From a virus (lineage: Duplodnaviria; Caudoviricetes), in the IMG/VR virus record IMGVR_UViG_3300013285_000002, positions 1 through 53,428 of that record: a stretch of 53,428 nucleotides of DNA; one strand, written 5' to 3'. A program made the translations under genes and the position numbers. Within the stretch, counting starts at the first letter, position 1. Each line of letters opens with the position of its first letter. Shown piece after piece: positions 1-53,428 of the stretch. The notes under the pieces are model-generated. The model worked only from the letters and a program-made list of their open reading frames with translations. It ran no database searches and was not told the DNA's origin.

Positions 1-123
1 ACGTTGTCAGTCGGCAAGCCTTGCAGGACTTTCGATTGATGACGCGATGTAGTCCGGGAATCCCTGTCTTCATTGAAAAGCCAGACACCTTTGACGAAAG
101 CGGCAACCGGAAAATGCTTTCCG
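1..123. repeat. Terminal direct repeat, left copy (identical to 53306-53428); circular-assembly overlap
   Basis: Exact 123-nt match read at both ends; an ORF continues across the join. Confidence 0.95.
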
Positions 124-236
124 CAGGAATAAACGATGTATGCACTGTCAATCTGTTCAGAAAATAGTGACTTGTTGCAGTTGAAAGGGGTACGGCTTGA
201 TACGCAACTAGGCACTTGCTTGAGTGAGATTTTCAT
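1..236 (-). CDS. Hypothetical early phage protein (96 aa) spanning the circular join: 236..1 then 53305..53251
   Basis: Manual translation MKISLKQVPSC...IVYSCGKHFPVAAFVKGVWLFNEDRDSRTTSRHQSKV...AALTH*; ATG at 236 overlaps the upstream stop; TAA at 53253-53251; absent from the ORF track. Confidence 0.8.
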   Translation of the reverse strand, partial: MKISLKQVPSCVSSRTPFNCNKSLFSEQIDSAYIVYSCGKHFPVAAFVKGVWLFNEDRDSRTTSRHQSKVLQGLPTDN

Positions 237-457
237 GATTTGCTTTCGGGTTTGATTGACAAAAAGGCATTGACTAAAATTCGGCAAGCTTCGCGCTGAC
301 CTAGGGATAAATCGAGGACTTGAATTCGTCCGGTGTATATACGGGTTATGTGAGAAACCATTTCCATGCTTTCAGCCGTTGCATTCTTCAATCTGAATGG
401 GGCAATTTCGAGCTTGAATTGCTCAATTGCCTTCGGCATTAGGTCGGTGCTTTGCAT
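233..457 (-). CDS. Hypothetical protein, first gene of the leftward early operon
   Basis: Part of ORF 233..529; probable start MQSTDLMPK; stop overlaps the next ATG (ATGA). Confidence 0.55.
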   Translation of the reverse strand: MQSTDLMPKAIEQFKLEIAPFRLKNATAESMEMVSHITRIYTGRIQVLDLSLGQREACRILVNAFLSIKPESKS

Positions 458-783
458 AAGTGCTTTCGTGAGTTGCGATATTGGGCAGGGTAAGAACGCC
501 CAGCGAATGACACGGCTACAAGGAGGCATGTCATTCAGTTGGTGCTCTGGTAAGCCCCGTCTTATCCACTTGTCAGGTGTTACGGGTATCAGGCAGCTTG
601 TTTTTCAGCCTGATCGCTATTTGCTGGGTCGTCGGTCACTCACGATTCGCACCGTGAAGCCACATCTCTAATGTTGACGCTGTAGTTCCCATCCGGGCAG
701 CGTCTCAAGCCTTGGAGCCACTATCTGTTGTATGCCGCCGATAGAGCGACTTCATTCAGCGTTTCCGCCGTTTGATGGGATGA

Positions 784-813
784 AATGTACATCGAGCCTT
801 GTCACTGTGTCAA
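784..813 (-). promoter_or_regulatory. Sigma70-type early promoter TTGACA-N18-TACATT, with operator-like ACAT-N6-TTGT (789-802) in the spacer
   Basis: Consensus -35 at 813-808 and -10 at 789-784, pointing into the leftward early block. Confidence 0.65.
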
Positions 814-889
814 GTTGCCCTGTTAATCTTGGCACTCCCTAAAGGGGCTTGTAACAGTTTGGGTGAAATCTGTTGGCCTCTCGCCGGAC

Positions 890-1089
890 ACCCCTGACCC
901 CATACATGCCAGACATCGCTAGAGAGGAAGCAGGCACATCGCAAGCATGAGTCCAAAGGACAACGTAGGGCGACATAACCCATGCGTGAAGGCTTCGTGT
1001 GAGCGCCTAGGAAGCAACGTAGAAGCGAGCATTCATGCGGGTTACAGCCAGAAAACCTCCGCCGAAAACCCCTGACCCCATACATGCCA
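890..1089 (+). repeat. 22-bp direct repeat ACCCCTGACCCCATACATGCCA (890-911 and 1068-1089)
   Basis: Exact match, in the non-coding region between the early and late operons. Confidence 0.85.
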
Positions 1090-1604
1090 AGCTCTGCTTC
1101 GCTTGCTCATGACGTAGGGAGTGAGACAAAGCATGAAAGCCACTTAATTTGCAGTGGAAAGAAAACCTAGGCCATTGAATTGAAAGAGAAAACGACCCTA
1201 TGAAATTGGAGATGGCACAGCATCCCATGCGCTAGGCTCAGGAAAACACAGTTTTTCATGCCGCAAACAGGCAAATGACGCACAGATCATGCTGCCCATA
1301 CAGCCTTCGGCCCACGCCATATCGACCAATGCCATGCCATATCAGCACAAACTAGGGCACAAACAACGCTGCAAGCCCCTATCTACGCCATTCCTCACCA
1401 GTTTTATGCTCTTACGTGGTGCAATGCGCCCTGCCATGACGCGCCTAGGCGGGCGGGGGTGGGCTGCCCACACGCCCAAAGGAGGGTGTCCTCGCATCTA
1501 CCTATGGGGGATTCACACACACAAATCGTGTCTCCCACCAAACATAGGGGGTACGTCTTATTCAGAACCAATTTAAATTTTTCACACGAAATACTGAATT
1601 AGCC

Positions 1605-1618
1605 ACAAAGATCCTTGT
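1605..1618. promoter_or_regulatory. Putative repressor operator ACAAagatccTTGT upstream of the late operon
   Basis: Perfect ACAA-N6-TTGT, the same form as sites at 36979 and 37962 flanking cI. Confidence 0.5.
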
Positions 1619-1960
1619 TATTAGACGGATCAGTCATGTAGAGTGCATACCAAGATAGAGCATCTGTCCCTAATTGATGATTCTCCAGCGGATAGTGAGA
1701 CGGATAACTACCGCAGTCATGGGCCTTCTTAGTCTTTCTGGGGCTGACATGGCCGAATAGCCCACGACACGGGCTGCCTTATCAAGAGGAATGGGCACTA
1801 ACAGCTATCGGCTCGCCGTTGGAAGAACACGGACAAGTAGGCCCGACTGTAAAACAGTGCTCATCTCTGTTGGTTAAGCACTTTGTGCAGGGCTGGGGGT
1901 TCCCGGCTGCCAACTCCTTCTACTGAAAAACAAAATTCGGCTTCGCCGATCTCTCAAATC

Positions 1961-2263
1961 ATGGCACTCAAAAAACTCCCACCCAAAGAAACTGTCAGCG
2001 CTAGGCGTGAGCAGCTTCGTGAGGAACATGCTGATGCCGTGCGAGAGAAGATTCAAACTACCAGCCTTGTGAATGTTCTTCAGGGTTACGCCCTCGGAAC
2101 TTCCAAGGTGAAGATGACTGGTACTCGTCTGAAGGCGATTGAGCTACTCCTTGACAAGACTATTCCAAATCTTGCATCCGTCAAACATGAAGTTGAACAC
2201 AGCAAAGTCGCTTTCTTCATAAACACAGATTACTCAGCACCAGACAAAAATCTGGAAGAGTAA
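1961..2263 (+). CDS. Putative terminase small subunit
   Basis: First late gene, ~100 aa and helical, upstream of TerL; start taken at MALKKLPP. Confidence 0.55.
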   Translation: MALKKLPPKETVSARREQLREEHADAVREKIQTTSLVNVLQGYALGTSKVKMTGTRLKAIELLLDKTIPNLASVKHEVEHSKVAFFINTDYSAPDKNLEE

Positions 2264-2327
2264 AACGCAAAGCCCCGGCGCTATCAACACCGAGGCTTCA
2301 CTTCCCAAGCGATGAAGGAGCCATCAC

Positions 2328-2828
2328 ATGAGCACAGATATTTTAACTGCTGAACTAATTCGTGAGCTACTTAGCTACGAGGTTGAGACTGGAATCTTTA
2401 AGTGGAAGAAAAGTATTGGAGCTAGGAGCAAAGTTGGAAAAGTAGCCGGATGCCTCAACAAAGGTACAGGCTATTACTACATAAAGATTTTTGGAAAGTC
2501 CCACTTTGCTCATAGGCTTGCATGGCTTCATGTTTATGGACACTGGCCCGACCTAGTGATTGACCACATAAATGGGATCATTGGTGACAACAGGATTTGC
2601 AACCTTCGTGACGTAGACCGAAAAGCAAACTCTCAAAATCAACTCAAAGCCCATAAGAACAACCTCTCAACTGGATTGATTGGTGCTGCTAAGAATGGAA
2701 ATAAATTCCGAGCAGCTATTCGCTTCAATGGAGTGATGAAGCATATTGGTAATTTCAACACACCACAGGAAGCTCATCTAGCGTACATTGCTGCAAAAAG
2801 GGTAATGCACGTTGGATGTACGTTGTAA
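2328..2828 (+). CDS. HNH homing endonuclease (HNH_3 with AP2-like C-terminus)
   Basis: AHRLAW...IDHING...DNRICNLR motif; C-terminal FRAAIRFNG...HIGNFNTPQEAHLAY; RBS aaggag. Confidence 0.9.
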   Translation: MSTDILTAELIRELLSYEVETGIFKWKKSIGARSKVGKVAGCLNKGTGYYYIKIFGKSHFAHRLAWLHVYGHWPDLVIDHINGIIGDNRICNLRDVDRKANSQNQLKAHKNNLSTGLIGAAKNGNKFRAAIRFNGVMKHIGNFNTPQEAHLAYIAAKRVMHVGCTL

Positions 2829-4279
2829 TGGCAGAAACAAATACAAAAGCAGTTAGGTACTCACCCCCGGGAAGTGTTGCTGCAAAGTTCCATAAGTCAG
2901 AAGCATTTGTTCGTGGACTCAAGGGGCCAGTAGGCTCTGGAAAGTCTTCGAGTTGCTGCGTTGAAATAATCCAGCACTCACTTAAACAAGTGCCGTTCAA
3001 CGGGATGCGCCGAGCACGTTGGGCTGTCATCCGGAACACATACCCAGAACTCAAGTCCACGACTATTAAGACGTGGGAGAACTGGATGAGCACTGATCTA
3101 GCCCCGATTCGTTGGGATGCCCCGATCACTGCGACCCTGAAGATCAAAGACTGCGGAGATGGCAACGGCCTTGAGCTTGAAGTCATCTTCATTGCGTTGG
3201 ACAAAGCCTCTGAAACCGGCAAGCTGCGCTCCTTGGAGTTAACAGGTGGCTGGATCAACGAGTGCTCTGAAGTTCCCAAGGAAGTTTTCGACATGCTTAC
3301 CCAACGGGTAGGCCGTTACCCGCCGAAGACTCAAGGTGGTGCAACTCACCCTTGTGTGATTCTGGATACCAACCCACCAGACGACGATCACTGGTACTAC
3401 AAGTACGCAGAAGAGGAATGTCCCGATGGCTGGGAATTTTTCGATCAGCCCGGTGGACTGATTAGGAAGCAAGAAGATGATGAGGTTTGGTATGAACCAA
3501 ATCCCCTCGCTGAAAACGTCTTCAATCTGTCCCAAGGGTATGACTACTACCTGAACATGATCGGCGGTAAGAACGATGACTGGATCAAAGTTTTTGTCTT
3601 GGGTCAGTACGGCACAACGGCTGATGGGAAACCTGTCTACCCTGAGTACAACGACAAAATTCACGTTGCCAAAGAAGACATCGAGCCAAACCCTTTACTT
3701 CCCGTATTTCTGGGCTGGGACTTTGGATTGACGCCTGCTTGCATCGTTGGACAGATGACCCCTCAAGGTCAGCTTGTGATTCTTGATGAGTTCGTTGCTG
3801 AAGACATGGGCATTCGTCAGTTCGCCGCAGAGATTGTTAAACCAATCCTGATGAACAAGTATGCTGGCTGCCGCTTTCAATCTGTTGGCGACCCTGCCGG
3901 TGTAGCTCGATCATCAACCGACATGAGAACCTGTTATCAGGAACTCCTCGAAGCTGGAATTGCATCTGAACCAGCTTCAACAAACGATTTCATTCCTCGG
4001 CGCGAATCTGTTGCGTTCTTCCTTACGAGGATGGCGAACGGAGGGCCGGGGTTTCTGCTTTCTCCCAACTGCCGAACACTCCGCAAAGGATTGATTGGTG
4101 GCTATCGGTACGAACGTCTGAAAGTTTCAGGTGAGCGCTACCGTGACCGTCCGGTCAAAGATAAATTTAGTCACCCACATGACGCCTTGCAGTACCTCTG
4201 CATGGAAGCTCGTGGTGGACAGGTGAAGTCTGTACGGGCGCGGTCAATTGGGAAAGCTCCTTCAAAAGCATGGACTTAG
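2828..4279 (+). CDS. terL: Terminase large subunit
   Basis: Walker A GPVGSGKS, WINE Walker B-like motif, DTNPP coupling motif, GWDFG nuclease motif, C-terminal HPHDALQY; ATG overlaps the HNH stop (TAATG). Confidence 0.95.
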   Translation: MAETNTKAVRYSPPGSVAAKFHKSEAFVRGLKGPVGSGKSSSCCVEIIQHSLKQVPFNGMRRARWAVIRNTYPELKSTTIKTWENWMSTDLAPIRWDAPITATLKIKDCGDGNGLELEVIFIALDKASETGKLRSLELTGGWINECSEVPKEVFDMLTQRVGRYPPKTQGGATHPCVILDTNPPDDDHWYYKYAEEECPDGWEFFDQPGGLIRKQEDDEVWYEPNPLAENVFNLSQGYDYYLNMIGGKNDDWIKVFVLGQYGTTADGKPVYPEYNDKIHVAKEDIEPNPLLPVFLGWDFGLTPACIVGQMTPQGQLVILDEFVAEDMGIRQFAAEIVKPILMNKYAGCRFQSVGDPAGVARSSTDMRTCYQELLEAGIASEPASTNDFIPRRESVAFFLTRMANGGPGFLLSPNCRTLRKGLIGGYRYERLKVSGERYRDRPVKDKFSHPHDALQYLCMEARGGQVKSVRARSIGKAPSKAWT

Positions 4280-4283
4280 TTAT

Positions 4284-6302
4284 ATGACCGATGTGTATCA
4301 GGCAATTCCTCCCGTCGAAGCAGACGTGAGTTCGCCCCAGATTCCGGGCATGGATAACTCCGACATGATTGCGTCCGGCATTGCTGGGCATATCAACGAT
4401 TGCTGGAGTAAGGCGAAGTTTGCCAAGCAACGCATCACAGAGCGTCTGTTGTCTTGCGAGCGTCAACGCCGTGGTCAGTACGATCCTGATAAAGCATCAG
4501 ACATCGCACAGACTGGCGGCTCTGACATCTTCATGATGATTACGGATGTGAAGTGCAACTCAGCAAAGTCTTGGATTCAGGACGTGATGCTGCAAAATGC
4601 ACGCCCATTTGATCTTGATCCGTCAGAAGAACCGAATCTTCCTATCGAAGTAAAGCTCTCCATCATTGACTTCGTTCGCCATGAGGCAGAAGCGTATGTG
4701 ATGCAGGGCCAACAACTTCACCCAGAAGCATTCCGTCAACGGATGGAAGAGGTTCATGACCAGATTCTGTTGAAGCTTCGTGAAGAGGCCAAGTCAACTG
4801 CTGAGCGTATGGCTGGCGTCATTCAAGACCAACTCAATGAGGGTGGTTTTGAGCGTGCTATGCAGGACTTCATTGATGACTTCGTTACCTACCCAACTGC
4901 GATCATCAAAGGGCCAGCAGTTCGCAAGAAAAAGAAGTTAACGTGGGGGCCAAACTTTACCCCTGTCGTCTCCAACAGTTTTTTCCGTGAGGTTGAGCGT
5001 GTCAGTCCTTACGATCTGTTCCCAAGTCCTAATGCCTCTGGTGTTGACGATGGTTACATCATTCAGCGCCACAAGCTTACTGTCCGTACTTTGGACTCAA
5101 TGCGCGGCGTTCCCGGTTACTCTGATTCAGAGATTGACCAAGTAATCGACCGCTATGCTGGCAAAGGTTTCCGCTACTTTGAGTACGGCGACCAGCAGCA
5201 TGACAACCTTGAAGGCAAGTACCACTCGCGTCTGTATAACGACAACGTGATTGAGGCTCTTGAGTTCTGGGGGCCAGTGATGGGCGAGATGCTTATCCAG
5301 TGGGGCATGAAAGATGTCAATCCACGGGATGTCTATGAAGTGAATGCTTGGCAAGTTGCTGGCTTCACTATCAAGTGTGTCTTGAATCCTGATCCACTTG
5401 GTGAGCGCCCATATGAGATTTCATCTTGGCGTCCAATCCCCGGTGCATTCTGGGGCGGCGCTCTTCCTGAAGTCATGCGTGATGTCCAAGTCATGTGCAA
5501 TGCTTCGGCTCGCGCCCTAGCAAACAACATGGGCATTGGCTCTGGCCCACAGGTTGAAGTTGCCGTAGACAGATTGGCTGATGGTGAAGACCTCACTGAG
5601 ATGTACCCTTGGAAAATCTGGCAGACCACTTCAGACAAGACGGGCGGCAACCAACCGGGTGTTCGTTTCTTCATGCCTGAAATGAAAGCTGGGGAACTGA
5701 TGGGCATCTACGGTCAGTTCTCCAAACAAGCTGATGAAGTTACTGGAATTCCTAGCTACCTCTATGGCGGGTCAAGCGGTTCTGGTGCTGGTCGCACAGC
5801 TTCCGGCTTATCAATGCTGATGGACAACGCTGCAAAAGGCATCAAAGCTGCTGTTCTGCAAGTTGACCGTGCTGTTGAGATGGTGGTCAAACGGTTCTAT
5901 GTCCACAACATGATGTACAACCCAGACCCCTACATCAAGGGTGACTTCAAAGTCGTCGCAAAAGGTGCGATGGGCTTGATGGCTAAAGAGGCAATTCAGG
6001 TTCGCCGGAATGAATTCTTAGCATCGACAAACAATCCTGTTGATCTTCAGATCATTGGTGTTGAGGGTCGGGCTTACTTACTTCGTGAAATGGCTTCTGG
6101 CCTACAGATGGATACCGACAAACTGGTTCCAACTATCGAAGCAATGAAGTTCAAGCAAGAGCAAGTTCAACAAGCTATCAATGCACAGCAGGCGCAACAG
6201 GCTCAGCAACAAGCTCAGCTTCCAGCGCCAGCACCTGAAGGCGCTCCGCAAGGTGGCCCACCTCCAGTCAACACAGTTCAACCACAACAGGCAATCCAAT
6301 GA
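4284..6302 (+). CDS. Portal (head-tail connector) protein
   Basis: Follows TerL; ~670 aa; GAGRTASGLSML motif; Gln-rich C-terminal tail typical of podovirus portals. Confidence 0.88.
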   Translation: MTDVYQAIPPVEADVSSPQIPGMDNSDMIASGIAGHINDCWSKAKFAKQRITERLLSCERQRRGQYDPDKASDIAQTGGSDIFMMITDVKCNSAKSWIQDVMLQNARPFDLDPSEEPNLPIEVKLSIIDFVRHEAEAYVMQGQQLHPEAFRQRMEEVHDQILLKLREEAKSTAERMAGVIQDQLNEGGFERAMQDFIDDFVTYPTAIIKGPAVRKKKKLTWGPNFTPVVSNSFFREVERVSPYDLFPSPNASGVDDGYIIQRHKLTVRTLDSMRGVPGYSDSEIDQVIDRYAGKGFRYFEYGDQQHDNLEGKYHSRLYNDNVIEALEFWGPVMGEMLIQWGMKDVNPRDVYEVNAWQVAGFTIKCVLNPDPLGERPYEISSWRPIPGAFWGGALPEVMRDVQVMCNASARALANNMGIGSGPQVEVAVDRLADGEDLTEMYPWKIWQTTSDKTGGNQPGVRFFMPEMKAGELMGIYGQFSKQADEVTGIPSYLYGGSSGSGAGRTASGLSMLMDNAAKGIKAAVLQVDRAVEMVVKRFYVHNMMYNPDPYIKGDFKVVAKGAMGLMAKEAIQVRRNEFLASTNNPVDLQIIGVEGRAYLLREMASGLQMDTDKLVPTIEAMKFKQEQVQQAINAQQAQQAQQQAQLPAPAPEGAPQGGPPPVNTVQPQQAIQ

Positions 6303-6637
6303 GTTCAACATCAGTTCGAAAAATCGTGAAGCCAACTAAAGGGGTTATCCCTGCTGGTTTCGCTGACGGCGGTAAGTTCAAACCCTTCACCGCTAAAGAT
6401 ACCAAGGGTGAAGAGATGGCTGAAGCTAAAGCTGTTCGCTCTGGCAAGGTATCTCCAAAGGGTTACGCCAAAGCTGAGAAGGCAGAAGAGAAAAAAGAAG
6501 GCGAGAAGTTCTCCCCAAAGAAAACCCTCGCTACTGGTAAAGCTCTGGCTTCCGGCAAGCTGAGCGCCAAGGACTATGCAGCCCAAGACGCAAAGATGGC
6601 AAATGGTGGCAAGGTCGTTAAAAAGAAAGGCCGGTAA
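6299..6637 (+). CDS. Basic Lys/Ala-rich hypothetical head protein with two (F/M)A(D/N)GG motifs
   Basis: ATGA overlap with the portal stop; located in the head operon. Confidence 0.7.
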   Translation: MSSTSVRKIVKPTKGVIPAGFADGGKFKPFTAKDTKGEEMAEAKAVRSGKVSPKGYAKAEKAEEKKEGEKFSPKKTLATGKALASGKLSAKDYAAQDAKMANGGKVVKKKGR

Positions 6638-6639
6638 TC

Positions 6640-7440
6640 ATGTCTGATTGGCAAACTCAAAACTTCAAGAAGGTTGGTACTCCAGCAGGCCCAGCCCAAA
6701 TGAACAGCAAGCTCTGCGCTCCTGTTACTTCTGGTCTTCACAGCAAGATTGCAAAGCCAACAGGCAGCCAGTTTTCACCAGCCATTCAGAAGTTTGCTGA
6801 CGGTGGTGAAGTGGAGCAAGAGGCTGCTTACAAAGCGGCTGGCTTGGCTGCTTCAAAGGATGAGAGTAGTGGTTTGTGGGATCGTCTTAAAGCAGGGAAC
6901 ATTGATGCTCCCGGCTCTGATGCTTACAACCGCTGGGGTGCTGGTCGAGGTCGTGCTGATGAGGCTCAGTTGGGTCGTGAATCAAAACGCGGCATGACTG
7001 AAGATGCTCCGACTGTTACTCCTGCTGCTGAAGAAACAAGTGCTCCTGAAAAAGCTGCTCCTGTTGAAGAGGCAAAAGCACCAGTCACTGCCGAACCAAA
7101 GAAGACTGCACCAACTGCCAAGCGAGCAATCGTTCCGCGTGCTCGTGCAGCAGCTTCTGAAGATGTAGCAGCCCCGGCATCAATCGCTTCGAGTACACCA
7201 TCTGTTGTCCTCAAGCCTGTTGCCGCAACAACTGCATTTAATCCATCTGAGTTGAGCTTTGCCAATGGCACAGGCTTTGGTCAGAAGGTTGAGGAAGAGG
7301 CTCCAGCGCCACGTAGAGGCTTCAAATCAGGTAGCTCTACTGGCTCATCACCTGCTCCTGCAAAAGCTCCTGTAGCGAAATCTGATACGCCGCGTCGTGG
7401 CTATCAGTCCAGTCGTGACATGAGTAAGAATGCTCAATAA
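6640..7440 (+). CDS. Low-complexity Ala/Pro-rich hypothetical head protein (FADGG motif)
   Basis: 266-aa ORF tightly packed in the head operon. Confidence 0.7.
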   Translation: MSDWQTQNFKKVGTPAGPAQMNSKLCAPVTSGLHSKIAKPTGSQFSPAIQKFADGGEVEQEAAYKAAGLAASKDESSGLWDRLKAGNIDAPGSDAYNRWGAGRGRADEAQLGRESKRGMTEDAPTVTPAAEETSAPEKAAPVEEAKAPVTAEPKKTAPTAKRAIVPRARAAASEDVAAPASIASSTPSVVLKPVAATTAFNPSELSFANGTGFGQKVEEEAPAPRRGFKSGSSTGSSPAPAKAPVAKSDTPRRGYQSSRDMSKNAQ

Positions 7441-7663
7441 ACCGAGTCCCCAAGTCACTAGCGCACTCGCTGCGCTTGGTGGAAATCCTAATTTTGAAAC
7501 CATCCGTAGCTGGCTTCAAGAATCTCTTCAATCCCTGTACTCCGACTCTTGCCACACGAAAGATGAAACTCTTTCACGCTGGCAACAAGGGGCTGCACAG
7601 GCTGTCGATGAATTCTTAACGAAGTCAGAAGAAGCTGCGGGTGTTATTCGCAAATCGCGGTAG
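7430..7663 (+). CDS. Small hypothetical protein preceding the scaffold gene
   Basis: 77 aa, RWQQGAAQA motif; position typical of portal-scaffold linker genes in podoviruses. Confidence 0.7.
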   Translation: MLNKPSPQVTSALAALGGNPNFETIRSWLQESLQSLYSDSCHTKDETLSRWQQGAAQAVDEFLTKSEEAAGVIRKSR

Positions 7664-7802
7664 CTAGCTGGTTCACTCCATCTAGTTATTAGTGGCGTTC
7701 TGCCACAAGAAGGCGCTGGCCTTTCCAGCACCGATGAATACCGAACGAATCACTTGAACACCGCGAGGCTCAAATGTGACCGACTCGGCTCACGGAGAAA
7801 AA

Positions 7803-8714
7803 ATGTCAAATGTACCCCGCGCAGTTTTGCAAGCCGACGAACGTGCTACCAAACTGCAAGAAGAACTGATCGCACAGAAGCAACAGATTGCAACTGAGCC
7901 TACTGACCCTGCTGCACAGCCTAGCGAAAGCCCTGCTGAAGTAGTTGTGCCAGTGGAAATCCCTGTGGCCGACAACGGCTCTCAAGCTACACCACCCGGT
8001 GACGATTGGGAACACCGATTCAAGGTACTGCAAGGAAAGTACAACTCAGAAGTTCCACGCTTTGCAAATGAGAACAAGGAATTGAAGACACGTCTTGGAC
8101 AGATTGAGTCAGAAGTGACCCAACTCAAGACTAAGCCTCCTGAACCGCTGGTCAACCAGCAAGAGATTGATGAGTACGGTGAGGGTTTGATTGACGTTGC
8201 ACGTCGCATCGCTCGTGAAGAGTTGAATGCGAAGCAGGGTGAAATCGACGCTCTCAAAGTACAAGTCCAGAACTTGTCTGATACATCGACCAACACGGCA
8301 AAGAATGACTTCTTTAAGACTTTGAATGAACTCGCTCCCGGTTGGCAGGAAATCAACGAAGACCCGAACTTCCTTAAATGGTTAGATGGTGTTGATGAAC
8401 TGACAGGCGAGACGAAACAATCTCTGTTGAGCAAGGCTGAGCAATCTCGTGACGCTTCCCGTGTAGGCAAGTTCTTTGCTTCGTACACCAAAACATCTGC
8501 ACTGTGGGCAGCGAATGGCAACAAGTCACTCGAACAACAAGTAATTCCATCATCGAGCAAATCTCCTGATGTGCCACCCTCCAAAAGAGTGTGGACACGG
8601 GGTGAGATTTCTGAGTTCTATGACCGGATGCGCCGTGGTTCTGTGAGTGATGCTGATGCTATCGCTATCGAGGCTGACATTACAGCAGCCTCAATCGAGG
8701 GTCGTATTCGATGA
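7803..8714 (+). CDS. Capsid scaffolding protein
   Basis: Acidic coiled-coil protein directly upstream of the capsid gene; WEHRFKVLQGKYN motif; C-terminal EGRIR; RBS ggag. Confidence 0.8.
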   Translation: MSNVPRAVLQADERATKLQEELIAQKQQIATEPTDPAAQPSESPAEVVVPVEIPVADNGSQATPPGDDWEHRFKVLQGKYNSEVPRFANENKELKTRLGQIESEVTQLKTKPPEPLVNQQEIDEYGEGLIDVARRIAREELNAKQGEIDALKVQVQNLSDTSTNTAKNDFFKTLNELAPGWQEINEDPNFLKWLDGVDELTGETKQSLLSKAEQSRDASRVGKFFASYTKTSALWAANGNKSLEQQVIPSSSKSPDVPPSKRVWTRGEISEFYDRMRRGSVSDADAIAIEADITAASIEGRIR

Positions 8715-8746
8715 CCCGAACTTTTAAATTTATCTAAGGATTCCAA

Positions 8747-9658
8747 ATGTCATTTCCCGTAGCTTCTGGCCGCACTCAATACAGCGGCAACTTCGTTCCT
8801 GAAATCTGGTCTGGCAAACTGCAAGCCAAGTTTTACAAGACCACGGTCTTCTCGGAAATCTCTAACAACGATTGGGAAGGCGAAATCAAGGGTCAAGGCG
8901 ACAAGATTCATATCCGCACGATCCCAACGATCACCATCAACTCGTACAACAAAGGCGATAACCTGACCAATCAGGTTCCAACCTCTGCCCCAATCGAGTT
9001 GCTGATTGACCAAGGTAAGTATTTTGCTGTTGTTCTGGATGACGTTGACGCCGTTCAGACTGACATCAAAATGATGGACTTGTTTACCAATGACGCTACT
9101 GAACAGATGAAGATTGCGATTGACGCACAGATTCTGGCTGGCGTTAAAGGCTCTGCCGCTGCTGCCAACCAAGGCTCAACAGGTGGCTTCGTTTCTGGCA
9201 ACTTGAACTTTGGTACTGACTCATCCCCACGCGCTATCACCAAAGCCAACATCCTTGATTTGATTTTGGATGCTGGTCAAGGTCTGGATGAACAGAACGT
9301 TCCTGAGTCTGGCCGTTGGTTGCTGATCCCTTCGTGGATGGCCGCTATGGTCAAAGGTTCGGACTTGAAGCAAGCCTACCTGACTGGTGATACTGTTTCC
9401 CCACTGCGCAACGGCAAGCTCGGCATGATCGACCGCTTCCAAGTGTATGTGTCGAACAACTTGCCAAAGACTGCCGATGGCGACAGCTACTTGATGGCTG
9501 GTACGAAAGATGCGATCACCTTCGCATCGCAGATGACTAACGTGGAAACCCTCCGCGCTCAGTCAACCTTCGGCAACATCGTTCGTGGTTTGAACGTGTT
9601 CGGCTACTCTGTTGTCAAGCCAGAGGCTTTGATTAACATGGTTGCTGTCAAAGGTTAA
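8747..9658 (+). CDS. Major capsid protein (HK97 fold, P22-coat-like)
   Basis: FVPEIWSGKL, GDKIHI, IDQGKYF, G.IDRFQVYVSNNLP and RGLNVFG..V.PEAL motifs; strong codon bias; followed by a terminator. Confidence 0.92.
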   Translation: MSFPVASGRTQYSGNFVPEIWSGKLQAKFYKTTVFSEISNNDWEGEIKGQGDKIHIRTIPTITINSYNKGDNLTNQVPTSAPIELLIDQGKYFAVVLDDVDAVQTDIKMMDLFTNDATEQMKIAIDAQILAGVKGSAAAANQGSTGGFVSGNLNFGTDSSPRAITKANILDLILDAGQGLDEQNVPESGRWLLIPSWMAAMVKGSDLKQAYLTGDTVSPLRNGKLGMIDRFQVYVSNNLPKTADGDSYLMAGTKDAITFASQMTNVETLRAQSTFGNIVRGLNVFGYSVVKPEALINMVAVKG

Positions 9659-9668
9659 ACCTTGACCT

Positions 9669-9705
9669 AAAGCTCACTGGGGTTCGCCTCAGTGGGCTTT
9701 CTTTC
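9669..9705 (+). terminator. Rho-independent terminator after the capsid gene
   Basis: AAAGCTCACTGGGG-TTCG-CCTCAGTGGGCTTT stem with a UUCG loop, followed by CTTTC. Confidence 0.85.
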
Positions 9706-9717
9706 ATTTAGGAACTC

Positions 9718-9933
9718 ATGGCTATTCACAAGATTCCAACTTCGATCCGTCAAATGAAGAACACTCGTACCGGCAAGATTGCCGTGTATGACGCCGACCT
9801 TATTGAGTCTGGCCGATGGGAGAAGTACTCCCCAGAAGTAGTGAAGCCAGCATCAAAAGGGAAGACCTTTACTGCGACTGCTTCGATTGCTGTGACCCCG
9901 GTAGCTACTCATGTAGGCTCCAAAACCGAATAA
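9718..9933 (+). CDS. Hypothetical virion protein
   Basis: 71 aa, RBS agga, located between the capsid and adaptor genes. Confidence 0.7.
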   Translation: MAIHKIPTSIRQMKNTRTGKIAVYDADLIESGRWEKYSPEVVKPASKGKTFTATASIAVTPVATHVGSKTE

Positions 9934-9954
9934 CTGAAGAACAGATCAACAGAT

Positions 9955-10299
9955 ATGGCAACATTCCAACAGATCATTGATGATGCTCGTGTCATTCTCA
10001 ACGATGAGATTTCAAGCGAATCAACAGTTCCACGCTACACAGTAGCCCAGTTGCTAAGCTATGCACGTCAAGCACTCGTTGGGGCCAGACAAGTTCGACC
10101 TGATCTGTTCCTGTCAAACCTTGTTGGCGTGTTCCCTGCGTTTGCGGGTACTGACACAATTCCATTGCCAGAGCAATACCTTGTAACTTTGAGCGACTAC
10201 ATTGCCCATCGAGCAGAACTCCGAGACGATGAGTTTGCTGTTGATGGACGAGCAAGTGCGCTACTCCAAAAATATAAAGCGGGGCTTCTAGGTCTATGA
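9955..10299 (+). CDS. Head-tail adaptor protein
   Basis: IIDDARVILND...RYT...RPD...L.DYIAHRA pattern of podovirus adaptors; position. Confidence 0.65.
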   Translation: MATFQQIIDDARVILNDEISSESTVPRYTVAQLLSYARQALVGARQVRPDLFLSNLVGVFPAFAGTDTIPLPEQYLVTLSDYIAHRAELRDDEFAVDGRASALLQKYKAGLLGL

Positions 10300-10946
10300 A
10301 AACATATGATGTCTTCTATCCGCATGTATTGCCTGATGTTCCGGGATGTCCTCCTGAGATGGCAGTCATTGCGCTACGAAATACGATCATTGAGTTTTGC
10401 GAGAAGTCATTTATCAACCAAGTGACGCAAGACCCAATTACCCTCCGAGCAAATATTACTGACTACGATCTTGATGCCCCATCTGGGTATCGGGTTCAAA
10501 AGATCATGCGTGCATGGTTTCGTGGCAAAGAGCTTGGCCCAATTGCACCAGATGCTATCAGTGGCCCTGACATTTATAGTCAGAACATTCCCGGTTACAC
10601 AGCCACAAAAGGCCCGCCAACTGCTTACACGCAGAAGGAATCTGGACTGCTTAGTTTCATGCCAATACCGGATCAGACGTATCAAGGCTCCGTTACAATC
10701 CGTGTAGCGGTTGTACCCCTTCGAGACTCGGTAAAGTTTGATGACTTTCTGTATGAAGAATGGTGCGAAGCAATCGCTTGTGGAGCAAAAGCTAGGCTGA
10801 TGCTAACTTCTGGAAAGCCCTACACAAACAAAGAGGGCGCAGGTATCAATCAATCTCGATACTTGATAGCCCTCAATGATGCTAGGCAGCGTGCTATTCG
10901 CGGCAATGTTCGCTCTGATCTGAGCGTGAAATTGAGGAAGCCATGA
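10296..10946 (+). CDS. Head-tail adaptor / tail tubular protein A-like
   Basis: VPGCP...IEFCEKS, EAIACGAKARLM motifs; position. Confidence 0.65.
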   Translation: MKTYDVFYPHVLPDVPGCPPEMAVIALRNTIIEFCEKSFINQVTQDPITLRANITDYDLDAPSGYRVQKIMRAWFRGKELGPIAPDAISGPDIYSQNIPGYTATKGPPTAYTQKESGLLSFMPIPDQTYQGSVTIRVAVVPLRDSVKFDDFLYEEWCEAIACGAKARLMLTSGKPYTNKEGAGINQSRYLIALNDARQRAIRGNVRSDLSVKLRKP

Positions 10947-11272
10947 CCGAAAGAATTAGACTCGTTCAAGGTGATACTCGACCTTTCATTCGACTTATCC
11001 TTAAAGACGCTGACGGCCAAGTCATCAATGTTGCAAACGCTATTGTTCGGATTAAGTTCAGAGCTTCCGGCACATCAACCAATCTATTCATCCTCACTTG
11101 CCTAAAACCAAATGGTGGTGGTGATGGGGTGGTGGTATTCAACTTCCCTGTTGACTCGCTCAACATTGAACCCGGCCCATACGAAGCGGAAGTCGAGATT
11201 GATTACGGATCAAAAGACATCCAAACCGTGTACGACCTGTTGAAGTTTTCAATCCGCGCCCAATTCAATTAA
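10943..11272 (+). CDS. BppU N-terminal-like tail/baseplate domain protein
   Basis: VQGDT...G.V.F....G.YEAEVEI beta-sandwich pattern. Confidence 0.6.
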   Translation: MTERIRLVQGDTRPFIRLILKDADGQVINVANAIVRIKFRASGTSTNLFILTCLKPNGGGDGVVVFNFPVDSLNIEPGPYEAEVEIDYGSKDIQTVYDLLKFSIRAQFN

Positions 11273-11285
11273 CTAGGAGATTTCC

Positions 11286-11723
11286 ATGAGTGCAATGTCA
11301 GACTATCTTGAGAACAAGATCATCGACCAACTGTTTCGCGGCCAAGCTTATGCTTTTCCGTCCACGCTTTACATTGGCCTGCTAACTGCCGTCCCTTCGG
11401 ATACTGGCGGTGGTACTGAAGTTTCTGGTGGTGGCTATGCACGCGCATCATCTGCTGCTGGCTTGGCTACCTTTGCTGGTACACAAGGTGTCGGTACTAC
11501 CGCCGCATCTACTGGCAACACTGGCACAACTTCAAACAATGCGTCGATCACCTTTGTGACTCCGACTGCAAGTTGGGGTGCTGTAACTTCATTCGGTATC
11601 TACGATACGGCTACTGGCGGAAACTTGTTGTTCTACGGTACGCTCAGTATCAGCAAAACCATCAACCAAGGCGACACGGTAACGTTCCCTGCCGCTTCTC
11701 TGTCTGTCCAAATCGACAACTAA
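11286..11723 (+). CDS. Tail fibre/collar-like structural protein
   Basis: MSDYLEN...YIGLLTA.P.D.G...EVSGGGYAR...WG.VT.FGIYD...GGNLLFYG motif typical of phage structural proteins. Confidence 0.75.
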   Translation: MSAMSDYLENKIIDQLFRGQAYAFPSTLYIGLLTAVPSDTGGGTEVSGGGYARASSAAGLATFAGTQGVGTTAASTGNTGTTSNNASITFVTPTASWGAVTSFGIYDTATGGNLLFYGTLSISKTINQGDTVTFPAASLSVQIDN

Positions 11724-11730
11724 TTGATCC

Positions 11731-13362
11731 ATGTTACTGAACAAGGCTGCCCTTGATACGTCAGTACTGAACGGCTCTGCTGGTGGAAGTGTACAAAGCC
11801 TTTCGGCTAGTGCCTTTGTCAGCAGTTCCTCAGTCGGCGCACTCACCAATACTCAGAGTCTTGGCGCAGCTTCGTTCGTAACATCGACTGCAAATGGTTT
11901 GCTCTCAAAGAGTGCTCCACTTGCGTCATCAATTCAGTCATCAGCCGCTGCACTAGGTGGAATTACAGACACGATCCCACTGGGTTCATCTGTCTCAGTT
12001 TCATCTTATGCAGTCGGTGCAACTTTTGATACGCTCCCAATTGCATCAGTTGCTGGAACAGCAGCAATCACCAACATTGTCAAAGCAGATACGTCTGTTG
12101 CTTACTCTGTTGCGTCATCTGTTTCTGTTGCCTCTATTGCTTCTGCACTGGTATCGCTGACAAAGCCAATTAACGCAAGCGTACAAGCAGTTGCATCGTA
12201 CTCCGCTGGACTTACCAATACGATATGGCTGGCAAGTTCTACCTCTGTTGGATCGTCTGTATCTGGTGCGATTCTTGCCGTTAAAACACTGTCCACTGTG
12301 GCTGTCTCATCGGCAACTGCAACTGGCGGGTTGGTTGATTTAATTCCGCTTGACGCTATTGCGACATCTTCTGTTGCGACATTGGCTACCACCTCCGTAG
12401 CTTTTATCGTTGATGCTAGTGTCTCTGCCAAGGCTACTGTCACTGGTGATATTCCACTTGGAATTAACCTCCTTGCCGGTCGGCCAAGCAACTCTCTCGG
12501 TGAGTCGTCGCTAAACACATTTGCTCTGAATGATGGATCAAGTTTTGTTTCTTCTGGAAGCAAGGTAAGCGGGACAATCATCATCATCTTTGCTGCCTCG
12601 GCAAATGTTGGATGTGTATCCGTTTCGAATGGTGGCCTTCAGAACACAATCCCACTGATAGGAAGTGCAAGCACGGGATCAATCAGTACCGCCATTGCCA
12701 GCCTTGATCTGGTTAAAAACATCGGAGCCTCGGCTTCTGGCCTGACTTCAATCTCGGCTGACATCAATCTTGTCAAAGGGATTGGCTCTATAGTTTCAGT
12801 AACTTCCACAACAGCAGCATCTGCCAATATAGTGAAGGGTCTTGGGGGTTCACTGAACGTCGCTGGAGACTCCATTCCAGCAGTGACCTCAGTCCACTAT
12901 GTAATTGAGTCAAAGGCTGTCTCAAGCGCTCTGACAAGTGGCGGCATAAATCTCGTCAAGCCTATTGCTGGCTCGATTGCTTCAAGTGTTTATGCAACCC
13001 CAGTCAAGTCAAGTGTTGCGTATGTTGTCATGGGCGGTGGACTTGTACTCGTTAAGACGACTGCCGATCTACATAAGACTGACAACCTCGGTAGCTTGGA
13101 AGGCACAAGTGCAATAGCAAACATTGCTTTTGCCAACATTATGCTTCGCAAGCCGCTTGGCGCAGTAGCATTTATTACTCTTGCAACAGACGCCAACTTA
13201 GTTGCAGCACACACAGTTGACTATGACATTGCATTTAGCTCGTATGCAGAAATGATTGCTGGAGTCATACAGATGGAGTCGCATGTTTCTGATGTGACCG
13301 CAGAGGTAATAGATGTCTCATACATCACAAGTGATGTTGAAGAGATTGAAAACGCTTTATAA
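11731..13362 (+). CDS. Ser/Ala/Val-rich repetitive fibre-like structural protein
   Basis: 543 aa with degenerate repeats of roughly 20 residues; located in the tail module. Confidence 0.7.
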   Translation: MLLNKAALDTSVLNGSAGGSVQSLSASAFVSSSSVGALTNTQSLGAASFVTSTANGLLSKSAPLASSIQSSAAALGGITDTIPLGSSVSVSSYAVGATFDTLPIASVAGTAAITNIVKADTSVAYSVASSVSVASIASALVSLTKPINASVQAVASYSAGLTNTIWLASSTSVGSSVSGAILAVKTLSTVAVSSATATGGLVDLIPLDAIATSSVATLATTSVAFIVDASVSAKATVTGDIPLGINLLAGRPSNSLGESSLNTFALNDGSSFVSSGSKVSGTIIIIFAASANVGCVSVSNGGLQNTIPLIGSASTGSISTAIASLDLVKNIGASASGLTSISADINLVKGIGSIVSVTSTTAASANIVKGLGGSLNVAGDSIPAVTSVHYVIESKAVSSALTSGGINLVKPIAGSIASSVYATPVKSSVAYVVMGGGLVLVKTTADLHKTDNLGSLEGTSAIANIAFANIMLRKPLGAVAFITLATDANLVAAHTVDYDIAFSSYAEMIAGVIQMESHVSDVTAEVIDVSYITSDVEEIENAL

Positions 13363-13374
13363 CAAGGAACCCAA

Positions 13375-14217
13375 ATGTTGAAATTTACGAACAATGCTTC
13401 GGCAACTCTTGCGGGAAGTATCGCAAGCACAGCTACAAGCATTACGCTTTCTTCTGGCAATGGTGCTCTGATGCCTGCACTAGCAGCCGGTGAGTTCTTT
13501 TTTGCCACACTGATCGACTCATCAAACAACCTTGAGGTGATTCGCGTCACTGCTCGAAGTGCTGATGTTTTGACTGTGACTCGCGCTCAAGATGGAACTA
13601 CTGCTCGTGCATACGCCGCTGGTGACAAGGTTGAATTGCGCCTAGTTGCTGCAACATTCCTTGAACTTGTTCAGCGTGACGGCTCTGTTGTTATGACTGC
13701 CAACTTGAATCATGGTGGGTTCAAAGCGACTGGGCTTGCTGAGCCGACAGTATCAACAGATGGAGCTACAAAGAATTACACTGATACAGCAATTTCAAGT
13801 GCCGTCAGTGCAGAAGCAACGGCTCGCTCCAATGCTGATGCCGCTGAAATTACTGCTCGTAACACGGCAATTTCTAATGAAGCTACTGCAAGAACGAATG
13901 CAGACACTGCATTAGGTGCAGCGAAAGTAAGTCTTGATGGATCAAATGCAACTGGCACATGGGCTGGATCAACTGAATGGACTCGTGTAACCAATCGCCC
14001 AACATCATTGAACTCATTTTCAAATGACCCCGGATTTACGAATGGTGGTGGTGGCTACACAACTGCACGAACTTATGGCGATGGTGTAAATGCAATGGGA
14101 GCAGCGCCAGGAGGCGGATTAAATGTATCTGGCCGCGGCCTACAAATTATAAAAAGTGGGAATAATTATTTACTTTGGGGTAGCAATTGCAACTGTAATT
14201 GCTGCTGCTGCTGTTAA
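13375..14217 (+). CDS. Tail fibre protein with C-terminal Cys-rich tag (NCNCNCCCCC)
   Basis: N-terminal fibre-anchor domain (LTVTRAQDGT..AGDKVELR), DGATKNY motif, EATAR coiled-coil repeats; all 7 Cys lie in the last 9 residues. Confidence 0.85.
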   Translation: MLKFTNNASATLAGSIASTATSITLSSGNGALMPALAAGEFFFATLIDSSNNLEVIRVTARSADVLTVTRAQDGTTARAYAAGDKVELRLVAATFLELVQRDGSVVMTANLNHGGFKATGLAEPTVSTDGATKNYTDTAISSAVSAEATARSNADAAEITARNTAISNEATARTNADTALGAAKVSLDGSNATGTWAGSTEWTRVTNRPTSLNSFSNDPGFTNGGGGYTTARTYGDGVNAMGAAPGGGLNVSGRGLQIIKSGNNYLLWGSNCNCNCCCCC

Positions 14218-14232
14218 TAGAAAGATAATATT

Positions 14233-15039
14233 ATGAAAATTTTTCATGTAAAAATACATAAAGCAAATACTGCTGTTGAACTTTCATTTTATGAAGAGTC
14301 AATTAGTGTTTCAGTTATGGTGCATTATCCAACTTCAAAAGAAAATGATGATGGTATATCTTTAGAAGTTCCATTTTCGTTTAACAACCCTGATTTAACA
14401 TACAAAAAATCTACAGCAGTAATAAAAATTGCTGATTTACAGTCAAGCCCTCAAGCAGAGTCTGGTGCGTGTTGGAATGTGTATATGGATGAAAATTCAC
14501 TGTACCCAATCATCATAAATTCAAATGCAATGTCTCAGCCATTTCGCGGAGACGTTCATCAAGTTTATTCTGCATACTTACAAAAACCTCCGACGATTGT
14601 GATTTGTGTTCCAAGAATTGATTCTAAATTAGATGACTGCTTGATAGGCGTAAACACGTCTACCGATGCAGATGTAGGATTTAAATGCAGTACCACATTT
14701 ACTGATCTTGGAGATTCATATGATCTTGATTATGTGAGAAAAATGGTTCGTCCATTACTCTCGATTGTTGGAAACTTATCTATAACTCAAGGTACTTCGG
14801 AAATCTTTAACGTTACAGTTAATAATCAAGATGGTTCTATTGATGAACAGTTCAACGATCCTATCTATTTTGAGGCTACTGGTGGTCACTTAGCTGTATC
14901 TAAAGTGCAAGTAGTCAATGGAGTTGCTAAAGTAAGATTAATTGGGGATCACTTGATTGAAGGTGATGCAATTTCCATCAAAGCTGGAACGAAGTTTTAT
15001 ACATCACTTGCTAAGATTCATGTAAGGGTAACTGCATGA
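14233..15039 (+). CDS. Hypothetical protein with Ig-like C-terminal domain (fibre partner/chaperone?)
   Basis: 268 aa, visibly AT-rich gene; beta-rich C-terminus (FNVTVNNQDGS...EATGGHL...VVNGVAKVRL). Confidence 0.7.
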   Translation: MKIFHVKIHKANTAVELSFYEESISVSVMVHYPTSKENDDGISLEVPFSFNNPDLTYKKSTAVIKIADLQSSPQAESGACWNVYMDENSLYPIIINSNAMSQPFRGDVHQVYSAYLQKPPTIVICVPRIDSKLDDCLIGVNTSTDADVGFKCSTTFTDLGDSYDLDYVRKMVRPLLSIVGNLSITQGTSEIFNVTVNNQDGSIDEQFNDPIYFEATGGHLAVSKVQVVNGVAKVRLIGDHLIEGDAISIKAGTKFYTSLAKIHVRVTA

Positions 15040-15647
15040 TTTTAAATTTGTGGCCTACTCGCGTAGCAGTCACAAAGCTCAACTACACAAACGAGTTTCT
15101 TGACAAGCTCAAGAACACTTGTTTGCGTGTTGATGCCCAGAAGAATCCAGAGGCTAAACCTTGGACTCGTGCTGACCATGACATCTATGATGAGCCGGAC
15201 GGTGAGCTGATAACTCTCAAGCAAGACATCATTGAATATGCTGAGCGTGCGTATGGTGTTAAGGTCGAGTCAATGACTGGAAGGGATATGATTTTGAGGG
15301 ATCGAGACTTGATTCCTCCGCACTCTGACCGAGACTCTCACTTGTCAGCAATCTTCTACATCCAGACTCCTGTTGTTGTGAAGCCACAAGAAAAAGATTG
15401 GAATGGTTTCTTTTTCATACAAGACCCTAGTCGCTACTTTGATGCACGTCAGATGCCTTGGGAGAACTGTGCCAACCATACAATAGCAGCAGAGAAAAAC
15501 CTATTGGTCATCTTCCCATCGCACCTCTGCCACTTCACTCACGCCATGAACCATCCAGATATGCAAATCGAGATGCACCATGAGATAAAAGTAAGCGGGG
15601 TGCATAACAGCAACGTGAGACGCATCACATACACCGAGGAAGAGTAA
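15036..15647 (+). CDS. 2OG-Fe(II) oxygenase-like protein (atypical)
   Basis: PHSD (HxD), LSAIFY, QDP, LVIFPSHLCH distal His; lacks the usual RxS motif. Confidence 0.75.
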   Translation: MILNLWPTRVAVTKLNYTNEFLDKLKNTCLRVDAQKNPEAKPWTRADHDIYDEPDGELITLKQDIIEYAERAYGVKVESMTGRDMILRDRDLIPPHSDRDSHLSAIFYIQTPVVVKPQEKDWNGFFFIQDPSRYFDARQMPWENCANHTIAAEKNLLVIFPSHLCHFTHAMNHPDMQIEMHHEIKVSGVHNSNVRRITYTEEE

Positions 15648-17029
15648 TGGCACTGTTCAGGCTGAACACATTGAATCCAATGGATTCTGCTGATAAGAAA
15701 GTTTTCTACTACGACAACATGACATCAGCAATTCTTGATGAAAATCAAAACAAGATTGTCTTTGGTCAGTCTGAGCACAAAGAGTACAAGGATGCAGTTG
15801 TTGTTTCTGAAAACTCTCCGGGCAAGAAGACAAGCAGCATCAAACGTTTAAAGATTCAGCTTGGACTTTCCTGTAACTACGAATGTACCTACTGCAATCA
15901 ACGGTTTGTCCCTCATGCTGATGAGACAAACCCAGAAAGCATTGAGCCTTTCCTATCGCAGCTACCAACTTGGTTTGATGGTGGCTCTGATGGTAAAGGC
16001 GAGGGTGTAATTCTTGAGTTTTGGGGTGGTGAGCCATTTGTCTACTGGAAAACACTGAAGCCTTTGGCCGAGCGATTGAAGTCGATGTACCCAAACATCA
16101 CTTTTACGATGATTACCAATGGCTCTCTTTTGACATATGAAAAGAACCAGTGGCTTGATGATCTTGGATTTCAGATTGGCGTTTCTCATGATGGCCCCGG
16201 CTACCATGTTCGCGGTAAAGACCCGCTTGATGATCCTGAGCAACGGGCTGCAATCCTAGACTTGTGGAATAGGTTAAGCCCAACCAACCGCATGAGCTTC
16301 AACGCAATGATTAACAAAGACAATCAAAGCCGAAGTGACATTGCAGACTTTTTTCAAAAGAGTTTTGGGTTTACTCCTCCCATTGGCGAAGGAACATTTA
16401 TTGACCCATATGATGAGGGCGGTGAGAGTGCTTGCTTCGTTGAACCGGCAGATCATTTTGAGTTCAGGAACAAATCATTAGTTGAGCTTCGTGAAGGTGG
16501 AGCAAAGAACTTTGTCACCATCTCACAAAAGATTGATGACTTTGCAAAATCAGTAGTCAACAATCGACCGGCATCTGCTGTTGGTCAGAAGTGTGGAATG
16601 GACAGAACTGATAACATCGCCGTTGACCTTCTAGGGAATGTGCTAACTTGCCAAAACACCTCTCATGTTTCTTCTGGCCCAAATGGTCAGAGTCACCACA
16701 TCGGTCATGTAAGTAACCTTGAGGCTGTTGAACTCAAGACATCTTCACACTGGTCAATACGAGAAGAATGTCCTAAGTGTCCAGTGCTACAAATCTGTAA
16801 AGGTAGCTGCATGTTCCTACATGGACGGCTTTGGGAAATTGGATGTGACGCAGCTTTCTCTGACAACATCTCAATCTTCTCAGCAGCCTTTGAGTCAATG
16901 ACTGGATACATTCCATTCTATATTGATGGGCCACAGCGAGATAACCGTAAAGATATTTTTGGTCTGGTTAATGGCGCACCCGCAAGAAGCGCTAGGAAGC
17001 CATTCCCAATTCCTGTTATTTCAGCATGA
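15647..17029 (+). CDS. Radical SAM/SPASM-domain enzyme (peptide/protein maturase type)
   Basis: CNYECTYC, FWGGEP, TNGSLL, VSHDG motifs; SPASM cysteines CGMDR..GNVLTCQ..CPKCPVLQICKGSC..C. Confidence 0.93.
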   Translation: MALFRLNTLNPMDSADKKVFYYDNMTSAILDENQNKIVFGQSEHKEYKDAVVVSENSPGKKTSSIKRLKIQLGLSCNYECTYCNQRFVPHADETNPESIEPFLSQLPTWFDGGSDGKGEGVILEFWGGEPFVYWKTLKPLAERLKSMYPNITFTMITNGSLLTYEKNQWLDDLGFQIGVSHDGPGYHVRGKDPLDDPEQRAAILDLWNRLSPTNRMSFNAMINKDNQSRSDIADFFQKSFGFTPPIGEGTFIDPYDEGGESACFVEPADHFEFRNKSLVELREGGAKNFVTISQKIDDFAKSVVNNRPASAVGQKCGMDRTDNIAVDLLGNVLTCQNTSHVSSGPNGQSHHIGHVSNLEAVELKTSSHWSIREECPKCPVLQICKGSCMFLHGRLWEIGCDAAFSDNISIFSAAFESMTGYIPFYIDGPQRDNRKDIFGLVNGAPARSARKPFPIPVISA

Positions 17030-17580
17030 GCCATATAAATCTGTTTGGTACTCCAGTATGGAAGCATTTTGTTGAGGCTCCTGAAGAGTTCAACAGAAAC
17101 CTATTTGTACAAGGCGAGTCATTTATTCGAGGCATGAACTACTTTGATCTTCCCGGTGATGCTATTGCCGAACTTAAAGTAAGCGTACTTGGGTTATCAA
17201 AGTCCATTGCAGCCGAGTTCAATTGGAATCGCCAAATAGCCTTTATCAAAGGTAGACAAAATCCAATTCATAAGAATCAGATTGATAGTCCTCACCACCA
17301 TAGTTCTGCAAAATTAGTTGGCGTCTACTATGTATCAGCTAATCTGGGGCAAGGAGACATCCTACTTCATGATCCTCGTGGAGCTACTACTTGGGATGAT
17401 CCTCAAGCAAGGTCGGACGATGGTAAGACGATGCGATCTTTCCATAGGATTACACCAGTATCCGGAATGCTTCTCCTTTTCCCCGGATACCTAATTCATT
17501 CTGTTGAACCAAATCTCACTGATGACGTAAGACTTTCAATTGCGATTGAAGTCTATACAGAATTTCCATCAGAACATTAA
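17026..17580 (+). CDS. 2OG-Fe(II) oxygenase (TIGR02466-like)
   Basis: LFGTPV, PHHH..GVYYV, LHDPR, LLFPGYLIHSV.PN...RLSIA motifs. Confidence 0.85.
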   Translation: MSHINLFGTPVWKHFVEAPEEFNRNLFVQGESFIRGMNYFDLPGDAIAELKVSVLGLSKSIAAEFNWNRQIAFIKGRQNPIHKNQIDSPHHHSSAKLVGVYYVSANLGQGDILLHDPRGATTWDDPQARSDDGKTMRSFHRITPVSGMLLLFPGYLIHSVEPNLTDDVRLSIAIEVYTEFPSEH

Positions 17581-17606
17581 CCGTATTTAAACTTTAAGGG
17601 AATCAA

Positions 17607-17891
17607 GTGTCCGAAGACAACAGTAAAAAGAACGTATGGTTTGACCCAACTATCAACTTAGGTCACATCCTGACCTTCGTTGGATTTCTAATAGCTGGTT
17701 TTGCTGCATGGGGAACACTAGATAAAAGGCTCACAGTCATGGAAGAGAATCGCGGCTTTCAAAAAATGATTGACATCACCCAAGACCAGCGAGCGATTGA
17801 AGCCTACACAACACTTCGTGAATCATTGACAAGACTAGAACGTCAGGCTGAGCGTAACTCTGATCGACTGGACAAACTAGGAGTCCGATAA
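17607..17891 (+). CDS. Single-TM coiled-coil membrane protein (holin/antiholin-like)
   Basis: GTG start; TM segment ILTFVGFLIAGFAAW followed by a coiled coil; first gene of the lysis cassette. Confidence 0.6.
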   Translation: MSEDNSKKNVWFDPTINLGHILTFVGFLIAGFAAWGTLDKRLTVMEENRGFQKMIDITQDQRAIEAYTTLRESLTRLERQAERNSDRLDKLGVR

Positions 17892-18382
17892 TGGAATGGC
17901 TAAAGATGATTGCGCCAACGATTGCTACGGCTATCGGCGGCCCCTTCGGTACGATGGCTTACGGAATCATTGCTCACGAACTTGGCATTTCTTCTGATGA
18001 TGCTAAGGCTACGATTGAATCCGGTAAGTTAACTGCCGAACAGATTGCCTCTGTTCAATTGGCTGAGATTGCTTTGAAGGCTAAGGCTCAAGAGTTAAAT
18101 CTGAACTTTGAGCAACTTGCTGTTGACGACCGCAAGTCTGCACGGGATATGCAGTCATCCACAAAGAGCATTGTTCCCTCAATCCTTGCACTTGTTGTCA
18201 CGCTTGGCTTCTTCGGAATCCTTGGTGGCCTGATGTTCGGCGTTGTTCAAAAGAGTGATGCTCTGATGTTGATGTTGGGCAGCCTTGGTACTGCATGGAC
18301 TGGGATTGTTGCCTTCTACTTTGGTAGCAGCGCAAGCAGCCAAGTCAAGAGCGAGATGCTCTACAACTCTAAGCCAGTATGA
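17891..18382 (+). CDS. Holin (multi-TM)
   Basis: IAPTIATAIGGP N-terminus, DRKSAR, two C-terminal TM segments ending FYFGSS; adjacent to the endolysin. Confidence 0.75.
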   Translation: MEWLKMIAPTIATAIGGPFGTMAYGIIAHELGISSDDAKATIESGKLTAEQIASVQLAEIALKAKAQELNLNFEQLAVDDRKSARDMQSSTKSIVPSILALVVTLGFFGILGGLMFGVVQKSDALMLMLGSLGTAWTGIVAFYFGSSASSQVKSEMLYNSKPV

Positions 18383-18840
18383 ACCTCTCAGAACACTTTG
18401 ATCTAGCTGAAGCTACCTACTCAGAGACAGCTATTCGGCTTGGTTTAGACAACCAGCCAACTCCTGAGATTCTTCAGAACATGGTATTCGCTGCATCAAA
18501 GATGGAGCAGGTACGTTCACTACTTGGATTTCCAGTCAACGTTAATTCTTGGCTTCGTCTTCCAGATGTAAACGTTGCTGTTGGTGGATCAAAGATTTCA
18601 TCTCACATGGATGGGTGGGCAATTGACCTTACCTGCAAATCCTTTGGGAACCCACTAGCTATTTGCAAACAGATAGCCCAATCTGGCATCAAGTTTGACC
18701 AGATGATTCATGAGTTTGGTAGCTGGACTCACATCTCATTTGCTCCCGCAATGCGTCAGCAGCAACTTACGATCTTTCGTCCACAAATGAAGTACGTTAC
18801 TGGACTCTATTCCAGCGATGAGTACGCACAACTTGCATAA
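18379..18840 (+). CDS. Endolysin, peptidase M15 family
   Basis: LSEHF.L.E, SWLR...N.AVGG...SSHM.G.A.D, DQMIHE, WTHIS zinc-peptidase motifs. Confidence 0.9.
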   Translation: MNLSEHFDLAEATYSETAIRLGLDNQPTPEILQNMVFAASKMEQVRSLLGFPVNVNSWLRLPDVNVAVGGSKISSHMDGWAIDLTCKSFGNPLAICKQIAQSGIKFDQMIHEFGSWTHISFAPAMRQQQLTIFRPQMKYVTGLYSSDEYAQLA

Positions 18841-18853
18841 GTAGGAATCACAA

Positions 18854-20668
18854 ATGGCTGGACTAAAGCTGCAAGCATTCGCAGGTATCGTTCCAAAGAA
18901 GAGCGCATATCTGTTGCAGGACACTGAGGCCCAGATCGCATCCAACACAAAATTATCTAGTGGCGAGATTCGCTCATGGCGCAAGCCGGGATCAGTATTC
19001 CCAAAAGTCATCTCAGCTTTTGAGCCTACATCAATCTACCGGATGAACAATGTCTCTGGCGATAGCATCTGGCTTGCATGGCCCACTGATGTTGATGTAG
19101 CTCCCGGCCCAATCTATGACTCTGGAAGCCCGATCTACTACACGGGTGACGGCCTGCCAAAGAAGACGAATGCTGCAATGGCCTCATCTACTGGTTCTGC
19201 ATTTCCAGCCGACTATTTGTTAATGGGTGTGCCAACTCCAACAGTCGCTCCAACAGTTAGCTCAACAGATGGTGCTGCTGTAACTGGCTCAACTACTGAA
19301 ACTCGAACTTATCTGTACACCTACATTTCAATGTTTGGTGCAATTGCTGAAGAGTCTGCGCCTTCGCCAGCTTCTGCCTTGGTGAATGTGCTACCCAATG
19401 GGACTGTCAACATTTCAGGTCTTCCATCGGCTGCCCCGTCTGGAAAGTACAACATCACAAGTGTTCGTGTTTACCGATCTGTTACCGGAACATCCTCAAC
19501 TATCTTCCTAAAAGTTGCAGATGTTGCGATTGGGACTACAACCCTGCATGACACACTGTTGGCTACATCACTAGGTGTCAGCCTCCCATCGACTACATGG
19601 TCTCCGCCTCCAGATGGCTTGACTGGATTGGTTGGAATGGCTAACGGCATCATGGCCGGTTTTGTTGGCAACCAGATTTACTTCTGTGAGCCATTCAAGC
19701 CCCATGCTTGGCCTCCTGAATACGGCCTCTCAGTTGAGTTCCCTGTTGTCGGGCTAGCTGCCTATGGCTCTTCATTGGTTGTGGCAACCAAGGGTAATCC
19801 GTTCATCATAACGGGCACTAACCCAGCAGCGATGAGTCAGGACAAGCTTCCACTGTATGAACCTTGCATGTCTAAGCGGTCTATCGCTAGTGACGAGCAG
19901 GGTGCAATGTATGCCTCACCCAACGGCATCATTAAAATTGGCCCATCAATTGCTGACAATGTTTCAAGGAATCTGTTTACTCGTGATGAGTGGTCTGCCT
20001 ATAACCCAGTCTCCATGATTGGTGAAGTTCAGGATGGTCGCTACTTCTTGTTTTATACAGTTGGCGATGTTCATGGTGGATTGATCTTAGATCGAAATTC
20101 AGTGGCATCTCCTTTGACGCTGGTAACAACCTATGCAACAGCACTCCATACTGACCCTGTAAATGCAAAGCTTTACATTGCAGAAGACTCAGAGATAAAA
20201 GGGTGGGACTCAGACCTTGTGAACTATCTGAGTTATGAGTGGAAGTCAAAGATTTTCGTACTGCCGCGCCCACTAAACTTTGGTGCAGCACAGATCAATG
20301 GCGACTTCAGTCTTGTTAACTCTGCTGCAAATCTACAGTCATTACTCGACTACCTAAGATTGCAGAACAATGCGCTATGGACATCTGTTGGCGGCCTGCT
20401 TGGTACTCTGAACAAGACACCACTCAATACATTTACTGTTGACGGCTCTGTCATGATCCCTCTGCCAAGCGCTATTGATACGCCATTTGTCCTACTGTCT
20501 GTTTATGGCGATGGTCTTTTGCGTGCGCAAGTACAGGTAAACAGTGACAAGCCGTTCCGTCTACCCTCTGGATATAAAGCCGATCAGTGGGAATTTGTAG
20601 TCACCGGCAATGTCCCAATCCGGTTCATCAAGATTGCTGAGACTTCAAAAGAGCTTGTCAACATCTAA
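18854..20668 (+). CDS. Tail nozzle / DNA stabilisation protein (tail tubular B-like)
   Basis: 604 aa, beta-propeller-like; FCEP..PHAWP, YASPNG, WKSK.F, FRLPSG motifs. Confidence 0.8.
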   Translation: MAGLKLQAFAGIVPKKSAYLLQDTEAQIASNTKLSSGEIRSWRKPGSVFPKVISAFEPTSIYRMNNVSGDSIWLAWPTDVDVAPGPIYDSGSPIYYTGDGLPKKTNAAMASSTGSAFPADYLLMGVPTPTVAPTVSSTDGAAVTGSTTETRTYLYTYISMFGAIAEESAPSPASALVNVLPNGTVNISGLPSAAPSGKYNITSVRVYRSVTGTSSTIFLKVADVAIGTTTLHDTLLATSLGVSLPSTTWSPPPDGLTGLVGMANGIMAGFVGNQIYFCEPFKPHAWPPEYGLSVEFPVVGLAAYGSSLVVATKGNPFIITGTNPAAMSQDKLPLYEPCMSKRSIASDEQGAMYASPNGIIKIGPSIADNVSRNLFTRDEWSAYNPVSMIGEVQDGRYFLFYTVGDVHGGLILDRNSVASPLTLVTTYATALHTDPVNAKLYIAEDSEIKGWDSDLVNYLSYEWKSKIFVLPRPLNFGAAQINGDFSLVNSAANLQSLLDYLRLQNNALWTSVGGLLGTLNKTPLNTFTVDGSVMIPLPSAIDTPFVLLSVYGDGLLRAQVQVNSDKPFRLPSGYKADQWEFVVTGNVPIRFIKIAETSKELVNI

Positions 20669-20671
20669 GGA

Positions 20672-20878
20672 GTGGCAATGAAAAAGCCAGCAATTCCATC
20701 CATCATTGGAGTAACAGACACAGCCACAATTCGAATCTTGGCCGCTCTGAAAGAGAACGTTGAACTAATCAACGGTACTCGTGAAGGTGCAATCCAGAAG
20801 ATACCAGTTGGTGCTAGTTTGTACGTCTGCGTGGAGAAGATCAATGAGATAATTGGTCGGCTCAATGCAACCGGATGA
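20672..20878 (+). CDS. Small hypothetical tail protein
   Basis: KKPAIP...ALKENVE.I.G.R; RBS aaggag. Confidence 0.7.
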   Translation: MAMKKPAIPSIIGVTDTATIRILAALKENVELINGTREGAIQKIPVGASLYVCVEKINEIIGRLNATG

Positions 20879-21356
20879 ATCAATGGAATCCGAACAAACT
20901 CATGGTGAATTGTCTGCCGTAGAGAAGCAGCTTCAAGCTATACGCAAGGAAGGGGTCAGGGCAAAAGTGATAGCCCTTGAGCATGAGTGCTCAAAGCAGC
21001 CCCAACTTGAAGTGGATACCCGACACTACTTTTCTCGTGGCGTCTATGCAAGGGAGATGCGAGTCCAAGCCGGGGCAGTTGTAACCGGAAGAATTCACAA
21101 GCATAGTCAGATCAACATCCTTTCTCAAGGGAAGGTATCTGTTGTCACTGATAACGGCCTCATCACTGTGTCAGCACCTTACACGCTAGTAGCTGAGCCT
21201 GGAGCAAAGAGAGCTTTCTACGTTCATGAGGATTGTGTTTGGACAACAATCTGTGGAACACAAACAATTGACATCGAACTACTCGAAGACGAATTGACAT
21301 CAGAGTCATTTGAGTCTTATGAAGACTTCCGTCTCGAATACAAAGAGGATAAATAG
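20865..21356 (+). CDS. Cupin-fold protein
   Basis: HYFSRGVYARE....GAVVTGRIHK.....ILSQG, PGAKR, EDCVWTT motifs. Confidence 0.75.
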   Translation: MQPDESMESEQTHGELSAVEKQLQAIRKEGVRAKVIALEHECSKQPQLEVDTRHYFSRGVYAREMRVQAGAVVTGRIHKHSQINILSQGKVSVVTDNGLITVSAPYTLVAEPGAKRAFYVHEDCVWTTICGTQTIDIELLEDELTSESFESYEDFRLEYKEDK

Positions 21357-21357
21357 C

Positions 21358-22491
21358 ATGGCATTTTTTACATATGTTGCAGCCGCCGTTGGTGGCTCAT
21401 TACTTTCTGGAATGATGAGTGGCGGTGGGTCATCATCAGATGGTAGCGCTGGTGCTGCTGCAAGTGCTGCCGCAACGACTGATGTTGCAAACATTCAGGC
21501 AAAAACAGCAAGCGACTACTTGGATTTTCAGAAGCAACAGTACGCTGACATGAAGCCTATCGCTGTCGCTGCATCTGCTGCACAGACTGCAACTGCAAAC
21601 CAACAAGCCGCCACTGCAACGGCTAATGATGCTCGCGCTGCTGACTATGCTGCCTATGACAAGAGTACATTCCGCCCACTGGAGCAGGGCATTGTCAATG
21701 ACGCCAACAGTTTCGACACCACTGCAAAGCAGAATGATCTTGCTCGTCAAGGTGTTGCTGATGTTGCTACAGCCTATGACACTCAGCGGAAAAATGCCTT
21801 GGACACAATGTCCAGCTATGGCATCAATCCAAACTCCAACAGATTTGCTGCAATCAACTCTCAGTTGAGCCAAGGTCAGGCGGCGGCTGGTGCTGGTGCT
21901 GCTACGAATGCCCGCTCTCAGGCTGAGCAGATGGGCTATGCCCGTAAGCTAGATGCTGCATCTCTTGGTCGTAACTTAGCTGCCAATGCCTCGACTGCTT
22001 ACGGTGTTTCAATCAATGCTGGTAACTCATCATCAGCAAACAATACTGCGGCTTACAACACTGCGGCTGCACCCGGTGCAACCCTTGCTGCTGGCATGAA
22101 CACATCTAGCTCCATGCTTGGTAATGCTGCCAACTCGTACTATGGCGCTGGCAACCTCTACAGCCAACAGTACAAAACATCATCTGCCAACAGTTCTGCT
22201 GCAATGAGTGGCCTTGGTTCAATTGCTGGTCAATGGGCTGGCTCTACTGCTGGCTCCGCTGCTATTGCGGCAATGGCCGATGGTGGCGATGTACACAAAG
22301 GTGCAGGCCGTGTTCGTGGAATTGGTGGGCCAGTCGATGACAAGGTTCCGGCCATGCTCTCCAATGGTGAGTACGTCATTCCCGCAGACACTGCAAAAGC
22401 AATTGGTATCTCCCGCCTAGACAAACTCGTCAAACAGACTCACACGCCTGCCGCTACCCAGCGTCGTCGCGCACTCACTCAAGGAGCTTAA
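21358..22491 (+). CDS. Internal virion / DNA ejection (pilot) protein
   Basis: Ala/Gly/Ser-rich with a hydrophobic N-terminus; C-terminal ADGG..VRGIGG..DDKVPAMLSNGEYVIPAD. Confidence 0.7.
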   Translation: MAFFTYVAAAVGGSLLSGMMSGGGSSSDGSAGAAASAAATTDVANIQAKTASDYLDFQKQQYADMKPIAVAASAAQTATANQQAATATANDARAADYAAYDKSTFRPLEQGIVNDANSFDTTAKQNDLARQGVADVATAYDTQRKNALDTMSSYGINPNSNRFAAINSQLSQGQAAAGAGAATNARSQAEQMGYARKLDAASLGRNLAANASTAYGVSINAGNSSSANNTAAYNTAAAPGATLAAGMNTSSSMLGNAANSYYGAGNLYSQQYKTSSANSSAAMSGLGSIAGQWAGSTAGSAAIAAMADGGDVHKGAGRVRGIGGPVDDKVPAMLSNGEYVIPADTAKAIGISRLDKLVKQTHTPAATQRRRALTQGA

Positions 22492-22493
22492 TC

Positions 22494-23888
22494 ATGGGAT
22501 TTGGTTTAGGATTCGGCGCATTTGTTTCTGGCGCAACAGATGGTTATGACCGCAGTCGTGCTCGCACTCGTGCTGATGAGCAGGATAAATGGCTTCGCGA
22601 GGATCACGATGAAAAGGTTCGCCTTCGTGATGAGACGAAAAACTTTGCAACAGATATGGAGTCCATTCAAAAGAGCCGGATGAGTGGTGGTATTCCCGGT
22701 GTTGATGGCCTTAGCCCAGAGGGTCAGGCTTTCATAGATCAAGGCAACGCTAGCTATGACCGTGTTGAGGCTGCTCGTCTCGGAAAGACTCCTGCCACAT
22801 CAGCTATCGCCCCACCGGTTGACAGTAGCGTTGCTCCAACAGATGCTCCAGCTACAGGTGTTTCAAGCCCTAATGCTGCACCAGTTCAGTCTGCCCAGAC
22901 GACTCAAGCTGCACCAAATACTCCAAGTCTTTCTCGCACAGAGCAGCAAAACAAAATGTTTCAGAATGGGTCTGGCCTTTACGCAAATCAAAGCTCTGCT
23001 GACGGCGCTTACTACAAGCAAGTTGAAGACAGGACTGCAAAGTACCTGTATGCGACTGGTCAAGGCGACCGTGTTCCAGCACTGAAGAAACAGATTCAGG
23101 ATATGCAGCAACAAGAGTACGAGCCGTTGCGCCAAGCTGCTGCTGATGCGCTTGCAGTTGGTGCTCCCAATGCACTTGAGCTTGTATCAAAAGCTTCCCG
23201 TGCTAGTGGTTACGGTGCAAACATTGACCCATCTTCAGGTTCGTATGATGCAAAGACTCAGACTTGGAAAGGCGTATCCGTAACTGATCCATCAGGTAAG
23301 ACGGAAAAGCATGACCTCACAATGTCAAGCTTGCTTGTTGGTCTTCACCAAGTTACTCCTGCTGCTGCCGTAGCAATGAACTTCGGTAGGACTGATGCAG
23401 AGTTCGACAAAGGAATCAAGGAGCGTACAACTGCAAGTGGTGAAATGACTGCACGTAGTAATGCTGCTGTTGCTAAAGCAACTGTTGATATCAAGGGCAT
23501 TGCCGTCAGCAATCAAACGATGGCTCTTGAAAATCATCGGAATTCAGCACAGGCCGAAATTGAACGAAAGCGTGAAGGCCAGTTCACCAAGGAACTTGAG
23601 ACTGATCTATTCCGTGGTAAAGACCCATCAATGATGAAGCCAGCCGATCAAGAGAAGCTAACTCGGACAGCTTCTATCGCAAGGAATCTTTTTGCTGTTC
23701 CCGGTAATGAGAGCTTGAATGCAGCTACGCTTGCTGGAGTGGCGCGTGGTCTAGGTAATGGCAGTGCTCGTGTAACAGAGTTGCCAGCATCTGCACCAGA
23801 GGCTCAGCGCAAAGGCTTCCTACAGGCCGAGTATGCAGGGGCAACGATCTTGATCCCACGTAGCACTCTCCAACAATCGACAAAATAA
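22494..23888 (+). CDS. Putative internal virion / ejection protein
   Basis: Gly-rich N-terminus; 464 aa; lies between the pilot and giant proteins. Confidence 0.6.
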   Translation: MGFGLGFGAFVSGATDGYDRSRARTRADEQDKWLREDHDEKVRLRDETKNFATDMESIQKSRMSGGIPGVDGLSPEGQAFIDQGNASYDRVEAARLGKTPATSAIAPPVDSSVAPTDAPATGVSSPNAAPVQSAQTTQAAPNTPSLSRTEQQNKMFQNGSGLYANQSSADGAYYKQVEDRTAKYLYATGQGDRVPALKKQIQDMQQQEYEPLRQAAADALAVGAPNALELVSKASRASGYGANIDPSSGSYDAKTQTWKGVSVTDPSGKTEKHDLTMSSLLVGLHQVTPAAAVAMNFGRTDAEFDKGIKERTTASGEMTARSNAAVAKATVDIKGIAVSNQTMALENHRNSAQAEIERKREGQFTKELETDLFRGKDPSMMKPADQEKLTRTASIARNLFAVPGNESLNAATLAGVARGLGNGSARVTELPASAPEAQRKGFLQAEYAGATILIPRSTLQQSTK

Positions 23889-23906
23889 ATTAGGGGTGAA
23901 ATCTTC

Positions 23907-26900
23907 ATGGCATCTGGACTCAACGATTTAGGTAGTGATGATTTTCTAGATCAAGGTGATTCGTCGCCCGACATCTTTAAGACATTTGCAGAGGCTAACC
24001 AGCAAGTAAATACAAGGGCATCTGAGCTTCGGCTTGGACGCCCTGTTGCTGATAAGCCACCAGAACAGTTCGCCATGAATGACGCAAAGCCATTCACATA
24101 CACGCCACTTTTTAACGACTTGGCTCCAACTAAAGAGGCCCAGACAAAAGCTCCTGTCAGTGATGGAGGGTTTGCTTACACCCCGTTGTTTTCAGACCTT
24201 GAGCCAAAGAAGGCTGAATCCAATCCATTCATGCACGGCCTTAAAAGTGGTGGTATTGATTCTGCAAAGGAGTCTGCTGTTGGTGGTGCTGCACTGATTG
24301 CTCACACTGTTGGAGCAAAAGACACTGCTGATAAGCTGTTCACTAATCTCCAAGGTATGCAGAAGGAGTCTGAAGCTAACTCAAAAGAGTATGAGTCGTT
24401 TAGCAATGTGACGAGTGGGAAGGCTTCGTTTGGTGACTTCTTTGGTCATTGGGCTGGCTATGCTGTAGGTCAGGCGGCACAGACTGTTGCTGTTGCTGCT
24501 GCCGGTGCTGCTGTTGGCTCTGTTATCCCCGGTGCTGGTACTGCCGCTGGTGCTATCGGTGGGGTATTCGAGCGTGGCGTTGCGCAAGAGGGTATCAAGA
24601 AGCTTGTCGCCTCAAAGATGGAAGGCATGGTTGCCAAGAATATTGCTGAGAACACAGCAAAAGGAATGGCCTTGGCAGAGGCTGAGACCCTTGCATACCA
24701 ACAATCTGCCAAGACTGTGTTCCGGGAGATTGGTGTTGCCGCTGCGGTGACTGGACAGAACGTAATGATGGAAGGCTCATCCATCTATAGCGATGCTCGT
24801 GGAGATGCTGAGAAGCGTGGAGAGGAAGTTAACCTTGGTCGTGTATGGACTGGCACTATCTTGGCTGCCGCTACTGAATCAGCAATGGACTTTGTTGGCT
24901 TGAAGGGAATTCAGAAAGCTGCTGGTGGTGGCAACGTCTTTAAGAATATCGCGGTCGAATCATTCAAGGGCGGATTGCGAGAAGGATCAACGGAAGCCGT
25001 TCAAACAGGCTTCGAGAGATTTGGTGCTGGCCGTGACCTAGCTTCATCAGAAGCAATCCATGACTACATTGACAGTGCTGCTGCTGGCGCTGTTGGTGGT
25101 GTAATGTTTGGATCGGCAAAAGGTACGATGAAGTCGATGCGCGGAGAGCAAGACACCAATGAGAAGATGACAGTTGAGCAAGCCCGTGCAACTGTTGTTC
25201 AGCAATTAGATTCTGATGAAGGTCGTCGAACTCTTTACGACAGCATGATGGAAGACCCAAGGGTAGCTGCTGCACTGAAGCTATCTGGTATTGAGTCACA
25301 TGAAGACCCACGTTTTGACAAAGTAGTCATGCGCTCAATCAAAACATCACAAGCTCTTGAGGGGCTTGATGTTCCAACAGCCGAAGAGATTTCACAGAAA
25401 ACCAAAGATAGGAAGGCTGATTCGCAGGCTGCCTTTGGTGATACTGCCTCAACAGCTACTGGCGTGGGTACTGGTGCAAATGAACCAGTGATTCGACGCG
25501 ACTCCGTTACTCCAAACTTGGAGACAAAGACTCTCGACGGAGAAGCCAAGCCTGCAACCCTGACAACTGATGGAAGCGCTATCGCCATGTCCGGTGAGGA
25601 TATGGTTTCCCGTCAAGGTGGTTGGGAACCAGTGCCGCTTCAGGCTGAAGGCAAGGCAATCAATAACAGCTTCGTCTCACCTCAATTGGCCGAGACATTT
25701 ATGTATGGAACCAAAGACCCTGCCACTGGCAAACGGTCTGGTGGTTACGCCGAGTCTGCAACAGATACTGAGTTCCAGATTCGCAAAGCAAAGCGGTCGA
25801 AAGAGGCTGGCGGTGGAAACTTCTATTTCGTAGAGGGACGTGCCAAGAGTTCCGCAAGTACGACCGACCTCAAAAATACAAACACTGCTGGCTTTACTCC
25901 TGAGTCATCGACTCAAGTTCAGGCGCAAGTTGATGCAGTAAAGGATGGCCGAAAAGTTGCGGCCATTACTGGTGAGCAGGAGTCTAAGTCTGTTAACTCT
26001 GATGGCCTGACTACTGCGATTGTCAAAGACCCTGAGACTGGTTTGTCTTCTGCCGTCTACTCAAAAGACAAGGGCGTTGGCAAGAAGGTTCAGAAGCGCA
26101 TTGGAGAAGTTGGCCTCAAGCAGTCAATGGGTGAGGTGCTTGGATATGTTGAGCCGGGTGCTACTACAAACCCAGATGTGAGTAGCGTTGTTGTTAGGCA
26201 GACAGACAACACAAGTGGTGAAGTAATCCAAGAGCAAGTTGTTACTCCTGCAAACGTCTCCAAGATTCCAGCGATCAAGGGCACGAAGAATGAAGTTGTG
26301 ACTGTTGCAAAGGCGCAAGCTGACAGAAAGCAAAAAAGCGAACAAGTTACTGAACAAGTCAAACAGACTAAACCAGTCAAACAGACTGTTGAGCAGAACC
26401 TAAAAGACAAAGAAACTGAGCGCAAAAAAGCCAAAGCAGAAAAGGAAGTATCAGATGCCAAGTCCGTTCAAGCCGACCCCACTCCTACCAAAGATGAAGT
26501 TGCCAAAAGCACGCCTCCCGAAAAACCCGCTGCAAAAGCTGACAAAGCAGTTGAGCCGACAAAGCAAGCTGCCCCAGTCAAAGATGCCAAAGTAGTTGAG
26601 AAGAAAGAGGCTGCCCCCAAAGTCTCAAAATCTGCGGTACGTGAAGGCGCTATTGAATCGTGGGAAGACAATGATGATGGCAAAGCTGCACACACTCCGT
26701 TTGAGAAGCTATCCAAAGAGAATCAAGATGCTTGGCTTGCGGCCTACTCACCGGATGACGGAGAGGCCTCCTATTCAACTGCGCTCTATCATGATGAATT
26801 GGTACAGCGTGACCTCCGTGCGGCCCGTGTTGAGCGATCTAACAAGCGTGTGGCCGATGCTCGCGCCTCAGATGAAGACCTGAACGCAACCTTCCGCGTA

Positions 26901-29900
26901 AAAACGGTTGGCGATACTGGAATGAGCAAGGCTTCTGTAGAGAAGATCACATCCTTGGTCACTGCGAAATGGGAGAACCTTCCTCCAATCGTTGTTGTTG
27001 CAACAGAGGATGACCTTCCAATCAAGGCGCTGTCACAGATCAAGAAGAAGGACTCTTCAGGTCTTGTCCCCGGTATGTACTACAACGGCAAGGTCTATCT
27101 GATTGCTGGCAACATCCATGATGCCAATGATGCCGTCATCACGATTGCCCATGAGGTAACTGGACACTTTGGCCTTCGGTCTATTTTTGGCGAGGGTCAT
27201 GCCGAGAAGATGCTTGAGCTTTACAAGGGCAATAAGGCAATCCGCACGGCTGCCGACGCAATGATGGTCAAAGAGGGGCTGAGCAAAGTCATCGCAATTG
27301 AAGAGGCTTTGGCTGACATGGCTGAGCGCGATCCATCAACCCTCAAGGCCGATGAGAAAACTGCACTGACAAAACTGTATGAGGCTATTCGCAAGTGGCT
27401 GCTTGATACGCTCAACATCTCCAATGTTTCAGATCAGGAGATTGAACAGATCGTTGCAAATGCTCGTGCATATGTCATCGAAGGCAAGGGCACTGAAGGC
27501 AAAGGTGGTGTCGCTGGTGCTGCACAGTCTGTCAAGAATGAAGCAACTCTGCGCACTAATGGAACTCCGACTTTCTACTCCGCACTTGAGCGCAGCACGC
27601 GCATGGCAAAGCAAGAGTCTGCACCAGCTAAAGACTGGATTGCCATCATCTCAAAACTTCCGGGTGTGAAGAGTGAAGAGGTTGAGTGGACTGGTGTTAA
27701 CGAATGGCTTAGTGAACAGACCGGAAAGGTGACAAAGACTCAGGTCTTAGATTACATCGGCAATAACAAGATGCGTCTGTACGACCATATCTTGATCGAC
27801 ATGAGTAGCACTCCGACGCACGAGGACATGAGGGCTAAGCTGTTCGAGTTGATTGACTTGGGTGATTTGGATGAATCATCTGATCCAACCTACTTGAGCA
27901 ATGATGAACTGCAAGATGCGATTGCAACCAGTCTTGGACTGGGTAATTTTGTTCGTCAGTTCAAGGCAGACCAACGCAAATTAAAAGCACGTCATGGCGA
28001 TCTTGGGCATAACCTTGTACTTCCAAACGGTCGCGGCTATGTTGAGTTGACCGTCTCTGATCCGGGTGCTATTGAGTACAAGAAAAAAGATGAGGTTCAC
28101 TTCGGTGATGTGACTCATGGAAAAACAATTGGCTGGCTGCGCATGAACATCAGAGATGATGTCAACGGCAATCCAGTTCTGTTCCTCGAAGAGATTCAAA
28201 GTCAGCGTGCAAATGATGGACGTAAGGGTGGATTCGGTGCTGATGGTGCTGTTCCAGACGGCCCATTTATCAAGAGCACAGATGCGTGGACTTCGCTCCT
28301 ACTGAAAAGGGCAATCGCTTACGCACAAGAAAATGGAATTGACAGAATCTCTTGGACTAATGGCGAACAACAGAGCGAGCGATACGCACAAGACCCTGAT
28401 GAAAAAGGTCTTGCATATTACTACGATACAAAGCTCCCATCTGTTGCCAAAGAGTTGCTTCGCAAGCTAGGCTCCGGTGGATCAATCGAGCAGATGAAAT
28501 TCAAGGGAATGGTTCGCGGCCAAGAGTACGGCCTGCCAAGTGACTCCGAGTTTCAGGCCAATAAAAAATCTGGCGAAACTGTTGTTAGTTATGTCGCAAG
28601 AAAGAACGAAGAGGCTCCAAGCAAGGAGACAACGCACTCTGGCTTTGTGATTACCGAGAAGCTTCAGCAACTTGTCTCCGAAGATGGGATGCCAACGTTC
28701 CGCTTGCGTGACTATGAAGAACAGTTCGCTGACCTTCCTGCCAACGTTCGAGCTATGGCTGTTACAAAGGGTCACCGTAGTCCACCTAAGATCATGGATC
28801 GTCTGAAAGCTTTGCAGCCAAACCTTGCACGCCGGATCGTGCAGGGTACATTCGACAAGTTCCATGCCATCAAAGACATCGGTGACAAGTTCTACATCAT
28901 GGCTCGTATGTCCAACGGCCCACAAGAGGGTGGTCTGTCTGTTCTTGTTCATCACGGTCAGGTCTTCAATGACGGTGGTGCTTTGAATATCAAGAAGGGT
29001 ACGAAGGGTCTAGTTGATGTACTTAAAGAAGTTGGGCCAGAGGTTGATCGCTACCTCATGTGGGTCGCTGCTAACCGTGCTGGTGAACTCAAGAAAGATG
29101 AGCGCGAAAACTTCTTTACCCAAGAAGAGATTGACACTCTAAAAAAGCTAAACCTTGGAACAATGAAGGATGGCAAGTCTCGTGTTGCCACTTACATTAA
29201 GACTCTTCAAGGAATGAACGAACTGAACAAATCTGTTCTGGATGTTGCTAAGGGTGCTGGCCTCATTGATGATGCTGCCTACAAGAAGTTTTCCAACGAT
29301 GTCTGGTACGTTCCGTTCTATCGACAGATGGAGGATGATAAGTCTTTGTCCGGTGCGCAGACATCCTCCGGCCACGTCAATCAGTATCTGTCCAAGAAGC
29401 TGAAGGGTAGCTCACGCGGCGTCAACGACTTGATGGAGAACGTGCTTAACAACTGGTCACACATTCTGTCAGCCAGCATGAAAAACAATTCTGCTGTCGA
29501 GACTCTTGGTGCTGCCGAGAAGATGGGTGGGATTGTTAGCAGGCTCACCAAGATCGACGACAAGTTCGGGCGCGACACTGCCGGTAATGTTATTCCTCTG
29601 AAGTACACAGTCAAGGTTATGGAGGCTGGTAAGCCTATTCACTACGAGGTACATGATGAGTTCCTGTTGACTTCACTGGACTCGATTGCATCAATGGGTA
29701 GCAGCAACTGGGCACTCGATATTGCAGGTCAGTTCAAGACTACGCTGACACGCTTTGTCTCGCTTAGCCCAACCTTCAAGATCAACAACTTGATCCGCGA
29801 CTCTGTTCAATCGTTGGCACTTTCTGATAATGGCAATAGTCCTTGGGCAAATGCCAAGGGAGGATATGACGCATACCATAAGGATAAGGGTAGCGCTCTT

Positions 29901-31340
29901 GCCGGTGGTGGCCTGACTGTTATGGGCAATGCCTTCGACGGCGATCAGGCTAGCAACATCAAACGTATCCTGAAATCTGGTGTGAAATCTTCTAATGTTC
30001 TTGATACTACAAGCAAGGCTAAAGAGTGGTTTGGAAAATTCCAAGACAAGTACGATGACATCAGCGATGGTATGGAGAATGCAAACAGAATCTCCCTATA
30101 CAACCGGATCATTGCAAAGGGTGGCTCCCATCTTGAGGCTTCATTTCAAGCACGCGATCTGCAAGACTTCTCACTGCAAGGTAGCTGGGATGCAATCCGC
30201 TATGCAAGCAAGGTTCTTCCTTACTTCAATGCTCGGATGCAAGGTCTGTACAAGATTGGCCGTGATGGTCTGAGTCCTGTTCAATCTGTTCTGTTTGGCA
30301 AGGCAACAGATGGTGAGCGCAAGAAGGCCACCAAGTTTGCCGTAGTCCTTGGTGCAATCACGATGGTTGAGCTTGCTCTGTACCTTGCACAGATGGATGA
30401 CGAAGATTGGAAGAAGCGGGAAGAGTGGGACAAAGATTCCTTCTACTGGTTCAAACTTCCCGGTACTGAGAACGCTGTTCGCATCCCAAAGCCTTTTGAA
30501 CTTGGCGCAATTGGAACGGCTATTGGCCGAGTGACTGAACAGATCATTGATCCAGAAGTGGAGGGCAAGTTGTTCCGTCAACGGATGACGGCTCTGTTGC
30601 ATGACAACTTTGCGATCAACCCAATCCCACAAATCATTCGTCCGGTATGGGACTTGGCTGCAAACAAGGATGGGTTCACTGGACGCGATATTGAGTCAAT
30701 GGGTATGGAGCACATGTCTAAGACAAACCGAGTCAACCCCGGTACGTCTGCAATGTCTGTTGGCCTGAATAAGATCAATGACTTCTTTGCACAAGGTGTT
30801 TCGGCTGTGACTGGTGTAGATGCAAACAACCTACAACTTTCACCAATTCAGATCGACTACGCTGTACGCGGCTACTTGGGTTGGGTTGGCTCTGTGATGC
30901 AGTCAACCAGTACCTTGGCTGTGTCTCCATTAAAAGCTGGAGAGAGTGCAGACATGAAGATTGATGACTACCCTATCATCGGTACGTACCTCAAGTCTCT
31001 GCCTCCGTCGCAGTCAAAGTACATCACTGCCTTCTATGACCACTCCAAGGAGGTCACTACGGCTGTTGCTGATTACAAGATGTTGTCAGATGCTCATCGA
31101 GCAGATGAGGCTTTCAAGTTTGCTGAAGAGAACGGTGACAAGCTTCAGTTGGCAAAGATTTACTCATCGACTACCGCCGCACTGTCTAAGGTTTCTGGCC
31201 GGATCAAGATGGTTCAGGCTGCCGAGGACTGGACTGGTGCTGAGAAGCGAACAGAGATTGACAGACTGAATGCCATGAGGACTAGCCTAGCCAAGCGTGC
31301 AGAAGATATGCGCATGGCTCGTGCGCATAGATCAGACTAG
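23907..31340 (+). CDS. Giant polyvalent internal virion protein (zincin-like HEVTGH module, LPD38-like C-terminus)
   Basis: 2477 aa; hydrophobic Gly/Ala N-terminal region, GMYYNGKVYL...AHEVTGHFG, LFLEEIQS, C-terminal RIPKPFELG. Confidence 0.8.
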   Translation: MASGLNDLGSDDFLDQGDSSPDIFKTFAEANQQVNTRASELRLGRPVADKPPEQFAMNDAKPFTYTPLFNDLAPTKEAQTKAPVSDGGFAYTPLFSDLEPKKAESNPFMHGLKSGGIDSAKESAVGGAALIAHTVGAKDTADKLFTNLQGMQKESEANSKEYESFSNVTSGKASFGDFFGHWAGYAVGQAAQTVAVAAAGAAVGSVIPGAGTAAGAIGGVFERGVAQEGIKKLVASKMEGMVAKNIAENTAKGMALAEAETLAYQQSAKTVFREIGVAAAVTGQNVMMEGSSIYSDARGDAEKRGEEVNLGRVWTGTILAAATESAMDFVGLKGIQKAAGGGNVFKNIAVESFKGGLREGSTEAVQTGFERFGAGRDLASSEAIHDYIDSAAAGAVGGVMFGSAKGTMKSMRGEQDTNEKMTVEQARATVVQQLDSDEGRRTLYDSMMEDPRVAAALKLSGIESHEDPRFDKVVMRSIKTSQALEGLDVPTAEEISQKTKDRKADSQAAFGDTASTATGVGTGANEPVIRRDSVTPNLETKTLDGEAKPATLTTDGSAIAMSGEDMVSRQGGWEPVPLQAEGKAINNSFVSPQLAETFMYGTKDPATGKRSGGYAESATDTEFQIRKAKRSKEAGGGNFYFVEGRAKSSASTTDLKNTNTAGFTPESSTQVQAQVDAVKDGRKVAAITGEQESKSVNSDGLTTAIVKDPETGLSSAVYSKDKGVGKKVQKRIGEVGLKQSMGEVLGYVEPGATTNPDVSSVVVRQTDNTSGEVIQEQVVTPANVSKIPAIKGTKNEVVTVAKAQADRKQKSEQVTEQVKQTKPVKQTVEQNLKDKETERKKAKAEKEVSDAKSVQADPTPTKDEVAKSTPPEKPAAKADKAVEPTKQAAPVKDAKVVEKKEAAPKVSKSAVREGAIESWEDNDDGKAAHTPFEKLSKENQDAWLAAYSPDDGEASYSTALYHDELVQRDLRAARVERSNKRVADARASDEDLNATFRVKTVGDTGMSKASVEKITSLVTAKWENLPPIVVVATEDDLPIKALSQIKKKDSSGLVPGMYYNGKVYLIAGNIHDANDAVITIAHEVTGHFGLRSIFGEGHAEKMLELYKGNKAIRTAADAMMVKEGLSKVIAIEEALADMAERDPSTLKADEKTALTKLYEAIRKWLLDTLNISNVSDQEIEQIVANARAYVIEGKGTEGKGGVAGAAQSVKNEATLRTNGTPTFYSALERSTRMAKQESAPAKDWIAIISKLPGVKSEEVEWTGVNEWLSEQTGKVTKTQVLDYIGNNKMRLYDHILIDMSSTPTHEDMRAKLFELIDLGDLDESSDPTYLSNDELQDAIATSLGLGNFVRQFKADQRKLKARHGDLGHNLVLPNGRGYVELTVSDPGAIEYKKKDEVHFGDVTHGKTIGWLRMNIRDDVNGNPVLFLEEIQSQRANDGRKGGFGADGAVPDGPFIKSTDAWTSLLLKRAIAYAQENGIDRISWTNGEQQSERYAQDPDEKGLAYYYDTKLPSVAKELLRKLGSGGSIEQMKFKGMVRGQEYGLPSDSEFQANKKSGETVVSYVARKNEEAPSKETTHSGFVITEKLQQLVSEDGMPTFRLRDYEEQFADLPANVRAMAVTKGHRSPPKIMDRLKALQPNLARRIVQGTFDKFHAIKDIGDKFYIMARMSNGPQEGGLSVLVHHGQVFNDGGALNIKKGTKGLVDVLKEVGPEVDRYLMWVAANRAGELKKDERENFFTQEEIDTLKKLNLGTMKDGKSRVATYIKTLQGMNELNKSVLDVAKGAGLIDDAAYKKFSNDVWYVPFYRQMEDDKSLSGAQTSSGHVNQYLSKKLKGSSRGVNDLMENVLNNWSHILSASMKNNSAVETLGAAEKMGGIVSRLTKIDDKFGRDTAGNVIPLKYTVKVMEAGKPIHYEVHDEFLLTSLDSIASMGSSNWALDIAGQFKTTLTRFVSLSPTFKINNLIRDSVQSLALSDNGNSPWANAKGGYDAYHKDKGSALAGGGLTVMGNAFDGDQASNIKRILKSGVKSSNVLDTTSKAKEWFGKFQDKYDDISDGMENANRISLYNRIIAKGGSHLEASFQARDLQDFSLQGSWDAIRYASKVLPYFNARMQGLYKIGRDGLSPVQSVLFGKATDGERKKATKFAVVLGAITMVELALYLAQMDDEDWKKREEWDKDSFYWFKLPGTENAVRIPKPFELGAIGTAIGRVTEQIIDPEVEGKLFRQRMTALLHDNFAINPIPQIIRPVWDLAANKDGFTGRDIESMGMEHMSKTNRVNPGTSAMSVGLNKINDFFAQGVSAVTGVDANNLQLSPIQIDYAVRGYLGWVGSVMQSTSTLAVSPLKAGESADMKIDDYPIIGTYLKSLPPSQSKYITAFYDHSKEVTTAVADYKMLSDAHRADEAFKFAEENGDKLQLAKIYSSTTAALSKVSGRIKMVQAAEDWTGAEKRTEIDRLNAMRTSLAKRAEDMRMARAHRSD

Positions 31341-31813
31341 GCGGCGAGGGCAACCTTCACAAAGTTGCCCTTTGCTAACTGATCCCCAACACTGCGAATG
31401 GCAATGTCCATCTCTCGGATTGGGGTCAGCGCTATCTGTTCGTCATGGATAGCAAGGGCATTGTTAATGGCCTTCATATCCTCCGAGCGCATGGTCATCT
31501 TGCCGGTACTTTTGAGTTGGTCGCGTAGCATGACCATTGCACCTTGGGAATCGACTATCTCGCCTATCAGGTCTTGTCCGTAGCCCATCTCGCAGAGAGT
31601 GACTGCAAGGTTCAAGACATTGGCTAGCTCCTGCCAGTCTTGATAAACCCCTGTGCCTTGAGTCATCCGAAGCATTGCCATGTGGTAGCTGATCTTCAGC
31701 TTAATCTGTGCGCTCTCAGGGGCTGGCTTGCTGCCACGTAGGACAAATGCCAATGGGTCTTTGATGACCGAACGTGGCTGGTACTTCTTTTTGGGCTTTT
31801 TGTTCTGTGCCAT
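31337..31813 (-). CDS. Hypothetical protein
   Basis: 158-aa ORF convergent with the giant gene; basic N-terminus. Confidence 0.7.
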   Translation of the reverse strand: MAQNKKPKKKYQPRSVIKDPLAFVLRGSKPAPESAQIKLKISYHMAMLRMTQGTGVYQDWQELANVLNLAVTLCEMGYGQDLIGEIVDSQGAMVMLRDQLKSTGKMTMRSEDMKAINNALAIHDEQIALTPIREMDIAIRSVGDQLAKGNFVKVALAA

Positions 31814-31863
31814 TGTGGTGTTGTGAGTTAATTTACGTACCCTTGCCAGTTTAATTTCGAGGT

Positions 31864-32340
31864 AAAACTGGTGAAGACTGATGAAAACTGGTGAGGATTG
31901 GAGTGTGCCTAATTTGTGTCCAAACTTTTATAGCGGCTTGTAGTTATATGTGTTTTAAGCACGCTTTTGGGCACAAGAAGATCGGGCAGATCGTGCGCTC
32001 AAGTTACTGATTTCTCAGGGATTTTTACTTCTTGTACTGCTGCATATGTGTGACTTGAAATCTGGTGTCAGTGCTTGTAAACAAAGGGCTAGCGGGGCGG
32101 TGTGTACGAATCTGTGTTTTACCCCAAAAGCGCTACAATTTACAGTCTTGCACTGGGTGTTTTGCAGGTAAGGAAGAGTGGCAGAGTGGTCGATTGCAAT
32201 AGTCTTGAAAACTATCGAAGGGTTAAACCTTCCGTGAGTTCGAATCTCACCTCTTCCGCCAAACTTGCATCTCATCCTACCAACCGTAGATGCTGACCAG
32301 CTTCAGTCTGCTGTCCACGTTGTCCCAATACCTGACCCAT
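31864..32340. promoter_or_regulatory. Putative attP region (10-bp tandem repeats, arm-type sites, IHF-like site)
   Basis: Four 10-bp units at 31864-31903; TGTGCCTAAT/TGTGTCCAAA and an inverted TTTGGGCACA; CAAGTTACTGATT at 32000-32012; adjacent to the integrase 3' end. Confidence 0.6.
32172..32261 (+). tRNA. tRNA-Ser (anticodon TGA), complete with encoded CCA
   Basis: Acceptor stem GGAAGAG/CTCTTCC + G + CCA; anticodon arm ATAGT-CTTGAAA-ACTAT; long variable arm; GTTCGAATC T-loop. Confidence 0.95.
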
Positions 32341-33339
32341 CTTTTCATCCACAATTTCCGCATGGCTACGCACAGATTCAGTCGAGTGGTGTGCGTATTT
32401 GCGCACCATGCTCGGTGTTTCCCATGCACCCAATGCCATGAGCGCATTGTCTGGGACTCCGGCTTGCGCGAGAGTTGAGGCCCATGTGTGACGCATGTCA
32501 TGCCAACGGAAATTCTCAATGCCTGCCTTCTCTTTGGCTGCCTTCCACGTATCACTGCTGATGCACTTTCTAGGTCGCCCTTGGTAAGTGAACACCGATA
32601 CCTGATGCTTGCCAACCTGTCGCCGTAGGATGTCAACCGCAGCTTGAGGGAGGGGTATCCCAAACTCTTGCCCGTTCTTCATCTTGTCAGCGCCAATCAC
32701 AATAATGCGATTGACTAAATCCACTTCACTCCAATTGAGCTTGATGACGTTGGCTTGCCGAAGACCTGTTGCAAAGGAGAATGCCGCCATGTCTTGCATG
32801 TGGTGAGGCAGTGCTTCTAGCAATCGGGAAATCTCGTCGGGCTTTAAGAAGCGAACCCGACACTTCGGTTCCTTGTTCATGAAGAACGTGGGTGCAGTTT
32901 CAATCAACTGGTACTTCCGATGAGCCATCCTCATGACCGCACGCAGCACTGCCAAATATCTGTTCAGTGTTGCGCCAGAGAGTGAGCCATCATCCTTCGT
33001 TTTGATTGTCTTTAGAACAAGGTCTTGTGTAATCTGGCGAACCATCTTTGACTTGAACTCATCCTTCCACCAATCGAGCAACAGTTCATATCCGGCAATC
33101 GTGTCTGCTTTTAAATCCTTGCTCTTCTCTGTTAAGAACAAGTCAGCCACTTCAGAAAAAGGCTTGTCTTGCTTGACGCCCAATCGGGCTTCTGACCATA
33201 GACCGGCCTTCATCTTGTCTTGATACTCTGTTGCTAACTTCTTGTTCTCTGTGCCAGTAGATTCACGGCATAGAGTACCGTCAGGTCTGGTGAACTTCAT
33301 GTGCCAGATGGGTGACGTACCTCGTTTATATAGCGACAT
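32272..33339 (-). CDS. int: Tyrosine integrase
   Basis: TGLR, HDMRHTWAS, LGAW, KYAH catalytic motifs; N-terminal arm-binding region. Confidence 0.95.
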   Translation of the reverse strand: MSLYKRGTSPIWHMKFTRPDGTLCRESTGTENKKLATEYQDKMKAGLWSEARLGVKQDKPFSEVADLFLTEKSKDLKADTIAGYELLLDWWKDEFKSKMVRQITQDLVLKTIKTKDDGSLSGATLNRYLAVLRAVMRMAHRKYQLIETAPTFFMNKEPKCRVRFLKPDEISRLLEALPHHMQDMAAFSFATGLRQANVIKLNWSEVDLVNRIIVIGADKMKNGQEFGIPLPQAAVDILRRQVGKHQVSVFTYQGRPRKCISSDTWKAAKEKAGIENFRWHDMRHTWASTLAQAGVPDNALMALGAWETPSMVRKYAHHSTESVRSHAEIVDEKMGQVLGQRGQQTEAGQHLRLVG

Positions 33340-33360
33340 AGTGGTTCCTTTCGTGATTCA

Positions 33361-33576
33361 CTATTCAGCGCTATCGACCTGCCCGGTCTGAGGAACAGTT
33401 TGCCGTGTCAGAATAAACTTGTCAATGTCGTCACGGAAGGCACGCCAGTGGCCGGTGTCTCCATAACGAAAGACGGGCAGGACGCCAGAAACGGCCCAGC
33501 GACGAACAGTTTCACGGGCAACGCCAAGGATTTTTGCAACCTCTGGCAATGCGATTACTTCACGGGGTATGGTCAT
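33361..33576 (-). CDS. xis: Excisionase (HTH_17)
   Basis: EVAKILGVARETVRRW..SG.LP...HWR; directly upstream of int. Confidence 0.8.
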   Translation of the reverse strand: MTIPREVIALPEVAKILGVARETVRRWAVSGVLPVFRYGDTGHWRAFRDDIDKFILTRQTVPQTGQVDSAE

Positions 33577-33585
33577 ACTACTTCC

Positions 33586-33726
33586 TTAAAAAATAATGCT
33601 AATGAGGTGGCATACGAATGCCAGTGGGACGATGATGAACATCACCACTAGCAACAGAAACATCATGGTTACAGCCATGAAAAAGCCAGCACTCAACATG
33701 AAGTCAAGCCAGCTTAAATGTTTCAT
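33586..33726 (-). CDS. Small hydrophobic membrane protein (46 aa)
   Basis: Manual translation MKHLSWLDFMLSAGFFMAVTMMFLLLVVMFIIVPLAFVCHLISIIF*; TAATG coupling to the upstream gene. Confidence 0.6.
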   Translation of the reverse strand: MKHLSWLDFMLSAGFFMAVTMMFLLLVVMFIIVPLAFVCHLISIIF

Positions 33727-33965
33727 TACGCAGCGACCTTTGCTGGCTCGGTTTTGTCTTCGAACAGATCAATCGTTTCAGCATCAGAGCAGCTTTCAAT
33801 GGTGATGCCCTTACCTAGTGCAGCAACGAGTTCATGCTGACTAGCTACCTTGACGTTAATCAAACTACGGGCCACATGGCTCAATGCTTGGGCGCGGTGC
33901 GCGGCACTTACGAGACGCATCTCAACACCATGACCGACGAGATAAATACGATGATTGGGTTTCAT
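33726..33965 (-). CDS. Hypothetical protein
   Basis: 79 aa, RBS agga, within operon. Confidence 0.7.
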   Translation of the reverse strand: MKPNHRIYLVGHGVEMRLVSAAHRAQALSHVARSLINVKVASQHELVAALGKGITIESCSDAETIDLFEDKTEPAKVAA

Positions 33966-33980
33966 TTTGAATTCCTAAAA

Positions 33981-34181
33981 TTACAGTTGAGATTTTTTGT
34001 ACGGGACAACTTGAAGTTCTCCCTCGATGTAGTAGCCGCATCCCCGAAGGAAGCGCTCCATTACTTTGAGCGTTTGCTCGAATGAGTCTAGCCCCACTCG
34101 AACAGATACGCATTCACCAGTGGATCGAATGTTTGCCATCAACAGAAGGGTGTCCTGTGGCTCTTCGTGTTTGCAGGTCAT
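33981..34181 (-). CDS. Hypothetical protein
   Basis: 66 aa, ERFLRGCGY motif, ATGA coupling. Confidence 0.65.
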   Translation of the reverse strand: MTCKHEEPQDTLLLMANIRSTGECVSVRVGLDSFEQTLKVMERFLRGCGYYIEGELQVVPYKKSQL

Positions 34182-34624
34182 ATGAACTTCTTCAGGTTAG
34201 GGCCAACCCAGCCATCCGGCTTGCCGATCTTGCCACCAGCCAACAGAACGGGCTTGCCATCAACTAGCTTGCGCTCATTCGATGACATCACTTCTTCGTC
34301 AGCACTGACCTTATCGAAGCCAGCAAAGAACGCTACGCCATTGCCGGTCACTTCGGTATCACACAGTGCATCCAGTGCAGCCTCACGCAAGTGGATCGGG
34401 ATATGAATGTCCTGCTCCTTGCGCTTGAGCTTTCCGGCAAACCAATCAAGGTCAATGATGGTGCGCTTGAGCAGTTGGTTGTAGCCATCGCTATCTGTTC
34501 GTAAGGCTCCAAGGAACTCACAGAACTCTTCAATGTGACAGCCAATCTGAACAGACGCATTCTCAGGACTTGGTGTCTTACCGCAAGCAGCTAGCCAGTC
34601 CACAGTGCGCTGGTAGTTGGTCAT
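34178..34624 (-). CDS. MazG-like / all-alpha NTP pyrophosphohydrolase
   Basis: IEEFCEF, ALDALCD, EVMSSN, GKIGKP..W motifs. Confidence 0.75.
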   Translation of the reverse strand: MTNYQRTVDWLAACGKTPSPENASVQIGCHIEEFCEFLGALRTDSDGYNQLLKRTIIDLDWFAGKLKRKEQDIHIPIHLREAALDALCDTEVTGNGVAFFAGFDKVSADEEVMSSNERKLVDGKPVLLAGGKIGKPDGWVGPNLKKFI

Positions 34625-34902
34625 GCTGGTACTCCAATTTTTGTCTCGGTGCGCATCTTCTCTTTGAGCAAGTAGCCTTCGAGTGCCCACAGTTTTTCGT
34701 AAGCATTGTCGTAAGCCATTTCCCTGCCAGTCTCAGCATCAAAGATTGCTGGGTCTACACAAGCAGACTCGCCCGTCACCATGAATCCGTTAATCATTTC
34801 AATCACGCAGATGGTCAGCGTTGTATCTTTGACTTGAATGAAATTCGCCGCCTTGATTCGTGCATCAATGCTTGCTGGCGTTACTTTGTTTTCTGTTGTC
34901 AT
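34621..34902 (-). CDS. Gp49-family phage protein
   Basis: LTICV..M.NGF.VTGESACVDP..FD...G...AY.NA..KLW.LEGYLLK. Confidence 0.8.
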   Translation of the reverse strand: MTTENKVTPASIDARIKAANFIQVKDTTLTICVIEMINGFMVTGESACVDPAIFDAETGREMAYDNAYEKLWALEGYLLKEKMRTETKIGVPA

Positions 34903-34905
34903 CTC

Positions 34906-35253
34906 TTATTCCATTCTGTTAGGCGTGGCTTTCACTACCCGTTGTTTTCTACCCGATGAACCAACTCGTCGCTCGCCCGTGTCGTAGATGTAACCCTTGC
35001 GAATCAGCGGTGCAAAGCGTGGAGTGAAACTGTTACTGCGTACCAATGGCAACGCCTTCTCAATGTCATCTGCCGTGCAACCGTTTTCGCATTTAGCGAT
35101 CACGTCATAAACAATCTGTTCCAACTCTGAGGCAGAGACTGAGGCCGCAGCCTCATGACTCGTATCAGGATCAGTGTTCCTTGCCATAGCTCTAGGAAGA
35201 GTCCCAAAGAGATTTGGGAAAAACCGATCAAGCAGTGTTCTGTTCAAGTTCAT
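34906..35253 (-). CDS. Winged-helix DNA-binding protein
   Basis: ARNTDPDTSHEAA...TPRF..L...G.I.DTG.RR...SGR motif. Confidence 0.7.
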   Translation of the reverse strand: MNLNRTLLDRFFPNLFGTLPRAMARNTDPDTSHEAAASVSASELEQIVYDVIAKCENGCTADDIEKALPLVRSNSFTPRFAPLIRKGYIYDTGERRVGSSGRKQRVVKATPNRME

Positions 35254-35266
35254 GAGGTGCTCCTAA

Positions 35267-35575
35267 TCAAAAAGGAATGTCATCATCCATGTCGTCAAAG
35301 CCGCTGCCTCGTGGGGCTGGGGCTGGTGCTCGTGCTGGTGCTGCTGGTCGTGCGCCGCCACGTGCTGCTGGTGCTGCATCCTTTGGATCAAGGGCTAGCG
35401 AAAAGAACTTCTTACCTTCCATCTTCGAGCCATCTTTGCCAGTACGAATCCAAGCCTTCACCCAATACTCAACACCGGCAACAGTGATGAAGCCTGTGTA
35501 CTCTGGGTCTTTCTTGTCGGGACGCATCCGTTCATTCTTTGCGATCATCCCAGTGTTGTTGTTGTCGTATGCCAT
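35267..35575 (-). CDS. Single-stranded DNA-binding protein-like
   Basis: PEYTG, YWVKAW and FFSL strands; acidic C-terminal tip DDDIPF as in SSBs; next to exonuclease and annealase. Confidence 0.75.
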   Translation of the reverse strand: MAYDNNNTGMIAKNERMRPDKKDPEYTGFITVAGVEYWVKAWIRTGKDGSKMEGKKFFSLALDPKDAAPAARGGARPAAPARAPAPAPRGSGFDDMDDDIPF

Positions 35576-35587
35576 TTGTTTACTACC

Positions 35588-36214
35588 TTAGTTAAGTTGA
35601 ATAATTCGCTCTGACAGAATGAGTTGGTCTGTCGGAGGGGGCTGCTGTTTCTTCTCTCTCGGTGGCTCGATCTGGGCGCAGCGCCATGTCCAGAAGTCTG
35701 CCAATCTCAGGTGTAACCAATCCCAATATTCATCGGAACGGGCCACCTGCCTGATACTCATTTTTTCGGGTGTCCACACAACAAAGTCGCACCACTTGCG
35801 ATCAGTGATTTGCATAACGCCTTGCACTTGCGCCATGTAGTAGGGCGGTATGTCGGGATAGATGACGCCGGAGAACGGGCACTTGATTTCTCCCACACCT
35901 TCATCCCCACAAAGAAAATCGGGTGAAGCTCCAAGCCAAGCCAGCGTCGGGTGCGGTACGAAGCCCACCAGATCGACGACCACAGATTCAGAAACCTGAT
36001 ACGCAGATACCGCATCACTCTCATGTTCTTCTCCCCACATGGTTGCTGGATTGCCTTCGAATACTTCTAGCCCCATCTGCCGACGCCACAGTTGCTGACG
36101 TGATCCGGGGCCAAGACCAGCCGCCTGTCCAAACGAGGATGCGGTCAGCTTGCCTTCGCGTGCCTTGAACCACTCATCTGTTTTTTGATGAGGGTTGTGA
36201 TTGACTTCGGTCAT
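35588..36214 (-). CDS. YqaJ / lambda-exonuclease family protein
   Basis: EWF..R.G.LTAS, WG.EHE, GASPD, EIKCP, YMAQVQG motifs. Confidence 0.92.
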   Translation of the reverse strand: MTEVNHNPHQKTDEWFKAREGKLTASSFGQAAGLGPGSRQQLWRRQMGLEVFEGNPATMWGEEHESDAVSAYQVSESVVVDLVGFVPHPTLAWLGASPDFLCGDEGVGEIKCPFSGVIYPDIPPYYMAQVQGVMQITDRKWCDFVVWTPEKMSIRQVARSDEYWDWLHLRLADFWTWRCAQIEPPREKKQQPPPTDQLILSERIIQLN

Positions 36215-36960
36215 TTCAGTGACGCGGCAAGTGCTTGGGAATATTCTTTGGTGGCTTCTTGCAATGGCTTGCTTAGTGCAGCAAAGACAGTTCGAAGCTG
36301 TTCAACAGATGCGCATGTAGACAGATTTGTTTTTGCTGTCACCAGATCAGCGGCTGCAACCTTCGGAATGATTTCACTCTTGTCTTTGGTTTTCTCTGCC
36401 GCAGCCTTGGCATCGTTGACATACTTGTTGTCATCGAATAGTCCAAGGTACACGTCAGCGGAGAAGCCCAGCATGGAGAGTGCCTTGCCGATTGCGTCTG
36501 TCAGTGATTTCTTCGGAGCTTCTTCGTCAGTGAAGTAGCCACGCTTGTTCTGGCCGACAAATGTTGTCTGACCGAAGTGCTCGACCGTGCCGGTGTTGCC
36601 ATCGGAAGGATAGTGAAGCTTGATGCGAACGTAGTGAATCTGTTCATGGCCGATGACTTTGTTCTCGATTGACTTCTTGGTAACAGAGACAACGCCGTCA
36701 GCATTGATGGAGTACTCCTCGTTGTAGTCCTCAACCACCAGAGGTTGACCCTGCAAGAGTCCTTGTTCAACAATCTCGACGCACCACTTGTCACCCATTG
36801 GCCCCCACATTTCAGTGGCCTTGTGGATTTGGTACGTGTGGTTGATTGCTGTGCCGGAGAAACCGCCGCCGCGTTGAAAGCTCTTGGTGTATGTCGGGTC
36901 TGTCTTGCACGTCTTGTCCCAGACGGCGAGGGTGTTAACTACTGGTGCTGCTTGTGTCAT
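36211..36960 (-). CDS. Rad52/Sak-like single-strand annealing protein
   Basis: EAPKKSLTDAIGKALSMLGFSADVY motif; paired with the exonuclease. Confidence 0.75.
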   Translation of the reverse strand: MTQAAPVVNTLAVWDKTCKTDPTYTKSFQRGGGFSGTAINHTYQIHKATEMWGPMGDKWCVEIVEQGLLQGQPLVVEDYNEEYSINADGVVSVTKKSIENKVIGHEQIHYVRIKLHYPSDGNTGTVEHFGQTTFVGQNKRGYFTDEEAPKKSLTDAIGKALSMLGFSADVYLGLFDDNKYVNDAKAAAEKTKDKSEIIPKVAAADLVTAKTNLSTCASVEQLRTVFAALSKPLQEATKEYSQALAASLK

Positions 36961-36978
36961 TCGTGTACTCCAGAACAA

Positions 36979-37033
36979 ACAAGTGATTTTGTTTGTGAGT
37001 CTGGATTATGACCACCGTCTTGTAGCTTGTAAA
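36979..37033 (-). promoter_or_regulatory. PL-like promoter TTTACA-N17-CATAAT with operator ACAAgtgattTTGT (36979-36992)
   Basis: -35 at 37033-37028 and -10 at 37010-37005, upstream of the recombination operon. Confidence 0.7.
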
Positions 37034-37153
37034 GGCTTTATGTGTAATGACCTACCGTTTAACAAGGTTATGTGTGGATTAGTTATCCTTGGTGCAGGTC
37101 TGTAGCGGCTTGCAGGCTTTAGAGTGACGAGCTACGCCTCGCCAGTTCCCATG

Positions 37154-37795
37154 CTACTTCGGTGTGCGATAGCTCCTATGCTCAACCATGACGCCAATGA
37201 CCTTCACATCTCCATCTGTAGATCGAATGATGGGCCAGTCGCTGTTGTTGGGCACAAGTTCAAAGCTTGAGCTTGTCGTCTGCCGGTATTTTCGAAACGC
37301 CACCACTCCATCAACACTTACTGCTACGTAGTCTCCGGGTTGCGGCATCAAGCAAAGGTCGATGACAACCTTATCGTGTTCCTTAAACAAGGGCATCATG
37401 CTTTCCCCTTGAAGCTCTATTGCAAAAGCTCCTTCTCCAATTTTTATGTCCGTCATCAATGCCTCTTTCAATTCACTCTTGCCGCCAGCGTTGATATGAG
37501 GAATCACATCTTGTGGTGCTAGCAGCGCCAAGCGCGTTACGGTTACATCTATACCGCCTAGATCAATCTTGACCATTGGATCAAGTCGATCACCTTCTCC
37601 GGATTGAAGCCAAAGCGGATTGACTCCAAGAATCTGTGAAATTTTTACTGAGTACCGGGATGTTGCAGCCGGTGATTCTGGTGAACAGATGTAGCTAATC
37701 GTCTGCTGCTTCACGCCAACAAGACGGGCTAACTCAGACTGAGTGATATTTTTTTCTTCGAGGACTCTGCGAATCCTTGCGCCTAGATGTGACAT
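37154..37795 (-). CDS. cI: CI-like repressor (HTH_3 + S24 peptidase)
   Basis: ITQSELARLVGVKQQTIS helix-turn-helix; GESM.P catalytic Ser and FRKY Lys; RBS ggag. Confidence 0.93.
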   Translation of the reverse strand: MSHLGARIRRVLEEKNITQSELARLVGVKQQTISYICSPESPAATSRYSVKISQILGVNPLWLQSGEGDRLDPMVKIDLGGIDVTVTRLALLAPQDVIPHINAGGKSELKEALMTDIKIGEGAFAIELQGESMMPLFKEHDKVVIDLCLMPQPGDYVAVSVDGVVAFRKYRQTTSSSFELVPNNSDWPIIRSTDGDVKVIGVMVEHRSYRTPK

Positions 37796-37929
37796 TCCGC
37801 TCTCCAAATTGTGTACAAGTTTGCTACTTCCCACACATACATCTGTTTAATGTAACCAAATAGTACAACACGCTTGTTACCGTGTCAAGAAATCATGAGC
37901 CGCACTAAGCCGCATTACCCGACAAATAA

Positions 37930-37975
37930 ACAAGGATATTTGATTGACACGGCTTGTGGACACAACGACACTTGT
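37930..37975 (+). promoter_or_regulatory. PR-like promoter TTGACA-N17-GACACT flanked by operators ACAAggatatTTGA (37930-37943) and ACAAcgacacTTGT (37962-37975)
   Basis: Consensus -35 at 37944-37949; divergent from cI. Confidence 0.65.
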
Positions 37976-38080
37976 GACGCTGGATAGGTTCTCGGTCGCT
38001 CTGAGAACTGAACGGGGTGAGCTTTTTAGTTCCTTTCGTAGCCCCTTCCAGCCCCTTTGGGGTTTCACGCAGAGGACGCA

Positions 38081-38161
38081 ATGGAAGAAGGAACCATGAC
38101 TTACCAAACTTTGTTGGCTTGGGGAACAAGCCGACTGTCTCAGATGGTGATTGCAGTATGA
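38081..38161 (+). CDS. Short leader peptide (26 aa, or 21 aa from 38096) coupled to the replication gene
   Basis: MEEGTMTYQTLLAWGTSRLSQMVIAV*; RBS gagga/aagga; ATGA overlap with the initiator. Confidence 0.4.
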   Translation: MEEGTMTYQTLLAWGTSRLSQMVIAV

Positions 38162-38913
38162 GCAAGTCACCCGCATTCCAGTTCTATGCCGCTGAGTTCC
38201 TAGCTGATGAGAACGTGGTGATGATGACCAACCAAGAAATAGGTTGCTACATCAAACTCATGTGCTACTGCTGGCGCGAAGGCTCAATCCCATCTGACGT
38301 TTCCAAGATAGCTAAGCTGTGTGGTGAGGATAGCTCAGCTATGGCTCAGCTATGGCTCAGCGTAAGCACTTGCTTTAGCTTAGCTGAAGCAGCACCCGAC
38401 AGACTTGTTCACAAGAGACTTGAAAAAGAGAGAGAGAAGCAAAAAAGCTATAGTCTTGAGCGGTCTGCATCTGGGAAAAAGGGAGCAGAAGCCAAGCGGA
38501 ATGCGGCTTCCAAGGGTTCTAGCTCAGCTACTAGCTCAGCTTCAGCTAAGCATATAGCTATTGACAGCTCTTCATCTTCATCTTCATCTTCATCTTCTAT
38601 AGTTAAGACACTACTTACACAACCTCCGGTTGCTGTGTTGTCTGGCATGGAATCGGATGGGTTCGATACCTTCTGGTCAACATGGCCCCAAAGCCAACGC
38701 AAGGTGGGTAAGGTCAGCGTTCAGGCCAAGTGGAAAAAGCTTAGACTTTTCTCCATTGCCAAACAGATCACTGACCATGTGAAGCTGATGAAGGAATCGA
38801 AGCAATGGAAAGACGGCTATGAACCAGCCCCTCTGACCTACATCAATCAACGCCGATGGGAAGATGGCAACGAGCAATCTCCTGATGACCAACAGTTTGC
38901 AGGAGTGATGTGA
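38158..38913 (+). CDS. Replication initiator (DUF1376/YdaU-like N-terminus)
   Basis: PAFQFY...GCYIKLMC..W; poly-Ser linker; FDTFW..WP..KVGK...TYINQRRWED; internal iterons. Confidence 0.85.
   Translation: MSKSPAFQFYAAEFLADENVVMMTNQEIGCYIKLMCYCWREGSIPSDVSKIAKLCGEDSSAMAQLWLSVSTCFSLAEAAPDRLVHKRLEKEREKQKSYSLERSASGKKGAEAKRNAASKGSSSATSSASAKHIAIDSSSSSSSSSSSIVKTLLTQPPVAVLSGMESDGFDTFWSTWPQSQRKVGKVSVQAKWKKLRLFSIAKQITDHVKLMKESKQWKDGYEPAPLTYINQRRWEDGNEQSPDDQQFAGVM
38309..38598 (+). repeat. Replication origin iterons (T(A/G)GCT(C/A)AGCT, about 8 copies) and a (TCTTCA)n tract
   Basis: Copies at 38309, 38331, 38342, 38353, 38376, 38520, 38532, 38543, inside the initiator gene as in lambdoid origins. Confidence 0.7.
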
Positions 38914-39389
38914 TGACCAAGATCATGTTGCCGCAAGCACGGCCCATCTGGAACATGCGACTGTCCGGCAAGAAGCCGAACACTTTGGTCTTTGTCAGTC
39001 TGATAGGTGGACTGAACGTAGACCCTACCGTTTCAATACCCCCCGAGGTTCAACCAGAACGATGCGAGTGGCGTTGGACGGCTGATCTTGGTATCACCCT
39101 AGTCTTCAATGACTCCACGAGCAAGGCTAGGGTTTGGCAAGCATGTCAATCCATCCTTCGCAATGCACCGAACGGCGGCTACACCAAGTTCAGTAAGCAC
39201 CTTGGGTTCCTTTGGATGTGGAACACGAGCAGCCAGATCGCAACCCTGATGAGCTGGTGGCGCGGCATTGATGCCATTCCAGAGTTCGACATTGAAAAAA
39301 TCCCAGAAGAATTTACAACAAGCTCCGTCAGCAGGTGGGATAGGAATCTGTTCGTGGGCGTAGAAGCAATATCAGGAGCGGCAGCATGA
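38910..39389 (+). CDS. Hypothetical protein in the replication module
   Basis: 159 aa, between the initiator and helicase genes. Confidence 0.7.
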   Translation: MMTKIMLPQARPIWNMRLSGKKPNTLVFVSLIGGLNVDPTVSIPPEVQPERCEWRWTADLGITLVFNDSTSKARVWQACQSILRNAPNGGYTKFSKHLGFLWMWNTSSQIATLMSWWRGIDAIPEFDIEKIPEEFTTSSVSRWDRNLFVGVEAISGAAA

Positions 39390-40345
39390 GTACCTTTCAA
39401 GACCTGACCTTATCGGATGACAGTATTGACTTTCGGGAATTGGCCGCCGAGCCAGCAGACATTGAGCGCCTTGTATCACCAGACAGTTTCCGCGAAGAGA
39501 CGATTGATTACCTGACCGGCGACGGCGCTATGTACGGGGCAACACTGCCTTGGCACGATACGCACGAGAACCTACGCTTCAGACCGGGAGAGGTCAGCTT
39601 GTGGATGGGCATGAACGGACACGGCAAGAGTCTCATCACGAGTCAGGTGTTCCTTGACTTTATGCACCAAGGCCAAAAGGTCTGCATTGCCAGCTTTGAA
39701 ATGAAACCCAAGGCAACCTTGGCCCGGATGGTTCGTCAGGGTGGCATGACTTCAAGCCCGTCCATCCCATTCATTCACGGGTTCATAGATCACTCTGTTG
39801 GAAAACTGTTGCTGTACGACAAGCAGGGTAACGTCGATCCAGAGAACTTGCTGTCGATCATTCGCTACGCTGCACGCAAGCATGGCATTACGCAGTTCGT
39901 AGTTGACTCTTTGATGAAGTGCGTGAAGGGTGAGGATGACTACAACGGACAGAAGGATTTCGTCAGTAGTCTTTGCTCTATCGCGCAAGACCTGAACATT
40001 CACATTCACTTGGTTCATCACAGTCGTAAGCTCGCTGATGAAAGCCAGATGCCGGGGAAGTACGACTCCAAAGGTTCAGGGGCAATCGTCGATCAGGTAG
40101 ATCAGTGCTTCATTGTTTGGAGAAACAAAAAGAAGGAAGAGGCTATCCGCGCTGGAACAGATCACGACTCAACTAAGTTTGATGCGATCTTGAAGTGCGA
40201 TAAGAACCGACATGGCGAGTGGGAGGGGATGATTGGACTGTACTTCTCGCAAGGCCCATTGCATTACGCACGTCAGCAAGGAATTGTTGGTAACGGATAC
40301 GACTACAAACCCTACGTCAAGAGCTTGCAAGAGGTGGCGATATGA
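39386..40345 (+). CDS. DnaB/SF4 replicative helicase
   Basis: FRPGE...GMNGHGKS Walker A, SFEM, VVDSL, LVHHSRK, KGSGAI, KNRHG motifs. Confidence 0.92.
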   Translation: MSTFQDLTLSDDSIDFRELAAEPADIERLVSPDSFREETIDYLTGDGAMYGATLPWHDTHENLRFRPGEVSLWMGMNGHGKSLITSQVFLDFMHQGQKVCIASFEMKPKATLARMVRQGGMTSSPSIPFIHGFIDHSVGKLLLYDKQGNVDPENLLSIIRYAARKHGITQFVVDSLMKCVKGEDDYNGQKDFVSSLCSIAQDLNIHIHLVHHSRKLADESQMPGKYDSKGSGAIVDQVDQCFIVWRNKKKEEAIRAGTDHDSTKFDAILKCDKNRHGEWEGMIGLYFSQGPLHYARQQGIVGNGYDYKPYVKSLQEVAI

Positions 40346-40890
40346 GTACTCAATGGAATATGAACGCAACCTCAACTCTTGAGGTGGCAAAAGAAATTAG
40401 CATTGCCGCCTATCAAGGTGTCGAGGTTTACATCACAGAGAATCCAGTCAACTTCACTCAAAGAGTAGTTGCAAGGATTGGGGATAGGGTTGTGCAAGTA
40501 GAGCTTAATAACTTTGGTATTGGAAATAATGAAGATGTAATCCACGCCATACGCAAATGCACCAAAGAAGTTTTGATGGACTCAAAAGATCAGCCACGAA
40601 TTAACATCCTTGAGGCTGAACTCAAAAAGTACAAAGAGGTTGTCAAGAAGATGGCCTATGACGCAGAGATGGGCGCAGTCAATGTATATGTCGCAGACCC
40701 AAGGCTCGCAAGGACTCATGCACTTGTGCAAGCAGCAGAGATTTTGATGGAGCACGGAACCATTCACAGTCATGAAGAGTTGTTGGGTGTGATTGATGAA
40801 ATTGCAGGGCTACAACCAAGTGAACAGTTCAAGTCCGAGGAAGCACGCAGGCGCATGGACTTCATCATGGCAAAAGGAATGAAGCTATGA
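40342..40890 (+). CDS. Hypothetical protein
   Basis: 182 aa, ATGA coupling, RBS gagg. Confidence 0.7.
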   Translation: MSTQWNMNATSTLEVAKEISIAAYQGVEVYITENPVNFTQRVVARIGDRVVQVELNNFGIGNNEDVIHAIRKCTKEVLMDSKDQPRINILEAELKKYKEVVKKMAYDAEMGAVNVYVADPRLARTHALVQAAEILMEHGTIHSHEELLGVIDEIAGLQPSEQFKSEEARRRMDFIMAKGMKL

Positions 40891-41141
40891 CTCTCGCTGC
40901 TTATCGACAACAGAAGTTCGACGAAGAGAAAAAGAAGAACAGGGATGCAGCGCCCAACTTAGCTGCACTTGTTGATGAAATAAGAGAACAGTTTCCCGGA
41001 GCTAAGTTGATCTGGGGAAAAGATGAGGTGACAGGAGTTGAGATAGGAACCAAAGAGGTTGTTGACGAAAGCAAAGTCTTCACCATCCCGCATGACTATT
41101 ACCCATGCCGTCCGGTAATTATTAAAGGAAGAAAGAAATGA
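40887..41141 (+). CDS. Hypothetical protein
   Basis: 84 aa, coupled to its neighbours. Confidence 0.7.
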   Translation: MTLAAYRQQKFDEEKKKNRDAAPNLAALVDEIREQFPGAKLIWGKDEVTGVEIGTKEVVDESKVFTIPHDYYPCRPVIIKGRKK

Positions 41142-41476
41142 GCGAGAAAGCAGAAATCAGACTGGCAGAGTTGCGGTCAATGTCAGAAGAGTTTGCGGTC
41201 GCCTACTCGGAGCGAACCTACTTGGATGAGTTCAAGAAATCAAAGCTTGCAATCCTGATGCGACAAGCTGAGATGGATGGACACAAAACAATGGCCGCTC
41301 AAGAGCGAGAGGCTCGCGCCCACAAAGAGTACCTCGATCTGTTGCTTGCTTTGAAGGTAGCGGTCGAAAGATCGGAGCGCCTTCGCTGGCATCTTGAAGT
41401 TGCCAAGCTGGGAGTTGCAGTCTGGCAAACAGAAAACGCGAACAACCGATCAGAGCGCAGAGCATACGGAGCATAA
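41138..41476 (+). CDS. Hypothetical coiled-coil phage protein
   Basis: 112 aa, AQEREARAH.EY...WQT..AN.R. Confidence 0.75.
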   Translation: MSEKAEIRLAELRSMSEEFAVAYSERTYLDEFKKSKLAILMRQAEMDGHKTMAAQEREARAHKEYLDLLLALKVAVERSERLRWHLEVAKLGVAVWQTENANNRSERRAYGA

Positions 41477-41479
41477 GCA

Positions 41480-41701
41480 ATGAGGCTGACGCAATTCAAA
41501 TATTTCCTGAGCCATCATTCGTATAGCGACGAGATTGTTTCCGCAATGATTGCCGCATACGAATACGGAGCAGAGCACGAGAGGTTGATGTGCTCAGACA
41601 TTTGTAATGCACTTCGAGATAACGCACAGATAACAGACGTTGGTCGCAGAGAAGCTTTGTTCACTGCTGCCAGACAGATTGATTCCCGAGTAACCACGTA
41701 A
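41480..41701 (+). CDS. Hypothetical protein
   Basis: 73 aa within operon. Confidence 0.6.
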   Translation: MRLTQFKYFLSHHSYSDEIVSAMIAAYEYGAEHERLMCSDICNALRDNAQITDVGRREALFTAARQIDSRVTT

Positions 41702-41714
41702 CCGAGAGACAGAG

Positions 41715-42044
41715 ATGACTAAATTGATTGACATGGAATTAACAGATCGACAGATTGCAACCTTGGATCACCCGCTGATTGCGGTATTCCTTGATGCTGT
41801 AGAGCAGGCCATGTTTGGCAAGGGTGAGCGGCATGGCGGGGCACAGACTCCGTTCCTTGAGCAGCCTTGGGTTCACTACGCAAAGATGCACGGTGTCGGA
41901 TTCTTGACAGGTCAGGCCGCCAAGAAGTTAGAGGAAGCAGCCAGCACCAAGGTTGGAGAAGACTGGCGTCGTGAAATGTTGGGAGCTATCGTCTACGCAG
42001 GGATGGCGATTATCAATCAAGACATGGCCGAAGAACAGAAATGA
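41715..42044 (+). CDS. Hypothetical phage protein
   Basis: QA..GKG.RH...F.EQP...GQAAKK..E...E.LGAIVY motif. Confidence 0.7.
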   Translation: MTKLIDMELTDRQIATLDHPLIAVFLDAVEQAMFGKGERHGGAQTPFLEQPWVHYAKMHGVGFLTGQAAKKLEEAASTKVGEDWRREMLGAIVYAGMAIINQDMAEEQK

Positions 42045-42376
42045 AGATCATCCCCCCATACATGACATTCCAACAGGCACTCAGCAATGGGTTTGTTGGT
42101 CGCATCCAAGACGCCAAGTACACGCAGTGGGTGAAGACGTTGAAGTGTTGTGGATGTGGGGATCAATCCGATGATCCGCATCACCCTCACGGTGCAGGCT
42201 TTAAGGGAATGGGCACGAAGGTTCCTGACTACTGGTGCATCCCACTGTGTCGCAAATGCCACGATGAATTGCATCATGACGTACACGCTTGGGAAGAAAG
42301 TAACGGAACTCAGTTCCAGCATACGACAATCACTCTGTTGCAAGCAATACACCAAGGGAGAATGAAGTTTGGTTGA
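42041..42376 (+). CDS. DUF968-like zinc-binding HNH-type protein
   Basis: CCGCG...DPHH...K..D...IPLCRKCHDELH. Confidence 0.8.
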   Translation: MKIIPPYMTFQQALSNGFVGRIQDAKYTQWVKTLKCCGCGDQSDDPHHPHGAGFKGMGTKVPDYWCIPLCRKCHDELHHDVHAWEESNGTQFQHTTITLLQAIHQGRMKFG

Positions 42377-42917
42377 ACTATCACTGTCCCTATCCGCACG
42401 CCGATGTAAGCATGATGATTGCTTCGAGCCTGCTGGAATGTTCGGAGTCTGTCCCGGCCATGAGCAAGAGGGCATCAACCGACACTTCGCTAAGTCGCTT
42501 GGGCGCGGGGTGGTAGAGATAGCTGCACCACTTTGCTTCAAGGGTCACGTCGAATGGAAGCATTACGTTGTTGCTGCAACTCTTTCTGTTCCTCACAAGT
42601 CACGCGCAGAGACGGATCATGCGGCTAGGCGAATGGACTACTGCAAGGACTGCACGATTAAGTTCAAGCAGGAGATGATGAAGAACGATACGTGCTCTCA
42701 TCCTGAAACTGTTTTCATTCTGTCGGACATCCATGCTGGTGATCTAACTGGTGTGTCTATCACGCATGAGGGCAGGACTGCACCTTGGGAAAAGGCTGTG
42801 ATGGGAATGTCAGGGCCGGTCGTCATGTTGCCAAGTGCAGATGTAATCAACGAACAGTTAACCATCATCTCAACGCCGAAGAAGCGTGGGCCAAAACCAA
42901 AGAAACACAATGTTTGA
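42369..42917 (+). CDS. Hypothetical Cys-containing protein
   Basis: 182 aa, YCKDC...C.HPET; start codon uncertain. Confidence 0.6.
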   Translation: MVELSLSLSARRCKHDDCFEPAGMFGVCPGHEQEGINRHFAKSLGRGVVEIAAPLCFKGHVEWKHYVVAATLSVPHKSRAETDHAARRMDYCKDCTIKFKQEMMKNDTCSHPETVFILSDIHAGDLTGVSITHEGRTAPWEKAVMGMSGPVVMLPSADVINEQLTIISTPKKRGPKPKKHNV

Positions 42918-43323
42918 AATGTTATTTCCTTATCCAATTAGCTCGAACCGATATTGGCGAATGTTTCGGAACAGAATTGTTCGAAGCTCTGCTGCGAGGG
43001 AGTACAAGGATGTCGTAACAGATATTGCTCAGCAGTCTGGCAATCAGGAGTTCAAGGGGTGTGTGAAGGTTGACCTTCGCTTACATCCAGAGCGCCCGAA
43101 GGACTGGGAGAAGCGTGCCAAGAAAGATTCCCGCTGGGGTCTTGGTGTGCGGCGTGTTGACCTAGACAATGCACTCAAGGTTGCACTTGATGCACTGCAA
43201 GGAATTGCCTACGAGAATGACCGTCAAATTACTGACATCAGAATCAGGCTCGGGCTGCCCATTGAGGGCGGCGGTCTGTCGGTGATTGTGAGTGCCGACG
43301 AATACTGGGAAACACCAACATGA
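42910..43323 (+). CDS. rusA: RusA-like Holliday junction resolvase
   Basis: PYPISSNRYWR, DLDNALKVALDALQG.AYENDRQI motifs. Confidence 0.9.
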   Translation: MFEMLFPYPISSNRYWRMFRNRIVRSSAAREYKDVVTDIAQQSGNQEFKGCVKVDLRLHPERPKDWEKRAKKDSRWGLGVRRVDLDNALKVALDALQGIAYENDRQITDIRIRLGLPIEGGGLSVIVSADEYWETPT

Positions 43324-43817
43324 ACTTTCATTCAGTAGAGCAAGCGCTAAAGTTTGCATCAAACGTCAGTGACAGGGCTGAGTACGGCAAGTCAGATTTA
43401 ATGGCTGTCCGTGGGACAAGCACTGAGTCACTGACACCGATGGACATGCACGCACAGGCTGCAATGATTCAAAGCATGGTGAACAGGATGCCTCCGATGG
43501 AGAGGGATTCTGTTGTTGCTCAGTACGGTAGGGGTAAGGAGAGGTCGGACGCCATACGCAGTCTAGCTGAGTACCTGATGCCGCATGTATCGGGCATGGT
43601 TCCAAGTAAGCATGTGGTGATGCTGGTTGTTTGTCATTGGGCTACTAAGCGCCCAGCCATCCGAGCTATTGCAGATGACCGGGCGGTGAGCTATCGAAAG
43701 GTCTGTTCATGGAGGACAACAATCCTCCGAGCATGGATGCCGCTACAGATACGGGCGATCAGCCGGTTGCATGACCAGATGTTTCATGAGGGTGGATTTA
43801 GTTTGGATGAGTCGTAA
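43320..43817 (+). CDS. Putative late regulator (Q/sigma-like DNA-binding protein)
   Basis: Position after rusA; C-terminal HTH-like IRAIADDRAVSYRKV..W; followed by a strong promoter. Confidence 0.55.
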   Translation: MNFHSVEQALKFASNVSDRAEYGKSDLMAVRGTSTESLTPMDMHAQAAMIQSMVNRMPPMERDSVVAQYGRGKERSDAIRSLAEYLMPHVSGMVPSKHVVMLVVCHWATKRPAIRAIADDRAVSYRKVCSWRTTILRAWMPLQIRAISRLHDQMFHEGGFSLDES

Positions 43818-43835
43818 TATTTTTTCCTTTAGGGG

Positions 43836-43863
43836 TTGACGGATGCGCAACCAAGGATAGAAT
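43836..43863 (+). promoter_or_regulatory. pR'-like promoter TTGACG-N16-TAGAAT
   Basis: Near-consensus hexamers 18 nt after the stop of the Q-position gene. Confidence 0.7.
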
Positions 43864-43869
43864 TAAGTC

Positions 43870-44250
43870 ATCGAGTGTTACAGCACAAGACAAATCAACT
43901 GGCCTTGGCCTTTGCTTTCACCTAGAAATAGGGCGTGCTGTAACACGGAAAGTAAAGACCAAGGTCTTTTGCTTCCCAGTGTCAGGGCGCACATCGTTAC
44001 AGCACAAAGGGGTATGTCGTCCCAGCACCCAATGAAGCGATGCCGTACATGACCCCGACGGCTCGGCGTTTCTTAGCGACCGAACAAAACCAGCAAGCAA
44101 ACCGACGATACGCATGGCCCACGAACGGGCGCTGGACAATACGAATAAGACGTTCTGCGAGCAACAGACCCAAGTGAAAAACAAAATGGGTTGGTTGAAG
44201 ATTCCGTTAGGGGCATTCGCTAGGGATGTCGGGAGTCTCGGGGTCAGCTA
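43870..44250 (+). ncRNA. Candidate structured non-coding RNA
   Basis: No credible ORF; ~30-bp long-range helix 44050-44079 with 44217-44246 containing several G-U pairs; perfect 12-bp inverted repeat 43875-86/43935-46; further hairpins. Confidence 0.55.
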
Positions 44251-44257
44251 TGGGAAT

Positions 44258-44701
44258 TTAATTAACGTCTGCCACTGAACCATCACGGTAGTGCAGCTTA
44301 TTCCCGAACCTTGATGGAAGCTTGAGCGCATCATAAGCACCCGGCCTCACGCAGTTGTCACCAAGTTCACTACCTTTGTAGGTGGCTCGAATGAAAACCT
44401 CCTGAAGCTTTTCCTTGGGGCTGCGAACACAGATGGTTCCCTTTGCTGGTGGGCCATACACAAGGTTTGCATTTAACCCAATGTCAGTAATGCACCACGA
44501 GTCAGCGCCAACTTTGCGAACAACGCGCTGCTCTCCCATAGACTGAAGCACTTCACGAATCCTCGCTGCTGTAGTTGTAGTCCCAACGGCCCGACGCAAC
44601 TCAGCAACTGTCATCTCCTCGGCACAACCCGCAAGGATCGCCAACAGTTTGTGGTTCGCACTGTTCATCCGGTAGCCTAGGTTCAGTTCTTCGAATCGCA
44701 T
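44258..44701 (-). CDS. Winged-helix-like hypothetical protein
   Basis: MTVAELRRAV...WCITDIG; C-terminal RPGAYDALKLPSRFGN. Confidence 0.65.
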   Translation of the reverse strand: MRFEELNLGYRMNSANHKLLAILAGCAEEMTVAELRRAVGTTTTAARIREVLQSMGEQRVVRKVGADSWCITDIGLNANLVYGPPAKGTICVRSPKEKLQEVFIRATYKGSELGDNCVRPGAYDALKLPSRFGNKLHYRDGSVADVN

Positions 44702-44824
44702 GATGTTCCTTGTTTAATCTGTTGAGTTCTAAGCGCACCTCTTGACGTGCATTGGGTTTGGTTGCAAACCACTGGCTTAGCTTTTTATTATCGTCTTGGA
44801 GTAGGCCCGGAGGCCAACCCGTTA

Positions 44825-45235
44825 TCAGAAGTAATCCATGTCTCTGAGCAAGAGTCGAGGGAAAATCTCAATCTTTTTATCAATGATGGCCGCTTCACTG
44901 AGAGTATCGTGAACGCTCACCATCTTCATGCCTTTTCTAAGCCACATTTTTCCCTCTCTTGTGGTGCTTCTTGTGACTTTAATCCCATGATTTTTCAGGT
45001 ACACGGGGTCATGTCCAACATCGACCCAACTCTGGTAAAAACCAGACGGTTCAGCTAATAAAAGAATGTCCAAGTCGCCGGGAGTAGGACTGCCCTTGAT
45101 CGTGCTGCCAAAAACCCATGCCTTCTTGACCAAGAAGAATTCATCACTGCCCCTAGGTGTCGGTATCATTCCACCAACAGATACAAGTCGAGTATGTATT
45201 TCTTTGACGTGGTGAACAGCGGTATCAATTTTCAT
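44825..45235 (-). CDS. Minimal nucleotidyltransferase-like protein (Pol beta superfamily)
   Basis: AWVFGSTIKG....GDLDILL (hG[S]...DxD motif). Confidence 0.65.
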   Translation of the reverse strand: MKIDTAVHHVKEIHTRLVSVGGMIPTPRGSDEFFLVKKAWVFGSTIKGSPTPGDLDILLLAEPSGFYQSWVDVGHDPVYLKNHGIKVTRSTTREGKMWLRKGMKMVSVHDTLSEAAIIDKKIEIFPRLLLRDMDYF

Positions 45236-45357
45236 ATCTTTAGCCTCTCTTCGAGATACTCAATGCGTGCAACCATGTAAGCAAGAAGCGTGAGTAAGGT
45301 GTCTTTGTCTATGTTGTCACCGGAGTAGGAGTGCAACAGGTTAATCATTCTTTTCAT
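45232..45357 (-). CDS. Small hypothetical protein (41 aa)
   Basis: Manual translation MKRMINLLHSY...IEYLEERLKI*; ATGA overlaps at both ends. Confidence 0.5.
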   Translation of the reverse strand: MKRMINLLHSYSGDNIDKDTLLTLLAYMVARIEYLEERLKI

Positions 45358-45548
45358 GTGTTCTTCTCCTTGAGCTTGGCTTCGATCATCTGAGGGAGTC
45401 CCTCATGAAATCCATCTGGGTCAATGCGAAACATCTCAGCCTCTGTCAGCCCTACCCATGTGCGTTTCTGCGCTTCTAATTGGGCAATTCGTACTTGATG
45501 TAACTGTTGTATTTCAGCGCAGATAGCAAGGTGTTTTGCTGGACTCAT
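45354..45548 (-). CDS. Hypothetical protein
   Basis: RTWVGLTEAE...IEAKLKEKNT motif, common in small phage early proteins. Confidence 0.7.
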   Translation of the reverse strand: MSPAKHLAICAEIQQLHQVRIAQLEAQKRTWVGLTEAEMFRIDPDGFHEGLPQMIEAKLKEKNT

Positions 45549-46192
45549 GTCTTATCTCCTATGCCGAGGTCGGCTTCAATAGCTCGGGCAAATTCGATTC
45601 CGGCGCTAGTCACTGGCACCGAAATGGCTATGTGCTTTCTTGACACTGACATCCAGATTTCACCAATCCGATCATCCGTCAGCGGCTGGCGCTTTGGTGG
45701 TGATGTGTAGAGCTTGGTTCCCACGTCGAGCAAGTCAATTGGCTGGGTGTACTGCACGTACTTTCTGCCATGTTCTGGGCTGTGCATCACTTCGGCCACG
45801 GACTCCTGCTCTGGCTGTACTGGCTGCGCGATGGTTTGACGTTCATCCAAGTTCGCATCGGTATAAAAACCTTCTGCTGGATGGCGTACTCCGGCATCAT
45901 CAAGAAAACTTGTAAAGTCGCTGATATGTTTTACTTGAAGCAGGCCACATACGTCAATGAGCAGCAACCCAGTACTAACTTCAAAATCATTGATCGGCCA
46001 CTCCCAGCCGCCAATATCGCGGCCAATGAAAGGTTGCGACAAGCTGTTGATGTAGGCCATATCAAGAACATCAGTCCTAATTTTTTGTTTGATGCTGGCT
46101 GGCTGTACTGGCTGCGCGATAGCATTGATGGCGTCGCCAGGGAAAGCCTTGTGAGGCAGTTCGGCGTTATCCGCTTCAATTCGTTCATTCAT
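45545..46192 (-). CDS. Modular hypothetical protein with duplicated IAQPVQP linker
   Basis: 215 aa; LYTSPP, PLTDD.I and FARAIEA modules. Confidence 0.7.
   Translation of the reverse strand: MNERIEADNAELPHKAFPGDAINAIAQPVQPASIKQKIRTDVLDMAYINSLSQPFIGRDIGGWEWPINDFEVSTGLLLIDVCGLLQVKHISDFTSFLDDAGVRHPAEGFYTDANLDERQTIAQPVQPEQESVAEVMHSPEHGRKYVQYTQPIDLLDVGTKLYTSPPKRQPLTDDRIGEIWMSVSRKHIAISVPVTSAGIEFARAIEADLGIGDKT
45811..46120. repeat. 22-bp direct repeat CTGGCTGTACTGGCTGCGCGAT (45811-45832 and 46099-46120)
   Basis: Exact match, 288 bp apart and in frame. Confidence 0.85.
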
Positions 46193-46335
46193 TTCAATAC
46201 CTCCGCTTCAAGCACTTCCATGCTCTGTGTAATTTTCTCGTACAGATAATCTGGAAGGGTATGGGTACTTGCAAAAGACCATGACTCAAGAGCGCTCAGC
46301 AACTTGATGACCTCCAAGACTTGTTCCTTTGTCAT
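46189..46335 (-). CDS. Small hypothetical protein (48 aa)
   Basis: Manual translation MTKEQVLEVIKLLSALESW...EAEVLK*; coupled at both ends. Confidence 0.6.
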   Translation of the reverse strand: MTKEQVLEVIKLLSALESWSFASTHTLPDYLYEKITQSMEVLEAEVLK

Positions 46336-46520
46336 TTAGATTCTCCGGTTGCTTGTTTGTCTATGGCCCCTGCTCCGAACCAAATGTTCCAAGGCTGTTT
46401 GATCTCCTTGACTTGGCACTTGTTGCACTTGTTGCAGAAGCGTGACTGCACTTTTGTGTAGTCGCTCATGGAATCGAATGGTTTTGACCAGACACCCCAG
46501 TTGTGGAAACAAAACTTCAT
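46332..46520 (-). CDS. Small zinc-ribbon-like protein
   Basis: FCFHNWG.W...Q.RFCNKCNK. Confidence 0.65.
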   Translation of the reverse strand: MKFCFHNWGVWSKPFDSMSDYTKVQSRFCNKCNKCQVKEIKQPWNIWFGAGAIDKQATGESK

Positions 46521-46756
46521 GATTGGCTCCTAGCTCTGATGGCTTCAGCGCAATGCCTTGGCCCCAGTGCAGGCCATACACCAACTTCTTCTTCACACAA
46601 CTTGGCACAAGCCTCACGCTCATGCGAGGCTACAAGGTAGGCGAAGTACTCGTCACGGTATTGCTTCCAGTACTGGGGATGCGCCGCAGGATTCCACTCG
46701 CAGTTTGCATAGGTATCTGCTTCGTGCCCCATCCCGATAATGTCGTCTTCAGTCAT
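46517..46756 (-). CDS. Hypothetical protein
   Basis: FA.LVA..EREACAK.C...CAEAIRAR motif. Confidence 0.7.
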   Translation of the reverse strand: MTEDDIIGMGHEADTYANCEWNPAAHPQYWKQYRDEYFAYLVASHEREACAKLCEEEVGVWPALGPRHCAEAIRARSQS

Positions 46757-46935
46757 TCTGTTTCTCCTCTTTTTGACTGCCATTTTTTCCAAACTCGATT
46801 GCGTTCCGCAGTAGCCACAATCTTGGCAAACTGTTTAAGTTCGTGGGTCAGATGCCCTTGGTGTGGCGGCATGACGAAGCCAGCATCTACATGAAACCCA
46901 GCTTCTTTTGCTGCCTTGATGAAGTCTTCATTCAT
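46753..46935 (-). CDS. Hypothetical protein
   Basis: AKEAGF...L.QFA..V...ER motif. Confidence 0.65.
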   Translation of the reverse strand: MNEDFIKAAKEAGFHVDAGFVMPPHQGHLTHELKQFAKIVATAERNRVWKKWQSKRGETE

Positions 46936-46943
46936 TCTGTTTC

Positions 46944-47414
46944 TCAGGTTGCTTTGCGAGCAACAGGCCAGCCCAGCTTGCACAGATCAGCGGCTACATC
47001 AATGAGTGCAGGAAGGTTCTTCGTAGGCTGAGCTTCTGTTGGGTAGTAGCGTGCAAACTCTGGCATCCGGTCGCTGAGTTGCTTGAGTGTGCTGCATGAG
47101 TTAACTGCGCTGGCCAGTTTGCTCTTCGCTAAGTTGCGTAAATCCTGAGCATCACGCCACGGCTTTAGTACATCATGAACATCAGCATCACCGCAGATAA
47201 ACATGCAGTGCATATCAAGACCGTAGTGATAGCCGGAGATGTGCTGGTTGAGCAGAGCTTTTGGATGCGTCTTATAAAGCTTGCGAGCCTCTGGCGACAT
47301 GGCTTTTACAAGAGCCTCTTGCATCTTTACCTTTTCCTTGGGAGTGTCGATAGTTGGGAGGTCGTTAAGGATGCTGCTGACGATGGCTTGCTTTGTGTAT
47401 GTAGTGAGTTTCAT
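46944..47414 (-). CDS. Nmad5-like phage protein
   Basis: MKLT...K.AIV..I, S.STLKQL...MPEF..Y.P pattern. Confidence 0.6.
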   Translation of the reverse strand: MKLTTYTKQAIVSSILNDLPTIDTPKEKVKMQEALVKAMSPEARKLYKTHPKALLNQHISGYHYGLDMHCMFICGDADVHDVLKPWRDAQDLRNLAKSKLASAVNSCSTLKQLSDRMPEFARYYPTEAQPTKNLPALIDVAADLCKLGWPVARKAT

Positions 47415-47462
47415 TTGATGCTTTCGATTTGTTTCTGATCCGTTGATTCTGTTGTGGTCTGT

Positions 47463-47684
47463 TCAGTTATCGACTCCTTCAACTTCAAGTAAGCGCTTCT
47501 TCATGCGCTCCATTAACCAGAGCACGTCGCCGCCATCGGCATAGGTTGATGCGAAGTACTCAGTACCATCTAGGTCATACCCAAGAATGACGAAACCCTT
47601 GAGCTTGCCCTTGGTGTTCTCAAGTGTTGTGTCTGGGTCTAGGTTGAGTCGTGTGATGCCACGGAACTGAATGACGTTACTCAC
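47463..47684 (-). CDS. Hypothetical protein
   Basis: GTG start; NVIQF.G.T.L.LDPD..L...VILGYD.DG.EYFAS...GG..LWL.ER. Confidence 0.7.
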   Translation of the reverse strand: MSNVIQFRGITRLNLDPDTTLENTKGKLKGFVILGYDLDGTEYFASTYADGGDVLWLMERMKKRLLEVEGVDN

Positions 47685-47871
47685 TTTGCTTCTCCTCGCC
47701 AAGCCCAAGCCACTTAGTGCGCGGCTCTCTTGCATGTTTGATGTAGAAGTGAATGAGGTAGTTAAAGATTTGAACGTAGCTCATACGGATACCAGTTTCC
47801 TTGAGGATGAACTCTCGGATGTGGTCTACGTCTGTGTCGATGTTGAATGTGATGCGCTTAGTTGTTTTCAT
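47677..47871 (-). CDS. Small DNA-binding-like hypothetical protein
   Basis: 64 aa, KRIT N-terminal strand followed by two helices (RHH-like). Confidence 0.55.
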   Translation of the reverse strand: MKTTKRITFNIDTDVDHIREFILKETGIRMSYVQIFNYLIHFYIKHAREPRTKWLGLGEEKQSE

Positions 47872-47883
47872 TTTTTTCCCTGC

Positions 47884-48150
47884 TTAAATGTTGTCCCAGT
47901 TGGGCGTTCTCCACCCATCGTCATCTATTGGTGGCTCGTACTCACTTGTCTCATGCTTAGAAGATTCAAGATCATCAATATCAAAAAACCGGCAGTGCCC
48001 ACCCCTGTGAGCAGTCTTAATTTGCACGGAGTATGGGTCTAGGTACTCATCAATCAACCAGAACAAATCCCTTTTGTTTTGGCCGCATACCATTCCGATG
48101 TAGCCCGTTGGCTTTCCATCATCCATCTGCCTAAAGTTGTAAGCAATCAT
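47884..48150 (-). CDS. Hypothetical protein
   Basis: LFWLIDEY.DP; RBS aagga. Confidence 0.65.
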   Translation of the reverse strand: MIAYNFRQMDDGKPTGYIGMVCGQNKRDLFWLIDEYLDPYSVQIKTAHRGGHCRFFDIDDLESSKHETSEYEPPIDDDGWRTPNWDNI

Positions 48151-48163
48151 GTTGGATTCCTTG

Positions 48164-48406
48164 TTAGCGTCGAGCAATGAACCCAGTTGGTACATCGTTC
48201 TCGCTGGTTAATTTCTCGTACTCTGCAACTGCTAGCTTGTGGTCATCAAAACAAAATCTGTTTTCATGGCCCCATCTGTTACAGCCAAGGTGAATAGCTG
48301 TTGTGTACAGAAGCTTTCCGAGTGCAGCAATAGACCCATCCTCAAGTACCCTGACTCGCTGATACCCACCGCTGAACATAATTTCATCGGCCAATGAGTC
48401 AGTCAT
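48164..48406 (-). CDS. Hypothetical protein
   Basis: L.YTTAI..G....G.E.RFCF...P.GF motif. Confidence 0.65.
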   Translation of the reverse strand: MTDSLADEIMFSGGYQRVRVLEDGSIAALGKLLYTTAIHLGCNRWGHENRFCFDDHKLAVAEYEKLTSENDVPTGFIARR

Positions 48407-48659
48407 AGATACCACCGCAAGCCTCATCCATGTAGTGCATGTACAGAGCGGCTACGTTGTCGAACTCAAGGCAGTTGTACAGATAGACATAGGTCATCTT
48501 GCCCAGTCGCCCAGTCCTCATGTTGCGATCTGTCCTCTGTACTAGCTTGATTCCCGTTAATGAGTTAACGTAGTATGTGACGGTGTATTTTGCAAAGCTC
48601 ATGTGCATTACGTATTCCAACTTGAAGTCGGTGAACTCGTCGTATGTGTATTGCTTCAT
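48399..48659 (-). CDS. Hypothetical protein
   Basis: 86 aa, coupled to its neighbours. Confidence 0.6.
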   Translation of the reverse strand: MKQYTYDEFTDFKLEYVMHMSFAKYTVTYYVNSLTGIKLVQRTDRNMRTGRLGKMTYVYLYNCLEFDNVAALYMHYMDEACGGIYD

Positions 48660-48862
48660 GCCGCACCCTCATCATGGGTTAATGTTTCATTCAGACGTGC
48701 TGCATATCGGCCTAGGTTTTCAAGCACCTTCGGGTCAAGGGCAACAACTTTGTTCTCATGGTGATTGACAGCCAGCCAGACCTGAAACCCATCGAATGAG
48801 GCATACACCCCATCGCCTAGGTAGGTATCTGTTGCAGTGAATGGATGCTTAGGATTCGTCAT
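48656..48862 (-). CDS. Hypothetical protein
   Basis: YLGDGVYASFDG..VWL...VALDP.V motif. Confidence 0.7.
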   Translation of the reverse strand: MTNPKHPFTATDTYLGDGVYASFDGFQVWLAVNHHENKVVALDPKVLENLGRYAARLNETLTHDEGAA

Positions 48863-49055
48863 GTGTTTCTTTCTTTGGTTTGAGTTGAGTTCGAGGGATG
48901 CACCACTGCTCACGGCCACCACCGCAATCAATGAGAAACGCACCGCTGATACGTCCCGCCTTGAGTCTTTGGTGTATGGCCTGTCGAGTCACGCCTTCAA
49001 TCTCCGCAGCATGTGATGCAGTGACGTAACCACGTTCAACTATCAGGAGAGTCAC
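48849..49055 (-). CDS. HTH DNA-binding protein
   Basis: AAEIEGVTRQAIHQRLKAGRI.GA...W.IP. Confidence 0.7.
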   Translation of the reverse strand: MTLLIVERGYVTASHAAEIEGVTRQAIHQRLKAGRISGAFLIDCGGGREQWCIPRTQLKPKKETHDES

Positions 49056-49786
49056 TTGTCACCCATCTTCTTGAGTGCATCGCCAAGGCCATTCTTTTCC
49101 ATGATGTCCTTCGCGCCTTTTTCTTCTTGGTCAAAGATGCTTTCAACAATCTTCATGATTGACTTCGCACCAGCCTCATCCTCTCGGCTGATACCAGCAT
49201 GACAAGCCATGATTTGAATCGTCTGTGCTGCCATGTCGCAGTCAATGCTGACCAGCATGTCGGCTACCTTCTCGGGCATCACCTCTGCATCAATGCAGGC
49301 ATTGATTAACATGCTCATTAACTGACTACGCTTACGGACAATCAACGCAATCTTCACTGTGTCGGCGAACAGATCGCCCTTGACGCTTCGGACGGTATCA
49401 AGAATGTCCTTCGCACCAGCAAAGCGTCCTAAGTCTTCTTCTCCCTGCTCTTTGGCAGACTCACGGAACAGATCGAGGATGATTTGAATTTTCTGTTGAG
49501 CCGCAACACTAAAGCCCCCAACATGCCAAGATGTAATCTTCTTTGTCTCTATTCCATCGTCACCAAGGTAGCACTTGCCGTCCTTCCAGTTGTACAGGGT
49601 AGCAATTAAAGAGTTGCCCTTGACCTCATCAAATTCAATCGACCACTGTGCATCCACCTTGTACCCATCAGCCTCGTGAGGTAAGCCGAACAGAGACACA
49701 AGCTCATCGTATGTAGCAGTGACTACGCCTTGCAGTGAAGAACCGTTTGAGTTGATTTCTTTTTGATTATGTGTGGTGAAGTTCAT
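49052..49786 (-). CDS. Hypothetical protein
   Basis: SLQG...TY..L...FG.P...KVDAQW...ATLYNWK...WHVGG N-terminal domain. Confidence 0.75.
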   Translation of the reverse strand: MNFTTHNQKEINSNGSSLQGVVTATYDELVSLFGLPHEADGYKVDAQWSIEFDEVKGNSLIATLYNWKDGKCYLGDDGIETKKITSWHVGGFSVAAQQKIQIILDLFRESAKEQGEEDLGRFAGAKDILDTVRSVKGDLFADTVKIALIVRKRSQLMSMLINACIDAEVMPEKVADMLVSIDCDMAAQTIQIMACHAGISREDEAGAKSIMKIVESIFDQEEKGAKDIMEKNGLGDALKKMGDK

Positions 49787-49802
49787 TTGTAATTTCCTTT
49801 TT

Positions 49803-50195
49803 TTATTCAGTGATGTGGACAATCTGTCCGTTGTGATCCATCCAGATAATTTCTTGGTCGTTGACCCTTATTGGGGTAACAAAGCTGATCTTGTCGATTA
49901 ACTCTTGCAGGGTGATCTTCGGAGCAACACTCTCGCCTTTATCGTCACAGCCCATGACTAATGCTTTTCCAGCTAACGGTGTCGGGTAGTCGGCATGTTT
50001 AAAGAATGATTGGCTGGGCTTGAATAGACCTTCGTCATCAACGAACAGACCATCGTTATGCTTGTTGATACTGACAACATCAAACGCATCGCAATCAATG
50101 TGCTTGTAAATATCTGTGTAGTGACCTTGATACGTCACCTCTGTGATCGTCTCATCGTGTGGGTTGATAAGGAATGTGGTGAATGGTGTAGTCAT
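49803..50195 (-). CDS. DUF3846-like protein
   Basis: I..HIDC..F..V...LFVDDEGL...PLAG..L.MG.D..GE. Confidence 0.7.
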   Translation of the reverse strand: MTTPFTTFLINPHDETITEVTYQGHYTDIYKHIDCDAFDVVSINKHNDGLFVDDEGLFKPSQSFFKHADYPTPLAGKALVMGCDDKGESVAPKITLQELIDKISFVTPIRVNDQEIIWMDHNGQIVHITE

Positions 50196-50207
50196 GTGTG
50201 TCTCCAG

Positions 50208-50300
50208 TTATTCAAAGAAGCCGCTAGGCAGGGTGAGGGCAAGAAGGATGATGACGAATGCAAGGACTGTCAGCCAGTCAACAATGAACCAGCGTTTCAT
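50208..50300 (-). CDS. Small membrane peptide (30 aa)
   Basis: Manual translation MKRWFIVDWLTVLAFVIILLALTLPSGFFE*. Confidence 0.5.
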   Translation of the reverse strand: MKRWFIVDWLTVLAFVIILLALTLPSGFFE

Positions 50301-50551
50301 AAGATTGACTCTTGATTTTTTGGGGCTTGCTTGGTAACTGCCTTGGCAGGTAGCCCAACTGCCCTACGAACACCGGCCATAGCCGACTTCGCATCATTCG
50401 TCCCAACCTTTTCGATAGTTGCGATTACTTGGGCAAATAAGGCCAGCGTTGCGGCGGGAATCTTTTCTCCACTTGGCTTCATTGTTTTGACAACGTGGTT
50501 GATTAGGCTAACCACGCCCTGATCTGTTTCCAGTTGGTAATCTGTTGTCAT
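50297..50551 (-). CDS. Hypothetical protein
   Basis: 84 aa within operon. Confidence 0.6.
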   Translation of the reverse strand: MTTDYQLETDQGVVSLINHVVKTMKPSGEKIPAATLALFAQVIATIEKVGTNDAKSAMAGVRRAVGLPAKAVTKQAPKNQESIL

Positions 50552-50635
50552 CTGTTTACTTTCTCGTGAGTAGGTCGAACGCCACTACCAGAATGGCAAT
50601 GACATAGGTGATGCAGAGGGATAGGTCGAGCTTGC

Positions 50636-50992
50636 TCATAGGCCGTTCGGAACTTCAACGTCATCACCCATATTTGAGGCAACGTAACATCGCATAGCTG
50701 CAATCAGGGGTGTTGGGCCAGCCCCATACGCCACCCCTTGAATGAAACCGGCCCATTCTTTAGATGTGCTCAAGTAAGCGCATTCGATGAGTTCGCGCTC
50801 AATGATCGGGCCACCTTGTGCCCAGTCTGTCGATGGCAGGTAGCTTTGTGCCCAACCCCTAGACAGGGCGCGGTCTTTGCCGTCTATCGTTATCCAGTAG
50901 GTAGCAACGCTGTCGTACCAAAATCCCGTACCTCCTTCACAATTAGCCACCGCCCAATCAAGTTGAGTCCCTATCAGTTCAGATGTTTTCAT
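50636..50992 (-). CDS. DUF2591 / NinX-like protein
   Basis: LDWAVA, PSTDWAQGGPIIE, GPTPLIAAMRCYVAS..G..VEVP motifs. Confidence 0.85.
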   Translation of the reverse strand: MKTSELIGTQLDWAVANCEGGTGFWYDSVATYWITIDGKDRALSRGWAQSYLPSTDWAQGGPIIERELIECAYLSTSKEWAGFIQGVAYGAGPTPLIAAMRCYVASNMGDDVEVPNGL

Positions 50993-51004
50993 TTGAGTAC
51001 TCCC

Positions 51005-51196
51005 TTAAAGGGTTAGGCCAGCCGCACCAACTTTGTTGCCGTTGATGTCACGGAGGATGAATATTTCCTCATCCAAAAAGCCATGCTGGTTTGACTGAAT
51101 CTTTGCAGTGAGTGCAGTGAGTAACCTCATTACCTCGTATGAAGCTTCGCTGTCGTCGTCAATATGATCGAGTGAGAATGTAATCATTACTTGCAT
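51005..51196 (-). CDS. Hypothetical protein
   Basis: 63 aa, LRDINGNKVG motif; RBS aagga. Confidence 0.7.
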   Translation of the reverse strand: MQVMITFSLDHIDDDSEASYEVMRLLTALTAKIQSNQHGFLDEEIFILRDINGNKVGAAGLTL

Positions 51197-51209
51197 GTTG
51201 TTTCCTTTG

Positions 51210-52103
51210 TTATGCAGCTTCAAGCACTGGATTTTCAATTGCAGCCAGCGTCTCTTCAATCCATGCTTCGGCGCTTTCTTTATCAAGCACAGGCTTTTGG
51301 ATGATGATGTTTTGCGGAATGGGTAGCATCTTTGCGGCTTCGTAGATGTACTGCTGTCTCGGCGTCCCCATGCTTTCATTGGCACGTCTTCCGAACTGGT
51401 CAGCAGCGAAAGCAATCCCGACGAACATGCTTGTCCGAAAGAATCCACCCATGCCGGTCAACGCGGCTAGCTTGTCCATGTCCAGAGGAGAATCCTCGGC
51501 TTTGATCTCGACAAACTGTCCGACATTGAGCTTTTCACCCATGTTGTCAGCGTCCTTTGAGCCAGCCGCCCCGTATATAGCGACGTTGTATCCGCTGTCA
51601 GTCAGTGACTGAGCCAGCTTCAGAGCAGCAGCACCACGCCAGAACAATTGTGAGGACTTGACGTTGCAGGATGCACACAGGTCAATCACGACGCAGACTG
51701 TTCGAACTGTTGCTCTTGATTGGCGGCGAGTTTTTGTCCATGCTCGACTCATGTCGCCACGGTAGACCGCTTGCATGTCCACCTCATCACCCTGATCGGC
51801 CTTGACGCGGCGTCGGCGCACTGACGTTGGGTTACTCAATTCACGAATGGCAACTTCGTCGATCTTTTTTGCACCGTCAGCCCAGCCGTGAGTCAACCGC
51901 TCGTTGAACTCCTTGAAAGTCTTGACGCCAAGCCATTCAGGGTCATCGGCGTAGTGACTCATCTCAGAGCACCATTGAGCAGAGTTACTTGCACGGTCAG
52001 GGTCAAGCCACAGATTAGCGGCATGAGGCAGTGCAGCAGGCTCAGCCACTGAATCCCATAGGATTGCAGTCAGCTTTGTCTTTTTGTCGTGTTCAATAAT
52101 CAC
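51210..52103 (-). CDS. VWA-like partner of the AAA+ ATPase
   Basis: GDEVDMQA, VVIDLCASC (degenerate MIDAS), RGAAAL.L...L...GY.V.I, FFR motifs; coupled to the AAA gene. Confidence 0.65.
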   Translation of the reverse strand: MIIEHDKKTKLTAILWDSVAEPAALPHAANLWLDPDRASNSAQWCSEMSHYADDPEWLGVKTFKEFNERLTHGWADGAKKIDEVAIRELSNPTSVRRRRVKADQGDEVDMQAVYRGDMSRAWTKTRRQSRATVRTVCVVIDLCASCNVKSSQLFWRGAAALKLAQSLTDSGYNVAIYGAAGSKDADNMGEKLNVGQFVEIKAEDSPLDMDKLAALTGMGGFFRTSMFVGIAFAADQFGRRANESMGTPRQQYIYEAAKMLPIPQNIIIQKPVLDKESAEAWIEETLAAIENPVLEAA

Positions 52104-52104
52104 G

Positions 52105-53241
52105 TTATGCCTCGACTTTCATTTTTTCGTCAGCTTTCCAGCCGATAAAGTAGGTTGACTTGATCTGTTCCAAAGTACGGCCAGCGGCCATCAACTTCGT
52201 TGCATCTAGCAGGAATCGAGTGCTCATCACTCGGCTTAGGCGGCTTGCAATGATCTTTTTACGCACCGCCCAGCCCCATGCCAGTATTTCGGTATGAATC
52301 ACAGATTTTTCAAATCGTGTGTCGTAATCGAGCAGCACAGTACCGGCACGGAATCGGTCAAGCGTTGCCTCATCAAGTCGTTCACGGCCTGCATAAGTCA
52401 TGTTTGCACCAGTACCGAAGGTATTTGCAGCGCCAAGGCAAACAAAATCAACGTGACGTTTAACTTTTGTCCGTCCTTTGCGTTGAGGCAGGTAGAAACT
52501 ACCGTTTGCAAGGGCTTGATTAACGAATAGCAAAGTATTCGGGTCAGCAGCGTCCATTTCATCGAACAAAAAGACACCGCCGTTTTCGTACATCGTTACG
52601 AAGTCTGAAGGTGTGTATTCAAATGCCCCGCCGTCAGCAGGCAGCATCCAGCCAGTCAATGCAGACTCAGACATACCGGCAGTGCATGAGATTGACGCAA
52701 ACTCACGGCCAAGAGCTTCGGCAACCTGAATTGCAAGGTGAGTTTTTCCGCAACCGGCAGGGCCGACAAGCAAGATATTCAAGCCGCAACCAGCCGATAC
52801 CAAAACCTCCTCAAATTCAGCCCTTACATGGCCTTCGGCCTTGTGTGTCGTACCGTCAGGACGTTGCACCACAATCGTCGTAATGGGTGACTTGTCAATT
52901 GCCGCCTTGACTTCGGCAGCCACAATTTCCCGCACCTTGTTTTCGTCAACTGCACCGCCTAACAGTGACCGAAGGGCAGACAATGCCGCCGCATCACCAC
53001 TGTCAACAGACTGTTTAACAACCTTTGGTTGAACATCGGTGACGTCAGGCATATCGAACTCAACGTGGGCCAAGGCTTGTTCAATCTTGAATGAGTCGTA
53101 CATAGATAGCAAACGCTCAACACAATCGACGCGCTTTGTTCGTTCGTGGTCAAAGCCAACGGAACCGCCGTTCAAATTCTTGAATATTTCGAGTAGCGAA
53201 GTCTTCGACAGATTTAGTAACTTTTCACGTAGTTCGAGCAT
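52105..53241 (-). CDS. MoxR/CbbQ/CobS-like AAA+ ATPase
   Basis: GPAGCGKT Walker A, FLFDEMD Walker B, AANTFG sensor, LDEATLDRF Arg finger. Confidence 0.9.
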   Translation of the reverse strand: MLELREKLLNLSKTSLLEIFKNLNGGSVGFDHERTKRVDCVERLLSMYDSFKIEQALAHVEFDMPDVTDVQPKVVKQSVDSGDAAALSALRSLLGGAVDENKVREIVAAEVKAAIDKSPITTIVVQRPDGTTHKAEGHVRAEFEEVLVSAGCGLNILLVGPAGCGKTHLAIQVAEALGREFASISCTAGMSESALTGWMLPADGGAFEYTPSDFVTMYENGGVFLFDEMDAADPNTLLFVNQALANGSFYLPQRKGRTKVKRHVDFVCLGAANTFGTGANMTYAGRERLDEATLDRFRAGTVLLDYDTRFEKSVIHTEILAWGWAVRKKIIASRLSRVMSTRFLLDATKLMAAGRTLEQIKSTYFIGWKADEKMKVEA

Positions 53242-53305
53242 TGGAATTCTTTAGTGAGTGAGTGCAGCCACGACATCTTTGATGTGTGAACCAGTGGTTT
53301 TGACT

Positions 53306-53428
53306 ACGTTGTCAGTCGGCAAGCCTTGCAGGACTTTCGATTGATGACGCGATGTAGTCCGGGAATCCCTGTCTTCATTGAAAAGCCAGACACCTTTGAC
53401 GAAAGCGGCAACCGGAAAATGCTTTCCG
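53306..53428. repeat. Terminal direct repeat, right copy
   Basis: Identical to 1-123. Confidence 0.95.

What the first reader, a model, noticed from the sequence alone, without database searches (positions are those of the whole stretch)
13375..17580. RiPP-like post-translational modification system attached to a phage tail fibre
Seen: the 280-aa tail fibre has no cysteine until its last 9 residues, CNCNCCCCC. It is followed by four tightly packed genes (ATGA/TAATG overlaps among them): an Ig-like protein, an oxygenase, a radical SAM/SPASM enzyme and a second oxygenase. The block sits between tail genes and the lysis cassette. Established: SPASM-domain radical SAM enzymes modify Cys-rich peptides, forming sactipeptide/ranthipeptide thioethers; NxxcB-type enzymes link Cys-S to Asn C-beta, and the tag contains NxxC frames (NCNC, NCCC). 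2OG-Fe(II) oxygenases hydroxylate Asn/Asp/Pro in proteins. Inference: the phage fuses a RiPP-like core to a virion protein and encodes its maturases, building a cross-linked or metal-binding fibre tip for host recognition, stability or metal display. From memory, a TIGRFAM family (rSAM_vs_C_rich) covers radical SAM enzymes near Cys-rich proteins, so related loci may be catalogued; I know of no established chemistry for a virion.
Basis: partly seen in the sequence, partly recalled or inferred. Interest (0 to 1): 0.92.

Follow-up and report, generated by a model that had tools for sequence, protein, structure and literature searches.

The report
Radical-SAM cassette for Asn-Cys fibre tip
This phage's tail fibre ends in a run of asparagine-cysteine pairs and is followed by a dedicated set of modifying enzymes, a pairing that recurs in many other phages and prophages, so these viruses very probably alter their host-binding fibre tips chemically, in a way no searched paper describes.

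Summary
The 280-aa tail fibre (13375-14217) has all 7 of its cysteines in its last 9 residues (NCNCNCCCCC). Four overlapping genes follow it: a 268-aa protein of no named family with an Ig-like C-terminal domain, a PF13759 oxygenase, a radical SAM/SPASM enzyme, and a second PF13759 oxygenase.

The link between enzyme and tag holds in both directions.
- Of 109 non-identical loci carrying a homologue of the enzyme with enough upstream DNA, 104 have an upstream same-strand ORF with an (x-Cys)>=3 repeat. In 97 of these it lies at the C-terminus. The background is 51 of 8065 other ORFs.
- Of 31 viral loci found by the tag's DNA pattern alone, 28 have the enzyme downstream.

The carriers are unrelated tail-fibre-type proteins of 89-686 aa. 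The commonest cassette is tag protein, p268, oxygenase, radical SAM enzyme.

The enzyme reaches no curated family cut-off (PapB, anSME and TIGR04463 all fail). The chemistry is therefore inferred, and Cys-to-Asn/Asp thioether cross-links are the most likely product. The system is not a classical RiPP, because I found no leader, RRE, protease or exporter.

Six literature searches found no description. Earlier agents of this scan reported the same system on other genomes. What is specific to this window is the poly-Cys end, the second oxygenase, and an AT-rich fibre tip plus p268 segment.

The parts
13375..14217 (+). Tail fibre protein, 280 aa. The N-terminal anchor domain is shared with Bcep22-like and Ralstonia podophage fibres. 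The middle has EATAR-type repeats. The C-terminal part is found in no cultured phage searched.
   Evidence: ORF and translation; phrog_8469, residues 2-144, E 3.4e-28; 101 phage records match only about residues 2-120, and 0 of 101 cover 80% or more.
14185..14214 (+). C-terminal tag NCNCNCCCCC: three Asn-Cys pairs followed by four more Cys, encoded in part by a (TGC)4 TGT run. It is the proposed substrate of the cassette.
   Evidence: codons; all 7 Cys of the protein lie here; pattern found once, 0 expected. N271, C272, C274 and C276 are invariant across 54 carriers.
14233..15039 (+). p268, an accessory protein of an unnamed phage family. It has an N-terminal alpha/beta domain (about 1-170) and a C-terminal Ig-like domain (about 175-268). 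Its role is unknown; substrate-presenting partner or fibre-tip chaperone are the proposals.
   Evidence: no family. AF2 pLDDT 90.7; only Ig-domain matches in the PDB, TMq 0.32 or less; full-length matches only to 7 uncharacterised phage proteins, TMq 0.63-0.71; homologue found in 103 of 147 loci; 919 representative clusters at E<=1e-10.
15036..15647 (+). Oxygenase 1 (203 aa), 2OG-Fe(II)-oxygenase fold, PF13759. It keeps H96-x-D98 and the distal H166 but lacks the RxS motif of its neighbour. This is the cassette's conserved oxygenase type.
   Evidence: 29.4 bits against a cut-off of 27. H96 and H166 are invariant in 37 sequences, and this subgroup has (V/I)E(I/V)H where oxygenase 2 has RLS; an oxygenase is found in 106 of 147 loci.
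15647..17029 (+). Radical SAM/SPASM enzyme (460 aa). It has CxxxCxxC at C76/C80/C83 and a full SPASM seven-Cys set (C316, C335, C375, C378, C384, C388, C400). The N-terminal beta-hairpin is conserved.
   Evidence: PF04055. TIGR04085 31.3 against 27; the best maturase model, PapB, scores 53.6 against 340; phrog_1802, E 8.9e-63; these Cys are invariant in 17 homologues; nearest structures are TvgB, CteB, ChlB and anSME. AF2 model.
17026..17580 (+). Oxygenase 2 (184 aa), a canonical PF13759 / near-TIGR02466 type with an H-x-H metal motif, a distal His and RLS. It is an extra gene that is rare in this position.
   Evidence: 66 bits. TIGR02466, 59.7 against 62.5. (alignment). BLASTP at 1e-5 finds it in only 3 of 147 loci.

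Best explanation
This is a phage-encoded maturation cassette that modifies the fibre's own C-terminal (Asn-Cys)n tag before or during virion assembly.

The proposed steps are as follows.
1. The radical SAM/SPASM enzyme binds the extended tail. It probably pairs its conserved N-terminal beta-hairpin with the amphipathic strand just before the tag (inferred).
2. It abstracts a hydrogen from the residue next to a Cys. That residue is Asn, less often Asp or Ala.
3. It joins the Cys sulfur to that carbon with the help of its auxiliary Fe-S clusters, giving thioether cross-links (inferred by analogy with NxxcB, PapB, QhpD and CrpC).
4. The PF13759 oxygenase or oxygenases add an oxygen-dependent step on the same tag. 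Asn/Asp hydroxylation is the default guess.
5. p268 is a dedicated accessory partner of unknown role.

The product would be a compact, redox-insensitive, covalently stapled fibre end that can be made in the reducing cytoplasm, where disulfides cannot form.

Shown here: the genes, their motifs, and the two-way genomic linkage of tag and enzyme across unrelated fibre proteins. Inferred: the substrate relation, which I judge very likely. More weakly inferred: the thioether chemistry, the order of steps and the benefit to the virion.
For: 1. Linkage from enzyme to tag. Of 147 non-identical loci with a homologue of the enzyme, 109 have at least 3500 nt upstream. Of these, 104 have a same-strand upstream ORF with (xC)>=3, and in 97 the repeat lies within 8 aa of the C-terminus. 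The background is 51 of 8065 other ORFs. Three of the 5 misses carry shorter NC-type ends.

2. Linkage from tag to enzyme. Of 53 viral loci found only by an NCNCNCNC-stop DNA pattern, 31 have at least 4 kb downstream, and 28 of those have the enzyme downstream on the same strand. In the 3 exceptions the pattern does not end an ORF of 80 aa or more.

3. The carriers are unrelated apart from the tag. Lengths run from 89 to 686 aa. Many different tail-fibre PHROGs match, plus collagen, Hint and Shufflon_N domains. Only N271, C272, C274 and C276 are invariant. The same pairing occurs in cultured phages of three morphotypes: RSP15, JWF and 2-1.

4. In 4 loci the repeat is followed directly by a Hint-type self-cleaving domain. 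The repeat would therefore still end the mature protein there.

5. The enzyme has everything a thioether-forming SPASM maturase needs, namely CxxxCxxC plus the seven-Cys SPASM set, all invariant. Its best full-length NCBIfam match is the ranthipeptide maturase PapB. CteB and anSME are among its nearest structures.

6. The residue before Cys in the repeats is N 455, D 76, A 53, C 20. A review states that NxxcB's native acceptor is Asn and that it tolerates Ala, Gln and Asp (PMC9389541, passages read). CrpC installs ranthionine links on a whole protein (PMC13692751, section 12 read).

7. The cassette is conserved. Of 91 loci with both flanks, 73 have p268 and 72 have an oxygenase. The commonest order is tag protein, p268, oxygenase, rSAM (32 of 91). 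The window's genes overlap, which indicates one transcription unit.
Against: - No chemistry was measured here or, as far as I can tell, anywhere.
- The enzyme fails every curated maturase cut-off: PapB 53.6 against 340, anSME 43.2 against 349, TIGR04463 28.5 against 525.
- Its best sequence match among solved structures is TvgB (8vpo, E 1.1e-9). By the title of a paper citing that entry, TvgB is a cyclopropylglycine synthase, not a thioether former.
- Structural similarity to CteB, ChlB and anSME is only moderate, TMq 0.45-0.51.
- Adjacent N-C spacing is tighter than the NxxC and CxxxD spacings of the known enzymes. The last four Cys of this window's tag have no Asn partner.
- No RRE-like helices appear in the model, so how the substrate is recognised is unknown.
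- In the 229-kb phage locus L007 the three small tag proteins lie among nucleotide-metabolism and GroEL genes, not in a structural module. Not every carrier is therefore demonstrably a fibre.
- The surveys took the best 80 of 527 viral loci and the best 80 of 147 genomic loci. They are therefore biased towards close relatives of this enzyme, and relatedness inflates the counts.
Confidence: 0.6

Rival explanations
1. The radical SAM enzyme does modify the tag, but the chemistry is different. One option is oxidation of Cys to formylglycine, as by anSME. Others are epimerisation, C-C or C-O cross-links, or another reaction. The oxygenase might even do the same job when oxygen is present.
For: anSME is among the nearest solved structures and aligns over the full length (TIGR03942 at 43.2 bits). 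The best sequence match among solved structures is TvgB, which makes C-C bonds according to the title of a paper citing 8VPO. Oxygenase 1 lacks the RxS motif seen in oxygenase 2, so it may not be a standard hydroxylase. Pairs of O2-dependent and O2-independent enzymes for one step are a known theme (general knowledge, recalled).
Against: The tag has no C/S-x-P/A-x-R sulfatase motif (recalled motif; the tag sequence is). The strong preference for Asn/Asp/Ala before each Cys fits a donor-acceptor pair better than modification of Cys alone. All scores to these families lie far below their cut-offs.
Confidence: 0.17
2. The tag is mainly a metal- or Fe-S-binding knob, with metallothionein-like CxC and CC motifs brought together in a trimeric fibre. 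The neighbouring enzymes serve to load it, protect it, or do something else.
For: CxCxC and CC runs are typical metal-thiolate motifs (general knowledge, recalled). A trimer would cluster 21 thiols; that the fibre is a trimer is itself an inference from the fibre class. The window's tag ends in four Cys without Asn.
Against: Metal binding alone does not explain why a SPASM radical SAM enzyme accompanies the tag in 104 of 109 and 28 of 31 loci. It also does not explain why the non-Cys position is so strongly Asn/Asp. No metal-handling genes are in the cassette.
Confidence: 0.08
3. This is a true RiPP pathway. The tag is cut off and released as a small modified peptide, for example a signal or toxin, and the fibre-like proteins act only as very long leaders.
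For: Eleven loci have three tandem carriers of 92-115 aa that look like precursor paralogues. In L007 they lie outside a structural module.
Against: No protease, exporter or immunity gene lies in the window's cassette. Carriers match tail-fibre PHROGs and sit among fibre genes followed by lysis genes. Where a cleaving domain is present (Hint), it cuts after the tag, not before it.
Confidence: 0.05
4. The enzymes act on something other than the fibre, such as DNA bases, a nucleotide or a host molecule. The adjacency to the tag would then be inherited synteny.
For: Phage radical SAM enzymes and 2OG oxygenases with nucleic-acid or nucleotide substrates exist. Viperin-type models score weakly here (NF038283, 45 bits against 180).
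Against: The pairing persists while the carrier proteins and phage types change completely. This is hard to explain by synteny alone. The SPASM domain is typical of peptide and protein maturases.
Confidence: 0.03

Closest known systems
NxxcB/NxxcA (streptococcal radical-SAM RiPP; Cys sulfur to Asn beta-carbon thioether)
   Same: It is a radical SAM enzyme acting on a Cys next to an Asn acceptor. The review states that the acceptor may also be Ala, Gln or Asp (PMC9389541, passages read). This matches the N > D > A usage in the phage tags.
   Different: The spacing is NxxC there and adjacent N-C repeats here. The substrate there is a short leader-bearing peptide; here it is a structural protein. 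I had no NxxcB model or sequence to test, so homology beyond the superfamily level was not tested.
CrpC/CrpA of Methanococcus voltae (TIGR04463; ranthionine cross-links on a Cys-rich protein; PMC13692751)
   Same: It is a SPASM radical SAM enzyme that cross-links a whole Cys-rich protein encoded next to it, rather than a short peptide (abstract and section 12 read).
   Different: The window's enzyme scores 28.5 bits against the TIGR04463 cut-off of 525, so it is a different family. CrpC is described as having a predicted RRE (section heading), and none is evident here. CrpA is not a virion protein, and the paper's main text does not contain 'phage'.
PapB/PapA (freyrasin) and CteB/CteA (SCIFF) ranthipeptide and thioether maturases
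   Same: PapB is the best full-length NCBIfam match (53.6 bits, residues 65-389). CteB is among the nearest structures (5wgg). Both share the three-cluster architecture.
   Different: The score is far below the PapB cut-off of 340. The substrates there are small peptides with CxxxD-type motifs (recalled). Those systems have no p268 and no oxygenase partners.
QhpC/QhpD/QhpG maturation of quinohemoprotein amine dehydrogenase (PMC7876137)
   Same: A radical SAM enzyme first installs intra-peptidyl cross-links in a protein subunit, and an oxygen-dependent enzyme then modifies the same substrate within a complex (abstract read). This is a precedent for a radical SAM enzyme and an oxygenase acting on one protein.
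   Different: The oxygenase there is a flavoprotein acting on Trp, not a PF13759 enzyme. The QhpD model TIGR03906 scores 40.8 bits against 453. The substrate is an enzyme subunit, not a virion fibre.
Metal-coordinating repeats in phage fibre tips, such as the His-x-His iron sites of the T4 long tail fibre tip (recalled, not checked here)
   Same: It is a short alternating-residue repeat at the distal end of a trimeric fibre.
   Different: Those sites need no modifying enzyme. Here a dedicated radical SAM enzyme accompanies the repeat.

Membership tests
Radical SAM superfamily (PF04055) | CxxxCxxC motif for the SAM-binding [4Fe-4S] cluster, and a score above the Pfam gathering threshold | tested here: met
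   C76, C80 and C83 are invariant in 17 homologues. PF04055 scores 31.1 bits against 29.5.
SPASM-domain subfamily (TIGR04085) | C-terminal seven-Cys set, Cx9-15Gx4C ... Cx2Cx5Cx3C ... C, for two auxiliary clusters (motif recalled) | tested here: met
   TIGR04085 scores 31.3 bits against 27. C316-x13-G330-x4-C335, C375-x2-C378-x5-C384-x3-C388 and C400 are all invariant.
TIGR04463 rSAM_vs_C_rich (CrpC family) | Score at or above the curated cut-off of 525 bits | tested here: not met
   28.5 bits, with only residues 51-169 aligned.
PapB-family ranthipeptide maturase (NF047865) | Score at or above the curated cut-off of 340 bits | tested here: not met
   53.6 bits. It is the best of 45 NCBIfam matches, none of which reaches its maturase cut-off.
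Anaerobic sulfatase-maturating enzyme (TIGR03942) | Score at or above the cut-off of 349 bits, and a sulfatase-type substrate motif | tested here: not met
   43.2 bits. The tag NCNCNCCCCC has no Pro/Ala-x-Arg after Cys (the motif is recalled).
RiPP pathway in the strict sense | A short precursor with a leader or follower, and a RiPP recognition element in or beside the maturase | tested here: inconclusive
   The substrate is a 280-aa fibre. The enzyme's N-terminus is modelled as strands 3-10, 13-23 and 28-30 with no helices. p268 has no RRE-like match. A non-canonical recognition mode cannot be excluded.
RiPP pathway in the strict sense | Proteolytic release and export of a small product | tested here: not met
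   The cassette contains no protease or transporter gene. Hint domains, where present, lie after the tag.
2OG-Fe(II) oxygenase, PF13759 | A Pfam score above 27, an HxD/E(H)...H metal triad, and an Arg (RxS) to bind 2-oxoglutarate | tested here: inconclusive
   Both proteins pass Pfam, at 29.4 and 66 bits. H96 and H166 are invariant. RxS is present in the 184-aa protein (RLS) but absent in the 203-aa protein and its subgroup. Use of 2OG by oxygenase 1 is therefore uncertain.
Phage tail fibre | Homology to annotated fibre proteins and a position in the tail module | tested here: met
   phrog_8469 E 3.4e-28 and phrog_30299 E 1.8e-25. The N-terminus matches annotated tail fibre genes of Bcep22-like and Ralstonia phages. 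A Gp80-type fibre gene lies upstream at 11286-11723. Presence in the virion was not testable.
Thioether (ranthionine or sactionine) cross-linked product | -2 Da per link, loss of free thiol, and a C-S bond located by MS/MS or NMR | not testable with these tools
   This requires expression and mass spectrometry.

The most novel reading that the evidence does not exclude
Many tailed phages and prophages build a previously unknown covalent structure at the very end of their fibres. In this reading the (Asn-Cys)n tail is turned by a radical SAM enzyme, an atypical Fe oxygenase and p268 into a ladder of very small thioether rings. Adjacent-residue links would give seven-membered rings. The ladder is possibly hydroxylated, and any unlinked Cys possibly hold metal. 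Because disulfides cannot form before lysis, this would be the phage's way of making a rigid, protease- and redox-proof receptor-contacting tip. It would also give a function to part of the large pool of unexplained phage PF13759 oxygenase genes.
Probability: 0.25. Interest if true: 0.9.

Novelty: new variant of a known kind. Interest (0 to 1): 0.8.

Why it matters
Enzymatic cross-linking of cysteines by radical SAM enzymes is known for small secreted peptides and, very recently, for one archaeal protein. It is not known for virus particles.

If the reading is right, a large set of phages modify the part of the virion that meets the host. The scale is shown by three counts:
- The enzyme family has at least 3040 members at E<=1e-20.
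- The p268 family has 919 representative clusters at E<=1e-10.

This would add a new layer to fibre biology, covering stability, receptor contact and modular tip exchange. It would give a function to three unnamed or vaguely named phage gene families. It would also offer a compact, genetically encoded tag-and-enzyme pair for stapling protein termini. The question is directly testable by co-expression and mass spectrometry.

Tried and rejected
1. Complex prediction of p268 with fibre residues 190-280 returned no verdict (score 0.00, controls not run). It says nothing either way.

2. I guessed that p268 co-varies with the fibre tip, as a tip-specific chaperone would. Of 78 loci with one carrier and a p268, 40 remained after dropping those whose enzyme was at least 90% identical to one already kept. 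Similarity of the 60 aa before the repeat tracks similarity of the enzyme (partial Spearman 0.29; 0 of 500 permutations reached it). It tracks p268 only weakly (0.08; 9 of 500). The guess is therefore not supported. The measure is crude (global identity of very divergent proteins), and relatedness is not removed.

3. Foldseek of p268 against the PDB gave only Ig-domain matches. The protein atlas gave no usable feature hit. Neither suggested a function.

4. Literature searches for a description of the system found nothing relevant:
- radical SAM / tail fiber / phage / cysteine-rich;
- 'NCNCNC' anywhere in the text, 23 papers, 15 listed, none of the listed titles about peptides of this kind;
- radical SAM / SPASM / bacteriophage / thioether / tail, 1 paper, unrelated;
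- radical SAM / RiPP / prophage / tail fiber, 1 paper, unrelated;
- Achromobacter phage JWF, no listed paper holds that term;
- tail fiber / PTM / thioether / phage / cysteine, 1 paper, on chemical conjugation to T7.
Subscription-only papers and supplements are not covered. The CrpC paper's supplementary 'catalytic proximity' figure might help to classify this enzyme, and I could not see it.

5. I rejected filing the enzyme under TIGR04463, PapB, anSME or QhpD, because every cut-off was missed by a wide margin.

6. I looked for the context of the closest relatives (P0009-P0011, 67-77% identical) with the look-up of encoding contigs. I therefore could not ask whether they share the poly-Cys end and the second oxygenase.

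Full report
WHAT IS IN THE WINDOW

The window is a complete 53,428-bp viral record with direct terminal repeats. Six co-oriented genes run on the + strand from 11286 to 17580:
- a Gp80-type fibre protein at 11286-11723 (PF23140, E 2.2e-44);
- a 543-aa Ser/Ala-rich protein with no family;
- the 280-aa fibre at 13375-14217;
- four further genes at 14233-15039, 15036-15647, 15647-17029 and 17026-17580.

The last three junctions are ATGA, TAATG and ATGA overlaps. No convincing promoter or terminator lies inside the block: 10 promoter-like sites against 14.3 expected, and 5 terminator-like sites against 7.1 expected. A holin-like gene, a membrane protein and an M15 endolysin follow.

The fibre has 7 Cys, all among its last 9 residues (NCNCNCCCCC). 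They are encoded by AAT TGC AAC TGT AAT TGC TGC TGC TGC TGT TAA TAG.

THE GENES

The fibre's first 100-140 or so residues match tail-fibre families (phrog_8469, E 3.4e-28). They also match the annotated tail-fibre genes of Bcep22-like Burkholderia podophages and Ralstonia podophages. None of 101 matching phage records covers 80% of the protein, so the distal half with the tag is not seen in cultured phages.

The 460-aa protein is a radical SAM enzyme with a full SPASM domain. It has CxxxCxxC at C76/C80/C83 and the seven-Cys set C316, C335, C375, C378, C384, C388 and C400, all invariant in 17 homologues. It matches phrog_1802 (E 8.9e-63). It reaches none of the 45 NCBIfam maturase models it touches: PapB 53.6 against 340, anSME 43.2 against 349, QhpD 40.8 against 453, and TIGR04463 28.5 against 525.

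Its nearest solved structures are as follows.
- By sequence: 8vpo (E 1.1e-9), CteB (5wgg) and anSME. Entry 8vpo is cited in a paper on radical SAM cyclopropyl synthases; I saw only the listing.
- By fold: ChlB, CteB and anSME, at TMq 0.45-0.51.

In the AlphaFold model (pLDDT 80.9) the N-terminal 30 residues form a confident beta-hairpin plus one strand, with no helices. This is not the winged-helix shape of an RRE. The hairpin carries invariant residues F4, Y22, D23, N24 and S27.

The two flanking enzymes are PF13759 oxygenases (29.4 and 66 bits). In an alignment of 37 cassette oxygenases only the two His ligands are invariant. The residue two positions after the first His is D/E in one subgroup and H in another. 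The 203-aa protein and its subgroup lack the RxS that the 184-aa protein has. This confirms a separate first-reader note.

The 268-aa protein has no family in Pfam, NCBIfam or PHROGs. Its model (pLDDT 90.7) is an alpha/beta domain followed by an Ig-like domain. The PDB gives only Ig-domain matches. Among viral models it matches, over its full length, only 7 uncharacterised phage proteins. A profile of the family finds 919 representative clusters at E<=1e-10.

IS THE ENZYME TIED TO THE TAG?

The cultured phages that carry a 43-49% identical enzyme already suggest a link.
- Ralstonia phage RSP15 has a 'side tail fiber' ending ...NTNCQCGN, then a p268 homologue, a 277-aa protein and the enzyme.
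- Achromobacter phages JWF and 2-1 have a fibre in which NCNCDCNC(NC)SC is followed directly by a Hint self-cleaving domain, then a 241-aa protein and the enzyme.

The enzyme family is large: 3040 proteins at E<=1e-20 among 6478 candidates, nearly all unnamed. I fetched the best 80 of 527 confirmed viral loci and the best 80 of 147 confirmed genomic loci. The genomic loci come mostly from Limnohabitans and other Burkholderiales, with some Alphaproteobacteria.

With the three phage records this makes 163 loci, of which 147 have non-identical enzyme DNA. Of these, 109 have at least 3500 nt upstream.
- 104 of the 109 have a same-strand upstream ORF with at least three consecutive x-Cys units.
- In 97 the repeat ends within 8 residues of the C-terminus.
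- In 7 it is internal. Four of those 7 are followed by a Hint-type domain, and three have short extra tails.
- Among all other ORFs of at least 50 aa in these loci, 51 of 8065 have such a repeat.
- Of the 5 misses, three have shorter NC-type ends (RSP15, L046 and L076) and two have none (L042 and L115, the latter with broken-looking genes).

The residue before Cys is N 455, D 76, A 53 and C 20 times, with the others rarer.

For the reverse test I scanned viral contigs for DNA encoding NCNCNCNC followed by TRR. This gave 53 loci. Of the 31 with at least 4 kb downstream, 28 have the enzyme downstream on the same strand. In the other three the pattern does not end an ORF of 80 aa or more.

WHAT THE CARRIERS ARE

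Carriers range from 89 to 686 aa. Across 54 diverse ones only N271, C272, C274 and C276 (window numbering) are invariant. They match many different tail-fibre PHROGs (phrog_7389 in 8 of 54, phrog_8443 in 6 of 54, and so on). A few carry collagen repeats (2), Hint domains (3 hits) or Shufflon_N (1).

Three contexts were examined.
- In the Limnohabitans parvus prophage locus the order is fibre genes, cassette, endolysin, integrase.
- In a Paraburkholderia locus a 151-aa carrier follows a T4 gp37-like distal fibre subunit among other fibre genes.
- In a 229-kb phage the three small carriers lie among ribonucleotide reductase and GroEL genes instead.

The roughly 20 residues before the repeat fall into several recurring types, such as ...ELIDNGSQIxLRxVxY-...WNGSxIxLxx-...DNTVRIYRNT- and ...GAFNCRT-. 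These usually read as a turn followed by a short strand of alternating hydrophobic residues. The window's ...SGNNYLLWGS- fits that description.

THE CASSETTE

Iterated profiles find p268 in 103 and an oxygenase in 106 of the 147 loci. Many of these loci are truncated. Among the 91 loci with both flanks, 73 have p268 and 72 have an oxygenase. The commonest order is tag protein, p268, oxygenase, enzyme (32 of 91). Most of the rest are the same order with duplications.

The window differs in three ways:
- a second, canonical PF13759 oxygenase lies after the enzyme (found by BLASTP in 3 of 147 loci);
- the tag ends in five consecutive Cys;
- GC content dips to 0.29-0.38 over 14000-15050 (fibre tip and p268), against 0.41-0.48 for the enzymes and about 0.47-0.50 for the flanks.

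The dip suggests that the tip and p268 were exchanged as a unit. I tested whether p268 co-varies with the tip across loci. The signal is weak (partial rho 0.08), whereas tip and enzyme co-vary more (0.29).

HOW IT MOST LIKELY WORKS

The enzyme class, the invariant Cys of the tag, the Asn/Asp/Ala preference at the neighbouring position and the two-way linkage together make the tag the enzyme's substrate. I put this at about 0.8.

The most likely reaction is thioether formation between Cys sulfur and a carbon of the neighbouring residue. Three precedents bear on this.
- NxxcB links Cys to the beta-carbon of Asn and tolerates Ala, Gln and Asp (PMC9389541, passages).
- CrpC installs ranthionine links on a whole protein (PMC13692751, abstract and section 12).
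- QhpD cross-links a protein subunit before an oxygen-dependent enzyme acts on it (PMC7876137, abstract).

I put the thioether chemistry itself at about 0.45-0.5, because every family test failed and the spacing is new. The oxygenases probably hydroxylate Asn/Asp or oxidise Cys. Oxygenase 1, without RxS, may not use 2-oxoglutarate in the standard way.

The Hint-fused variants show that the repeat is meant to end the mature protein. A plausible benefit is a covalent, redox-independent staple made in the cytoplasm, where disulfides cannot form. That is inference.

COMPARISON AND NOVELTY

The system works like the thioether-forming radical SAM/SPASM maturation systems, but it is not a member of any curated family of them. 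It lacks the defining RiPP features of a leader with an RRE and of proteolytic release with export.

Six literature searches found no description of a radical SAM enzyme acting on a phage fibre, nor of (Asn-Cys)n fibre ends. The library excludes most subscription journals and supplements.

Earlier agents of this scan reported the same tag-enzyme system on other genomes, in at least ten follow-ups. I reached the linkage independently before reading their notes, and I took three paper leads from them. I class the finding as a new variant of a known kind, with high interest.

Noticed in passing
window 14000-15050: GC content falls to 0.29-0.38 over the fibre's distal end and the p268 gene. It is 0.41-0.48 for the enzymes and about 0.47-0.50 for the flanks. 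This looks like a recently exchanged fibre-tip and partner segment.
   Followed up: partly
window 32172-32261: A single tRNA-Ser (anticodon UGA) is the only tRNA in the phage. Another first-reader note places it beside the integrase.
   Followed up: no
window 11731-13362: A 543-aa Ser/Ala/Val-rich protein lies between two fibre genes and has no Pfam or PHROG family.
   Followed up: no
L002 3793-5244, L003 3853-5295, L134 4778-6307, L117 4271-5398: These fibres have the Asn-Cys repeat followed directly by a Hint-type self-cleaving domain (C|FPAGT...). They occur in Achromobacter phages JWF and 2-1, in a Burkholderia paludis MSh1 locus and in a Burkholderiaceae MAG. The tag would become C-terminal only after autoprocessing.
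   Followed up: partly
L007 4549-5473 (also L008, L010, L012, L014, L017, L019, L023): Three tandem carriers of 92-115 aa end in NCNCNCNC-type tags. In the 229-kb phage contig behind L007 they sit among ribonucleotide reductase, a further oxygenase and GroEL genes rather than among structural genes.
   Followed up: partly
L146 3064-3752 and L151 3025-3930: On contigs binned to Saccharimonadales and Lishizhenia the Cys-repeat protein lies downstream of the enzyme. Its repeat is internal (...NCNCACNCSKIICAKLY...) and is followed by about 100 more residues. This is a different arrangement from the rest.
   Followed up: no
window 15036-15647 and 17026-17580; L007 3483-4085: These 2OG-oxygenase-fold proteins also match phrog_274, which is labelled 'DNA endonuclease V'. 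For these proteins the label looks like a misnomer.
   Followed up: no
window 14200-14214: The poly-Cys end is encoded by TGC TGC TGC TGC TGT. This short triplet run could change the Cys count by slippage. I did not find close enough relatives to test for length variation.
   Followed up: no

Follow-up and report, generated by a model that had tools for sequence, protein, structure and literature searches.

The 440-nt gap at 43818-44257 of a complete IMG/VR virus record sits exactly at the meeting point of a rightward early operon and a leftward block of genes, and it raises the question of what is encoded there, an initial annotation having proposed a promoter-driven, highly structured non-coding RNA. 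The window analysed is the whole virus record (53,428 nt), in which the assembly overlaps itself by an exact 123-bp terminal repeat (positions 1-123 = 53306-53428), the genome being circular or terminally redundant, with a unique length of 53,305 bp. All sampled words of the stretch were found in one sequencing run, labelled freshwater metagenome, which may be the source sample of the phage; a protein-anchored scan of genome contigs for the gene upstream of the gap gave no relative. The reading that we tentatively favour is that the element in the gap is a non-coding "RNA moron" that has its own promoter and a terminator/antiterminator gate (features in Table 1).

Table 1. Positions of the features of the element, of its neighbouring genes and of the late promoter candidate (window coordinates)
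Feature	Position	Strand	Description
Candidate late promoter cassette	1615-1785	+	Promoter, pause word, hairpin; ahead of packaging genes
AlpA-family (Q-like) processive antiterminator homologue, 165 aa	43320..43817	+	Last gene of the rightward early operon
Sigma-70-type promoter (predicted), -35 TTGACG, 16-nt spacer, -10 TAGAAT	43836..43863	+	10/12 consensus matches
Word copy 1, GTGTTACAGCAC	43875..43886	+	5' single-stranded leader; 5' arm of helix P1
Hairpin T, then TTTTGCTT	43901..43974	+	Terminator-like; stem of ~19 bp at 43901-43966, -32.6 kcal/mol
Word copy 2, GTGCTGTAACAC	43935..43946	reverse complement	Apical region of T; can form 12 bp with copy 1 or 10 bp with copy 3
Linker	43976..44039	+	No significant structure (z +0.69 for 43976-44048); carries word copy 3
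Word copy 3, GTTACAGCACAA	43996..44007	+	In linker
3' domain	44041..44255	+	34-pair closing helix around ~137 nt of A-rich interior
A/U-rich tail, ATTTAATTA	44256..44264	+	Right module edge, overlapping the stop codon of the converging gene; read from the sequence
Converging gene, 147 aa	44258..44701	-	No family match; kept in the converging block of relatives

Gene setting, promoter and coding content of the gap

At the end of the rightward early operon stand a DUF968/HNH-like gene, a gene of 182 aa without a family match, RusA (42886-43323) and a 165-aa gene, and from 44258 to 53241 every credible gene lies on the - strand, converging on this operon. The initial annotation had spoken of a gene in the "Q position" upstream of the gap, and profile and fold comparisons bore this out. 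Pfam and PHROGs gave no match to the 165-aa protein; a profile of 18 relatives compared with the PDB returned a single match, AlpA of Pseudomonas aeruginosa (7xya_G; E 9.2e-7 over positions 3-158 of 164, and E 0.019 with a 5-sequence profile), and a Foldseek search with the AlphaFold (AF2) model (pLDDT 85) placed 7xyb_G and 7xya_G at the top (E 3.6e-4, TM 0.65-0.69; next match E 0.26). Judged by profile and modelled fold, the product is an AlpA-family antiterminator homologue.

The leftward block is headed by genes for an AAA_5 (CobS/MoxR-like) ATPase and a DUF7192 protein (52105-53241 and 51210-52103, both -) and also carries NinX, DUF3846 and Nmad5-domain genes. Adjoining the 147-aa gene, 44825-45235 (-) encodes a 136-aa protein with a very weak match to the MntA antitoxin (E 0.11) and a G-S...D-L-D motif that we take to be the one typical of small nucleotidyltransferases. 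Elsewhere in the window, a tRNA-Ser(TGA) gene (32172-32261, +) directly adjoins a 355-aa - strand ORF (32272-33339), and the two may form an attachment/integration module.

The annotated promoter, P43836, was recovered as described, beginning 18 nt after the stop codon of the AlpA-like gene, with a start predicted from its spacing at ~43870. Sites with 10/12 matches are not enriched genome-wide (5 seen against 6.8 expected from Markov resamples) and would be expected by chance at ~0.03 per 440 nt per strand; the match therefore counts only through its location, facing into the gap.

The gap has no credible ORF, in agreement with the initial annotation. Its longest ORFs have 88 aa (-) and 54 aa (+), and by codon usage all seven gap ORFs had log-odds below zero (-0.30 to -0.02), the reference, in-frame windows from 25 long phage genes, having 0.219 +/- 0.108. 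A homologue search with the 88-aa ORF gave none, and no ORF remnant in the gap has a homologue. Nor did a search of Rfam 15 place the element in a known RNA class, as had been expected, with no family at or above its gathering threshold there and only a tRNA elsewhere in the window; a relaxed search (E up to 10, 43600-44500) gave four matches, led by Phe_leader at 22.6 bits (gathering threshold 55, E 0.36). Leader-peptide attenuation, to which this match and a 16-codon GTG ORF with two Phe codons might have pointed, was rejected on the sub-threshold score and on a ribosome-binding site not being seen by eye. Other candidates, for which no supporting feature was seen, were set aside: a retron msr/msd, there being no reverse transcriptase close by; toxin-antitoxin RNAs of type I or type III, for want of hydrophobic peptides and tandem repeats; a CrcZ-like A-rich sponge, given a single exact AAnAAnAA word; and HK022 put RNA and 6S RNA. 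Neither the promoter nor the 3' domain scored above bulk in likeness to other sites in the phage, the late leader included, and on those phage-wide scores two resemblances noted by eye, one involving a GACGGAT word and the other a GCCCACGA hairpin, were discarded.

Folding of two modules and the alternative helix P1

RNAfold gave -135.9 kcal/mol for the + strand of 43866-44257 (z -2.94), with none of 100 shuffles as good, as the initial annotation would have predicted; the - strand gave z -0.95, and 16 of its 100 shuffles did as well. That annotation had further held that the G-U pairs of the long helix work only for + strand RNA. The 3' domain (44040-44257) gave z -3.33 on the + strand and -1.12 on the -, and the 5' module (43870-43975) z -4.35 and -3.11, respectively, so that the strand bias of folding is limited to the 3' part while the 5' module folds well on both strands. 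For the + strand values of the two modules (z -3.3 to -4.35), none of 200 shuffles was as good as the native sequence. The proposal of one discrete ~390-nt RNA was not supported: because a terminator-like hairpin with its U-tract splits off ~100 nt at the 5' end, and an unstructured linker lies between the parts, the element probably consists of two modules (~100 nt at the 5' end and ~215 nt at the 3' end) and not of one continuous 390-nt RNA.

The hairpin in question, T, lies ~100 nt after the predicted start and begins at ~+32. Together with TTTTGCTT it is predicted to be a terminator-like site; it is absent from the list of the terminator scan, its loop exceeding the 8-nt limit of that scan, and a U-rich tail, read from the sequence, follows it on the - strand as well.

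The 5' module also carries two of the three copies of a repeated word. GTTACAGCAC is present at 43877 (+), 43935 (-) and 43996 (+), with complementarity over 12 nt between copies 1 and 2 and over 10 nt between copies 2 and 3, and a word triple of this kind, two direct and one inverted, arose in only 1 of 2000 dinucleotide shuffles. The duplex of copies 1 and 2, P1, has a predicted energy of -21.6 kcal/mol, and the fold in which it is forced (-45.3 kcal/mol) differs by 2.5 kcal/mol from the fold with T (-47.8 kcal/mol); once P1 is formed, the A-rich stretch just before the U-tract becomes the pairing partner of that tract. P1 and T share no nucleotides and their 3' arms are separated by one base, and we infer from the geometry of the resulting pseudoknot that they cannot both be full helices at once. 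Mutually exclusive terminator-like and antiterminator helices, as in an attenuator, are thus predicted. When prefixes of the transcript were folded, P1 was the minimum free energy structure (MFE) for all those ending at 43941-43961, T took over from 43965, once the whole of its 3' arm was out, and the two tied at 43977. At equilibrium in the full transcript the pair probability of T was 0.9 and that of P1 0.08; any switching would therefore be kinetic or factor-dependent, and the case for a switch rests on the prefix folds.

Upstream of T, 43870-43900 is largely unpaired in the MFE except for a 4-bp mini-hairpin, so that the predicted layout is that of an sRNA, with its own promoter, a terminator with a U tail, a length within 50-300 nt and an accessible seed. 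A duplex scan of the phage genome for targets of the 5' stretch gave nothing above background, and only self-matches stood out. A fourth exact copy of the 10-nt word lies at 11578-11587 on the - strand, inside a structural gene, where the flanks add no pairing; late mRNA from this site would carry the complement of the 5' word. We estimate ~0.1 copies by chance, and the copy is about what chance allows. A reading of the triple word as DNA operators for a dimeric repressor is less likely, since the three copies agree at non-palindromic positions too, copy 2 being a precise reverse complement of the kind that pairing in RNA calls for.

In the 3' domain, the long helix with G-U pairs that had been annotated was confirmed and extended. 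In the MFE of 44040-44257 it pairs 44041-44079 with 44217-44255 (17 GC, 11 AU and 6 GU pairs), with a mean pair probability of 0.88, and the six G-U pairs become A-C on the - strand. The interior is poorly defined, and of the small stems proposed there the ACCCA/TGGGT stem (44168-72 / 44187-91; pair probability 0.87-1.0) held, forming the one firm hairpin, at 44168-44191; the GCCC/GGGC stem (0.34, with a rival partner at 44211 at ~0.6) and the CCAGC/GCTGG stem (0.28) were weak, and the TCTG/CAGA stem was not formed (0.0). For the roles suggested earlier, as decoy or as antitermination element, we found no evidence; the 19-bp hairpin with its U-tract, the triple word, the AlpA identity of the upstream gene and the insertion status described below go beyond the initial annotation.

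Distribution among relatives and in metagenomes

Protein-anchored scans located relatives of the AlpA-like gene on 6 viral and 20 metagenome contigs. Twenty-four of these loci, some of them near-duplicates, extend at least 370 nt past the gene (all 6 viral and 18 of the 20 metagenome loci, the other two ending at the gene), and BLAST found no part of the element at any of the 24. No comparable gap is seen among the 21 closest relatives, whose converging ORFs run up to or into the stop of the AlpA-like gene. The 147-aa protein has no family match, and a pattern search of viral contigs gave no locus for it; tblastn of the relatives' loci found diverged homologues of it at 17 of them (29-49% identity). 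Since this gene is conserved in the relatives' converging block, it lies outside the insertion, and the insert is just the ORF-less 440 nt. On comparison of the sequences, the 440-nt element is an insertion, by prediction self-promoted, between genes that are adjacent in relatives.

These loci bear on a reading in which the element would be a passive buffer between converging operons, with T as a bidirectional terminator, the 34-pair helix as an RNase III or stability site like lambda sib, and the promoter fortuitous or weak; action as a terminator or RNase III site had been named in the initial annotation itself as an outcome that would refute it. The element does lie precisely where the two transcription units meet, T folds on both strands with a U-rich tail on each, the helix with its 34 pairs is of sufficient length for RNase III, and chance alone should place promoter matches as good as this one somewhere in the genome. 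The 21 closest relatives, however, manage without any buffer between their abutting or overlapping ORFs, the + strand-biased 3' domain would serve only rightward transcripts already past T, and the triple word and the P1 alternative are left unexplained, and we regard the buffer as rather unlikely.

The full element was found in one complete genome only, in searches that covered viral, metagenome and genome contigs, isolated phages and E. coli. In viral contigs, a two-word pattern and a 16-mer of the 3' arm gave two loci each, all of them chance by BLAST, and a 20-mer of the A-rich linker gave none; a three-word pattern gave none in metagenome contigs and none in genome contigs. Isolated phages held no match to the element (BLAST), to the 6.3-kb region or to the 165-aa protein, and complete E. 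coli genomes held no BLAST match to the element.

Pieces of the element were nevertheless matched by short contigs (~151 nt) from four other freshwater runs; these are contigs of low depth, possibly from several phages and represented by summary tables only, for which the covered parts of X2-X5 were read. The pieces covering 43860-44010, 44009-44159 and 44151-44299 showed 6 differences in 151 nt, 5 in 151 and 5 in 149, respectively, and a piece covering 44142-44264 (X4 record 16) showed 9 in 123, the contig running on beyond 44264, a little past the converging gene's stop codon, unlike the window. Pieces of the flanking genes from run X4 differed more (24/151, 23/127 and 18/141). A diverged form (X2) keeps 44034-44138 and 44168-44204 at ~85%, with an insertion of one nucleotide behind 44107, a deletion of one at 44110 and an insertion of one behind 44124, the last falling in the loop of the candidate GCCC/GGGC hairpin; with this net +1 indel, the reading frame is therefore not kept. 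Taken by sequence, the metagenome pieces hint at constraint and modular inheritance of the element.

This indel falls inside two of the three ORFs from which a small protein might be made, namely a 45-aa ORF (44040-44177) and a 54-aa ORF (44114-44278), the third being the 16-codon GTG leader ORF (43875-43925). Open frames exist, then, and the stretch kept in the diverged relatives, 44034-44138, shares part of the 45-aa ORF; against a coding role stand the frame change itself, the negative codon-usage scores, no Shine-Dalgarno sequence being visible by eye before any of the three, and no peptide that, as we read them, resembles a membrane toxin. We consider a small protein very improbable.

Conservation of the pieces, equal to or greater than that of the flanking genes, likewise speaks against the element being a neutral leftover, a recombination scar or a decayed gene fragment with chance structure. 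Its occurrence in one complete genome only in the collections searched, the lack of an Rfam match and the ill-defined interior of the 3' domain would all suit such an origin, but no ORF remnant has a homologue, the two modules fold better than any of their 200 shuffles, and the word triple was seen in a single shuffle of 2000. A neutral leftover is in our view quite improbable, and the gated, non-coding unit remains the preferred reading.

Relation to known systems and a proposed mechanism

The neighbouring gene raises the alternative that we take as the main rival, a second AlpA-responsive cassette of late type, like lambda PR'-tR' or PalpB-tB of P. aeruginosa, in which an always-on promoter would be stopped at T, giving a short by-product RNA of the lambda 6S or StxS type, until the AlpA-like protein loads at the promoter and polymerase passes T into the 3' domain and further. 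In P. aeruginosa, as described in two reports (PMC7969949, PMC9371919), AlpA binds an element between the -35 and -10 of its target promoters, requires a -10-like pause word at -1 to +5, and then carries polymerase past a terminator beginning at +54. The gap resembles this in part: the upstream gene is an AlpA homologue whose stop codon lies 18 nt from the promoter, and a predicted intrinsic terminator follows shortly downstream, with its hairpin from ~+32, to be compared with +54 and +26 for the terminators of AlpA targets in P. aeruginosa (PMC7969949); AlpA can have more than one target, and short PR' transcripts can turn into working sRNAs, as in the case of StxS (PMC7547250). By eye, the P. 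aeruginosa AlpA motif is not present in the 16-nt spacer of P43836, where the orthologue's own site may differ, and the first transcribed bases offer a single -10-like word in which positions 2 and 6 are A and T, namely GAGTGT at 43873-78, a poor match (2/6). No + strand gene or operon lies downstream, the genes converging for ~9 kb, and neither promoter nor element travels with the antiterminator gene (0 of 24 relatives).

A better candidate target for the AlpA-like protein lies ~9.5 kb on, across the circular junction, at 1615-1785. This cassette has TTGTTA-18-TAGAGT (1615-1644), a -10-like CAAGAT (1651-1656) at the predicted start, and a hairpin (~1759-1775) followed by a U-rich run. The one relative whose sequence reaches that far conserves the cassette, with TAACAT as the pause word and with an A-U pair of the hairpin replaced by G-C in a compensatory change. 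From these sequence features it is likely the true target of the antiterminator. P43836 showed no significant likeness to the promoter candidate at 1615-1644 and is probably not a target of the AlpA-like protein, given that the insertion is absent from relatives, that no + strand gene follows it, that a better target exists at 1615-1785 and that its pause word is poor. We therefore consider the cassette reading unlikely.

Around this cassette, the leftward block is separated from the packaging genes by ~1.4 kb (530-1960) in which no ORF is convincing. This region has two exact 21-nt direct repeats, starting at 891 and 1069, as well as patches that a relative conserves, and could contain the packaging site or further RNA elements. 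On its - strand, a promoter-like TTGACA-18-TACATT (784-813), in a patch 83% conserved in a relative, is by its sequence likely the promoter of the leftward accessory block.

Other known systems share some features with the element. Lambda 6S RNA is a short PR' transcript. Among lambdoid phages, such transcripts (lambda 6S; StxS, PMC7547250) come from a constitutive-looking promoter right after the antiterminator gene with an intrinsic terminator nearby, and the ~100-nt product predicted here, with hairpin and U tail, is alike; unlike them, the element has no late genes on its strand, adds an internal antiterminator pairing and a 215-nt structured domain, lies beside an AlpA-type antiterminator and not a Q of lambda, 82 or 21, and is missing from relatives that keep the antiterminator gene. 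AlpA of P. aeruginosa with PalpB-tB and PPA0807 offers a homologous neighbour protein of the same fold and a promoter followed by a terminator within ~100 nt (PMC7969949, PMC9371919), whereas the element is without a recognisable AlpA binding element, a good pause word or an operon behind it. Attenuators and riboswitch platforms share the exclusive helices, one of them a terminator and the other forming first and sequestering the U-tract, but here no + strand gene with coding signal lies downstream, and there is no aptamer family and no convincing leader peptide. Phage morons are promoter-gene-terminator inserts, and the element is likewise a self-promoted unit between two genes that abut in relatives; it differs in being ORF-less and in having its terminator-like site at the 5' and not the 3' end. 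The lambda sib and RNase III retroregulation hairpins, finally, are long, nearly perfect RNA helices at the end of an operon, but the helix here closes a 137-nt multi-branched interior, and its strand bias points to a transcript of its own promoter. Phage promoter-terminator RNA units and terminator/antiterminator leaders are thus known, and what is new is their combination, in an ORF-less insert with an internal gate and a large 3' domain, beside an AlpA-type gene but not inherited with it.

For the self-promoted, gated RNA that we favour, the promoter match, the fold statistics with their strand bias, the exclusive pairings, the insertion status and the metagenome pieces are computed, and from these we infer transcription, termination at T, switching by P1 and a long form as the working product. 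RNA polymerase would start at ~43870 from the near-consensus sigma-70 promoter, and the first ~105 nt would act as a gate, composed of a largely unpaired 5' stretch of ~30 nt and then T as an intrinsic terminator. Before the 3' arm of T exists, the 12-nt word of the 5' stretch could pair with the apical loop of T to give P1, which, being nearly isoenergetic with T and pairing the U-tract away, would serve as a built-in antiterminator. A stop near 43970 would yield an sRNA-like RNA of ~100 nt, with a 5' single strand, terminator hairpin and U tail, and read-through would yield an RNA of ~395 nt carrying the ~215-nt multi-branched domain and ending in the A/U-rich tail at the stop of the converging gene. 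An occupant of the 5' word, whether a complementary RNA, a protein or the third word copy, would be expected to shift the choice towards stopping. A bolder version, which we think improbable, would make the element the first of a new phage riboregulator class, in which the 5' word senses a complementary RNA or a protein and the choice between P1 and T gates a 215-nt effector, itself a new functional phage RNA, for example a protein sponge or an anti-defence decoy, with the AlpA-like protein able to override the gate late in infection.

If transcribed as predicted, the element would be a natural case of a phage accessory insert with an RNA and not a protein as its cargo, and of a terminator/antiterminator switch with a non-coding product, where a gene would be usual, under its control. 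At ~450 bp it is small enough for synthesis and reporter work without culture of the phage. The conserved late promoter candidate, 9.5 kb from the AlpA-like gene, and the inserted promoter of the element lend themselves to direct comparison. The AlpA-type antiterminator, a system so far studied in Pseudomonas aeruginosa, is now also placed in an uncultured freshwater phage lineage.
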